Position numbers and translations under genes: made by a program | Source: a virus | Lineage: Duplodnaviria; Heunggongvirae; Uroviricota; Caudoviricetes | DNA length: 37,725 bases | Virus record (IMG/VR): IMGVR_UViG_2721755725_000007 | Direction: 5' to 3' (one strand) | In this document: positions 1 through 37,725 of the stretch, one piece after another | Layout of the letters: every line of letters begins with the position of its first letter | Numbering within the stretch: position 1 is the first letter of the stretch | Notes under the pieces: model-generated | What the model was told of the DNA's origin: nothing | Seen by the model: the letters and a program-made list of their open reading frames with translations, nothing else | Database searches by the model: none

Positions 1-327
1 ATGACTAAAAATACTCGTTTTTCCCCCGAAGTCCGTCAGCGGGCGATTCGTATGGTTCTGGAAAGTCAGGATGAATATGACTCACAGTGGGCGGCAATTT
101 GTTCCATTGCCCCAAAGATTGGCTGTACGCCGGAGACTCTGCGTGTCTGGGTTCGCCAGCATGAGCGGGATACCGGGGGCGGTGATGGTGGGCTCACCAG
201 CGCTGAACGTCAGCGTCTGAAAGAGCTGGAACGTGAAAATCGTGAACTGCGCCGCAGTAACGATATCCTTCGCCAGGCTTCCGCTTATTTTGCGAAGGCG
301 GAGTTCGACCGCCTCTGGAAAAAATGA
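1..327 (+). CDS. IS629-type transposase OrfA (HTH subunit)
   Basis: 108-aa [26 protein letters not shown]... with C-terminal leucine-zipper-like [26 protein letters not shown], typical of IS3-family OrfA. Confidence 0.85.
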
Positions 328-1214
328 TGCCACTGCTGGATAAGCTGCGTGAGCAGTACGGGGTCGGACCGGTATGCAGCGAACTGCATATTGCCCCGTC
401 AACGTATTACCATTGTCAGCAACAGCGACATCATCCGGATAAACGCAGTGCCCGTGCGCAGCACGACGACTGGCTGAAGAGAGAGATACAGCGCGTATAC
501 GATGAAAATCATCAGGTGTACGGTGTGCGTAAAGTCTGGCGTCAGTTGTTACGGGAAGGAATCAGGGTGGCCAGATGTACAGTGGCACGTCTCATGGCGG
601 TTATGGGACTTGCCGGTGTTCTCCGGGGTAAAAAGGTCCGTACGACCATCAGCCGGAAAGCCGTTGCCGCAGGCGACCGCGTAAACCGTCAGTTCGTGGC
701 AGAACGACCTGACCAGCTGTGGGTGGCTGATTTTACTTACGTCAGCACATGGCAGGGCTTCGTCTATGTGGCGTTTATCATTGATGTGTTTGCCGGATAC
801 ATCGTGGGGTGGCGGGTCTCATCGTCTATGGAAACGACATTCGTGCTGGATGCGCTGGAGCAGGCGTTGTGGGCCCGTCGTCCGTCTGGCACCATCCATC
901 ACAGCGATAAAGGCTCTCAGTATGTGTCACTGGCCTATACGGAGCGACTAAAAGAAGCCGGATTACTGGCATCAACAGGGAGTACAGGCGACTCGTATGA
1001 CAACGCGATGGCTGAGAGCATCAATGGTCTTTACAAAGCGGAGGTAATACACCGTAAGAGCTGGAAAAACCGTGCAGAAGTGGAACTGGCCACACTCACG
1101 TGGGTGGACTGGTATAACAATCGACGATTGCTGGGAAGGCTGGGCCATACTCCTCCGGCAGAAGCAGAAAAAGCTTATTATGCTTCCATCGGAAACGATG
1201 ATCTGGCAGCCTGA
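324..1214 (+). CDS. IS629-type transposase OrfB (DDE catalytic domain; normally expressed as OrfAB by -1 frameshift)
   Basis: 296-aa ORF overlapping orfA in the -1 frame; contains DDE-integrase-like core (..WVADFTYV.. HSDKGSQY.. DNAMAES..). Confidence 0.85.
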
Positions 1215-1277
1215 GTTCACAGATAAAACACTCTCCAGGAAACCCGGGGCGGTTCACAGGCAGGTGAAAGTGAACCA

Positions 1278-1814
1278 GTGTCACCGGTACCGAAAGTGAC
1301 AGCGCAAATGCTGACTGAGGCGATTGAACAACATGGCCCACAAACGGCGGATGAGCTGGCACTGATGTTCGGGATTACCTCCCGCCGGGCGAATTCATCG
1401 CTGGCCATGGCAATCAGCAAAGGGCGTCTGATTCGCGTGAATCAGGGCGGTAAATTTCGTTACTGCATACCGGGCGCTGATTTACCGGCAGAGCCGGAAG
1501 CTGCATCCGTAGCGGAAACCGATGGTAAAGCCTTTCCTCAGCCAGCAGGTGTTGCGTTACCAGTCCAGGAAACGACGACACAGGAAGAAATGAAAACAGA
1601 AATCGTGGAAGACATTGTGAAGTTACAGCCATCGGTCACCGAAACGAAAGCAGATGACCTGATTCTACCATCGCTGCATGTGGCTAACCGCGAGCTGCGC
1701 CGGGTAAAAGGTCAGGTTCAGAAGTGGGAGCGAGTCTGCGCCGCGCTGCGGGAGCTGAACAAGTGCCGGGATATTCTCCGGGATATTACCGCCACCAGAG
1801 AACAGCAGCGGTGA
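1278..1814 (+). CDS. hypothetical phage protein abutting the IS end (5' part possibly removed by the IS insertion)
   Basis: 178-aa ORF starting at GTG 1278 (or ATG 1308) only 22 nt after the IS629 end; no family recognised; stop overlaps next start (GTGA). Confidence 0.45.
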
Positions 1815-1873
1815 GTGGGTGGAAGACGTGGTGCCGGGCTGAAATTCTGATACTCCGGCAGTGCGCGGGAACA

Positions 1874-2128
1874 ATGAAGGTAAAAAGCATTGGCGCGCTT
1901 ATCGGACGAACTGAAGCGGCAGTGAGAACGAAGGCACGGGAGCTGGGCATCAGCATGATGTTACGTGGTGATTTTCACCCGTCGGCAAAATATTCACAGC
2001 GTGATATTGAGCTGGCGCGGCAACTGCATCAGCGCGGTGTACCCCGACGGGAAATTGCCGAAAAGTTCGGAATGAAGTTGCGTGCAGTGAATAACTACGT
2101 TTATTTCGACAGGAGGGTTCAGGCGTGA
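1874..2128 (+). CDS. hypothetical small protein with helix-turn-helix-like segments
   Basis: ATG 1874 preceded by GGGA; alternative in-frame GTG 1811 overlapping the upstream stop; product MKVKSIGALIGRTEAAVRTKARELGIS...RREIAEKFGMKLRAVNNY. Confidence 0.45.
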   Translation: MKVKSIGALIGRTEAAVRTKARELGISMMLRGDFHPSAKYSQRDIELARQLHQRGVPRREIAEKFGMKLRAVNNYVYFDRRVQA

Positions 2129-2421
2129 GGGTGAGAATTTATATCGCCGGTCCAATGACGGGATATGAAAATTTCAACCGCGAGGCATTTCACAGGGCGG
2201 AAGAAGCACTGAAACGGGAAGGGCATACCGTCTTAAACCCGGCAGTACTTCCGGACGGGCTGACACAGCCGCACTACATGGATATTTGCATGGCAATGAT
2301 TCGTTGTGTGGATGCGGTTTATATGCTGAATGGCTGGCAGCGGTCAGCGGGCGCTAAGGCAGAGCTGGCACTGGCGGAGAAACTGGGGCATGCGGTGATT
2401 TATCAGGAGGTGGCTCAATGA
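2125..2421 (+). CDS. DUF4406-type (nucleoside 2-deoxyribosyltransferase-like) phage protein
   Basis: GTG start 8 nt after AGGAGGG; product MRVRIYIAGPMTG...GWQRSAGAKAELALAEKLG has the motif pattern of DUF4406 proteins of lambdoid phages. Confidence 0.7.
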   Translation: MRVRIYIAGPMTGYENFNREAFHRAEEALKREGHTVLNPAVLPDGLTQPHYMDICMAMIRCVDAVYMLNGWQRSAGAKAELALAEKLGHAVIYQEVAQ

Positions 2422-2879
2422 GAGAGGTTAACTATGAGGCGCTTCGTGAGGCAGCACAAAACTATCAGTCGACGCTGGCGTGGTATCAGGCTATCCCGGA
2501 CAGCCCAAATGCTGAACGGGATTGTGATGCGGCTCTTGCTGCGTTTAAGCGTCACATCCGTCATCGGGAAGCGGATATTATCGCTGATTTGCTGGATGGA
2601 CTGGAAGAAGCAAAATCACAACTCAACGAGCAACGTGAGTATTACGAAGGTGTTATCTCGGATGGGAGTAAGCGCATTGCTGAACTGGAAGCGCGGGAAG
2701 TTCAATTACCGACTCGCTACGACCTTCGATATGGACACCCGATAAATGCAGATGAGCGACAAGTCATGATACCTAAAGAAAATGGCAGTTGGCTTTACCT
2801 GATTGACCTAGAACACGCATTACGCGTCGCTGGCATTCGCATCAAAGGAGAGGAGCATGGAAATAAAACCAGAAGATGA
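2418..2879 (+). CDS. Ead/Ea22-like phage protein
   Basis: ATG after CAGGAGG; C-terminal segment IAELEAREVQLPTRYDLRYGHPINADERQVMIPKENGSWLYL...AGIRIKGE is characteristic of the Ead/Ea22 family. Confidence 0.7.
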   Translation: MREVNYEALREAAQNYQSTLAWYQAIPDSPNAERDCDAALAAFKRHIRHREADIIADLLDGLEEAKSQLNEQREYYEGVISDGSKRIAELEAREVQLPTRYDLRYGHPINADERQVMIPKENGSWLYLIDLEHALRVAGIRIKGEEHGNKTRR

Positions 2880-3213
2880 GTTAAGTAATATTGTTTTATT
2901 TCCGGTAAAAGAGGATGACCCACGTAATCAGGTTAATTTTCTTTATGAGCCATCGGAAAGACCATACTGCCATCACGCCTCTGTCCGGGTTGACGAAAAA
3001 GAGCGTCAGGTCCGCTGTAAAATCTGCGGTTCAGTTGTGGAGCCGTTTGACTGGATGCTCTCTGTGGCGAAAAGAGAAACCAGACTGGCAGATGATGTAA
3101 AGCTATTGCGCCAGGAGGAACAGGAAAGGCGAAAAAATATAGAAAAGTTAATTCAGATTGAGCGTAACGCGAAAGCGCGGATACGCAGGGCGTCAAAATC
3201 CAGAACTGAATAA
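2857..3213 (+). CDS. hypothetical phage protein with putative zinc-ribbon (C-H-H ... CxxC)
   Basis: ATG 2857 after AGGAG; product contains YCHHASVRVDEKERQVRCKICGS; basic coiled C-terminus. Confidence 0.55.
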   Translation: MEIKPEDELSNIVLFPVKEDDPRNQVNFLYEPSERPYCHHASVRVDEKERQVRCKICGSVVEPFDWMLSVAKRETRLADDVKLLRQEEQERRKNIEKLIQIERNAKARIRRASKSRTE

Positions 3214-3308
3214 TTAAATTCAGCACTGTTAAAAATTTAATCCTTAACCGGAGGGATTCCTGCACCCTCAGAACATAAGGAGACCGCCTGAAAGGGTGGT
3301 AATGAAAA

Positions 3309-3680
3309 ATGACTGAATTAACCAAAGAGCAATTAATCAAGGAAGCCAAATTAAAAATAGCGGTTGCGAACTGTTACCCTAATTCAGAGATGGCCAGGGT
3401 AGAGGGTGAGCTATTCAAAATTGCACTGGCATCGCTGGAAGCAGAACCGATAGCGTGGGAATGCGGTGAAAACATAATCCTGTTTAACCCTGACACAGTT
3501 GAAGCATACGCAAAACGTGCGGAAATATCACCTAAACCACTATTCTCCGCGCCGCCAGCGCTGGTAGTGCCTGATAAGTTGCCGCGTGAATACAGAAACG
3601 GTTGGCCTCTTGCGTATAGTGATTATGCTGAAGGCTGGAACGACTGCCGCGAAGCCATGCTTCAGGGAGATAAATCATGA
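3309..3680 (+). CDS. hypothetical phage protein (ea-region type)
   Basis: 123-aa ORF; stop overlaps next start (ATGA); no confident family assignment. Confidence 0.55.
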   Translation: MTELTKEQLIKEAKLKIAVANCYPNSEMARVEGELFKIALASLEAEPIAWECGENIILFNPDTVEAYAKRAEISPKPLFSAPPALVVPDKLPREYRNGWPLAYSDYAEGWNDCREAMLQGDKS

Positions 3681-4030
3681 TTAATCGTATCAAGCTGGAG
3701 CACATCCTCGAATATGCCAGGCAGCAGAGGCATATTGGTCAGCATTGTAAAATTCCACCAGGAGATATGGTTGAAATCATGGAGATTGCCATGCGCAAGG
3801 CTGGCAATTCTCCGGTAACTCCGGATGGTTGGATAAGCTGTAGTGAGCGAATGCCGCCAGTTGGTGTTGATGTACAACTGTTTGTGTCCAGCACGGGTGA
3901 ACAGTTTACAGGTTTTAACCTGGATAATACGGGTGACTTCCAGTATGCGCAGTGTTTCGGTGCGCCCATCGTGTGTGAAGCCACACACTGGATGCCGCTA
4001 CCAGAACCGCCGAAGGAGGTGCGCCAATGA
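3677..4030 (+). CDS. DUF551-domain phage protein
   Basis: Product has WISCSERMPP ... THWMPLPEPP, the signature I associate with DUF551 proteins of enterobacterial prophages. Confidence 0.7.
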   Translation: MINRIKLEHILEYARQQRHIGQHCKIPPGDMVEIMEIAMRKAGNSPVTPDGWISCSERMPPVGVDVQLFVSSTGEQFTGFNLDNTGDFQYAQCFGAPIVCEATHWMPLPEPPKEVRQ

Positions 4031-4110
4031 GCTGGCCTGAAGCCTTCTCAAATGTTGGTATTGCAATGGCGGTGGCGCTGGTTGTGTATTCGATTTGCCG
4101 CTGGGGATAA
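4027..4110 (+). CDS. candidate 27-aa hydrophobic peptide (MSWPEAFSNVGIAMAVALVVYSICRWG)
   Basis: ATG overlaps the DUF551 stop (ATGA); strong Shine-Dalgarno AAGGAGG at 4013-4019, 7 nt upstream; single predicted transmembrane helix; followed by a terminator hairpin. Confidence 0.35.
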   Translation: MSWPEAFSNVGIAMAVALVVYSICRWG

Positions 4111-4122
4111 TTTGCTGAAAAA

Positions 4123-4160
4123 AGATCCCGACACACACATGAGTCGGGGATCTTTGATTT
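4123..4160. terminator. bidirectional intrinsic terminator-like hairpin between convergent + strand operon and - strand toxin-antitoxin operon
   Basis: Inverted repeat AGATCCCGAC ... GTCGGGGATCT (one bulge) flanked by A-run upstream and TTTGATTT downstream. Confidence 0.45.
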
Positions 4161-4235
4161 ATATAGCCTACGAATCCGCCAGTAAGAGAGGGGGCGGACG
4201 GTTTATTCTAATACTGGAATTATGTGGGGAAAAGT

Positions 4236-4535
4236 TTATAAGAAATCGGTTTCATAACTTTGTCCGCCATGATAAATACCTGCGATAAAGACTTTATTGC
4301 CATCAACGGCAAAAGCAATAATCGTTCTGTGGCGGAAGTGAGTTACCCGCATTCCCTGTCGAATATCATCGCGTTTATTGCCCCGATGCGGGAATGTGGA
4401 AAACCCATCAAGATAATCAAGAAGTGCATTGGCATAATTGTCAGCAATGACGCTCCCTGCTTTCTCCGTTATATATCTGTGCAGGTTGATTATCTGCTGT
4501 TCGGCCTCAGGAGTAATGATGACTTCATATGTCAT
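4236..4535 (-). CDS. type II toxin, ParE/RelE superfamily
   Basis: 99-aa product MTYEVIITPEAEQQIINLHRYI...GMRVTHFRHRTIIAFAVDGNKVFIAGIYHGGQSYE; lies 5 nt downstream of the antitoxin gene on the - strand. Confidence 0.75.
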   Translation of the reverse strand: MTYEVIITPEAEQQIINLHRYITEKAGSVIADNYANALLDYLDGFSTFPHRGNKRDDIRQGMRVTHFRHRTIIAFAVDGNKVFIAGIYHGGQSYETDFL

Positions 4536-4540
4536 GCAGA

Positions 4541-4798
4541 TTACTTCCCGGCTCGAATCGCGGCGCGAACCTGTGAAATGGAGCGTCCGTTGTTTGGGTT
4601 TTCGCGGATAGAATCGAGAGATGGGGCGGCTGAATGCGTTAACCACGCTTCGATTGCTTTATCGCGCTCATTCAGTGCGCGAAGCCCTTCACGAATGACC
4701 TCACTTTCTGAAGCATAGGCACCGGAAGCCACACGGGCGCGCACCATGTCAGCCATCTCGTTAGTTAATGTAATGCTGAATTGTTGGGTTGTACGCAT
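4541..4798 (-). CDS. type II antitoxin, ribbon-helix-helix (ParD/CopG-like)
   Basis: 85-aa product MRTTQQFSITLTNEMADMVRARVASGAYASESEVIREGLRAL...; GGGAGG 7 nt upstream of the ATG on the - strand. Confidence 0.75.
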   Translation of the reverse strand: MRTTQQFSITLTNEMADMVRARVASGAYASESEVIREGLRALNERDKAIEAWLTHSAAPSLDSIRENPNNGRSISQVRAAIRAGK

Positions 4799-4851
4799 GG
4801 TAAACCTCCCGGAGTAGGATAGAACACTATTCGATGATAGCACACTGCCTG

Positions 4852-4878
4852 TTGACGACAACAGAAATCAGATACAAT
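4852..4878 (+). promoter_or_regulatory. candidate sigma70 promoter (TTGACG-N15-TACAAT) for the rightward DUF968/rusA/Q genes, divergent from the toxin-antitoxin promoter
   Basis: -35 TTGACG at 4852-4857, -10 TACAAT at 4873-4878; spacer is short (15 nt). On the opposite strand TTGTCG ... TATCAT could serve the antitoxin. Confidence 0.3.
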
Positions 4879-4933
4879 ATTGCCGCACGCCAGCCTGAAC
4901 AACTGGCACCTGCTGCGCCAGCAGAGACAACCG

Positions 4934-5212
4934 ATGGCGCACGATACCAGATTTTACAATTCGGATAACTCCGCCGCCCCTGCCAGCAGGCATGGGCGGC
5001 GTTCTCATGCATTCAAATCTGACTGGTTCCAGCATGACCCATGCACTGAAGAACAGGCCGAATGGCTGATCCAGTGCTACCGCAGACGTGGTTACGAGTT
5101 TCAGAAAGATCTCAGTTTCTATCGTCGTCACTGGATAATCTCTGTCAGGCTCCCTTATTCCGAATGCCCACCGCGTCCGTCCCGCACATTCCAGCAGCGC
5201 ATCTGGAGGTAA
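4934..5212 (+). CDS. hypothetical protein, translationally coupled to the DUF968 gene
   Basis: In-frame ATG 4934 of the ORF listed from 4880 (TTG); stop TAA 5210-5212 lies 1 nt before the DUF968 GTG, and the GGAGG serving DUF968 is inside its 3' end; weak own SD. Confidence 0.3.
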   Translation: MAHDTRFYNSDNSAAPASRHGRRSHAFKSDWFQHDPCTEEQAEWLIQCYRRRGYEFQKDLSFYRRHWIISVRLPYSECPPRPSRTFQQRIWR

Positions 5213-5213
5213 C

Positions 5214-6263
5214 GTGCGGGTATTACTTCGACCTGTTCTGGTGCCGGAACTCGGGATGGTGGTCCTTAAGCCGGGCCGTGAATCAATGTCAGCATTCCAT
5301 AACGGCAGAATATTGGTGGAGCCGGAACCGAAAAACATGCGCGGTCTGCCGTCCGGAGTCGTTCCCGCCGTTCGCCAGCCGCTGGCAGAGGATAAAACAT
5401 TACTGCCATTTTTCAGCGATGAGCGGGTTATTCGTGCTGCTGGTGGTGCTGGTGCACTGTCTGACTGGTTATTACGTCACGTGAAATCCTGCCAGTGGCC
5501 ACACGGCGATTATCATCACAGCGAAACGGTCATTCACCGTTACGGTACCGGCGCGATGGTGTTGTGCTGGCACTGCGACAACCAGCTGCGCGACCAGACA
5601 TCAGAATCACTCGATCAACTTGCTCAGCAGAATCTGGTTGCCTGGATGATTGATGTCATCCGTCACGCAATAAGCGGTACGCAGGAGAGGGAGTTATCGC
5701 TGGCCGAATTATCCTGGTGGGCGGCCTGCAATCAGGTGGTGGATGCACTACCTGAGGCAGTAGCGCGTCGTTCGCTGGGATTACCGGCGGAAAAAATCCG
5801 CTCCGTATACCGTGAGAGTGACATCGTACCGGGAGAACAGACAGCCATCAGCATACTGAAGCAGCGCACAAAAAATATTGCGCTGCCACTTCACGTCCAC
5901 CAGCAACAAAATCCACCACAGAAAAAAACGGTTGTCAGTATCGCCGTTGATCCGGAGTCTCCTGAATCGTTCATGAGGCGGCCTAAACGTCGCCGTTGGG
6001 TTAATGAGAAATACACGCGCTGGGTAAAGACACAGCCGTGTGCGTGTTGTGGTAAGCCAGCTGACGATCCGCATCACCTGATTGGTCATGGTCAGGGGGG
6101 AGTGGGAACAAAGGCCCACGATATTTTCACGCTACCGTTGTGCCGGGAGCACCACAACGAACTTCATGCAGACCCGCTGAAGTTTGAGAAAAAGTACGGC
6201 TCTCAGGTTGAGTTAATTTTTCGTTTTCTTGATCACGCCTTTGCGACTGGCGTGCTCGGGTAA
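5214..6263 (+). CDS. DUF968 phage protein (YdfU-like) with C-terminal HNH/zinc-finger-like motif
   Basis: 349-aa ORF, GTG start 5 nt after GGAGG; C-terminus PCACCGKPADDPHHLIGHGQGG...LCREHHNELHADP; same size and position (upstream of rusA/Q) as nin-region DUF968 proteins. Confidence 0.75.
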   Translation: MRVLLRPVLVPELGMVVLKPGRESMSAFHNGRILVEPEPKNMRGLPSGVVPAVRQPLAEDKTLLPFFSDERVIRAAGGAGALSDWLLRHVKSCQWPHGDYHHSETVIHRYGTGAMVLCWHCDNQLRDQTSESLDQLAQQNLVAWMIDVIRHAISGTQERELSLAELSWWAACNQVVDALPEAVARRSLGLPAEKIRSVYRESDIVPGEQTAISILKQRTKNIALPLHVHQQQNPPQKKTVVSIAVDPESPESFMRRPKRRRWVNEKYTRWVKTQPCACCGKPADDPHHLIGHGQGGVGTKAHDIFTLPLCREHHNELHADPLKFEKKYGSQVELIFRFLDHAFATGVLG

Positions 6264-6275
6264 AAGAGGTGACTG

Positions 6276-6650
6276 ATGCTCATAGATTTGGTTTTACCTT
6301 ACCCGCCGACGGTGAACACTTACTGGCGACGCCGTGGCAGCACATATTTTGTATCAAAAGCCGGGGAGCGTTATCGCCGGGCAGTGGCGCTTATTGTTCG
6401 CCAGCAGCGGCTGAAATTAAGCCTGTCCGGACGGCTGGCAATAAAAATTATTGCAGAACCACCGGATAAGCGCCGCCGTGACCTGGACAATATTCTGAAA
6501 GCACCGCTGGATGCGCTGACGCACGCGGGGTTGTTAATGGACGATGAGCAGTTTGATGAAATCAATATTGTACGTGGAAAGCCAGTATCTGGTGGACGTC
6601 TGGGGGTGAAGATTTACCCCATAATGCTTGAAGGGCAGGTTAAAAAATGA
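6276..6650 (+). CDS. rusA: RusA Holliday-junction resolvase (crossover junction endodeoxyribonuclease)
   Basis: 124-aa product with ...PPTVNTYWRR... and ...DKRRRDLDNILKAPLDALTHAGLLMDDEQ... matching the RusA family; AAGAGG upstream of ATG. Confidence 0.85.
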   Translation: MLIDLVLPYPPTVNTYWRRRGSTYFVSKAGERYRRAVALIVRQQRLKLSLSGRLAIKIIAEPPDKRRRDLDNILKAPLDALTHAGLLMDDEQFDEINIVRGKPVSGGRLGVKIYPIMLEGQVKK

Positions 6651-7468
6651 AACTGGAAGATTTACCGAAATACTACTCCCCAAAATCCCCTGGCCTGACC
6701 GATGCATCGGCCTCAACGTCAAAAGATGCGCTGAGTATCACTGATGTGATGGCCGCGCAGGGCATGACACAGAATCGGGCTGAGATGGGGTTTTCTGCGT
6801 TCCTTGGGAAAATGGGCATTAGTATGAATGACAGAGAGCGGGCAACAGAATTGCTGACAGAATATGCACTCAGTCGGTGTGATCGCGTGGCGGCGTTAAG
6901 AAAACTCCCGGCAGAAATAAAACCGGCAGTGATGCGTATTATGGCTTCGTATGCGTTTGAAGATTATGCCCGTAGCGCGGCGAGCAAAAAACAGTGCCCC
7001 TGCTGTCACGGAAAAAAATTTATTGAAAGCGAGGTTTTTACAAACAAGATCCAGTATCCGGATGGTAAGCCGCCAGTGTGGGCAAAGTGCACAAAAGGCG
7101 TGTATCCGTCTTACTGGGAGGAATGGAAAAAAGTCAGGGAGGTGGTAAAAGTTGCCTGTCCGGAGTGTGGAGGGAAGGGAGAGGTATCCACTGCCTGTAA
7201 AGATTGTCGTGGGCGCGGTGTTGCCATTCATCGTGAAGAGTCGGAAAAACAGGGTGTGCCGGTTTTCAGAAACTGTCAGCGTTGTGGTGGGCGTGGCTAT
7301 GAAAGATTACCTTCAACGGAGGCATTTAATGCCATATGTAATGTAACCGATGCCATATCTCTTGATACATGGAAAAAAACAGTTAAACGTTTTTACGATA
7401 CGCTGGTGGTGCAGTTTGATATTGAAGAAGCATGGGCAGAACAACAACTGAAAAAGGTGACCAGATAG
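6647..7468 (+). CDS. late-gene antiterminator, Q-like (Qin/82-type family, zinc-finger CxxC pairs)
   Basis: 273-aa ORF overlapping the rusA stop (ATGA); repeated CxxC motifs (CPCCHG, CPECGG, CKDCRG, CQRCGG); immediately upstream of a lambda-like pR'/tR' region. Confidence 0.8.
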   Translation: MKLEDLPKYYSPKSPGLTDASASTSKDALSITDVMAAQGMTQNRAEMGFSAFLGKMGISMNDRERATELLTEYALSRCDRVAALRKLPAEIKPAVMRIMASYAFEDYARSAASKKQCPCCHGKKFIESEVFTNKIQYPDGKPPVWAKCTKGVYPSYWEEWKKVREVVKVACPECGGKGEVSTACKDCRGRGVAIHREESEKQGVPVFRNCQRCGGRGYERLPSTEAFNAICNVTDAISLDTWKKTVKRFYDTLVVQFDIEEAWAEQQLKKVTR

Positions 7469-7473
7469 CTTTG

Positions 7474-7501
7474 TTGATTTTTCCCGAATCTGTGGTAAAT
7501 T
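7474..7501 (+). promoter_or_regulatory. candidate late promoter pR' (-35 TTGATT, -10 TAAATT) with Q-utilisation region
   Basis: Sequence GGTAAATTTG...AACGATGGG directly after Q resembles the lambda pR' -10/initial transcribed region as I recall it; 16-nt spacer. Confidence 0.5.
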
Positions 7502-7550
7502 TGCCCTAACGATGGGCGTTTTATGCCTGACGTTAGAAGATTTTTTACAC

Positions 7551-7572
7551 CCCGCCGCCTGGCGGGTTTTTT
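7551..7572 (+). terminator. intrinsic terminator, tR'-like
   Basis: CCCGCC-GCCT-GGCGGG stem-loop followed by TTTTTT; about 50 nt downstream of the candidate pR' start site. Confidence 0.65.
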
Positions 7573-7694
7573 ATGACTGAAATCGCGTCAGTACAGTAAA
7601 CGCGCTGGTGGCGGTGAATACCGGTCTTTCAGCTTGCTGGCTTTTTTGACAAGAGTTATTGGTGTGTCACGTTAACCGGAAAAGGGAAAAAAGC

Positions 7695-7892
7695 ATGCTA
7701 AAACAGCAGGATATGACAGAAACCGCCAGAGCAGTGTTTAATGAATTAAGCGTCACCGAACCGGCGACAGTCGGGGAGATTGCGCAGAATACTTACCTTT
7801 CACGCGAACGCTGCCAGTTAATACTGACCCAGCTTGTTATGGCGGGTCTGGCAGACTATCAGTTCGGTTGTTACAGACGCCTTCAGTCCTGA
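7695..7892 (+). CDS. small winged-helix DNA-binding protein, PapI/FaeA-like
   Basis: 65-aa product; AAGGGA 7 nt upstream of ATG 7695; ...TVGEIAQNTYLSRERCQLILTQLVMAGLADY resembles the PapI/FaeA recognition-helix region. The longer ORF from 7659 lacks an SD. Confidence 0.5.
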   Translation: MLKQQDMTETARAVFNELSVTEPATVGEIAQNTYLSRERCQLILTQLVMAGLADYQFGCYRRLQS

Positions 7893-7902
7893 AGGCTTTT
7901 TT
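7879..7902 (+). terminator. intrinsic terminator-like hairpin after the small winged-helix gene
   Basis: GCCTTCAG ... CTGAAGGC inverted repeat (includes the stop codon) followed by TTTTTT. Confidence 0.5.
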
Positions 7903-8042
7903 ATTTGTGGTAAATGGGCGGCTGGTGGGTGTTAGGGGCACTCACCAGCCATCTGCTCATGCGTCTGGATCACAAGCAAACCTCAGGCCCACTGCTTTGC
8001 GCAAAAGCAGAATGAGCCTATCAGAGACAGGCTTAATGATCC

Positions 8043-15323: not shown

Positions 15324-17443
15324 ATCAGGTGAACGAGAGCCATAGCCGCGCATCCGATATCTGGCGCGAAGTGGCCTCGCTGTTTCGCCCACCCAGCCGG
15401 TTACCAGTAGCGGAAGCCATCAGGCGTTATATGCGGGTTCCACGGGGAGCCAATACTTCCGGTCCGTGGGAGTCATCGCTGACGCCCTATATGATTGACC
15501 CCATTAATACATTATCAGCCCGTGAATATGACGCGGTGGTGTTTGTGGGACCTGCGCGAACCGGGAAAACCGAAGGGCTGATTGATGGCTGGATTGTGTA
15601 CGGCATCATCTGTGATCCGGCGGATATGCTGGTGGTGCAGATGACTGAGACGAAGGCGCGTGAGCATTCCAGAACGCGTCTTTCCAGGACGTTTCGCCAC
15701 AGTCCGGAGGTCAGCAAGCGCCTCAGTCCTTCCCGTAATGACAACAACGTCCACGATAAAATGTTTCTTGACGGCTCCTTCCTGAAGATTGGCTGGCCGT
15801 CGATCACCGTCTTTTCCTCTTCGGATTACCGTCGTGTGGCGCTGACGGATTATGACCGTTTCCCTGAAAATGTGGACGGGGAAGGGGATGCCTTCACGCT
15901 GGCCTCAAAGCGTACCACCACCTTTATGTCCTCGGGGATGACCCTGGTCGAGAGTTCACCGGGGCGGGATATCACCGATACCAAATGGCGTTGTGGTGGC
16001 GCACATGAGGCACCGCCAACAACGGGGATCCTGTCACTGTATAACCGGGGAGACCGCCGCCGGTGGTACTGGCCGTGTCCGCACTGCGGGGAATATTTTC
16101 AGCCGGTGATGGATAACATGACCGGATACCGGAATAACCCGGATTTTGTGGCTGCCGGTCAGGCTGCCCGTCTGATGTGTCCGCATTGTCGCGGGCTGAT
16201 TGCCCCTGAGCAGAAACGCGAACTGAATAACCAGGGGATCTGGCTTCGTGAAGGTGAACGGGCGGCGGCGGACGGCAGTATCACCGGAACGCCACGAAAC
16301 TCCCGGATTGCGTCATTTTGGATGGAGGGGCCAGCTGCGGCGTTTCAGACCTGGGAACAACTGATTTTTAAACTGCTGGCGGCAGAAGAAGAGTATGAGC
16401 GAACCGGCAGTGAAGAGACCCTGAAAGCGGTGGTGAACACCGATATCGGACGACCCTATCTGCCCCGTTCAGCCACGGAACAGCGTAAAAGTGAACTGCT
16501 TGAACAGCGTGCCGAGCCGTTTCCCCGGCGATCTGTGCCGGATGGTGTGCGTTTTATTGAGGCAACGGTTGACGTACAGGGCGGTAAAAATCGCCGTTTT
16601 GTTGTGCAGATCACCGGATACGGAGAGCAGGGGGAACGCTGGATTGTTGATCGCTACAACATCCGGCATTCACTGCGCTGCAGTCCCAACGGTGAAAGTC
16701 TGCCGGTTGATCCGGCGGCATATCCGGAGGACTGGGATTTGTTGCTGACGGATGTGTTCCATAAAACATGGCCGCTGGCTTCTGATCCGGATGTGCGCAT
16801 GCGTCTGATGGCCATGGCGGTGGATACGGGAGGGGAAGCCGGGGTGACAGATAACGCCTATCGTTTCTGGCGTCGTTGCCGGAGTGACGGACTGGGCAAC
16901 AGGGTGTTTCTGTTCAAGGGGGATGGACTTCGCCGTGACAGGCTGATTAACCGAACCTTCCCGGATAATACCGGCAGAAGTGCCCGCCGTGCCAGAGCCA
17001 GTGGCGATGTCGCGCTGTGGCTGGTTCAGACGGATGCGTTTAAGGATCGTGTAAATAATGCCCTGTGGCGTGACACACCAGGGCCGAACTATATCCACTT
17101 TCCCGACTGGCTGGGGCGGTGGTTTTACGATGAGCTGACCTATGAAGAGCGCGGCAGTGACGGAAAATGGCGAAAACCGGGCAGGGGCGCTAACGAAGCG
17201 TTTGACCTGCTGGTTTATGCGGATGCGCTTGCCGTTCTGCATGGTTACGAAAAGATCCGCTGGCCCTCCGCACCGGACTGGGCACAGCGGGAAACGTGGC
17301 TCGTCTTCCCGCAGGAGCGTTCTGGTGAAACGGTATCCCCGGAACTGACGGCCGGGGCAGAAAAACGCCGTCGCCGGAAGAAAAAACTGCGGACGGAGCG
17401 TGCGGAAGATAATCCATGGATAACATCAGGAGGCTGGTTGTGA
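15320..17443 (+). CDS. terminase large subunit (lambda gpA family; ATPase + nuclease)
   Basis: 707-aa ORF with Walker A-like GPARTGKT and Cys-rich CPHCGEYF...CPHCRG motifs characteristic of GpA-type terminases. Confidence 0.9.
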   Translation: MNQVNESHSRASDIWREVASLFRPPSRLPVAEAIRRYMRVPRGANTSGPWESSLTPYMIDPINTLSAREYDAVVFVGPARTGKTEGLIDGWIVYGIICDPADMLVVQMTETKAREHSRTRLSRTFRHSPEVSKRLSPSRNDNNVHDKMFLDGSFLKIGWPSITVFSSSDYRRVALTDYDRFPENVDGEGDAFTLASKRTTTFMSSGMTLVESSPGRDITDTKWRCGGAHEAPPTTGILSLYNRGDRRRWYWPCPHCGEYFQPVMDNMTGYRNNPDFVAAGQAARLMCPHCRGLIAPEQKRELNNQGIWLREGERAAADGSITGTPRNSRIASFWMEGPAAAFQTWEQLIFKLLAAEEEYERTGSEETLKAVVNTDIGRPYLPRSATEQRKSELLEQRAEPFPRRSVPDGVRFIEATVDVQGGKNRRFVVQITGYGEQGERWIVDRYNIRHSLRCSPNGESLPVDPAAYPEDWDLLLTDVFHKTWPLASDPDVRMRLMAMAVDTGGEAGVTDNAYRFWRRCRSDGLGNRVFLFKGDGLRRDRLINRTFPDNTGRSARRARASGDVALWLVQTDAFKDRVNNALWRDTPGPNYIHFPDWLGRWFYDELTYEERGSDGKWRKPGRGANEAFDLLVYADALAVLHGYEKIRWPSAPDWAQRETWLVFPQERSGETVSPELTAGAEKRRRRKKKLRTERAEDNPWITSGGWL

Positions 17444-17652
17444 GCACAGAAGAAGCCAGAGAAATGATACAGCGGTACCGTGAAGCGGAAATAGCCGTAC
17501 TGGAGGGAAAGTCTGTCACCTTCAACGGGCAGCAACTGACGCTGGAAAGCCTTTCTCAGATCCGCGCCGGACGTCAGGAGTGGGAACGCAGGCTTGCCGC
17601 GATGGTGAGCCGCAGGCGGGGAAAACCGGGATTTAAACTGGCGAGGTTTTAA
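17440..17652 (+). CDS. head-tail joining protein, gpW-like
   Basis: GTG 17440 six nt after AGGAGG, overlapping the terminase stop; 70-aa product with size/position of lambda W; the track's ATG 17416 start lies inside the terminase gene. Confidence 0.7.
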   Translation: MSTEEAREMIQRYREAEIAVLEGKSVTFNGQQLTLESLSQIRAGRQEWERRLAAMVSRRRGKPGFKLARF

Positions 17653-19154
17653 TGGCAATTATTGATGATGTGATCGGCGTGTTTTCCCCCGGGTGGAAAG
17701 CAGCCAGACTGCGTTCAAGGGCGTTAATCATGGCCTATGAGGCGGTGAAACCGACCCGGACACATAAAGCCCGGCGGGAAAATCGCTCTGCTGATCAGCT
17801 CAGTAAATACGGTGCGGTTTCCCTGCGGGAGCAGGCCCGTTTTCTGGATATCAATCATGACCTGGTGATTGGTGTGTTTGACAAGCTGGAAGAGCGGGTG
17901 ATTGGTGCCAGGGGAATTATTGTGGAGCCTCAGCCATTACGAAAAAACGGGGAAATGGCGGCTGAGCTGGCTGCGGATATCCGCCGTTTGTGGGCTGAAT
18001 GGTCCGTGAGTCCGGATGTGACAGGGCAGTATACCCGTCCTGTGCTTGAACGTTTACTGCTGCGGACCTGGCTGCGGGATGGTGAAGTGTTTGCGCAGAT
18101 GGTCAGTGGTGCGGGAAACGGTCTGGAACGGACGGCGGGAGTGCCATTCTGGCTTGAGGCGATGGAGCCGGATTTTGTTCCCATGCGCACTGATGAATCC
18201 GCCGGACTGAATCAGGGGGTTTTTCTTGATGAGTGGGGAAGACCGAAAAAATATCTGGTTTATAAAAATTATCCGGTCAGCGGCCGGCAGAGTGATACGA
18301 AAGAAATCGCTGCCGGAAAAATGATCCACCTGAAGTTCACTCGTCGTCTGCATCAGACGCGAGGCTCATCCATGTTATCGGGGGTGCTGATGCGGATCAG
18401 TGCCCTTAAGGAGTATGAGGATGCGGAACTGACAGCGGCGCGTATTGCTGCGGCGCTGGGACTGTATATCCGTAAAGGTGACGGACAGGACTATGAAGAT
18501 CCGGGGATCAAAGAGACCGAGCGGGAAGTCCATATCACCCCGGGTATTATTTATGACGATTTGCGCAAGGGCGAGGATATCGGCATGGTCAAATCTGACC
18601 GTCCCAATCCCAACCTTGAAACTTTCCGCAACGGCCAGTTGCGTGCAGTGGCAGCAGGCAGTCGTCTGAGTTTTTCCAGTGCGGCGCGTAACTATAACGG
18701 CACCTACAGCGCCCAGCGGCAGGAGCTGGTCGAGTCCACGGATGGTTACCTGATCCTGCAGGACTGTTTTATTGGCGCGGTAACCCGCCCGGTGTACCGG
18801 ACATGGCTGAATATGGTGGTTGCGGCAGGTCTGCTGAAAATTCCGGCGGATGTGGAGATGAAAACGCTATATAACGCGACGTATTCCGGTCCGGTGATGC
18901 CGTGGATCGACCCGGTTAAGGAAGCTGAAGCCTGGAGAATTCAGATCCGGGGTGGTGCAGCGACAGAATCTGACTGGGTGCGTGCCGGTGGGCGCAATCC
19001 GGATGAGGTCAAACGTCGCCGCAAGGCTGAAATTGATGAAAACAGCAGACTGGGGCTGGTCTTTGATACTGACCCCGTCAACGACAAAGGAGGCAACAGT
19101 GCCGGAACTGAACGACAGTATCAGCGCGACACCGAAAGCCAGCATGAAGAATAA
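17652..19154 (+). CDS. portal protein (lambda gpB family)
   Basis: 500-aa ORF in the canonical position after W; start overlaps W stop (TAATG). Confidence 0.9.
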   Translation: MAIIDDVIGVFSPGWKAARLRSRALIMAYEAVKPTRTHKARRENRSADQLSKYGAVSLREQARFLDINHDLVIGVFDKLEERVIGARGIIVEPQPLRKNGEMAAELAADIRRLWAEWSVSPDVTGQYTRPVLERLLLRTWLRDGEVFAQMVSGAGNGLERTAGVPFWLEAMEPDFVPMRTDESAGLNQGVFLDEWGRPKKYLVYKNYPVSGRQSDTKEIAAGKMIHLKFTRRLHQTRGSSMLSGVLMRISALKEYEDAELTAARIAAALGLYIRKGDGQDYEDPGIKETEREVHITPGIIYDDLRKGEDIGMVKSDRPNPNLETFRNGQLRAVAAGSRLSFSSAARNYNGTYSAQRQELVESTDGYLILQDCFIGAVTRPVYRTWLNMVVAAGLLKIPADVEMKTLYNATYSGPVMPWIDPVKEAEAWRIQIRGGAATESDWVRAGGRNPDEVKRRRKAEIDENSRLGLVFDTDPVNDKGGNSAGTERQYQRDTESQHEE

Positions 19155-21123
19155 ATCCTGGTTCAGGATGCAAGCTGGGGGGCCGGGTGACGCGGATATT
19201 TATATTTATGACGAGATTGGTTTCTGGGGAGTTACCGCGAAGCAGTTTGTCAGCGAACTGAATGCACTGGGTGATATCACCCACATTAATCTCCATATCA
19301 ATTCACCGGGTGGCGATGTCTTTGAAGGCATCGCCATTTTTAATGCCCTGAAAAATCAGGGGGCGACCATTACCGTGTATGTGGATGGCGTTGCCGCCTC
19401 GATGGCATCTGTGATTGCGATGGCCGGTGATACGGTCATTATGCCGGAAAATGCCTTCATGATGATCCATAAGCCATGGGGATTCAGTGGCGGGGATGCT
19501 GAGGATATGCGCAGTTATGCCGATTTGCTGGATAAAGTCGAATCGGTACTGTTGCCAGCCTATGCGCAGAAAACCGGAAAAACCACCGATGAAATTGCCG
19601 CCATGCTGGCGGATGAAACCTGGATGTCCGGTGCCGAATGTCTGGCACACGGATTTGCTGACCAGGTGACACCCGCTGTTGAGGCAATGGCATGTATTCA
19701 GTCAAAACGTACAGAGGAATTTAAAAAGATGCCGGAATCCATCCGAAACATGATTACTCCGCCACGCAACAGTGCCCCGCGTGATACCACAGTGACAATC
19801 CCTGCACCGGCGGTAACAGAACCATCACCGGTACCGGCAGTGTCTGATGAGGCGACCATTCGCGCCCGCGTTATGGCTGAGCAGAAAGCCCGCATGTCAG
19901 GCATTAACGATCTGTTTGCCATGTTCGGCGGTCGCTATCAGACGCTTCAGGCACAGTGCGTGGCTGATCCTGACTGTTCGCTGGAAATGGCCCGTGAACG
20001 TCTGCTGAATGAAATGGGCAAGGAGTCCTCGCCGACCAACAAAAATACACCGGCCCATATTTATGCCGGAAACGGCAATTTTGTGGGGGACGGGATCCGC
20101 CAGGCGATGCTGGCCCGTGCCGGATTTGAAAATGTCGAGAAGGATAACGCCTATAACGGGATGACCCTGCGTGAATGGGCTCGCATGTCACTGACGGAGC
20201 GCGGTATTGGGGTGGCCAGTTATAACCCCATGCAGATGGTCGGGCTGGCGCTGACGCACAGCACCTCTGATTTTGGCAATATTCTGCTGGATGTGTCGAA
20301 CAAGGGGCTGATCCAGGGCTGGGAGGAATCAGAAGAAACCTTCCAGAAGTGGACCCGTAAGGGACGCCTGTCAGACTTCAAAACAGCGTATCGCGTGGGG
20401 ATGGGCGGTTTTGGTTCTCTGCGCCAGGTTCGTGAGGGGGCGGAGTATAAATACATCACCACCTCAGATCGCAAGGAGACCATTGCACTGGCCACTTACG
20501 GGGAGATTTTCTCCATCACCCGCCAGGCCATTATCAATGATGATCTGAATATGCTGGTGGACGTGCCGATGAAGATGGGGCGTGCGGCGAAGGCAACGAT
20601 TGGTGACCTGGTCTACAAGGTGCTGACGGATAACCCGAAACTGTCCGACGGTAAGGCGCTGTTCCATGCCGATCACAAAAATATTGCCACCGGGGGGATC
20701 TCCGTTTCCGGACTGGATGCGGCCCGTCAGATGATGCGCCTGCAGAAAGAAGGCGATCGTGCCCTGAATATCCGTCCGGCCTTTATGCTGGTACCGGTGG
20801 CACTGGAGACGGTGGCGAACCAGACCATCAAATCGGCCAGTGTGAAAGGGGCGGATGCAAACGCCGGTGTCATTAACCCTATCCAGAACTTTGCTGAGGT
20901 GATTGCAGAAGCGCGTCTTGATGCGGCAGACCCGAAAACCTGGTATCTGGCGGCGGCACAGGGCACTGACACCATTGAAGTGGCCTGGCTGGATGGTGTG
21001 GACACGCCATACATTGATCAGCAGGAAGGTTTCACCACTGACGGCATTGCCACAAAAATCCGTATTGATGCCGGAGTGGCACCACTTGACTGGCGCGGGC
21101 TGGTGCGTTCGTCGGTGGCCTGA
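19099..21123 (+). CDS. prohead protease (ClpP/S49-like) - scaffold - major capsid protein fusion
   Basis: GTG 19099 five nt after AAAGGAGG (alternative ATG 19144); N-terminal region ...DIYIYDEIGFWGV...INSPGGDV...ASMAS... is ClpP-like, C-terminal about 330 aa is HK97-fold capsid-like; the track's ATG 18952 extension overlaps the portal gene. Confidence 0.85.
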   Translation: MPELNDSISATPKASMKNKSWFRMQAGGPGDADIYIYDEIGFWGVTAKQFVSELNALGDITHINLHINSPGGDVFEGIAIFNALKNQGATITVYVDGVAASMASVIAMAGDTVIMPENAFMMIHKPWGFSGGDAEDMRSYADLLDKVESVLLPAYAQKTGKTTDEIAAMLADETWMSGAECLAHGFADQVTPAVEAMACIQSKRTEEFKKMPESIRNMITPPRNSAPRDTTVTIPAPAVTEPSPVPAVSDEATIRARVMAEQKARMSGINDLFAMFGGRYQTLQAQCVADPDCSLEMARERLLNEMGKESSPTNKNTPAHIYAGNGNFVGDGIRQAMLARAGFENVEKDNAYNGMTLREWARMSLTERGIGVASYNPMQMVGLALTHSTSDFGNILLDVSNKGLIQGWEESEETFQKWTRKGRLSDFKTAYRVGMGGFGSLRQVREGAEYKYITTSDRKETIALATYGEIFSITRQAIINDDLNMLVDVPMKMGRAAKATIGDLVYKVLTDNPKLSDGKALFHADHKNIATGGISVSGLDAARQMMRLQKEGDRALNIRPAFMLVPVALETVANQTIKSASVKGADANAGVINPIQNFAEVIAEARLDAADPKTWYLAAAQGTDTIEVAWLDGVDTPYIDQQEGFTTDGIATKIRIDAGVAPLDWRGLVRSSVA

Positions 21124-21145
21124 TAACCGCGTTATCACAATCACT

Positions 21146-21164
21146 GCCCGAAAGGGCTTTTTTT
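21146..21164 (+). terminator. short intrinsic terminator-like hairpin after the capsid gene
   Basis: GCCC-GAAA-GGGC followed by TTTTTTT; stem only 4 bp. Confidence 0.4.
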
Positions 21165-21210
21165 ATGCCTGAAAAACAGCCCCACAGGGGCTGTCCGGAG
21201 AAACAGCATT

Positions 21211-21480
21211 ATGGCGAAAAATTTTGTACAGGACGGTACCACCATTGAACTGGTGAATGCCGGAGATCAGACCATCCTGAGCGGTGCTGCGGTGGTGGTC
21301 GGCAGTATGGTGGCCGTGGCCATTACCGATATTCCTGCCGGTGAGGCCGGTGACGGTTTTGCCGAAGGCGTGTTCCTGCTGCCCAAACAGTCTGCTGACG
21401 ACATTCAGTCCGGCGCGGTGGTTTATCTGAAGGACGGGGTTGTGCAGCTGGCTGCAGACGGTGCGGTGGCAGCGGGGTAG
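21211..21480 (+). CDS. DUF2190-type head decoration/stabilisation protein
   Basis: 89-aa Gly/Ala/Val-rich product in the position of a decoration protein after the capsid gene. Confidence 0.6.
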   Translation: MAKNFVQDGTTIELVNAGDQTILSGAAVVVGSMVAVAITDIPAGEAGDGFAEGVFLLPKQSADDIQSGAVVYLKDGVVQLAADGAVAAG

Positions 21481-21528
21481 CCTGGGAAAATGCCCCTGCA
21501 AACAGCGCCACTGTGGCGGTAAAAATCA

Positions 21529-21810
21529 ATGTCTGATCTGTTTACGCGAATGTGTTGCCGGATGGACGTGGCGACCGTTCGGGTGATGGGCAAACAGGCG
21601 GAGATTAACGGCGTCGTGTACGACGTGATGCCGGAGGAAGAGTCCGCGGAGATGGGGGCGCTTTCGGGCAGCCAGTTGTCACTGGTGGTGTTTTCAGCCC
21701 GGTACCGTCCGGCCCGTCATGATGTTGTTGTGTTTGCGGGGCGCACACTGACGGTGACCCGTTATGACACGTACAACGGTAAACCCCGGATTTTTGTCGA
21801 ACAGGAATGA
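21529..21810 (+). CDS. head-tail joining protein, gpFII-like
   Basis: 93-aa product; pattern ...NGVVYDVMPEE...LSLVVFSARYRPARHDVVVFAGRTLTVTRYD... resembles lambda FII family. Confidence 0.6.
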   Translation: MSDLFTRMCCRMDVATVRVMGKQAEINGVVYDVMPEEESAEMGALSGSQLSLVVFSARYRPARHDVVVFAGRTLTVTRYDTYNGKPRIFVEQE

Positions 21811-22436
21811 GTATGGCAATAAAAGGTCTGGCGCAGGCCATGAAAAATCTGGATGCAATTGATCGCCGTGCCGTTCCCCGGGCCTCTGCCACGACACTGA
21901 ACCGAGTGGCGGGGGCCATTATTGCGAAAACGGCCTCTTCAGTTGCCAGGGAGCTGGCCGTTCCCCGTCGTCTTATCCGTGCCCGCATCCGGTTAAGTCC
22001 GGCACGACCGGATAAGGTTTACGCAAAGGTTTACATCAATACCGGCAACCTGCCCGCCATCAAACTGGGGGAGGCCCGCGTTCGACTTTCCCGCAGAAAA
22101 CGGAGAAAGAAAGGACAGCGTGCGGCCCTGAAAGGGGGCGGCAGTGTGCTGATTGTGGGGAAAAGACGGATCCCGGACGCCTTTATCACCCGGCTGGCTA
22201 ACGGACGCTGGCATGTGATGCAGCGTATGCCGTGGGCATCATCATCCACCGGCGCGGACAGCAAAGGGAGGCCGAAACGCCACCGTCTGCCGATCGAAGT
22301 GGTGAAGATTACGACTGCCGGACCGCTGGCAGAAACCTTTGAACGTGAACGGGACCGGATGTACCGGGAAAAATTACCGGCGCAGATGATGAAAGCCATG
22401 ACGCATCAGTTACGCCTGGTGCTGAAAAGAAAATGA
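21807..22436 (+). CDS. minor tail protein, gpZ-like
   Basis: 209-aa basic protein between FII-like and U; start overlaps previous stop (ATGA). Confidence 0.7.
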   Translation: MSMAIKGLAQAMKNLDAIDRRAVPRASATTLNRVAGAIIAKTASSVARELAVPRRLIRARIRLSPARPDKVYAKVYINTGNLPAIKLGEARVRLSRRKRRKKGQRAALKGGGSVLIVGKRRIPDAFITRLANGRWHVMQRMPWASSSTGADSKGRPKRHRLPIEVVKITTAGPLAETFERERDRMYREKLPAQMMKAMTHQLRLVLKRK

Positions 22437-22448
22437 CTGGGAGGGTGT

Positions 22449-22847
22449 ATGAAACACCGTGAAATACGGGCGGCAGTTCTGTCTGCCCTGAAAGAAAATA
22501 TTTCTGAGAGGGTGAGCTGGTTTGACGGTCGCCCGGTTTTTATTGATGAACAGGAACTGCCTGCTGTTGCTGTTTACCTGACAGATGCGTCTGCTGCTGA
22601 CGAGTTCGTTGATGAGGGAACCTGGGAGGCGACACTGCATATTGAGGTTTTTCTCAGGGCAAAAGAACCGGACTCGGCACTGGATATGTGGATGGAAGAA
22701 AAAATTCTTCCTGCGCTGGAGGCAGTTCCCGGGCTCAGTGCATTACTGCTGAAGATGAATCTTCAGGGGTATGACTACCGCCGGGATGATGAGTTTATGA
22801 TGTGGGGATCGGCAGATCTCCTGTGGAAAATTACCTACGAGATGTGA
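22449..22847 (+). CDS. U: tail terminator protein U
   Basis: Product [17 protein letters not shown]...[22 protein letters not shown]...[26 protein letters not shown] is closely similar to lambda gpU as recalled. Confidence 0.85.
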
Positions 22848-22854
22848 GGACGAT

Positions 22855-23607
22855 ATGGCAACACCAAATCCCCTTGAGCCGGTAAAAGGTGCCGGTACCA
22901 CTCTGTGGGTTTACAACGGCAAGGGTGATGCTTATGCAAACCCGTTGTCAGACGATGACTGGCAGCGACTGGCTAAGGTGAAGGATCTGACGCCGGGCGA
23001 GATGACGGCAGAACCCTACGATGATAACTACCTGGATGATGAAGACGCGGACTGGACCGCGACCGGGCAGGGGCAGAAGTCTGCAGGAGATACCAGTTTT
23101 ACGCTGGCCTGGAAACCGGGAGAAGAAGGTCAGAAAGGGCTTATAGGCTGGTTTGAAAGCGGGGATGTGCGGGCCTATAAAATCCGTTTCCCAAATGGCA
23201 CGGTGGATGTGTTCCGTGGCTGGGTCAGCAGTATCGGTAAGGCCGTGACGGCGAAAGAAGTGATCACCCGCACGGTGAAAGTCACTAACGTGGGCAAACC
23301 TTCCGTGGCGGAAGAACGCAGCGAAATTACGCCGGCCACTGCAATTAAGGTGACACCGACATCCGGTACGGTGGCAAAAGGGAAAACAACCACCCTGACT
23401 GTTTCTTTTGAGCCGGAAAGTGCAACCGACAAGACGTTCAGAGCGGTTTCCGCCGATCCGTCGAAAGCCACCATTAGTGTGAAAGATATGACAATTACGG
23501 TAAACGGCGTGGCGACAGGTAAGGTGCAGATCCCTGTGGTGAGCGGAAATGGTCAGTTCGCCGCAGTGGCTGAAGTCACCGTTACTGAAGCGGGCGCTGC
23601 AGGGTAA
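22855..23607 (+). CDS. V: major tail protein V (with C-terminal Ig-like domain)
   Basis: Product ...[77 protein letters not shown]... is near-identical in long stretches to lambda gpV as recalled. Confidence 0.9.
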
Positions 23608-23620
23608 ACGGAGGTAATAC

Positions 23621-24043
23621 ATGTTTCTGAAAACAGAACAATTTGAATATAACGGTGTGTCCGTCACGCTTTCCGAATTGTCTGCGCTGCAGCGGTTTGA
23701 TTATATAAAGTTTGTTTCAGACGCAGAACAACAGGAGACAACGAAGCATGATGTCGTGCACATTAACCAGCGATATCTGGAAACGGCATCCCTGCTTGTG
23801 GCGATGTCGCTATGGCATTCCCATTCCCTCAAAGGCACTCTGGCCTCTCCGGAGACAGAGATGCAGCAGATCCGCCGTGAAGTGATGCTGGGATGGCCTG
23901 CTGATGCACTGAATCAGGCAACGAACCGGGTGCTTTATCTTTCAGGTATGCTGGATAACCGGCACGATGCCGATCCTGAACCAACCGGGAAAACAGAAGC
24001 GACTGAGCCGGTAACATCAAAAAAGCATTCGAAGGCGAGCTGA
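23621..24043 (+). CDS. G: tail assembly chaperone G
   Basis: Product MFLKTEQFEYNGVSVTLSELSALQRFDYIKF... matches lambda gpG N-terminus; AGGAGG-like SD (CGGAGGT) upstream. Confidence 0.85.
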   Translation: MFLKTEQFEYNGVSVTLSELSALQRFDYIKFVSDAEQQETTKHDVVHINQRYLETASLLVAMSLWHSHSLKGTLASPETEMQQIRREVMLGWPADALNQATNRVLYLSGMLDNRHDADPEPTGKTEATEPVTSKKHSKAS

Positions 24044-24378
24044 ACTTTGTCCTGAAACTGGCGCGTGAGATGGGGAGAGCCGACTGGCGCGCCATGCTTG
24101 CCGGGATGACATCCACCGAATATGCCGACTGGCGACGTTTTTACTGCACGCATTATTTTCAGGATACCCAGCTGGATATGCATTTTTCCGGGCTGATGTA
24201 CGCCGTACTCAGCCTGTTTTTTTGCGATCCGGATATGCATCCGGCGGATTTCAGCCTGTTCGCTCCGGAGGCAGAGGAAGGACAGGCGGAGACGCCGGAC
24301 GAAAATGATGTACTGATGCAGAAGGCGGCGGGCCTCGCCGGTGGAGTCCGTTTCGGGGAGGAGGGAAGGAGGTTGTGA
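23621..24378 (+). CDS. T: tail assembly chaperone GT fusion produced by programmed -1 ribosomal frameshift
   Basis: The -1 frame open downstream of G encodes ...MGRADWRAMLAGMTSTEYADWRRFYCTHYF...MQKAAGLAGGVRFGEEG, matching lambda gpT; slippery heptamer A_AAA_AAG sits at the end of G. Confidence 0.65.
24019..24025 (+). other. -1 programmed frameshift slippery heptamer A AAA AAG (G to GT)
   Basis: In the G frame the codons are tcA AAA AAG; the -1 frame from here is open to 24378. Confidence 0.65.
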
Positions 24379-24421
24379 CAGTTATTGATGGTATCAGAGG
24401 ACATTTCAGGAGGTGACCACG

Positions 24422-27067
24422 ATGGCAGGTAATTTTGCCGATCTGACAGCCGTGCTGACACTGGATTCTGCCCGTTTTTCTGAAGAGGCAGCGCGGGTAA
24501 AAAAAGAGCTGGGTGAAACCAGTGCGCTTGCTGATTTGATGTCCGGGAAAGTCAGTCAGTCTTTCAGAAAACAGGCTGATGCTGCTGAGCAGAGTCTGAG
24601 CCGACAGGCGCTGGCTGCACAAAAAGCCGGGATATCAGTCGGACAGTATAAGGCTGCCATGCGCACACTGCCCGCACAGTTCACGGATATTGTCACTCAG
24701 CTTGCCGGTGGTCAGAATCCCTTCCTTATCATGCTGCAGCAGGGGGGGCAGATCAGCGATTCATTCGGTGGACCGCTCAGCCTGCTTACCCTGCTGAAGG
24801 AGGAACTTCTCGGGATCAGGGATGCCTCTGAATCATCAGAGGAGTCGCTGTCAGATACGGCAAATGCACTGGCTGAAAATGCCCGGAATGCCGGTGAGCT
24901 GGGACGATTTATGTCGGTGGCCCGTGTGGCGGCAGGTGGCGGGGTTGCCGTACTGGCCGCGCTTGCTGCCGCCGCCTGGCAGGCAGAGCAGGCTGATCGG
25001 GCCTTATTGCGTTCACTGATCCTGACCGGAGGGGCGGCTGCCACCACAACGGCAGAATTGTGGAAAATGGCCGGGGTGATCAGCGATGAAGCCGGTGGTG
25101 GTATCAGACAGGCGGCAGAAAATCTGGCCCGTCTGGCAGAAAGCGGGAAATATACCGCCGGGCAGCTACGGATCATGGGGGAAACCTCTCAGAGATGGCT
25201 GCAGACGGTGGGGGACGATGCCGGGAAGGTGGAAAAAGCCTTTGAAGGGATTGCAGCAGATCCGGTGAAGGCGCTGGCCTCCCTGAATCAGCAGTATAAC
25301 TTCCTGAGCGTTTCCCAGTTACGCCATATTGATGAGCTTGAGCGCACGAAAGGTAAACAGGCTGCGGTGACGGAGGCGATGTCCCTGTTTGCGGATGTCA
25401 TGAATGCACGTCTGGAGCAACTTGATAAAGCGGCCACGCCGGTGGAAAAAATCTGGGACGATGTTAAAACCTGGACTTCTGACGCATGGGCATGGATAGG
25501 TGATCATACACTGGGGGCACTCAGTCTGATCACTGACGTGGTGGCCGGAACCGTTGAACAAGTGAAGCTGCTGCTTGTGCAGGGGGATCTGGCGCTGGCT
25601 GAATTTATTCAGTCAGCCTGGGAAACGACAAAGAATGTGCCCGGCGTTGGTGCGTTGTTTGGTGAACTGGCAGAAGAGAACCGCGTATTTATTGAGAAAA
25701 CAAAACGCGATGAACTGGCGCTGAGAAAATCCATTGCGGAACGGGATGCGCGTATACGCCAGGGGGAAATAGGGTACATCAACCGCTCGCGTGCAACAGG
25801 CGTCAGCAAAGGTCCAGGGCAGCAGGAAGCCGTCAGCCGTCTGGCTGAAGAGCTGACAGGTAAAAAGCATACATCACCGAAAACGCGCTCTGCCGGGGAG
25901 AGGGAAGAGGAGCAGGCAAGAGAGGCTCTGCTTGCCCTTGAAGCTGAGCTCAGGACGCTGGAAAAACACAGCGGTGCGAATGAGAAAATCAGCCGGCAGC
26001 GCCGTGATTTATGGAAGGCGGAAAGTCAGTATGCGGTCCTGAAAGAGGCTGCCACGAAACGACAGTTATCTGAGCAGGAAAAATCCCTGCTGGCGCATAA
26101 AGACGAGACGCTGGAGTACAAACGCCAGCTGGCTGAGCTGGGCGACAAGGTTGAATACCAGAAACGCCTGAATGAGCTGGCACAGCAGGCGGTGCGGTTT
26201 GAAGAGCAGCAGAGCGCGAAGCAGGCCGCCATCAGCGCAAAAGCCCGCGGTCTCACTGACCGTCAGGCGCAGCGGGAGTCTGAAGCGCAGCGTCTTCGGG
26301 ACGTGTACGGTGATAATCCGGCTGCGCTGGCGAAGGCCACATCGGCACTGAAGAACACCTGGTCTGCGGAGGAGCAGCTTCGTGGAAGCTGGATGGCCGG
26401 GCTGAAGTCCGGCTGGGGCGAGTGGGCGGAAAGTGCGACGGACAGTTTTTCGCAGGTTAAAAGCGTGGCCACGCAGACCTTTGACGGTATTGCACAGAAT
26501 ATGGCGGCGATGCTGACCGGTGCAGAGGCAGACTGGCGGGGATTCACCCGTTCGGTGCTGTCCATGATGACAGAAATCCTGCTTAAACAGGCCATGGTGG
26601 GCATTGTCGGGCGTATCGGCAGCGCCATTGGCGGTGCTTTCGGTGGTGGTGCGTCTGCCTCCACGGGGACGGCCATTCAGGCTGCGGCGGCGAACTTCCA
26701 TTTCGCGACCGGGGGATTTACGGGGACGGGGGGTAAATATGAACCTGCGGGAATTGTTCATCGCGGGGAGTTTGTCTTCACGAAGGAGGCAACCAGCCGG
26801 ATTGGCGTCGGCAACCTGTACCGCCTGATGCGGGGCTATGCGGAAGGGGGTTATGTGGGCGGTGCCGGAAGTCCGGCGCAGATGCGGCGGACGGAAGGCA
26901 TTAATTTTAATCAGAACAATCACGTGGTGATTCAGAACGACGGCACCAACGGACAGGCGGGGCCGCAGCTGATGAAGGCGGTGTATGACATGGCCCGCAA
27001 GGGGGCGCAGGATGAGCTCCGGCTGCAGTTGCGTGATGGCGGTATGTTATCAGGGAGCGGACGATGA
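24422..27067 (+). CDS. H: tail tape measure protein H
   Basis: ATG 24422 nine nt after AGGAGG; long blocks (e.g. QSLSRQALAAQKAGISVGQYKAAMR..., ...LRTLEKHSGANEKISRQRRDLWKAESQYAVL..., ...FHFATGGFTGTGGKYEPAGIVHRGEFVFTKEATSRIGVGNLYRLMRGYA...) match lambda gpH as recalled. Confidence 0.9.
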   Translation: MAGNFADLTAVLTLDSARFSEEAARVKKELGETSALADLMSGKVSQSFRKQADAAEQSLSRQALAAQKAGISVGQYKAAMRTLPAQFTDIVTQLAGGQNPFLIMLQQGGQISDSFGGPLSLLTLLKEELLGIRDASESSEESLSDTANALAENARNAGELGRFMSVARVAAGGGVAVLAALAAAAWQAEQADRALLRSLILTGGAAATTTAELWKMAGVISDEAGGGIRQAAENLARLAESGKYTAGQLRIMGETSQRWLQTVGDDAGKVEKAFEGIAADPVKALASLNQQYNFLSVSQLRHIDELERTKGKQAAVTEAMSLFADVMNARLEQLDKAATPVEKIWDDVKTWTSDAWAWIGDHTLGALSLITDVVAGTVEQVKLLLVQGDLALAEFIQSAWETTKNVPGVGALFGELAEENRVFIEKTKRDELALRKSIAERDARIRQGEIGYINRSRATGVSKGPGQQEAVSRLAEELTGKKHTSPKTRSAGEREEEQAREALLALEAELRTLEKHSGANEKISRQRRDLWKAESQYAVLKEAATKRQLSEQEKSLLAHKDETLEYKRQLAELGDKVEYQKRLNELAQQAVRFEEQQSAKQAAISAKARGLTDRQAQRESEAQRLRDVYGDNPAALAKATSALKNTWSAEEQLRGSWMAGLKSGWGEWAESATDSFSQVKSVATQTFDGIAQNMAAMLTGAEADWRGFTRSVLSMMTEILLKQAMVGIVGRIGSAIGGAFGGGASASTGTAIQAAAANFHFATGGFTGTGGKYEPAGIVHRGEFVFTKEATSRIGVGNLYRLMRGYAEGGYVGGAGSPAQMRRTEGINFNQNNHVVIQNDGTNGQAGPQLMKAVYDMARKGAQDELRLQLRDGGMLSGSGR

Positions 27068-27393
27068 AAACCTTTCGCTGGAAAGTGAAGCCGGATATGG
27101 AGGTGAACTCGCAGCCATCGGTGCGTGAAGTGCGTTTTGGTGATGGGTACTCACAGCGTATGGCGGCAGGGCTGAATGCTGACCTGAAAACATACCGTGT
27201 GACGCTTTCCGTGACCCGGGAGGAGGCCCGGCATCTGGAAGCGTTCCTGGCAGAGCACGGAGGCTGGAAGGCATTTTTGTGGAAGCCACCCTATGCATAC
27301 CGGCAGATAAAGGTGACCTGTGCCGGGTGGTCTGCGCGGGTCGGGATGTTGCGCGTTGAGTTCAGCGCGGAGTTTAAGCAGGTGGTGAACTGA
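27064..27393 (+). CDS. M: minor tail protein M
   Basis: 109-aa ORF overlapping the H stop (ATGA); position and size of lambda gpM. Confidence 0.85.
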   Translation: MKTFRWKVKPDMEVNSQPSVREVRFGDGYSQRMAAGLNADLKTYRVTLSVTREEARHLEAFLAEHGGWKAFLWKPPYAYRQIKVTCAGWSARVGMLRVEFSAEFKQVVN

Positions 27394-28090
27394 TGCAGGA
27401 TATTCACGAAGAAAGTCTGAACGAGTCGGTTAAATCAGAGCAGTCACCGCGGGTGGTACTCTGGGAAATCGACCTGACGGTGCAGGGTGGTGAGCGGTAT
27501 TTTTTCTGCAATGAGCTGAATGAAAAAGGGGAGGCGGTTACCTGGCAGGGGCGGGAATATCAGGCATACCCGATTGACGGCAGCGGTTTTGAGATGAACG
27601 GGAAGGGCAGCAGTGCCCGCCCGTCGCTGACGGTGTCGAATCTGTTCGGTCTGGTCACCGGAATGGCGGAGGACCTGCAGAGCCTGGTGGGGCCACGGTG
27701 GTCCGCCGCCGGGTGTATGCCCGTTTTCTGGATGCGGTGAATTTTGTGGCAGGCAATCCGGAAGCGGACCCGGAGCAGGAGCTGAGCGACCGCTGGGTGG
27801 TGGAGCAGATGTCAGAGCTGACGGCCATGACAGCCTCGTTTGTGCTGGCAACACCGACGGAGACGGACGGGGCGCTGTTTCCTGGTCGCATCATGCTGGC
27901 GAACACCTGTATGTGGACCTACCGCTCTGATGAATGCGGGTATAACGGTCCTGCGGTGGCGGATGAGTTCGACAACCCCACCACGGATATCCGTAAGGAC
28001 AGATGCAGCAAGTGCATGCGCGGGTGTGAGATGCGCGGCATGGTGGCTAATTTTGGCGGTTTCCTTTCCATTAATAAACTTTCGCAGTAA
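27393..28090 (+). pseudogene. L: minor tail protein L, interrupted by a 1-nt frameshift in a G4 run (27689-27692)
   Basis: Two ORFs (27393-27740 and 27698-28090, the latter in the -1 frame) together cover the lambda gpL sequence; adding one G to the run would restore ...QSLVGATVVRRRVYARFLDAVNF..., colinear with lambda L. Confidence 0.65.
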
Positions 28091-28100
28091 ATCCCGGTTT

Positions 28101-28844
28101 ATGACACAGACTGAATCAGCGATTCTGGCGCATGCCCGGCGGTGTGCGCCTGCGGAGTCGTGCGGCTTCGTGGTGAGAACGCCGGAGGGGGAGCGGTATA
28201 TCCCTTGTGTGAATATCTCTGCAGAGCCGGAGGCGTATTTTCGTATTGCACCGGAAGACTGGCTGCGGGCAGAGATGCAGGGGGAGATTGTGGCACTGGT
28301 CCACAGTCATCCCGGTGGTCTGCCCTGGCTGAGCGAGGCCGACCGGCGGCTGCAGATAAAAAGTGCACTGTCCTGGTGGCTGGTCTGCCGGGGGGACATT
28401 CATAAATTCCGCTGTGTGCCACATCTGACAGGACGGCGCTTTGAGCACGGGGTGACGGACTGTTACACGCTGTTCCGGGATGCATACCATCTGGCGGGAA
28501 TTGATATGCCGGATTTTGAGCGTGAGGATGACTGGTGGCGTAACGGTCAGAACCTTTACCTGGACAATATGGCGGTCACCGGCTTTTACCGGGTGCCCCT
28601 GTCCTCTGCACAGGCGGGCGATATCCTGCTGTGCTGCTTTGGCGCATCGGTGGCCAATCATGCCGCCATTTACTGCGGCAACGGTGAACTGCTTCACCAT
28701 CTGCCTGAACAACTGAGTAAACGGGAGAGGTATTCTGAAAAATGGCAACGACGAACGCATTCTGTCTGGCGTCACCGCCACTGGCACGCATCTGCCTTCA
28801 CGGGGATTTGCAACGATTTGGCCGCCGCCTCAGCCTGTACGTGA
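28101..28844 (+). CDS. K: tail tip assembly protein K (JAB/MPN + NlpC/P60-like)
   Basis: ATG 28101; product MTQTESAILAHARRCAPAESCGFVV...HSHPGG... matches lambda gpK; the track ORF from 27840 is an in-frame upstream extension. Confidence 0.85.
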   Translation: MTQTESAILAHARRCAPAESCGFVVRTPEGERYIPCVNISAEPEAYFRIAPEDWLRAEMQGEIVALVHSHPGGLPWLSEADRRLQIKSALSWWLVCRGDIHKFRCVPHLTGRRFEHGVTDCYTLFRDAYHLAGIDMPDFEREDDWWRNGQNLYLDNMAVTGFYRVPLSSAQAGDILLCCFGASVANHAAIYCGNGELLHHLPEQLSKRERYSEKWQRRTHSVWRHRHWHASAFTGICNDLAAASACT

Positions 28845-29422
28845 ACACGGCAGCGGAAGCCATCCGTGCCCTGTCGCTGCAGATGCCGGGATTCCGCCGT
28901 CAGATGAACGAAGGCTGGTACCAGATACGTATTCGCGGTGAGGACACGGCACCGGAGGCGGTGTACGCCCGTCTTCACGAACAGCTGGGTGAGGGAACGG
29001 TCATCCACATTGTGCCGCGACTGGCCGGGGCCGGAAAGGGTGGACTGCAGATTGTGCTGGGGGCGGCAGCCATCGTGGGCTCTTTCTTCACTGCCGGGGC
29101 ATCGATGGCGTTATGGGGTTCAGCCCTGGCAGCCGGTGGTTTTTCTGCCACCACGATGCTGTTTTCACTGGGTGCCAGCATGATACTGGGTGGTGTGGCA
29201 CAGATGCTGGCCCCGAAGCCAAAAACACCGGAATACAGGGCAACGGATAACGGTAAACAGAACACGTACTTTTCGTCGCTGGATAACATGATTGCCCAGG
29301 GGAACCCGATGCCGGTGCCTTACGGTGAAATGCTGGTTGGCTCACGGCGAATCTCCCAGGACATCAGTACCCGTGATGAAGGCGGTGACGGGAAGGTGGT
29401 GGTTATCGGGCGGCAGGGGTAA
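28742..29422 (+). CDS. I: tail assembly protein I
   Basis: Product MATTNAFCLASPPLARICLHGDLQRFGRR... with hydrophobic Gly/Ala-rich C-terminal half, matching lambda gpI; overlaps the 3' end of K as in lambda. Confidence 0.85.
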   Translation: MATTNAFCLASPPLARICLHGDLQRFGRRLSLYVNTAAEAIRALSLQMPGFRRQMNEGWYQIRIRGEDTAPEAVYARLHEQLGEGTVIHIVPRLAGAGKGGLQIVLGAAAIVGSFFTAGASMALWGSALAAGGFSATTMLFSLGASMILGGVAQMLAPKPKTPEYRATDNGKQNTYFSSLDNMIAQGNPMPVPYGEMLVGSRRISQDISTRDEGGDGKVVVIGRQG

Positions 29423-29658
29423 AGCATAAAAAAATCCCGCAGTGTATGGAGGCTGCGGGAACAGAAAATGAAGATTAACCACAGGGAGTTTTGTTTTTAT
29501 TGGCCCGAAAAAACTGTAACGCCCGGGAATGATATCTGCCACGGGGGCGTACAGAAAATGTGAAGAAATTCAGAAATTTTATTCCGTCATGACACAGGCA
29601 CCCTCCGGGATGCCTGTTGTTTTTGTGCGTAACAGTTATCACAGTAAAGGGTGAGACA

Positions 29659-32600
29659 ATGGGCAAAGGTGGTGGCAAGGCGCACACGCCGGTTGAGGCA
29701 AAGGACAATCTTAAGTCCACGCAGATGATGAGCGTGATTGATGCGATTGGTGAAGGGCCGATTGAAGGTCCGGTGAAGGGGCTGCAGAGTATTCTGGTGA
29801 ACAAAACCCCGCTGACGGACACGGACGGTAATCCCGTGATACACGGTGTGACTGCGGTCTGGCGTGCCGGGGAGCAGGAGCAGACACCACCGGAAGGCTT
29901 TGAGTCCTCCGGAGCTGAAACCGGACTGGGCGTGGAAGTGACGAAGGCAAAACCGGTGACGCGCACCATTACGTCCGCGAACATTGACCGCCTGCGGGTT
30001 ACCTTCGGGGTGCAGTCACTGGTGGAGACCACCTCAAAGGGTGACCGTAACCCGGCATCCGTCCGCCTGCTGATTCAGTTACAGCGTAACGGTAACTGGG
30101 TGACAGAAAAGGATGTCACCATTAACGGCAAGACCACCTCGCAGTTCCTGGCGTCGGTGATTCTGGATAATCTGCCGCCCCGGCCCTTTAACATCCGGAT
30201 GGTCAGGGAGACGGCGGACAGCACCACGGACCAGCTGCAGAATAAGACGCTGTGGTCGTCATACACCGAAATCATCGATGTGAAACAGTGCTACCCGAAC
30301 ACGGCCATTGTGGGGCTGCAGGTGGATGCGGAGCAGTTCGGCGGCCAGCAGATGACGGTGAACTACCATATCCGCGGTCGCATCATCCAGGTGCCGTCAA
30401 ACTACGACCCGGAAAAACGCACTTACAGCGGTATCTGGGACGGCAGTCTGAAACCGGCATACAGCAACAACCCGGCCTGGTGTCTGTGGGACATGCTGAC
30501 CCACCCGCGCTACGGGATGGGGAAACGCCTGGGGACCGCGGACGTGGACAAATGGGCGCTGTATGCCATCGGGCAGTACTGTGACCAGCGTGTCCCGGAC
30601 GGCTTCGGAGGGACAGAGCCGCGGATGACCTTTAATGCGTACCTGTCACAGCAGCGTAAGGCGTGGGATGTGCTCAGTGATTTCTGCTCGGCGATGCGCT
30701 GTATGCCGGTATGGAACGGCCAGACGCTGACGTTCGTTCAGGACCGCCCGTCGGATGTGGTGTGGCCGTACACCAACTGCGATGTGGTGGTGGATGATAA
30801 CGGCGTGGGGTTTCGCTACAGCTTCAGCGCCCTGAAGGACCGCCACACGGCGGTGGAGGTGAATTACACCGACCCGCAGAACGGCTGGCAGACCTCCACG
30901 GAACTGGTGGAAGACCCGGAAGCCATACTGCGCTACGGGCGCAACCTGCTGAAGATGGATGCGTTCGGCTGCACCAGTCGCGGTCAGGCCCACCGTGCCG
31001 GGCTGTGGGTGATAAAGACCGGACTGCTGGAAACGCAGACGGTGGATTTCACGCTCGGGTCACAGGGGCTGCGTCACACACCCGGTGACATTATTGAAAT
31101 CTGTGATAACGACTATGCCGGGACCATGACCGGCGGACGTGTCCTGTCCATCGATGCCGCCAGCCGCACCCTGACACTGGACCGTGAGGTGACCCTGCCG
31201 GAGACAGGTGCCGCCACGGTGAACCTGATTAACGGCAGCGGTAAGCCGGTGAGCGTGGCCATCACTGCACACCCCGCGCCGGACCGGATACAGGTCAGCA
31301 CCCTGCCTGATGGTGTGGAGACATACGGTGTATGGGGACTCTCCCTGCCGTCACTGCGTCGTCGCCTGTTCCGCTGTGTCTCCATCCGGGAAAACACGGA
31401 CGGCACCTTTGCCATCACGGCGGTGCAGCACGTACCGGAAAAAGAAGCCATCGTGGATAACGGGGCCAGCTTTGAGCCGCAGTCAGGCACCCTGAACAGC
31501 GTTATTCCACCGGCAGTGCAGCACCTCACGGTGGAGGTGAGCGCGGCTGACGGCCAGTATCTGGCACAGGCGAAATGGGACACGCCGCGGGTGGTGAAGG
31601 GGGTGCGCTTCAGTCTGCGACTGACCAGCGGAAGCGGAGAAGGCAGCCGTCTGGTGACCACCGCCATCACCGCGGATACAGAGCATCGTTCCAGTGGTCT
31701 GCCGCTCGGGGAATACACCCTGACAGTCAGGGCAATTAACAGCTATGGCCAGCAGGGCGAACCGGCCACCACCACCTTCCGGATTAACGCGCCAGCAAAA
31801 CCCGCCACCATTGAACTGACGCCGGGGTATTTTCAGATAACGGCGGTCCCGCGTCTTGCGGTGTATGACCCGACGGTACAGTTTGAGTTCTGGTTTTCGG
31901 AGACAAAAATCGCAGACACATCTCAGGTGGAAACCTCTGCCCGTTATCTGGGGACCGGCAGTCAGTGGAGTGTATCCGGCCCGCACATTAAGCCCGGGAA
32001 GGATTTCTGGTTTTACGTGCGCAGCGTCAACCTGGTGGGGAAATCTGCGTTTGTGGAAGTCAGCGGGCAGCCCAGCAATGATGGTGAAGGGTATCTGGAA
32101 TTTTTCCGGGAAAAAATAGGAAAACTGCATCTGGCTCAGGGGCTGTGGGAGCTGATAGACAACAGCCAGCTTGCGGATGAGATGGCGGAGATGAAGACCA
32201 CCATCACCGAAACCCGCAATGAAATCACACAGACGGTCAGTAAAACGCTGGAAGACCAGAGCGCCACCATTCAGCAGATACAGCGCGTGCAGAAGGACAC
32301 AAATGATGACCTGGCTGCGCTGTACATGCTGAAGGTTCAAAAAACGAAAGACGGCATTCCCTATGTGGCCGGGATTGGTGCAGGGATTGAGGATACTGAT
32401 GGCCAGCCACTGAGCAACATACTGCTGCTGGCTGACCGTATCGCGATGATAAATCCGGAGAGCGGCAACAGCACGCCGTTATTTGTGGCGCAGGGGAATC
32501 AGCTGTTCATGAACGACGTGTTCCTGAAACGACTGTTTGCGGTGAGCATCACGTCATCCGGCAATCCTCCGGCATTTTCCCTGACGCCGGACGGGCGACT

Positions 32601-33135
32601 GACGGCGAAAAATGCGGATATCAGTGGCAGTGTGAATGCGAACTCAGGGACGCTCAACAACGTCACGATTAATGAGAACTGTCAGATTAAGGGGAAACTG
32701 TCAGCCAACCAGATTGAAGGCGATATTGTCAAAACGGTCAGCAAGTCTTTCCCCCGCACGAGCACTTATGCCAGTGGCACCATCACGGTAAGAATCAGTG
32801 ATGATCAGAAGTTTGACCGGCAGGTCATGATACCGCCAGTGTTATTCCGCGGTGGTAAGCATGAGAATTTCAACAGTAATAACCAACAGTCATACTGGTA
32901 TTCAACCTGCCGGTTAAGAGTGACCCGCAATGGTCAGGAGATTTTTAATCAGTCCACGACGGATGCTCAGGGCGTATTTTCCTCAGTTATAGATATGCCT
33001 GCCGGACAGGGGACGCTGACACTGACATTCACCGTATCTTCATCAGGAGCGAATAACTGGACACCAACAACCAGTATCAGCGATCTGCTGGTTGTTGTGA
33101 TGAAGAAAGCCACCGCAGGCATCAGTATCAGCTGA
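29659..33135 (+). CDS. J: host-specificity / central tail fibre protein J
   Basis: ATG 29659 after AAGGG; product [39 protein letters not shown]... and many later blocks match lambda gpJ as recalled. Confidence 0.9.
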
Positions 33136-33154
33136 ATTTTATAACCCATATACG

Positions 33155-33178
33155 GGCGCCAGAAATGGCGCCTTTTTT
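33155..33178 (+). terminator. intrinsic terminator after J
   Basis: GGCGCC-AGAAAT-GGCGCC followed by TTTTTT. Confidence 0.6.
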
Positions 33179-33202
33179 ATTGCAGAAAAGCGAGAGGTAA
33201 TT

Positions 33203-33802
33203 ATGCGTAAACTTTATGCCGCCATTTTGTCCGCAGCCATTTGTCTGGCCGTATCCGGTGCGCCTGCATGGGCATCTGAACATCAGTCCACGCTGAGCGC
33301 GGGGTATCTTCATGTCTCGACGAACGTTCCCGGCAGCGATGAACTGAACGGGATTAACGTGAAATACCGTTATGAGTTTACGGACACACTGGGGATGGTG
33401 ACGTCGTTCAGCTATGCAGGAGACAGGAATCGCCAGCTGACCCATTACAGCGATACCCGCTGGCATGAAGATTTCGTTCGTAACCGCTGGTTCAGCGTAA
33501 TGGCGGGGCCGTCTGTGCGCGTGAATGAATGGTTCAGCGCGTATGCGATGGCGGGAGTGGCTTACAGCCGTGTGTCGACTTTCTCCGGGGATTATCTCCG
33601 CGTAACTGACAACAAGGGGAAAACGCACGATGTGCTGACCGGAAGTGATGACGGTCGCCACAGCAACACGTCTCTGGCGTGGGGAGCTGGCGTGCAGTTT
33701 AACCCGATCGAATCCGTGGCCATTGATATTGCTTATGAAGGCTCCGGCAGTGGCGACTGGCGCACTGACGGTTTCATCGTGGGTGTCGGTTATAAATTCT
33801 GA
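33203..33802 (+). CDS. lom: Lom outer-membrane protein (Ail/Lom family beta-barrel)
   Basis: Signal peptide MRKLYAAILSAAICLAVSGAPAWA; C-terminus ...IAYEGSGSGDWRTDGFIVGVGYKF identical in pattern to lambda Lom. Confidence 0.85.
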   Translation: MRKLYAAILSAAICLAVSGAPAWASEHQSTLSAGYLHVSTNVPGSDELNGINVKYRYEFTDTLGMVTSFSYAGDRNRQLTHYSDTRWHEDFVRNRWFSVMAGPSVRVNEWFSAYAMAGVAYSRVSTFSGDYLRVTDNKGKTHDVLTGSDDGRHSNTSLAWGAGVQFNPIESVAIDIAYEGSGSGDWRTDGFIVGVGYKF

Positions 33803-33828
33803 TTAGCCAGGTAACACAGTGTTATGAC

Positions 33829-33855
33829 AGCCCGCCGGTTCAGGCGGGCTTTTTT
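33829..33855 (+). terminator. intrinsic terminator after lom
   Basis: AGCCCGC ... GCGGGCT stem followed by TTTTTT. Confidence 0.6.
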
Positions 33856-33866
33856 GTGGGGTGAAT

Positions 33867-35180
33867 ATGGCAGTAAAGATTTCAGGTGTACTGAAAGACG
33901 GCACAGGAAAACCGGTAGAGAACTGCACCATTCAACTGAAAGCCAGACGGACCAGCAGCACGGTGGTGGTGAACACGGTGGCCTCTGAAAATCCGGATGA
34001 AGCCGGTCGTTACAGCATGGACGTTGAGTACGGTCAGTACAGCGTCATTCTGTTGGTGGAAGGATTCCCGCCGTCACATGCCGGGACCATCACCGTGTAT
34101 GAAGATTCCCGACCCGGTACGCTGAATGATTTTCTCGGTGCCATGACGGAGGGTGACGTCCGGCCGGAGGCACTGCGCCGTTTTGAACTGATGGTGGAAG
34201 AGGTGGCGCGTCACGCTGAGGAGGCGAAGAAGAATGCCGGAGAGGCGGAGACGTCAGCGAGGAATGCCGGCATATCAGCCAGTCAGGCAGAAGAGAGCGC
34301 TGCAAATGCTGACACTTCAGCAGGGGAGGCATCGGAGTCAGCCCGGCAGGCGGCAGAAAGTGCAGCCGCTGCAAAGCAGTCAGAGGATGCGTCCTCGTCC
34401 TCGGCTTCTGCGGCCGCTCAAAAAGCCAGTGAGTCATCACAAAGTGCAGCAGAAGCTGAATTGTCAAAAAAGACGGCAGAAAGTGCAGCCGGTAATGCAG
34501 CCAGGGATGCAACGACCGCAACAGAAAAAGCCCGGGAGTCAGCAGAAAGCGCACAGTCAGCGGAACAAAGCAGGATAGCGGCGGAAGAAGCCGTAAACAG
34601 AATCCCCACCGTGGTGGGACCTCCCGGGCCAAAGGGGGAACAGGGGCCCGCGGGTCCTCAGGGGCCGAAGGGTGATAAGGGAGAGCGCGGTGACACCGGC
34701 CCTGTCGGGGCAACCGGCGAACGGGGACCGGCAGGTGATGCTGGTCCGGCAGGCCCGCAGGGGCCGAAAGGTGACAGGGGAGAGCGGGGAGAGACCGGTC
34801 TGACGGGAAATGCAGGTCCACAGGGTCCAAAGGGAGACACCGGGGCAGCAGGCCCGGCAGGCCCACAGGGACCGAAAGGAGAAACAGGTGCGGCTGGCCC
34901 GGTGGGGGCAACCGGACCTCAGGGACCGAAGGGCGACCCGGGGGAGACACAAATACGGTTCCGTCTGGGGCCGGGAAACATTATTGAGACAAACAGCCAT
35001 GGCTGGTTCCCGGATACAGATGGCGCACTCATCACCGGACTGACCTTTCTTGACCCCAAAGATGCCACACAGGTTCAGGGGCTGTTTCGGCATTTGCAGG
35101 TCAGGTTTGGTGACGGGCCGTGGCAGGATGTTAAGGGGCTGAATGAAGTGGGCAGTGATACAGGCAGAACAGGAGAATGA
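33867..35180 (+). CDS. stf: side tail fibre protein (Stf-like N-terminus with collagen-like Gly-X-Y repeat region)
   Basis: N-terminus [38 protein letters not shown]... matches lambda Stf; Ala/Ser-rich repeats then about 35 Gly-X-Y triplets (about 34620-34930); ends at about 438 aa, much shorter than lambda Stf. Confidence 0.8.
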
Positions 35181-35181
35181 C

Positions 35182-35451
35182 ATGAACATACTAAAAAAAC
35201 TTATGCAGCGTCTGTGCGGGCACGGAAAGCATGATGACCGTGAACACGGGGGGTTACTTACAGCACAACTGCGACTGGGGCCGGCAGACATCCTGGAGTC
35301 CGATGAGAATGGTATTATTCCGGAGCAGGACAGGGTAATCACGCAGGTGGTGATACTGGATGCGGATAAAAAGCAGATACAGTGCGTGGTAAGACCGCTG
35401 CAAATTCTGCGTGCTGACGGGAGGTGGGAAAATATTGGCGGAATGAAATAG
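35182..35451 (+). CDS. hypothetical protein downstream of the tail fibre gene
   Basis: ATG 35182 after AGGAG, immediately after the stf stop; 89 aa; no family recognised; followed by terminator. Confidence 0.45.
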   Translation: MNILKKLMQRLCGHGKHDDREHGGLLTAQLRLGPADILESDENGIIPEQDRVITQVVILDADKKQIQCVVRPLQILRADGRWENIGGMK

Positions 35452-35469
35452 CCGACAGCTTCACAAAAA

Positions 35470-35493
35470 CCGGAGTCCGGCTCCGGTTTTTTG
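35470..35493 (+). terminator. intrinsic terminator
   Basis: CCGGAG-TCCGG-CTCCGG followed by TTTTTT. Confidence 0.6.
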
Positions 35494-35592
35494 TTGTCAT
35501 GTCCGGTGGATGTTTGTTAGGAATGTTCAGACAGGTTTATTTTGAATTTACACAGAATCCTAAACAGGTTCGAGAATTAAGAAAGAGGTTGT

Positions 35593-35661
35593 ATGTTTAG
35601 CATAAGAACCCTACTACCTATTAGCGCCAGCGTATCAGTTCCGACAAAACAATCTCGGTAA
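35593..35661 (+). pseudogene. 5' fragment of an unidentified gene cut by the IS1 insertion
   Basis: AAGAAAGAGG SD then ATG 35593; 22 codons (MFSIRTLLPISASVSVPTKQSR) run into the IS1 left end where a stop is created. Confidence 0.3.
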
Positions 35662-35711
35662 TGCTGCCAACTTACTGATTTAGTGTATGATGGTGATTTT
35701 AAGGTGCTTGC

Positions 35712-37725: not shown

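What the first reader, a model, noticed from the sequence alone, without database searches (positions are those of the whole stretch)
4027..4110. 27-aa hydrophobic peptide ORF with consensus SD, translationally coupled to the DUF551 gene
AAGGAGG 7 nt upstream; ATG overlaps the DUF551 stop; product is essentially one transmembrane helix (GIAMAVALVVYSIC) ending in RWG; followed by a hairpin terminator. Size and hydrophobicity are reminiscent of small membrane toxins or regulatory peptides, and it sits next to the toxin-antitoxin module.
Basis: seen in the sequence. Interest (0 to 1): 0.4.

Follow-up and report, generated by a model that had tools for sequence, protein, structure and literature searches.

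The report
Conserved 27-residue phage membrane peptide gene
This is a real but mostly unannotated 27-codon gene for a one-helix membrane peptide, carried at the end of early accessory-gene blocks by prophages in about 30% of complete E. coli genomes; its function is unknown, and only its position links it to the neighbouring toxin-antitoxin pair.

Summary
The ORF at 4027-4110 has AAGGAGG 7 nt upstream, and its ATG overlaps the DUF551 stop codon as ATGA. It encodes MSWPEAFSNVGIAMAVALVVYSICRWG. A hairpin that can terminate transcription in both directions follows 10 nt after the stop.

It is not a chance ORF. The 84 nt occur in 1620 of 5426 complete E. coli genomes (up to 7 copies each), in about 96 phage records including 933W, and in 180 plasmids. 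Nucleotide identity is 0.89 across the ORF and about 0.3 straight after the stop. I found 13 upstream and 16 downstream sequence families in 35 combinations. All 155 intact copies keep the ATGA overlap, and 153 keep a Shine-Dalgarno sequence.

Variation is mostly at third codon positions (pN/pS 0.27), indels are in frame, and the stop codon changes identity but not position. An antisense frame scores equally well on pN/pS but has no usable start codons.

No Pfam, NCBIfam, PHROG or Rfam family matches, and no paper mentions the peptide. PGAP skips it.

Best reading: a translationally coupled, early-expressed, single-pass inner-membrane peptide that acts through a conserved face of small residues. 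The toxin reading is not supported. The slot downstream is a toxin-antitoxin hot spot (hok in 89 of 155 contexts, parDE in 23 of 155), but the association is positional.

The parts
3677..4030 (+). Upstream DUF551 gene (117 aa). Its last codons carry the Shine-Dalgarno sequence, and its TGA stop overlaps the peptide's ATG.
   Evidence: ORF list. PF04448 DUF551, E=4.8e-15. Annotated as WP_000610381.1 in the 100%-identical E. coli E2863 record.
4013..4019 (+). Shine-Dalgarno sequence AAGGAGG, 7 nt before the ATG.
   Evidence: Sequence. An SD-like core is kept in 153 of 155 intact homologous copies: AGGAGG at 7 nt in 66 and GGAGG at 10 nt in 70. Mean pairwise identity at -15..-1 is 0.69 across 34 different contexts.
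4027..4030 (+). ATGA start/stop overlap that provides translational coupling.
   Evidence: Sequence. All 155 intact copies have TGA at ATG+1..+3, and in 142 of them that TGA ends an upstream ORF of at least 60 aa. The second residue is always encoded by an A-initial codon (T, S as AGC, N or I), as the overlap requires.
4027..4110 (+). 27-codon gene for the peptide MSWPEAFSNVGIAMAVALVVYSICRWG, a predicted single-pass membrane peptide.
   Evidence: Present in 1620 of 5426 complete E. coli genomes, 96 phage records and 180 plasmids. Identity is 0.89 inside the ORF against about 0.3 outside. Third-position entropy is 0.45-0.58 against 0.02-0.36 at positions 1 and 2, also in parts not constrained by the search patterns. 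pN/pS is 0.27. Indels are in frame. The stop keeps its position through 6 different stop contexts. Invariant residues are M1, W3, G11, A15, Y21, S22 and W26.
4117..4162 (.). Two-way intrinsic terminator: hairpin at 4121-4155, A-run 4117-4122 (the U-tract for the minus strand) and TTTGATTT on the plus strand. It is shared by the peptide's operon and the convergent parDE operon.
   Evidence: Folds at -16.6 (+) and -16.4 (-) kcal/mol, z about -3. It belongs to the parDE-type downstream module (family D1), not to the peptide module. Other contexts have other terminators, or a hok promoter instead.

Best explanation
Window 4027-4110 is a genuine protein-coding gene. It belongs to a narrow, uncharacterised family of 25-33-residue peptides in Escherichia/Shigella phages, prophages and phage-plasmids (rarely in Salmonella).

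Shown or strongly inferred:
- It is the last cistron of an early accessory-gene block (ea/nin-type genes, here in the pR operon between the replication genes and DUF968-RusA-Q).
- It is translated by coupling to whatever gene lies upstream, through a conserved Shine-Dalgarno sequence plus an ATGA overlap.
- Its product is one hydrophobic helix (about V10-C24) bracketed by interfacial aromatics (W3, Y21, W26). The only basic residue is at the C-terminal end, so an N-out/C-in single-pass inner-membrane topology is expected.

Inferred mechanism (not shown):
- The peptide is made early in lytic growth or after induction.
- It acts by packing its invariant small-residue helix face (S/T8, G11, A15, S22) against another membrane protein of the host or phage, or against itself. 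This is how bacterial small membrane proteins such as AcrZ, MgtS and KdpF work. I do not think it acts by killing the cell.
- The conserved 100-bp module (SD plus ORF) also acts as a homology island at which lambdoid accessory modules are reshuffled.
For: Coding on the + strand:
- A step-like conservation profile matches SD-to-stop exactly.
- 13 upstream and 16 downstream families occur in 35 combinations.
- The ATGA overlap is present in all 155 intact copies, and an SD in 153.
- 165 of 180 copies are canonical and intact. Others are in-frame 6-nt deletions or expansions, and only about 4 are disrupted.
- Variation is dominated by third positions even outside the pattern-constrained codons.
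- Divergent pairs (for example window against Av-05: 23 nt differences, 14 at position 3, 8 aa changes) keep far more protein identity than random substitutions would (P<0.005 in many pairs).
- The stop codon alternates between TAA and TGA at a fixed position.
- Frames +2, +3 and -3 carry stops in most variants, and frame -1 in 12 of 69.
- The antisense frame that shares wobble positions has no start codon covering the module in most contexts.
- The RNA shows no unusual structure (z=+0.76) and no Rfam hit.

Membrane peptide:
- Hydropathy and the invariant residues lying on one helix face.
- Amino-acid replacements are hydrophobic-conservative (mean |dKD| 2.43 against 3.49 for the antisense reading).
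- One variant carries a basic C-terminal tail, KNVRRD (P0084).

Early-operon position:
- Annotated contexts in pR-side and pL-side operons, always on the operon's strand.

Not a known family:
-.
Against: - There is no expression or localisation evidence. The peptide is absent from the supplementary lists of three EHEC Ribo-seq studies, although early prophage genes are silent in lysogens.
- It is absent from the K-12 Rac, Qin and DLP12 prophages, so K-12 small-protein surveys are uninformative.
- The hydrophobic core is short. An unweighted sum of Hessa central values is about +2 kcal/mol for 17-19-residue windows, so membrane insertion is predicted but not certain.
- No partner protein is identified, so the helix-packing mechanism rests on residue conservation and on analogy.
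- pN/pS alone cannot tell the sense strand from one antisense frame.
Confidence: 0.55

Rival explanations
1. It is a membrane-damaging toxin, either a type I-like toxin (like Hok, TisB or Ibs) or a third, toxic component associated with the adjacent toxin-antitoxin locus.
For: The peptide is small and hydrophobic. It lies next to parDE here, and next to hok/sok in 89 of 155 or parDE in 23 of 155 contexts elsewhere. There are weak TM-type similarities to a glycine-zipper region (PF19029, E=0.04). Repeated small residues could support oligomerisation.
Against: - No Hok_Gef or other toxin family match.
- No antisense RNA family, no promoter-like site reading across the ORF on the opposite strand in 3200-5300 (the only minus-strand site is the parDE promoter-like site at 4861-4834, which reads away from it), and no conserved flank that could encode an antitoxin; identity falls to background immediately outside SD-to-stop.
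- It has a strong, exposed SD and coupled translation, whereas type I toxins are translationally repressed (own knowledge).
- It occurs without any TA, in pL-side contexts, in the virulent phage Av-05 and in phage-plasmids.
- ParD/ParE is a complete canonical pair on the other strand behind a terminator.
Confidence: 0.12
2. It is a membrane anchor or partner subunit for the protein encoded immediately upstream. Translational coupling would deliver the two in a fixed ratio, tethering the ea-type protein to the inner membrane.
For: The ATGA coupling to an upstream ORF of at least 60 aa is nearly universal (142 of 155). In one E. coli prophage next to rcsB, the peptide is fused in frame to the C-terminus of an Ea22-like protein (P0086). 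This shows it can serve as a C-terminal tail anchor.
Against: The upstream proteins fall into several sequence groups with different or no Pfam matches (DUF551; a 114-167-aa group without Pfam match; 933W L0139; Av05_00123). I ran no all-against-all comparison, and three of the groups share a C-terminal stretch. A single specific protein-protein interface is therefore unlikely, and the in-frame fusion is rare.
Confidence: 0.15
3. The ORF is incidental. The 84 bp would be conserved as a DNA or RNA element: a recombination linker between lambdoid modules, a structured RNA, an antisense gene, or a terminal ORF whose translation (not its product) tunes the downstream terminator or hok promoter.
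For: Homology breakpoints coincide with the element's ends, and it joins many different modules. The antisense wobble-coincident frame is open in 68 of 69 variants with pN/pS 0.24. The stop lies 10 nt before the hairpin.
Against: - A pure DNA linker would not show threefold periodic variation, conservative hydrophobic replacements, a conserved start with SD, or a position-conserved stop of changing identity.
- The antisense frame has no usable start codons, and its stop-to-stop length varies from 37 to 144 aa with context.
- RNA folding is unremarkable (z=+0.76) and there is no Rfam match.
- The downstream element differs between contexts (terminator, hok promoter or another gene), so a fixed cis-regulatory role is unlikely.
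- A linker role can coexist with coding.
Confidence: 0.06

Closest known systems
Bacterial small single-pass membrane proteins that modulate larger membrane proteins (AcrZ, MgtS, KdpF, CydX, MgrB). This comparison rests on my own knowledge.
   Same: It is 50 aa or shorter with one hydrophobic helix and no signal peptide, and its conserved small residues lie on one helix face. It is routinely missed by annotation pipelines. There is a weak sub-threshold similarity to KdpF (TIGR02115, 14.7 bits against a cut-off of 26.85).
   Different: There is no significant sequence similarity to any of them. It is phage-borne and multi-copy, and it is expressed from early phage operons by coupling rather than from its own regulated promoter. 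No partner is known.
Type I toxin-antitoxin toxins (Hok/Gef, TisB, IbsC, ShoB, DinQ, ZorO).
   Same: Similar size and hydrophobicity. It is physically adjacent to hok/sok in most contexts.
   Different: No PF01848 hit, no antisense RNA, and no long structured leader. It has a strong SD and an ATGA overlap. Its helix is rich in Ala, Val and Gly, with no polar or charged tail.
Small membrane proteins made by phages for superinfection exclusion or host takeover (T4 Imm, P22 SieA, HK97 gp15, Qin YdfD). This comparison rests on my own knowledge.
   Same: It is phage-encoded and membrane-embedded, lies in accessory/moron regions, and is not essential for the basic phage cycle.
   Different: Those proteins are larger (about 60-160 aa, often more than one TM helix) and unrelated in sequence. 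Several are expressed from the prophage, whereas this one sits inside early lytic operons.
Conserved boundary or linker sequences at module junctions of lambdoid phages. This is the mosaic-genome concept, from my own knowledge.
   Same: It is a short island of high identity flanked by unrelated sequence, recombined with many partners.
   Different: Here the island is a complete SD-to-stop gene whose substitution pattern shows selection on the protein.

Membership tests
Type I toxin-antitoxin toxin (Hok/Gef and similar) | Small hydrophobic, membrane-targeted peptide | tested here: met
   27 aa, GRAVY 0.98, hydrophobic core V10-C24.
Type I toxin-antitoxin toxin (Hok/Gef and similar) | Sequence membership in a known toxin family (for example PF01848 Hok_Gef) | tested here: not met
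   No toxin family reached E of 1 or better in Pfam, NCBIfam or PHROGs. PADLOC was not searched.
Type I toxin-antitoxin toxin (Hok/Gef and similar) | Cognate antisense RNA antitoxin that travels with the toxin gene | tested here: not met
   No Rfam match in 3800-4900 at E of 1 or better. The only promoter-like site on the minus strand in 3200-5300 is at 4861-4834 and reads away from the ORF. Flanks are unrelated between contexts, with identity about 0.3 directly outside SD-to-stop.
Type I toxin-antitoxin toxin (Hok/Gef and similar) | Translation kept off by mRNA structure or a leader, with no freely accessible SD | tested here: not met
   Consensus AGGAGG/GGAGG at 7-10 nt plus an ATGA overlap in 153-155 of 155 copies. 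Local RNA fold is unremarkable, z=+0.76.
Type I toxin-antitoxin toxin (Hok/Gef and similar) | Toxic on expression | not testable with these tools
   Needs an induction experiment.
Component of the adjacent type II ParD/ParE module | Co-inheritance with parDE, on the same operon or strand | tested here: not met
   parE is found within 700 nt in only 23 of 155 contexts. Here it is on the opposite strand behind a two-way terminator.
DUF551 (PF04448), the name PGAP gives to contig-edge fragments of this peptide | Match to the DUF551 domain model | tested here: not met
   The peptide has no PF04448 hit. It is read in a different frame from the DUF551 gene, which ends at 4030. The 'DUF551, partial' labels on fragments such as P0002 and P0016 appear to be mislabels.
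Small single-pass inner-membrane proteins (functional class, not a sequence family) | 50 aa or shorter, with one predicted TM helix and flanking interfacial or charged residues | tested here: met
   Hydropathy, W3/Y21/W26 and R25. A variant has a basic C-terminal tail (P0084).
Small single-pass inner-membrane proteins (functional class, not a sequence family) | Actually translated, inserted in the membrane, and bound to a partner | not testable with these tools
   No Ribo-seq or proteomic record found. Structure prediction was not possible because the peptide is under 30 aa.
Any curated protein or RNA family | Significant match to Pfam-A, NCBIfam, PHROGs v4 or Rfam 15 | tested here: not met
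   The best hits are phrog_4612 at E=0.019 and TIGR02115 at 14.7 bits (cut-off 26.85); nothing in Rfam. Only 23 cluster representatives out of 1.84 billion reach E of 1e-3 or better, and those I retrieved (19 sequences) are short ORFs or fusions containing this same peptide.

The most novel reading that the evidence does not exclude
The peptide may be an early phage counter-measure aimed at membrane-acting killers. In this reading it inserts beside Hok-type toxins, or beside membrane-depolarising abortive-infection effectors, and blunts them during the phage's own lytic cycle. That would explain why it is persistently kept as the gene immediately upstream of hok/sok (89 of 155) or other TA modules, and why virulent phages such as Av-05 also carry it. 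A more general version is that it is a new class of phage small-protein inhibitor of a host inner-membrane machine.
Probability: 0.07. Interest if true: 0.7.

Novelty: new member of a known kind. Interest (0 to 1): 0.36.

Why it matters
The gene is present in about 30% of complete E. coli genomes, often in several copies, and in the reference Stx2 phage 933W. Despite that, RefSeq/PGAP does not call it, no curated family holds it, and I found no paper that mentions it. It adds a well-supported member to the still small set of conserved phage small membrane proteins, and gives a concrete, cheap target for functional work in Shiga-toxin phages.

Two practical points follow:
1. Annotation pipelines both miss it and mislabel its fragments as 'DUF551'.
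2. For ORFs this short, pN/pS cannot distinguish the true frame from the antisense frame that shares wobble positions. Start, stop and context evidence are needed to decide.

The gene also marks a recombination junction and a toxin-antitoxin insertion hot spot in lambdoid genomes.

Tried and rejected
- The search for homologous proteins and the search for related loci refuse a 27-aa query. I worked around this with degenerate DNA patterns, 30-aa and 43-aa extended translations and tblastn.
- My first codon-position statistics were biased, because the search patterns fixed positions 1 and 2. I redid them on the unconstrained codons only and on blastn-ascertained copies.
- pN/pS as proof of the coding strand was rejected. 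The antisense frame -2 gives 0.24 against 0.27 for the sense frame. The question was settled by the start-codon and ORF-extent analysis.
- Antisense gene (for example Min27 ORF82): rejected.
- Structured RNA: rejected.
- The cluster look-up suggested 121- and 185-aa 'DUF551' proteins contain the peptide. Their sequences do not contain it, so this is a clustering or labelling artefact.
- K-12 homologue with Ribo-seq support: none in Rac, Qin or DLP12. e14 and the other prophages were not checked.
- Literature: the peptide string, DUF551, hokW/933W and small-protein/prophage searches found nothing on this peptide. Three EHEC Ribo-seq supplements were negative.
- The genome-contig scan found it in only E. 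coli and Shigella flexneri among the species representatives. There were also two likely contaminant contigs and three chance matches, against about 1.6 expected by my own estimate.
- Structure prediction was not attempted, because the tool's minimum length is 30 aa.

Full report
**1. What is at the coordinates**

The sequence is as described:
- AAGGAGG lies at 4013-4019, followed by 7 nt and the ATG at 4027.
- The preceding gene (3677-4030, 117 aa, Pfam DUF551 at E=4.8e-15) ends in TGA at 4028-4030, so start and stop overlap as ATGA.
- The ORF ends with TAA at 4108-4110 and encodes MSWPEAFSNVGIAMAVALVVYSICRWG.
- Ten nucleotides later there is a hairpin at 4121-4155. It folds at about -16.5 kcal/mol on either strand (z about -3) and has a U-tract on both sides. 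It can therefore terminate both this operon and the convergent parDE operon (parE 4236-4535, parD 4541-4798, minus strand).
- A perfect AGGAGG-N5-9-ATG occurs only four times in the whole window. Two of the other three sit at plausible starts of long ORFs; the third starts a 114-aa ORF out of frame inside a longer ORF.

**2. Genomic setting**

The window is 100% identical over this stretch to a lambdoid prophage of E. coli E2863. The order there is: IS1203 / truncated DUF1627 / DNA-binding / DUF4406 / Ea22-like / two hypothetical genes / DUF551 / [this ORF, not annotated] / terminator / parE and parD (reverse strand) / hypothetical / DUF968 / RusA / antiterminator. The ORF is thus the last cistron of the accessory (nin- or ea-like) block of the rightward early operon.

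**3. Conservation**

- The 84 nt alone match 1620 of 5426 complete E. coli genomes. There are 3086 places, up to 7 per genome, and 160 are on plasmids.
- tblastn finds the peptide in 96 phage records. These include 933W, VT2-Sakai, Min27, BP-4795 and ArgO145.
- More divergent copies occur in the virulent Vequintavirinae phage Av-05 and in 180 plasmids (154 E. coli, 25 Salmonella, 1 Klebsiella). Of those plasmids, 174 are non-mobilizable, and most of the listed ones are about 90-105 kb, so they are probably phage-plasmids.
- Among one genome per species, only E. coli and Shigella flexneri carry it.
- Protein searches add E. albertii and a Salmonella fragment.
- Only 23 cluster representatives out of 1.84 billion reach E of 1e-3 or better.

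In 34 representatives of different flank combinations, mean pairwise identity is as follows:

| Region | Identity |
|---|---|
| ORF | 0.89 |
| -15..-1 (SD and spacer) | 0.69 |
| First 15 nt after the stop | 0.31 |
| Further out | about 0.3 |

The flanks fall into 13 upstream and 16 downstream sequence families, in 35 combinations. In every annotated record I opened, the peptide ORF fills an unannotated gap directly after the upstream gene's stop codon, or after it and before the next annotated feature.

**4. Is it coding, and on which strand?**

- Of 180 copies in fetched loci, 165 are the canonical 27-codon ATG form.
- A few copies carry in-frame 6-nt deletions (25 codons) or a GTG start. Three lost the stop and run on for 6-13 codons. 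About four are disrupted, by a 1-nt deletion at the start or a premature stop.
- Some database variants carry in-frame (GCNATG)n expansions inside the helix.
- My DNA patterns fixed codon positions 1 and 2, so I recomputed variability only on codons not constrained by the pattern that found each locus. Third-position entropy is 0.45, 0.28 and 0.58 in three such subsets, against 0.14/0.14, 0.10/0.02 and 0.36/0.19 for positions 1 and 2.
- Divergent pairs obtained by blastn or tblastn show the same bias. They keep far more protein identity than random substitutions would. For example, window against Av-05 has 23 differences, 14 at position 3 and 8 aa changes, and none of 5000 simulations did as well.
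- Overall pN/pS is 0.27.
- A trap: the antisense frame whose wobble positions coincide with the sense frame is open in 68 of 69 variants and has pN/pS 0.24. These statistics therefore cannot assign the strand.
- The strand is assigned by other evidence:
  - All 155 intact copies have the ATGA overlap, and in 142 that TGA ends an upstream ORF of at least 60 aa.
  - 153 of 155 have an SD core at 7-10 nt.
  - The stop keeps its position while its identity changes through six stop contexts.
  - The conserved block runs from SD to stop.
  - The gene always lies on the strand of the surrounding operon.
  - In the antisense frame, most contexts have no ATG at all. The first NTG usually lies beyond the conserved block, and stop-to-stop lengths vary from 37 to 144 aa.
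- The RNA has no unusual fold (z=+0.76) and no Rfam match.

**5. The product**

- Invariant residues among 15 diverse variants are M1, W3, G11, A15, Y21, S22 and W26. P4, E/D5, A6, C24 and R25 are nearly invariant.
- The hydrophobic core (about V10-C24) is bracketed by aromatic residues about 23 positions apart. That spacing fits one membrane span.
- The only basic residue is C-terminal, and one variant adds a KNVRRD tail (P0084). By the positive-inside rule (my own knowledge) this points to N-out/C-in topology.
- G11, A15 and S22, together with S/T8, fall within about 60 degrees on a helical wheel. This is a small-residue packing face.
- No Pfam, NCBIfam or PHROG family is matched. The best hits are sub-threshold TM-like similarities.
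- The exact peptide is deposited in some GenBank records as 'hypothetical', 'bacteriophage' or 'prophage' protein (for example BAI35516.1). PGAP omits it in RefSeq and labels contig-edge fragments 'DUF551 domain-containing protein, partial'.

**6. Relation to the toxin-antitoxin module**

- Within 700 nt downstream, 89 of 155 contexts have hok (same strand), 23 have parE (opposite strand) and 13 have DUF4222 followed by xis.
- In 933W-type contexts, by my reading of the sequence, the hok promoter and mRNA leader begin right after the peptide's stop, with no terminator between.
- However, two unrelated TA types occupy the slot. The peptide also occurs with no TA at all, in pL-side contexts, in Av-05 and in phage-plasmids.
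- Nothing outside SD-to-stop is co-conserved with it.
- The sample is phylogenetically non-independent, so I treat the association as positional.

**7. Mechanism**

- Shown or strongly supported: it is a real gene with coupled translation at the end of early operons, and its product is a hydrophobic single helix.
- Inferred: it is a small inner-membrane protein that acts by helix-helix packing with a membrane partner early in lytic growth. The module also serves as a homology island for recombination.
- Rivals:
  - Toxin: disfavoured by the strong SD, the lack of an antitoxin RNA and the lack of a family match.
  - Anchor for the upstream protein: supported only by the near-universal coupling and one in-frame Ea22-like fusion in a prophage next to rcsB, and disfavoured by the diversity of upstream proteins.
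  - Non-coding element: disfavoured by section 4.

**8. Novelty and score**

This is an uncharacterised but ordinary kind of thing: a phage small membrane protein. I found no paper on it and no Ribo-seq listing. It is absent from the K-12 prophages Rac, Qin and DLP12.

I file it as a new member of a known kind, with moderate interest (0.36). It is widespread, cleanly supported and present in Stx phages, but its function is open.

Noticed in passing
window 9148-9548: A tRNA (9148-9207, +), the STnc100 sRNA (9293-9485, +, 144 bits) and the AgvB anti-GcvB sRNA (9487-9548, -, 96 bits) sit directly after the DNA methyltransferase gene (8043-9101).
   Followed up: no
window 1-1220 and 1278-1814: An IS1203 (IS3-family) element, with its ALIL frameshift pseudoknot at 282-398, is inserted into the prophage and truncates a DUF1627 gene.
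   Followed up: no
window 4117-4162, 4236-4798, 4834-4861: A complete ParD/ParE pair lies on the minus strand, with a promoter-like site (TTGTCG-16-TATCAT). It converges on the peptide's operon and shares a two-way terminator with it.
   Followed up: partly
L187 (933W) 2501-2950; 155 contexts in fetched loci: The slot right after the peptide gene is a toxin-antitoxin hot spot: hok/sok in 89 of 155 contexts and parDE in 23 of 155. In 933W-type phages the hok promoter appears to start immediately after the peptide's stop with no terminator, so early-operon read-through would enter hok.
   Followed up: partly
L195 4001-4432 (E. coli prophage next to rcsB): The most divergent homologue, MSWPDAFAIAGVAMSIALIVFAICRWG, is fused in frame to the C-terminus of an Ea22-like protein (143 aa), while keeping an internal GGAG and ATG.
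   Followed up: partly
proteins P0065, P0080, P0081: In-frame hexanucleotide expansions inside the helix (AMAMAMAMAV, AVAVAVAV) lengthen the peptide to 31-35 aa. This suggests slippage at the GCNATG/GCNGTG repeats.
   Followed up: no
L004 (Min27) 2178-2750, minus strand: Min27 ORF82 is annotated on the opposite strand across the peptide gene. The antisense frame is open in 68 of 69 variants and shows pN/pS 0.24 purely because it shares wobble positions, so ORF82 is probably a mis-call.
   Followed up: yes
database entries P0002, P0003, P0016 and others: PGAP labels contig-edge fragments of this peptide 'DUF551 domain-containing protein, partial', although it is a separate gene in another frame. 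The 90% clusters also lump it with true DUF551 proteins that do not contain it.
   Followed up: yes
window 34234-34578 (+), inside 33861-35180 (+): A 114-aa ATG ORF with a perfect AGGAGG 9 nt upstream lies out of frame inside a 439-aa ORF.
   Followed up: no
L175 (Segatella copri MAG contig), L178 (Xanthomonas pisi contig), H65/H171 (Actinobacillus phage vB_Apl-pPE4): Records assigned to unrelated taxa carry near-identical copies of this E. coli-phage module. In the two contigs, whose flanks I read, the flanking sequence is also E. coli-phage-like. These probably reflect contamination or mis-binning.
   Followed up: no

Follow-up and report, generated by a model that had tools for sequence, protein, structure and literature searches.

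Two adjacent open reading frames encoding proteins of 85 and 99 aa lie on the minus strand within positions 4236 to 4880 of the window, by which we mean the whole stretch of 37,725 nucleotides that was analysed, and a first reading of the letters had described them as a module of an RHH antitoxin and a ParE-family toxin. Homology searches assigned both proteins to toxin-antitoxin families, and we refer to the genes as parD and parE (Table 1). They share a strand and stand in antitoxin-first order, with 5 nt between the parD stop and the parE start, one promoter-like site upstream of the pair and one terminator downstream. That they form the only minus-strand coding unit, as originally proposed, is essentially true in the PGAP annotation of the matching prophage, except for a single further minus-strand CDS call, a 144-bp pseudogene at about 9312-9455 that lies inside a plus-strand match to the STnc100 sRNA; AgvB, on the minus strand at 9487-9548, is a non-coding sRNA.

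The left limit of the cassette was set at the base after a conserved small open reading frame (smORF) of 27 aa at 4027-4110, and the right limit just ahead of GCCAGCCTGAACAACTGG at 4889, the junction at which homology to L003, a hokD-carrying prophage of E. coli O157:H7, restarts. The smORF is an unannotated membrane peptide gene beside the cassette; we rejected it as a part of the cassette, because a copy with diverged DNA also accompanies hokD-type cargo. A third component of the kind found in PaaR-PaaA-ParE systems was also rejected: the only upstream minus-strand reading frame (4868-5338) overlaps the conserved plus-strand rem-like gene and is unsupported. A search of positions 3900-5300 against Rfam at permissive thresholds returned nothing, so that the cassette contains no known sRNA or antisense RNA.

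Table 1. Coordinates of the parDE genes and of the elements assigned to the cassette.
Feature	Position	Strand	Description
parD	4541-4798	minus	85 aa (MRTTQQFSITL...IRAGK); RHH antitoxin, probable autorepressor
parE	4236-4535	minus	99 aa (MTYEVIITPEAEQQ...ETDFL); ParE-family toxin
Whole exchangeable parDE cassette	4112-4888	minus	terminator, parE, parD and promoter/operator region; 777 bp
Hairpin terminator	4118-4155	both	arms 4118-4132 and 4143-4155; 12-13 bp stem with one bulge
Shine-Dalgarno sequence GGGAGG	4805-4810	minus	6 nt upstream of the parD ATG; read from the sequence
parDE promoter-like site	4834-4861	minus	TTGTCG-16-TGcTATCAT (4861 to 4834), TG extended -10; consensus scan
Palindrome CTGTTG-ACGA-CAACAG	4849-4864	both	perfect 6+4+6, covers both -35 hexamers; candidate ParD operator
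Outward promoter-like site	4852-4881	plus	TTGACG-18-AATATT, weak match; faces the rem-like/DUF968/RusA/Q genes

Candidate regulatory elements

The hairpin on the left of the module had been put forward as a bidirectional terminator. On the minus strand it is canonical, with a stem followed by U6, but on the plus strand it is weaker (UUUGAUUU), where it is preceded by A6 and followed by a T-run. It begins 80 nt beyond the parE stop and folds with -16.4 kcal/mol on the minus strand (z = -2.2) and -17.4 kcal/mol on the plus strand (z = -1.9), with 7 to 8 of 200 shuffled sequences folding equally well. Its basal 10 bp are kept in two diverged copies of the cassette, that of phage ArgO145 (L002) and that of L004, and we assign the hairpin to the cassette because the hokD-type slot of L003 lacks it. 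A simple terminator scan missed it because of the bulge in its stem, and returned only a weak candidate at 4067-4080, inside the smORF.

On the right, the divergent promoter region that had been predicted was recovered as overlapping minus- and plus-strand promoter-like sites, which are consensus-level matches only; across the region as a whole, the consensus scan found no excess of promoter-like sites over shuffled sequence. We aligned four diverged copies, namely those of the window, L004, ArgO145 and an orphan-ParD Stx2a phage (L006). The minus-strand hexamers are invariant among these copies and the spacer varies, and the palindrome core TGTTGNNNNCAACA is likewise invariant in all four. 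ArgO145 and the orphan-ParD Stx2a phages retain the plus-strand site in the form TTGACG-18-TATATT. Another plus-strand candidate for the outward promoter, TTGACG-15-TACAAT, was rejected: it reads GACAAT in L004 and is thus not conserved, unlike the 18-nt-spaced (A/T)ATATT. Judged from these consensus matches, the cassette seems to carry a divergent promoter pair with the palindromic -35 in common.

Identity of the toxin and the antitoxin

The smaller protein belongs to the ParD family, scoring 32.1 bits against Pfam PF03693 (cut-off 21) and 54.1 bits against NCBIfam TIGR02606 (equivalog-level cut-off 46.2). Its PDB matches, which cover residues 6-51, the RHH domain, are ParD antitoxins (3KXE_C, 7YCV, 7B22, 8C24_C and 5CEG_A). 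The larger protein scored 40 bits against Pfam PF05016 (cut-off 23) over residues 5-94 of its 99 residues; among NCBIfam models none matched the toxin, the antitoxin alone being matched. In the PHROG collection, ParE falls into phrog_5232 ('toxin', E 1e-42) and ParD into phrog_6494 ('antitoxin from a toxin-antitoxin system', E 1e-56).

Since PF05016 spans both RelE and ParE, the branch to which the toxin belongs was tested separately. A single-sequence phmmer search of ParE against the PDB gave one marginal match (E 0.02), and a family profile built from 17 homologues matched ParE chains only (6X0A, 5CEG, 7YCS and 8C24). An AlphaFold model of ParE, computed from a 24-sequence input (pLDDT 88.7, pTM 0.79), was compared with known structures by Foldseek; ranks 1 to 22 are all ParE-type toxins at a TM-score of about 0.8, among them 6X0A, 5CEG, 8C24, 3KXE, 7R5A, 6XRW, 5CW7 and PfiT (9W3A). 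RelE, YoeB, HigB and YafQ rank lower, with TM-scores of 0.4-0.66, and mycobacterial RelE structures occupy ranks 23 and 24. Identity to any characterised ParE is only 13-24%. On its modelled fold and its family profile, the toxin is of the ParE branch rather than of the RelE, YoeB or HigB branches, as the original prediction had it.

The 24 ParE homologues come from Escherichia, Salmonella, Yersinia, Enterobacter and Erwinia. They share a family core of the form FPxRGNxRDD...R.T and a conserved C-terminal His-Gly-Gly, with little or no variation in the FPxRGNxRDD motif or at the C-terminal residues His89 and Gly91. When the genes were compared with copies of 94-95% identity, pN/pS was 0.11 for parE and 0.06 for parD, indicating that both are under purifying selection.

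An exchangeable slot in a defective prophage

The window represents a lambdoid prophage at the ompW locus of O111-type (enterohaemorrhagic) E. coli, and it begins within a copy of IS1203 (1-1256) that truncates a DUF1627 gene. Because the IS1203 cut falls inside this gene, the prophage is defective, having neither int and xis nor the repressor and replication genes. An intact O157:H7 relative at the ompW site has a left arm of int, xis, exo, dicB and repressor, followed rightward by a cro-like gene, ydaT, the replication genes and DUF1627 and, farther on, by DUF551, the slot, a rem-like gene, DUF968, RusA and Q. In the window, too, the slot is flanked by the DUF551 gene on one side and by the rem-like/DUF968/RusA/Q genes on the other. 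In the intact relative, the slot follows the replication genes and precedes Q, which puts it in the nin-equivalent portion of the early-right operon, in line with the nin-like location first proposed.

The suggestion that the module is an insertion was supported by synteny, as the matching junctions of related prophages enclose hokD, relBE-hokD or other modules. Relative to L003, DNA homology extends to about 4046 and protein homology through the end of the smORF at 4110, and homology restarts at 4889; between these junctions, L003 has about 1 kb with hokD and small open reading frames in place of the 777-bp parDE cassette. The slot of the K-12 prophage Qin reads relB-relE-hokD-rem, and that of strain MDP9-27 holds hokD and a minus-strand PF06296 RelE-like toxin with an HTH antitoxin. 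Alternative cargo between matching junctions also occurs in L003, L007, L008, L009 and IMG/VR loci. The HTH antitoxin of L009 and a HigA-like orphan of L006 were compared and proved unrelated. In ArgO145, homology covers 4027-4869 at 93.7% and fades by about 4886; there the block lies in the early-left operon, beside an antirepressor gene, and is again antisense to its neighbours.

To survey the cargo, we took the 80 IMG/VR contigs closest to the DUF968 protein of the window, 74 of which had enough upstream sequence and resolved into 43 distinct arrangements; as this sample is biased and redundant, the counts refer to distinct arrangements. The slot holds hokD alone in 31 of the 43, parDE in five, and both hokD and parDE in one. 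Single arrangements carry hokD with a PF06296 pair (1/43) or a C5-methylase with an NgoMIV-type restriction enzyme (1/43), a Fic/Doc-family protein with a small upstream open reading frame is found in two, and other genes in a further two. Together with the synteny, this survey indicates that several addiction-type cargoes replace one another at a single slot, the cassette being one of them. Judged by its sequence features, the cassette is a phage 'moron', with a promoter-like site, a terminator and a variable presence in syntenic phages.

Distribution

At 100% identity, positions 4100-4950 of the window occur in the chromosome of E. coli O111:H- 11128 and in many other O111 strains, where PGAP/RefSeq names the proteins 'type II toxin-antitoxin system RelE/ParE family toxin' (WP_000220602.1) and 'ParD family antitoxin' (WP_001260976.1). 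The coding cassette is found, at a coverage of at least 80%, in 328 of 5426 complete E. coli genomes, at an identity of at least 99% in 53 of them and of 95-99% in 275. These copies are always chromosomal and never on a plasmid, and among the matches listed from the 328 genomes all 36 full-length copies are annotated as intact pairs. ArgO145, an inducible Stx2a phage, also carries the cassette, annotated as toxin and antitoxin. Within the ParDE family the pair is ordinary, and RefSeq, PHROGs and the ArgO145 record already carry the corresponding labels; our literature search found no functional study of this particular parDE pair.

As a separate observation, Stx2a phages, LC727840 among them, contain orphan ParD genes, their ParE being cut to 7 codons. 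All 11 substitutions in the orphan ParD copies fall in residues 49-85.

Discussion

Both the observation and the toxin-antitoxin interpretation of the original prediction are correct in every part that could be checked, and the role first proposed for the module, in prophage stabilisation or abortive infection, is a reasonable suggestion. We consider it probable that the locus holds an intact, self-contained type II ParD-ParE cassette, an exchangeable cargo that acts as a classical addiction module, with ParE probably acting on gyrase. By analogy with the family, ParD dimers would bind the palindrome at the -35 and repress the parDE operon, the C-terminal part of ParD would wrap around ParE and neutralise it, and ParD would be turned over faster than ParE. 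Loss of the cassette, or a stop in its expression, would then leave free ParE to poison an essential target. This target may be DNA gyrase, as for most ParE toxins, which inhibit it via GyrA (PMC8706911), although ParE2 of E. coli O157 does not inhibit gyrase (PMC8706911); DNA breaks, SOS induction and filamentation would be the expected consequences. The parDE system of plasmid RK2 kills plasmid-free segregants, and SOS induction and filamentation have been imaged after plasmid curing (PMC10899753). The net effect of the cassette would be addiction, with selection acting against cells in which its prophage segment is lost or deleted. The outward promoter would allow the genes downstream to be transcribed again beyond the terminator of the cassette. 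As this prophage is unable to excise, the cassette would plausibly act by disfavouring deletion of its segment or would simply persist selfishly, two effects that are hard to tell apart in a non-excising prophage.

The main rival to this addiction reading is a role in defence, which we regard as possible but unlikely: the cassette would mainly be an anti-phage or inter-phage conflict module, kept for protecting the lysogen and not for stabilising the prophage. Infection, or the induction of a competing phage, would halt host or cassette transcription; with ParD then decaying, ParE would abort the infection. The slot does resemble a defence/addiction hot spot, given the hokD, parDE, PF06296 RelE-like, Fic/Doc and NgoMIV-type restriction-modification cargoes across the 74 contigs and 43 arrangements, and variable hot spots of a similar kind in P2 and P4 encode defence systems (PMC9122126). 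Furthermore, Stx2a phages retain orphan ParD with an N-terminus under strict purifying selection, and an anti-defence use has been speculated upon (PMC12502783). However, neither protein matches any of the 5027 PADLOC models (PADLOC-DB v2, E up to 0.01), and we found no report of phage defence by ParDE in the literature. Type II toxins act about 1 h or more after activation, slower than a lytic cycle, and a gyrase-poison toxin-antitoxin system induced rather than blocked lambdoid phages (PMC10899753). Among the matches listed, moreover, none of the genomes with an orphan ParD also has the full cassette.

A broader reading, which we hold to be distinctly doubtful, would join these elements: the slot would be a lambdoid addiction/defence hot spot, the cassette would play a role in conflicts among lambdoid phages, whether co-resident or superinfecting, the orphan ParD of Stx2a phages would be an anti-addiction or anti-defence antidote to ParE, and the palindrome would let ParD control the outward promoter facing Q.

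It is very unlikely that the cassette is an inert hitch-hiker in this defective prophage, silent or with an inactive toxin and so far undecayed. The prophage has been degraded by IS1203 and its whole left arm is gone, but both reading frames are full length and identical in the 53 genomes at an identity of at least 99%, the genes are kept as pairs across the 328 genomes, and pN/pS is 0.06-0.11. The promoter-like site, Shine-Dalgarno sequence and terminator are also intact and conserved, and all family-conserved residues are present. That the toxin is instead a RelE-like ribosome-dependent mRNA endonuclease, or acts on a target other than gyrase, is highly improbable: PF05016 and the RefSeq name cover the entire RelE/ParE superfamily, mycobacterial RelE structures follow at Foldseek ranks 23-24 and some ParE homologues do not inhibit gyrase (PMC8706911), but 22 of the 22 best structural matches and all four PDB profile matches are ParE-type, with RelE, YoeB, HigB and YafQ clearly lower, and the partner is a ParD-type RHH antitoxin above the equivalog-level cut-off of TIGR02606.

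As a routine member of a well-studied family, the pair has small discovery value. Should ParE poison gyrase, its release would set off the SOS response and could co-induce resident Stx prophages in EHEC strains; such induction of lambdoid phages has been shown for another gyrase-poison toxin-antitoxin system (PMC10899753). The cassette may also favour the persistence of a decayed prophage in which effector genes are carried. The context is more useful than the module itself. What is noteworthy is the slot for toxin-antitoxin and restriction-modification cargo, where the exchange of cargo among lambdoid prophages can be followed as a natural experiment, the orphan ParD of Stx2a phages, which is a testable case of a phage-borne classical antitoxin, and the unannotated smORF.

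Relation to known systems

The closest counterparts are the ParD-ParE system of plasmid RK2/RP4 and the chromosomal ParDE systems of solved structure, which likewise have an antitoxin-first operon, an RHH N-terminus in ParD and a palindrome at the promoter. The structures compared were those of Caulobacter ParD1-ParE1 (3KXE), Mesorhizobium ParDE3 (5CEG/6X0A), Vibrio cholerae ParD2-ParE2 (7R5A), M. tuberculosis ParDE1 (8C24) and the P. aeruginosa system (6XRW); the ParE fold matches at a TM-score of about 0.8, and the proteins are similar in size to the 85 and 99 aa found here. The present pair differs from the RK2/RP4 and chromosomal systems in sharing only 13-24% identity with them and in occupying a lambdoid prophage slot rather than a plasmid or the core chromosome.

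Other ParE-type toxins are also borne by prophages. ParESO-CopASO of the Shewanella oneidensis prophage CP4So has an antitoxin that autorepresses via inverted repeats (PMC8706911), and it maintains CP4So after excision (PMC8706911). Its antitoxin is, however, of the CopA type, and ParESO (7ETR) is a weak structural match to our toxin (Foldseek rank 48, TM 0.59); maintenance after excision in the manner of CP4So is inapplicable here because the window prophage lacks int and xis. PaaR2-PaaA2-ParE2 of E. coli O157:H7 prophages likewise places a toxin of the ParE fold in an EHEC prophage (5CW7, TM about 0.8), but it comprises three components, with a small non-RHH antitoxin and a separate regulator, whereas the present cassette has two, with an RHH ParD and no third reading frame. 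PfiT-PfiA of the Pseudomonas filamentous prophage Pf4, which modulates phage production (PMC7264888), also has a prophage toxin of the ParE/RelE superfamily, and PfiT (9W3A) is among the best structural matches (TM 0.8); it differs in its identity of 16%, in an extra C-terminal extension and in the type of phage.

The comparison by position leads to other families. The relB-relE-hokD genes of K-12 Qin and the hokD gene of O157:H7 prophages occupy the same slot, directly upstream of the rem-like/DUF968 (ydfU)/Q genes, but they belong to unrelated toxin-antitoxin families, RelBE being an mRNA interferase system and Hok a type I membrane toxin, and they are co-oriented with the flanking operon, whereas parDE runs antisense to it.

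An exchangeable cargo slot beside the rem-like/DUF968/RusA/Q genes

We observed that the interval between the DUF551 gene and the rem-like/DUF968/RusA/Q genes is a slot for interchangeable, addiction-type cargo, as seen in the hokD-carrying O157:H7 prophage (L003), in L007-L009 and in L010-L089. The survey sample comprised the 80 closest IMG/VR contigs and is thus biased and redundant. The default cargo is hokD, and other occupants are relBE-hokD, parDE, a PF06296 toxin with an HTH antitoxin, a Fic/Doc pair, and a C5-methylase with an NgoMIV-type restriction enzyme. In one IMG/VR prophage (L077, 3291-4630), the slot holds hokD, a minus-strand lipoprotein-like ORF (117 aa) and the parDE cassette together, so the cassette may either take the place of the hokD segment or join it.

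Features flanking the cassette

Just upstream of the cassette lies a hydrophobic smORF of 27 aa that carries no annotation and has no match in Pfam, and whose start codon shares bases with the stop codon of DUF551 (ATGA). Compared to the window, the Stx2a phage ArgO145 and L004 show five synonymous and three conservative changes in it, while L003 retains the peptide (MIWPEAFAITGVAIAIDFLVYVICRWG) despite diverged DNA, and tblastn matched it in 88 phage records. We conclude that it is probably a real gene for a small membrane protein. A promoter-like site facing outward shares a palindromic -35 with the parDE promoter-like site and is kept in the four diverged cassette copies (the window, L004, ArgO145 and the orphan-ParD Stx2a phage). 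It faces the rem-like/DUF968/RusA/Q genes in the window, and an antirepressor gene in ArgO145.

Features located in the window and in the orphan-ParD Stx2a phage
Feature	Position	Strand	Basis or remark
IS1203 (IS3-family) copy	1-1256		window begins within it
ALIL frameshift pseudoknot of the IS1203 copy	282-398
smORF, 27 aa	4027-4110	+	MSWPEAFSNVGIAMAVALVVYSICRWG
Outward-facing promoter-like site	4852-4881	+	consensus-level match
tRNA	9148-9207	+	Rfam gathering-level match
STnc100 sRNA	9293-9485	+	Rfam gathering-level match
AgvB (anti-GcvB) sRNA	9487-9548	-	Rfam gathering-level match
OspG-family effector kinase gene	36587-37177	+	by correspondence with L005
Orphan ParD region, L006 (LC727840.1)	1799-2850

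RNA genes and prophage ends

The STnc100, AgvB and tRNA matches all lie downstream of the DNA methyltransferase gene, and a 144-bp minus-strand pseudogene call (PGAP) falls inside the STnc100 match. AgvB is a second minus-strand gene in the window, but a non-coding one.

The IS1203 copy at the window start truncates a DUF1627 gene, and it is here that int, xis, and the immunity and replication genes have been lost from the prophage; strain E2863 has an additional IS1203 in the lysis region, which the window lacks. At the right end, the OspG-family gene adjoins IS1 remnants and is virulence cargo, whose retention would be favored by anything stabilizing the prophage remnant.

An orphan ParD in Stx2a phages

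An orphan ParD occurs in Stx2a phages and also in 37 complete E. coli genomes. It is identical to the window ParD at 74 of 85 residues, with all 11 differences within residues 49-85; its N-terminal 48 codons show a pN of 0 at a pS of 0.30, and its C-terminus a pN/pS of 0.37. At the Stx2a locus, parE is reduced to seven codons (MAYEVPH*), with a lipoprotein-like ORF in its place, followed by an HTH (HigA-like) gene. Both orphan ParD and orphan HigA have been described before in Stx phages, without known function (PMC12502783).

What the first reader, a model, noticed from the sequence alone, without database searches (positions are those of the whole stretch)
27660..27720. Frameshift splitting minor tail protein L in a G4 homopolymer
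Translation in the L frame yields ...QSLVGPRWSAAGCMPVFWMR*, whereas the -1 frame from the same point continues ...TVVRRRVYARFLDAVNF..., colinear with lambda gpL. One additional G in the run 27689-27692 would restore a full-length L. Either the prophage has a defective tail (cryptic or decaying) or this is a homopolymer sequencing error.
Basis: seen in the sequence. Interest (0 to 1): 0.4.

Follow-up and report, generated by a model that had tools for sequence, protein, structure and literature searches.

The report
Broken tail gene L in prophage remnant
A lambda-like tail-tip gene (L) in a decayed prophage of pathogenic E. coli O111 is split by a genuine one-base deletion that public genome annotation already flags, so this is ordinary prophage decay.

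Summary
Gene L (window 27393..28090) is split into a 115-aa and a 130-aa ORF by loss of one G from a run that is GGGGG in intact relatives (GGGG at 27689-27692). Adding one G gives a 232-aa protein that aligns without gaps to lambda gpL.

It is not a sequencing error. The same 4-G allele occurs in 29 independent complete E. coli assemblies, nearly all of the O111 lineage, including reference strain 11128. In one strain it is present in three different co-resident prophages.

The break falls inside gpL's N-terminal beta-sandwich and puts the iron-sulfur domain in another frame, so the gene is a pseudogene. RefSeq already annotates it as 'frameshifted'.

The prophage sits at ompW and is a remnant. 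IS1203 cuts off its early side, and the matching genomes show no integrase, repressor or replication genes there. The same genomes also carry at least one intact L gene, so complementation in trans is possible.

Exact-identity tracts of about 0.75 to 4.2 kb around the site show the dead allele spread between prophages by recombination. I found no sign of programmed frameshifting.

Verdict: real, already known and ordinary; low interest.

The parts
27393..28090 (+). Gene L, the lambda-type tail-tip hub protein (minor tail protein L), here a pseudogene of 698 bp instead of 699 bp
   Evidence: Both halves match Pfam PF05100. The repaired product is colinear with lambda gpL. RefSeq marks the identical sequence 'frameshifted'.
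27689..27692 (+). GGGG run, the site of the 1-bp deletion (GGGGG or GGGTG in intact alleles)
   Evidence: Alignments.
27393..27740 (+). Upstream ORF of 115 aa: gpL residues 1-100 followed by 15 out-of-frame residues and a stop
   Evidence: Pfam profile positions 3-74.
27698..28090 (+). Downstream ORF in the -1 frame (130 aa from GTG 27698; this frame is open from 27593). It encodes gpL residues about 101-232, including the four iron-sulfur cysteines at repaired positions 173, 182, 205 and 212
   Evidence: Pfam profile positions 75-206. Cysteine roles from PMC10721106.
27064..27393 (+). Gene M (distal tail protein), intact, immediately upstream
   Evidence: Pfam PF05939, E=3.7e-38. RefSeq WP_000847298.1. 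Coordinates mapped.
28101..28844 (+). Gene K homologue (C40 peptidase), intact, immediately downstream. It is followed by I (28841..29422) and J (29659..33135)
   Evidence: RefSeq annotation of the near-identical record, mapped to the window.
1..1214 (+). IS1203 transposase at the window's start. It truncates the adjacent DUF1627 gene (1254..1814) and marks the early-side end of the prophage remnant

Best explanation
This is a genuine, inherited 1-bp deletion (G5 to G4) in gene L of a lambda-like prophage remnant integrated at ompW in enterohaemorrhagic E. coli O111. L encodes the tail-tip hub protein. Translation from the L start codon yields 100 native residues plus a 15-residue out-of-frame tail. 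This cuts the N-terminal beta-sandwich (HDI) domain in the middle and removes the C-terminal [4Fe-4S] domain, so the copy cannot supply a functional hub protein (inferred from the lambda structure, not tested). The prophage is already immobile. IS1203 has removed its early side and, in the matching genomes, no integrase, repressor or replication genes remain. L is therefore one of several lesions in a decaying element. The dead allele was then copied between co-resident, highly similar lambdoid prophages by homologous recombination. Other strains regained an intact but different L allele at the same locus by the same route. Intact L paralogues in the same genome could supply the protein in trans if tail assembly ever occurred.
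For: Shown directly:
- The split and its exact repair are in the sequence.
- The two ORFs abut at Pfam Phage_tail_L positions 74/75.
- The window is 99.987% identical to O111:NM strain 2010C-3053, and the prophage lies beside an ompW remnant.
- The 4-G allele is in 29 of 1,838 matching records: 28 that appear to be O111-lineage (many are labelled by strain name only) plus one O121.
- None of 150 matching phage records reaches 99% identity, and every one of the 30 listed rows spans 699 bp.
- PGAP flags the gene 'frameshifted' in NC_013364.1 (locus tag ECO111_RS08580) and in every other copy I fetched.
- Strain 08-4377 has the allele in three prophages with three different tape-measure proteins.
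- Exact-identity tracts around the site span 753 to 4,249 bp between those prophages, while sequence further out diverges.
- O111:H8 strains 1056-1, 8234 and 7-27 20A have an intact L at the same locus that differs by about 45 substitutions and reads GGGTGCC at the site.
- An intact L allele lies at about 1.28 Mb in 2010C-3053 and about 2.54 Mb in 11128.
- IS1203 bounds the prophage, and no int, cI, O or P genes precede host gene yciI.

From the literature:
- gpL residues 1-166 form the HDI domain, and Cys173/182/205/212 bind the Fe-S cluster (PMC10721106). The repaired protein has Cys at those positions.
- All ompW-site prophages studied are defective (PMC8112680).
- Defective EHEC prophages can be complemented by co-resident ones (PMC2669165).
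Against: - No read-level data were seen, so the argument against an error rests on concordance among assemblies.
- Loss of function is inferred from the lambda structure and was not measured.
- A GGGG run allows perfect re-pairing of the glycine tRNA after a -1 slip, so a low level of full-length protein cannot be excluded.
- The O121 RM8352 copy shares only 163 identical bases around the site and sits next to a frameshifted tape-measure gene. That copy could be an independent mutation or an assembly error.
Confidence: 0.93

Rival explanations
1. Homopolymer sequencing or assembly error: the real genome has GGGGG and an intact L.
For: Single-base homopolymer miscalls are a common artefact. The isolated O121 RM8352 case, which also has a frameshifted tape-measure gene, could be one.
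Against: The identical allele is in 29 complete assemblies. Judging from their accession series and strain collections, these come from several laboratories. It occurs in up to three paralogous copies per genome. It is embedded in recombination tracts with defined breakpoints. A run of 4 or 5 G is short for a systematic miscall.
Confidence: 0.02
2. Recoding: ribosomes slip -1 on G GGG (the glycine tRNA re-pairs from GGG 27690-27692 to GGG 27689-27691, then GCC is read). This would restore exactly the wild-type ...LVGATVV... sequence, so the gene is leaky or deliberately expressed at a low level.
For: The geometry is right. A -1 slip at this run gives the native protein sequence (read from the sequence).
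Against: There is no X XXY YYZ tandem-slippage heptamer (G GGG CCA does not fit). The downstream RNA folds no better than shuffles, z=-1.22, with 26 of 200 shuffles folding at least as well. 1,809 of the 1,838 matching records do not show this 81-bp 4-G segment as their best match, and none of the matching phage records carries the allele. The allele is therefore a recent derived mutation, not a conserved signal. The prophage cannot excise or replicate anyway.
Confidence: 0.03
3. Split gene: the two ORFs are both translated, the second starting at GTG 27698 behind the Shine-Dalgarno-like GGTGGGG, and the fragments assemble into a working hub protein.
For: A GTG with a purine-rich GGTGGGG 6 nt upstream exists.
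Against: The break lies in the middle of the HDI beta-sandwich (residues 1-166) and not at the domain boundary near residues 154-166. The N-fragment carries 15 foreign residues. Among the L genes I fetched, every one that is not frameshifted is a single ORF.
Confidence: 0.02

Closest known systems
Bacteriophage lambda gpL, the tail-tip hub protein (PDB 8IYK chain L; Pfam PF05100 Phage_tail_L)
   Same: The repaired product is 232 aa and aligns 1-232 without gaps, E=4.9e-124. The four Fe-S cysteines and the M-L-K-I-J gene order are the same.
   Different: Here the reading frame is broken after residue 100 by a 1-bp deletion, so no full-length protein is encoded.
RefSeq pseudogene ECO111_RS08580 of E. 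coli O111:H- strain 11128 (NC_013364.1, 1636142..1636839)
   Same: 100% identical over all 698 bases, at the same ompW prophage locus. It is annotated 'phage minor tail protein L, frameshifted'.
   Different: None within the gene. The 11128 prophage has one extra IS1203 between the holin and lysozyme genes that the window lacks.
Defective ompW-site prophages (PPompW) and the defective prophage pool of EHEC (Nakamura et al. 2021, PMC8112680; Asadulghani et al. 2009, PMC2669165)
   Same: A lambdoid prophage at ompW with IS insertions, deletions and several inactivated genes. Co-resident prophages have near-identical morphogenesis genes that recombine and can complement one another.
   Different: In the passages I searched, neither paper describes this L frameshift in O111. 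PMC2669165 does not use the word 'frameshift', and PMC8112680 mentions O111 only once. That the same dead allele sits in up to three prophages of one genome is shown here only from genome comparison.
The stf frameshift of laboratory lambda (mentioned in PMC10721106)
   Same: A frameshift mutation that inactivates a tail gene in a lambdoid phage.
   Different: stf is dispensable for plaque formation. L is an essential tail-tip gene in lambda (my own knowledge of lambda genetics), so this lesion should abolish tail assembly from this copy.

Membership tests
Lambda-type tail-tip hub protein L (Pfam PF05100) | Significant sequence match over the whole family profile | tested here: met
   Profile positions 3-74 (E=2.8e-29) and 75-206 (E=2.7e-54), on the two ORFs.
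Lambda-type tail-tip hub protein L (Pfam PF05100) | Colinearity with lambda gpL and four cysteines for the [4Fe-4S] cluster | tested here: met
   The repaired protein aligns 1-232 to 8iyk_L. It has Cys at 173, 182, 205 and 212 (roles from PMC10721106).
Lambda-type tail-tip hub protein L (Pfam PF05100) | Gene order M-L-K-I-J within a tail module | tested here: met
   RefSeq annotation of near-identical records, mapped to the window.
Lambda-type tail-tip hub protein L (Pfam PF05100) | One uninterrupted reading frame encoding the full protein (a functional member) | tested here: not met
   A stop at 27738-27740 follows 15 out-of-frame codons. This is a pseudogene of the family.
Programmed -1 ribosomal frameshift site | Slippery heptamer X XXY YYZ | tested here: not met
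   The sequence is G GGG CCA. Only single-tRNA slippage is possible.
Programmed -1 ribosomal frameshift site | Stable stimulatory structure a few bases downstream | tested here: not met
   The fold of 27685-27775 gives z=-1.22 against shuffles.
Programmed -1 ribosomal frameshift site | The frameshift requirement is conserved among homologues | tested here: not met
   Only 29 of 1,838 matching E. coli records show the 4-G allele, and none of 150 phage records carries it.
Sequencing or assembly artefact | Not reproducible across independent assemblies | tested here: not met
   The allele is identical in 29 complete genomes and in several copies per genome. Reads were not available.
Phase-variable homopolymer (contingency locus) | A long tract, with both lengths found on the same haplotype in close relatives | tested here: not met
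   The tract is only 4-5 G. The intact alleles at this locus in three other O111:H8 strains differ by about 45 substitutions and read GGGTGCC, so they are replacements and not reversions.
Defective prophage at ompW (PPompW) | Lambdoid prophage adjoining a truncated ompW, with multiple inactivations | tested here: met
   An ompW remnant lies next to the late end. There is an IS1203 truncation, no int, cI, O or P genes, and several pseudogenes. Literature definition.

The most novel reading that the evidence does not exclude
The GGGG run may be a leaky site rather than a dead one. Occasional -1 slippage of the glycine tRNA, or reversion from G4 to G5, would regenerate exactly wild-type L. On this reading, the recombinational spread of the allele through up to three co-resident prophages reflects selection for prophages with a throttled tail supply and is not neutral decay.
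Probability: 0.03. Interest if true: 0.4.

Novelty: already known. Interest (0 to 1): 0.1.

Why it matters
It matters little beyond annotation. The result confirms that this ompW prophage of O111 EHEC cannot build its own tail tip, which agrees with published evidence that ompW-site prophages are defective. The modestly useful by-product is a clean example of one inactivating mutation being passed among co-resident lambdoid prophages by recombination, and being replaced again by intact alleles. This shows how fluid tail modules are in EHEC prophage pools. It also shows why a pseudogene call in one prophage does not predict whether the strain can make tails.

Tried and rejected
- Sequencing error: rejected on cross-assembly concordance.
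- Programmed frameshift: rejected. There is no slippery heptamer, no significant downstream structure and no conservation of the frameshift.
- Simple reversion as the source of the intact L at the same locus in other O111:H8 strains: rejected. Those alleles differ at about 45 positions.
- Independent recurrent slippage as the explanation for multiple copies within O111 genomes: rejected in favour of recombination, because the copies share exact-identity tracts of 0.75-4.2 kb. It remains possible for the O121 copy.
- Suspected deletion of tonB-yciA-yciB-yciC next to the prophage: rejected. 5,423 of 5,426 genomes contain the block, so the locus is rearranged and not deleted.
- The truncated T gene as a second tail lesion: not established. 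It is a shorter sequence variant at the T/H junction.
- Ogura et al. 2009 (the O111 genome paper) could not be read because it is not held.
- One literature search failed on term syntax.

Full report
**Observation**

The window reads CTGGTGGGGCCACGGTGG around the site, with GGGG at 27689-27692. ORF 27393..27740 (115 aa) ends ...QSLVGPRWSAAGCMPVFWMR*. The frame one base back is open from 27593 and runs to 28090, reading ...GGATVVRRRVYARFLDAV.... Pfam Phage_tail_L matches the first ORF at profile positions 3-74 (E=2.8e-29) and the second at positions 75-206 (E=2.7e-54), so these are abutting halves of one gene. An alignment with intact relatives shows one gap, in a run that is GGGGG in strain 2013C-3342 and in phage VT1-Sakai. 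Adding one G gives a 232-aa protein that aligns residue 1-232 with lambda gpL (PDB 8iyk chain L, E=4.9e-124) without gaps.

**Where the window comes from**

The whole window is 99.987% identical (4 mismatches, 1 gap) to E. coli O111:NM strain 2010C-3053, NZ_CP077526.1. It is a lambdoid prophage whose late end adjoins a remnant of ompW, next to yciE-yciF-yciG-trpA. Window position 1 lies at the end of the IS1203 transposase gene, and this IS truncates a DUF1627 gene. Beyond the IS, the matching genomes have about 3 kb holding a small recombinase gene and then the host gene yciI. There is no integrase, repressor or replication gene. The reference strain O111:H- 11128 has the same structure plus one extra IS1203. 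The element is therefore a grounded remnant. Nakamura et al. 2021 found that all ompW-site prophages they analysed were defective through multiple inactivations and deletions (PMC8112680).

**Real mutation or sequencing error**

- The 698-bp gene is 100% identical in 23 complete genomes and at least 99.9% identical in 26.
- An 81-bp probe centred on the run is 100% identical, which means it carries the 4-G allele, in 29 of 1,838 matching records. These are 28 strains that appear to be O111-lineage (many labelled by strain name only) and one O121 strain.
- Among phage records, 150 match the gene but none reaches 99% identity. Every one of the 30 listed rows spans 699 bp.
- RefSeq's pipeline marks the gene 'frameshifted' in each copy I fetched, including ECO111_RS08580 of strain 11128.
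- The assemblies carry accession series and strain names from several collections, which I take to mean several laboratories.

Concordance of this kind is not what a miscall in a 4-5 base run would give. I had no read data.

**Spread among prophages**

Strain 08-4377 carries the frameshifted allele in three prophages, at about 1.28, 2.03 and 2.90 Mb. Their tape-measure proteins differ: WP_000918243.1, WP_000081781.1 and WP_000918237.1. Strain E2863 has a second copy beside a different tape-measure protein, a different K protein and a different J protein. Strain 05-3004 has a recombinant in which the sequence 5' of the site equals the window and the sequence from 61 bp downstream is of the Sakai type.

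Exact-identity tracts around the site run from 753 to 4,249 bp between the three 08-4377 prophages, whereas the G/T/H-start region is only 94-96% identical or unalignable. This pattern indicates that one mutation was copied by homologous recombination between co-resident prophages, not that slippage recurred.

Exchange also occurred in the other direction. O111:H8 strains 1056-1, 8234 and 7-27 20A have an intact L at the same ompW locus, but it differs at about 45 positions and reads GGGTGCC at the site. That allele (WP_001152113.1) is present at about 1.28 Mb in 2010C-3053 and about 2.54 Mb in 11128.

The O121 RM8352 copy shares only 163 identical bases around the site and lies beside a frameshifted tape-measure gene. 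It is either an independent event or an error in that assembly.

**Consequence for the protein**

In the lambda virion, gpL has an N-terminal beta-sandwich HDI domain (residues 1-166). [quoted passage not shown] The C-terminal domain binds a [4Fe-4S] cluster through Cys173, 182, 205 and 212 (PMC10721106). The break here comes after residue 100, inside the HDI domain. All four cysteines, which are present at the same positions in the repaired protein, lie in the other frame. I infer that the 115-aa product is non-functional. This was not tested. Genes M, K, I and J around it are annotated intact. Because the same genomes hold at least one intact L paralogue, supply in trans is conceivable, as was shown in general for defective prophages of O157 Sakai (PMC2669165).

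**Alternatives**

A -1 slip of the glycine tRNA on G GGG would regenerate exactly the native sequence LVGATVV (read from the sequence). Three things argue against this being a real signal. There is no X XXY YYZ heptamer. The downstream 91 nt fold no better than shuffles, z=-1.22. The frameshift is a rare derived state. A GTG at 27698 preceded by GGTGGGG could start the second ORF, but the split lies mid-domain. Neither alternative has positive support.

**Comparison with what is known, and novelty**

The gene is a pseudogene member of the lambda gpL family in a defective ompW prophage of O111 EHEC, and public annotation already flags it. The frameshift itself is not new. Sharing of one dead allele by up to three prophages of a genome is a tidy illustration of known inter-prophage recombination. 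Interest is low.

Noticed in passing
L009:3744-4441, L013:4024-4721, L014:4342-5039 (strain 08-4377, NZ_CP077596.1 at about 1.28, 2.03 and 2.90 Mb): The same frameshifted L allele is present in three different prophages of one genome. Exact-identity tracts of 0.75-4.2 kb surround the site, while the flanks diverge. This indicates that a pseudogene allele spread between co-resident prophages by recombination.
   Followed up: yes
L010:9970-10668, L011:9871-10569, L012:9904-10602 (O111:H8 strains 1056-1, 8234 and 7-27 20A): At the same ompW locus these strains carry an intact L that differs by about 45 substitutions and reads GGGTGCC at the site. The identical allele (WP_001152113.1, the one in 1056-1 and 8234) lies in another prophage at about 1.28 Mb in the window's closest genome, so the tail module is exchanged in both directions.
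   Followed up: yes
L008:812-4441 (O121 strain RM8352, NZ_CP028110.1): A 4-G L allele on a different sequence background, with only 163 identical bases around the site, lies next to a tape-measure gene that is also annotated as frameshifted. It is either an independent slippage event or assembly errors in that genome.
   Followed up: partly
window 1-1814: An IS1203 transposase gene (1..1214) abuts a DUF1627 gene that lacks its N-terminus (1254..1814). In the matching genomes no integrase, repressor or replication genes lie beyond it, only about 3 kb with a small recombinase gene and then host yciI.
   Followed up: partly
L006:4427-7616 and L015:7245-10434 (between IS1203 and yciI): The K-12 genes tonB-yciA-yciB-yciC and the 5' part of ompW are not at this locus in the O111 genomes. 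The block is present in 5,423 of 5,426 E. coli genomes, so it has been moved by a rearrangement rather than lost. I did not find its new position.
   Followed up: partly
window 24070-24372: The T part of the G-T tail chaperone is annotated 'missing C-terminus'. Alignment shows a variant about 111 bp shorter, with a different T end and a different tape-measure start than in other prophages. Whether this is a second tail defect is open. The G/T slip site reads GGGAAAA at 23987-23993.
   Followed up: partly
window 9147-9217: RefSeq annotates a 71-nt tRNA-Met at the matching position in 2010C-3053 and 11128, but ARAGORN finds no tRNA anywhere in the window.
   Followed up: no
window 12587-13097: The hypothetical gene between the holin and lysozyme genes is annotated as frameshifted and incomplete. 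In strain 11128 the same gene is the insertion site of a second IS1203 copy that the window lacks.
   Followed up: no
window 35712-37445: An IS1 copy (35712..36411), a 196-aa 'protein kinase' (36587..37177) and a transposase fragment lie at the late end near ompW. The kinase may be a degraded nleH effector of the ompW-prophage effector locus described in PMC8112680.
   Followed up: no
window 4236-4798, minus strand: A ParD/ParE toxin-antitoxin pair, annotated intact, sits inside the prophage's early-right region.
   Followed up: no
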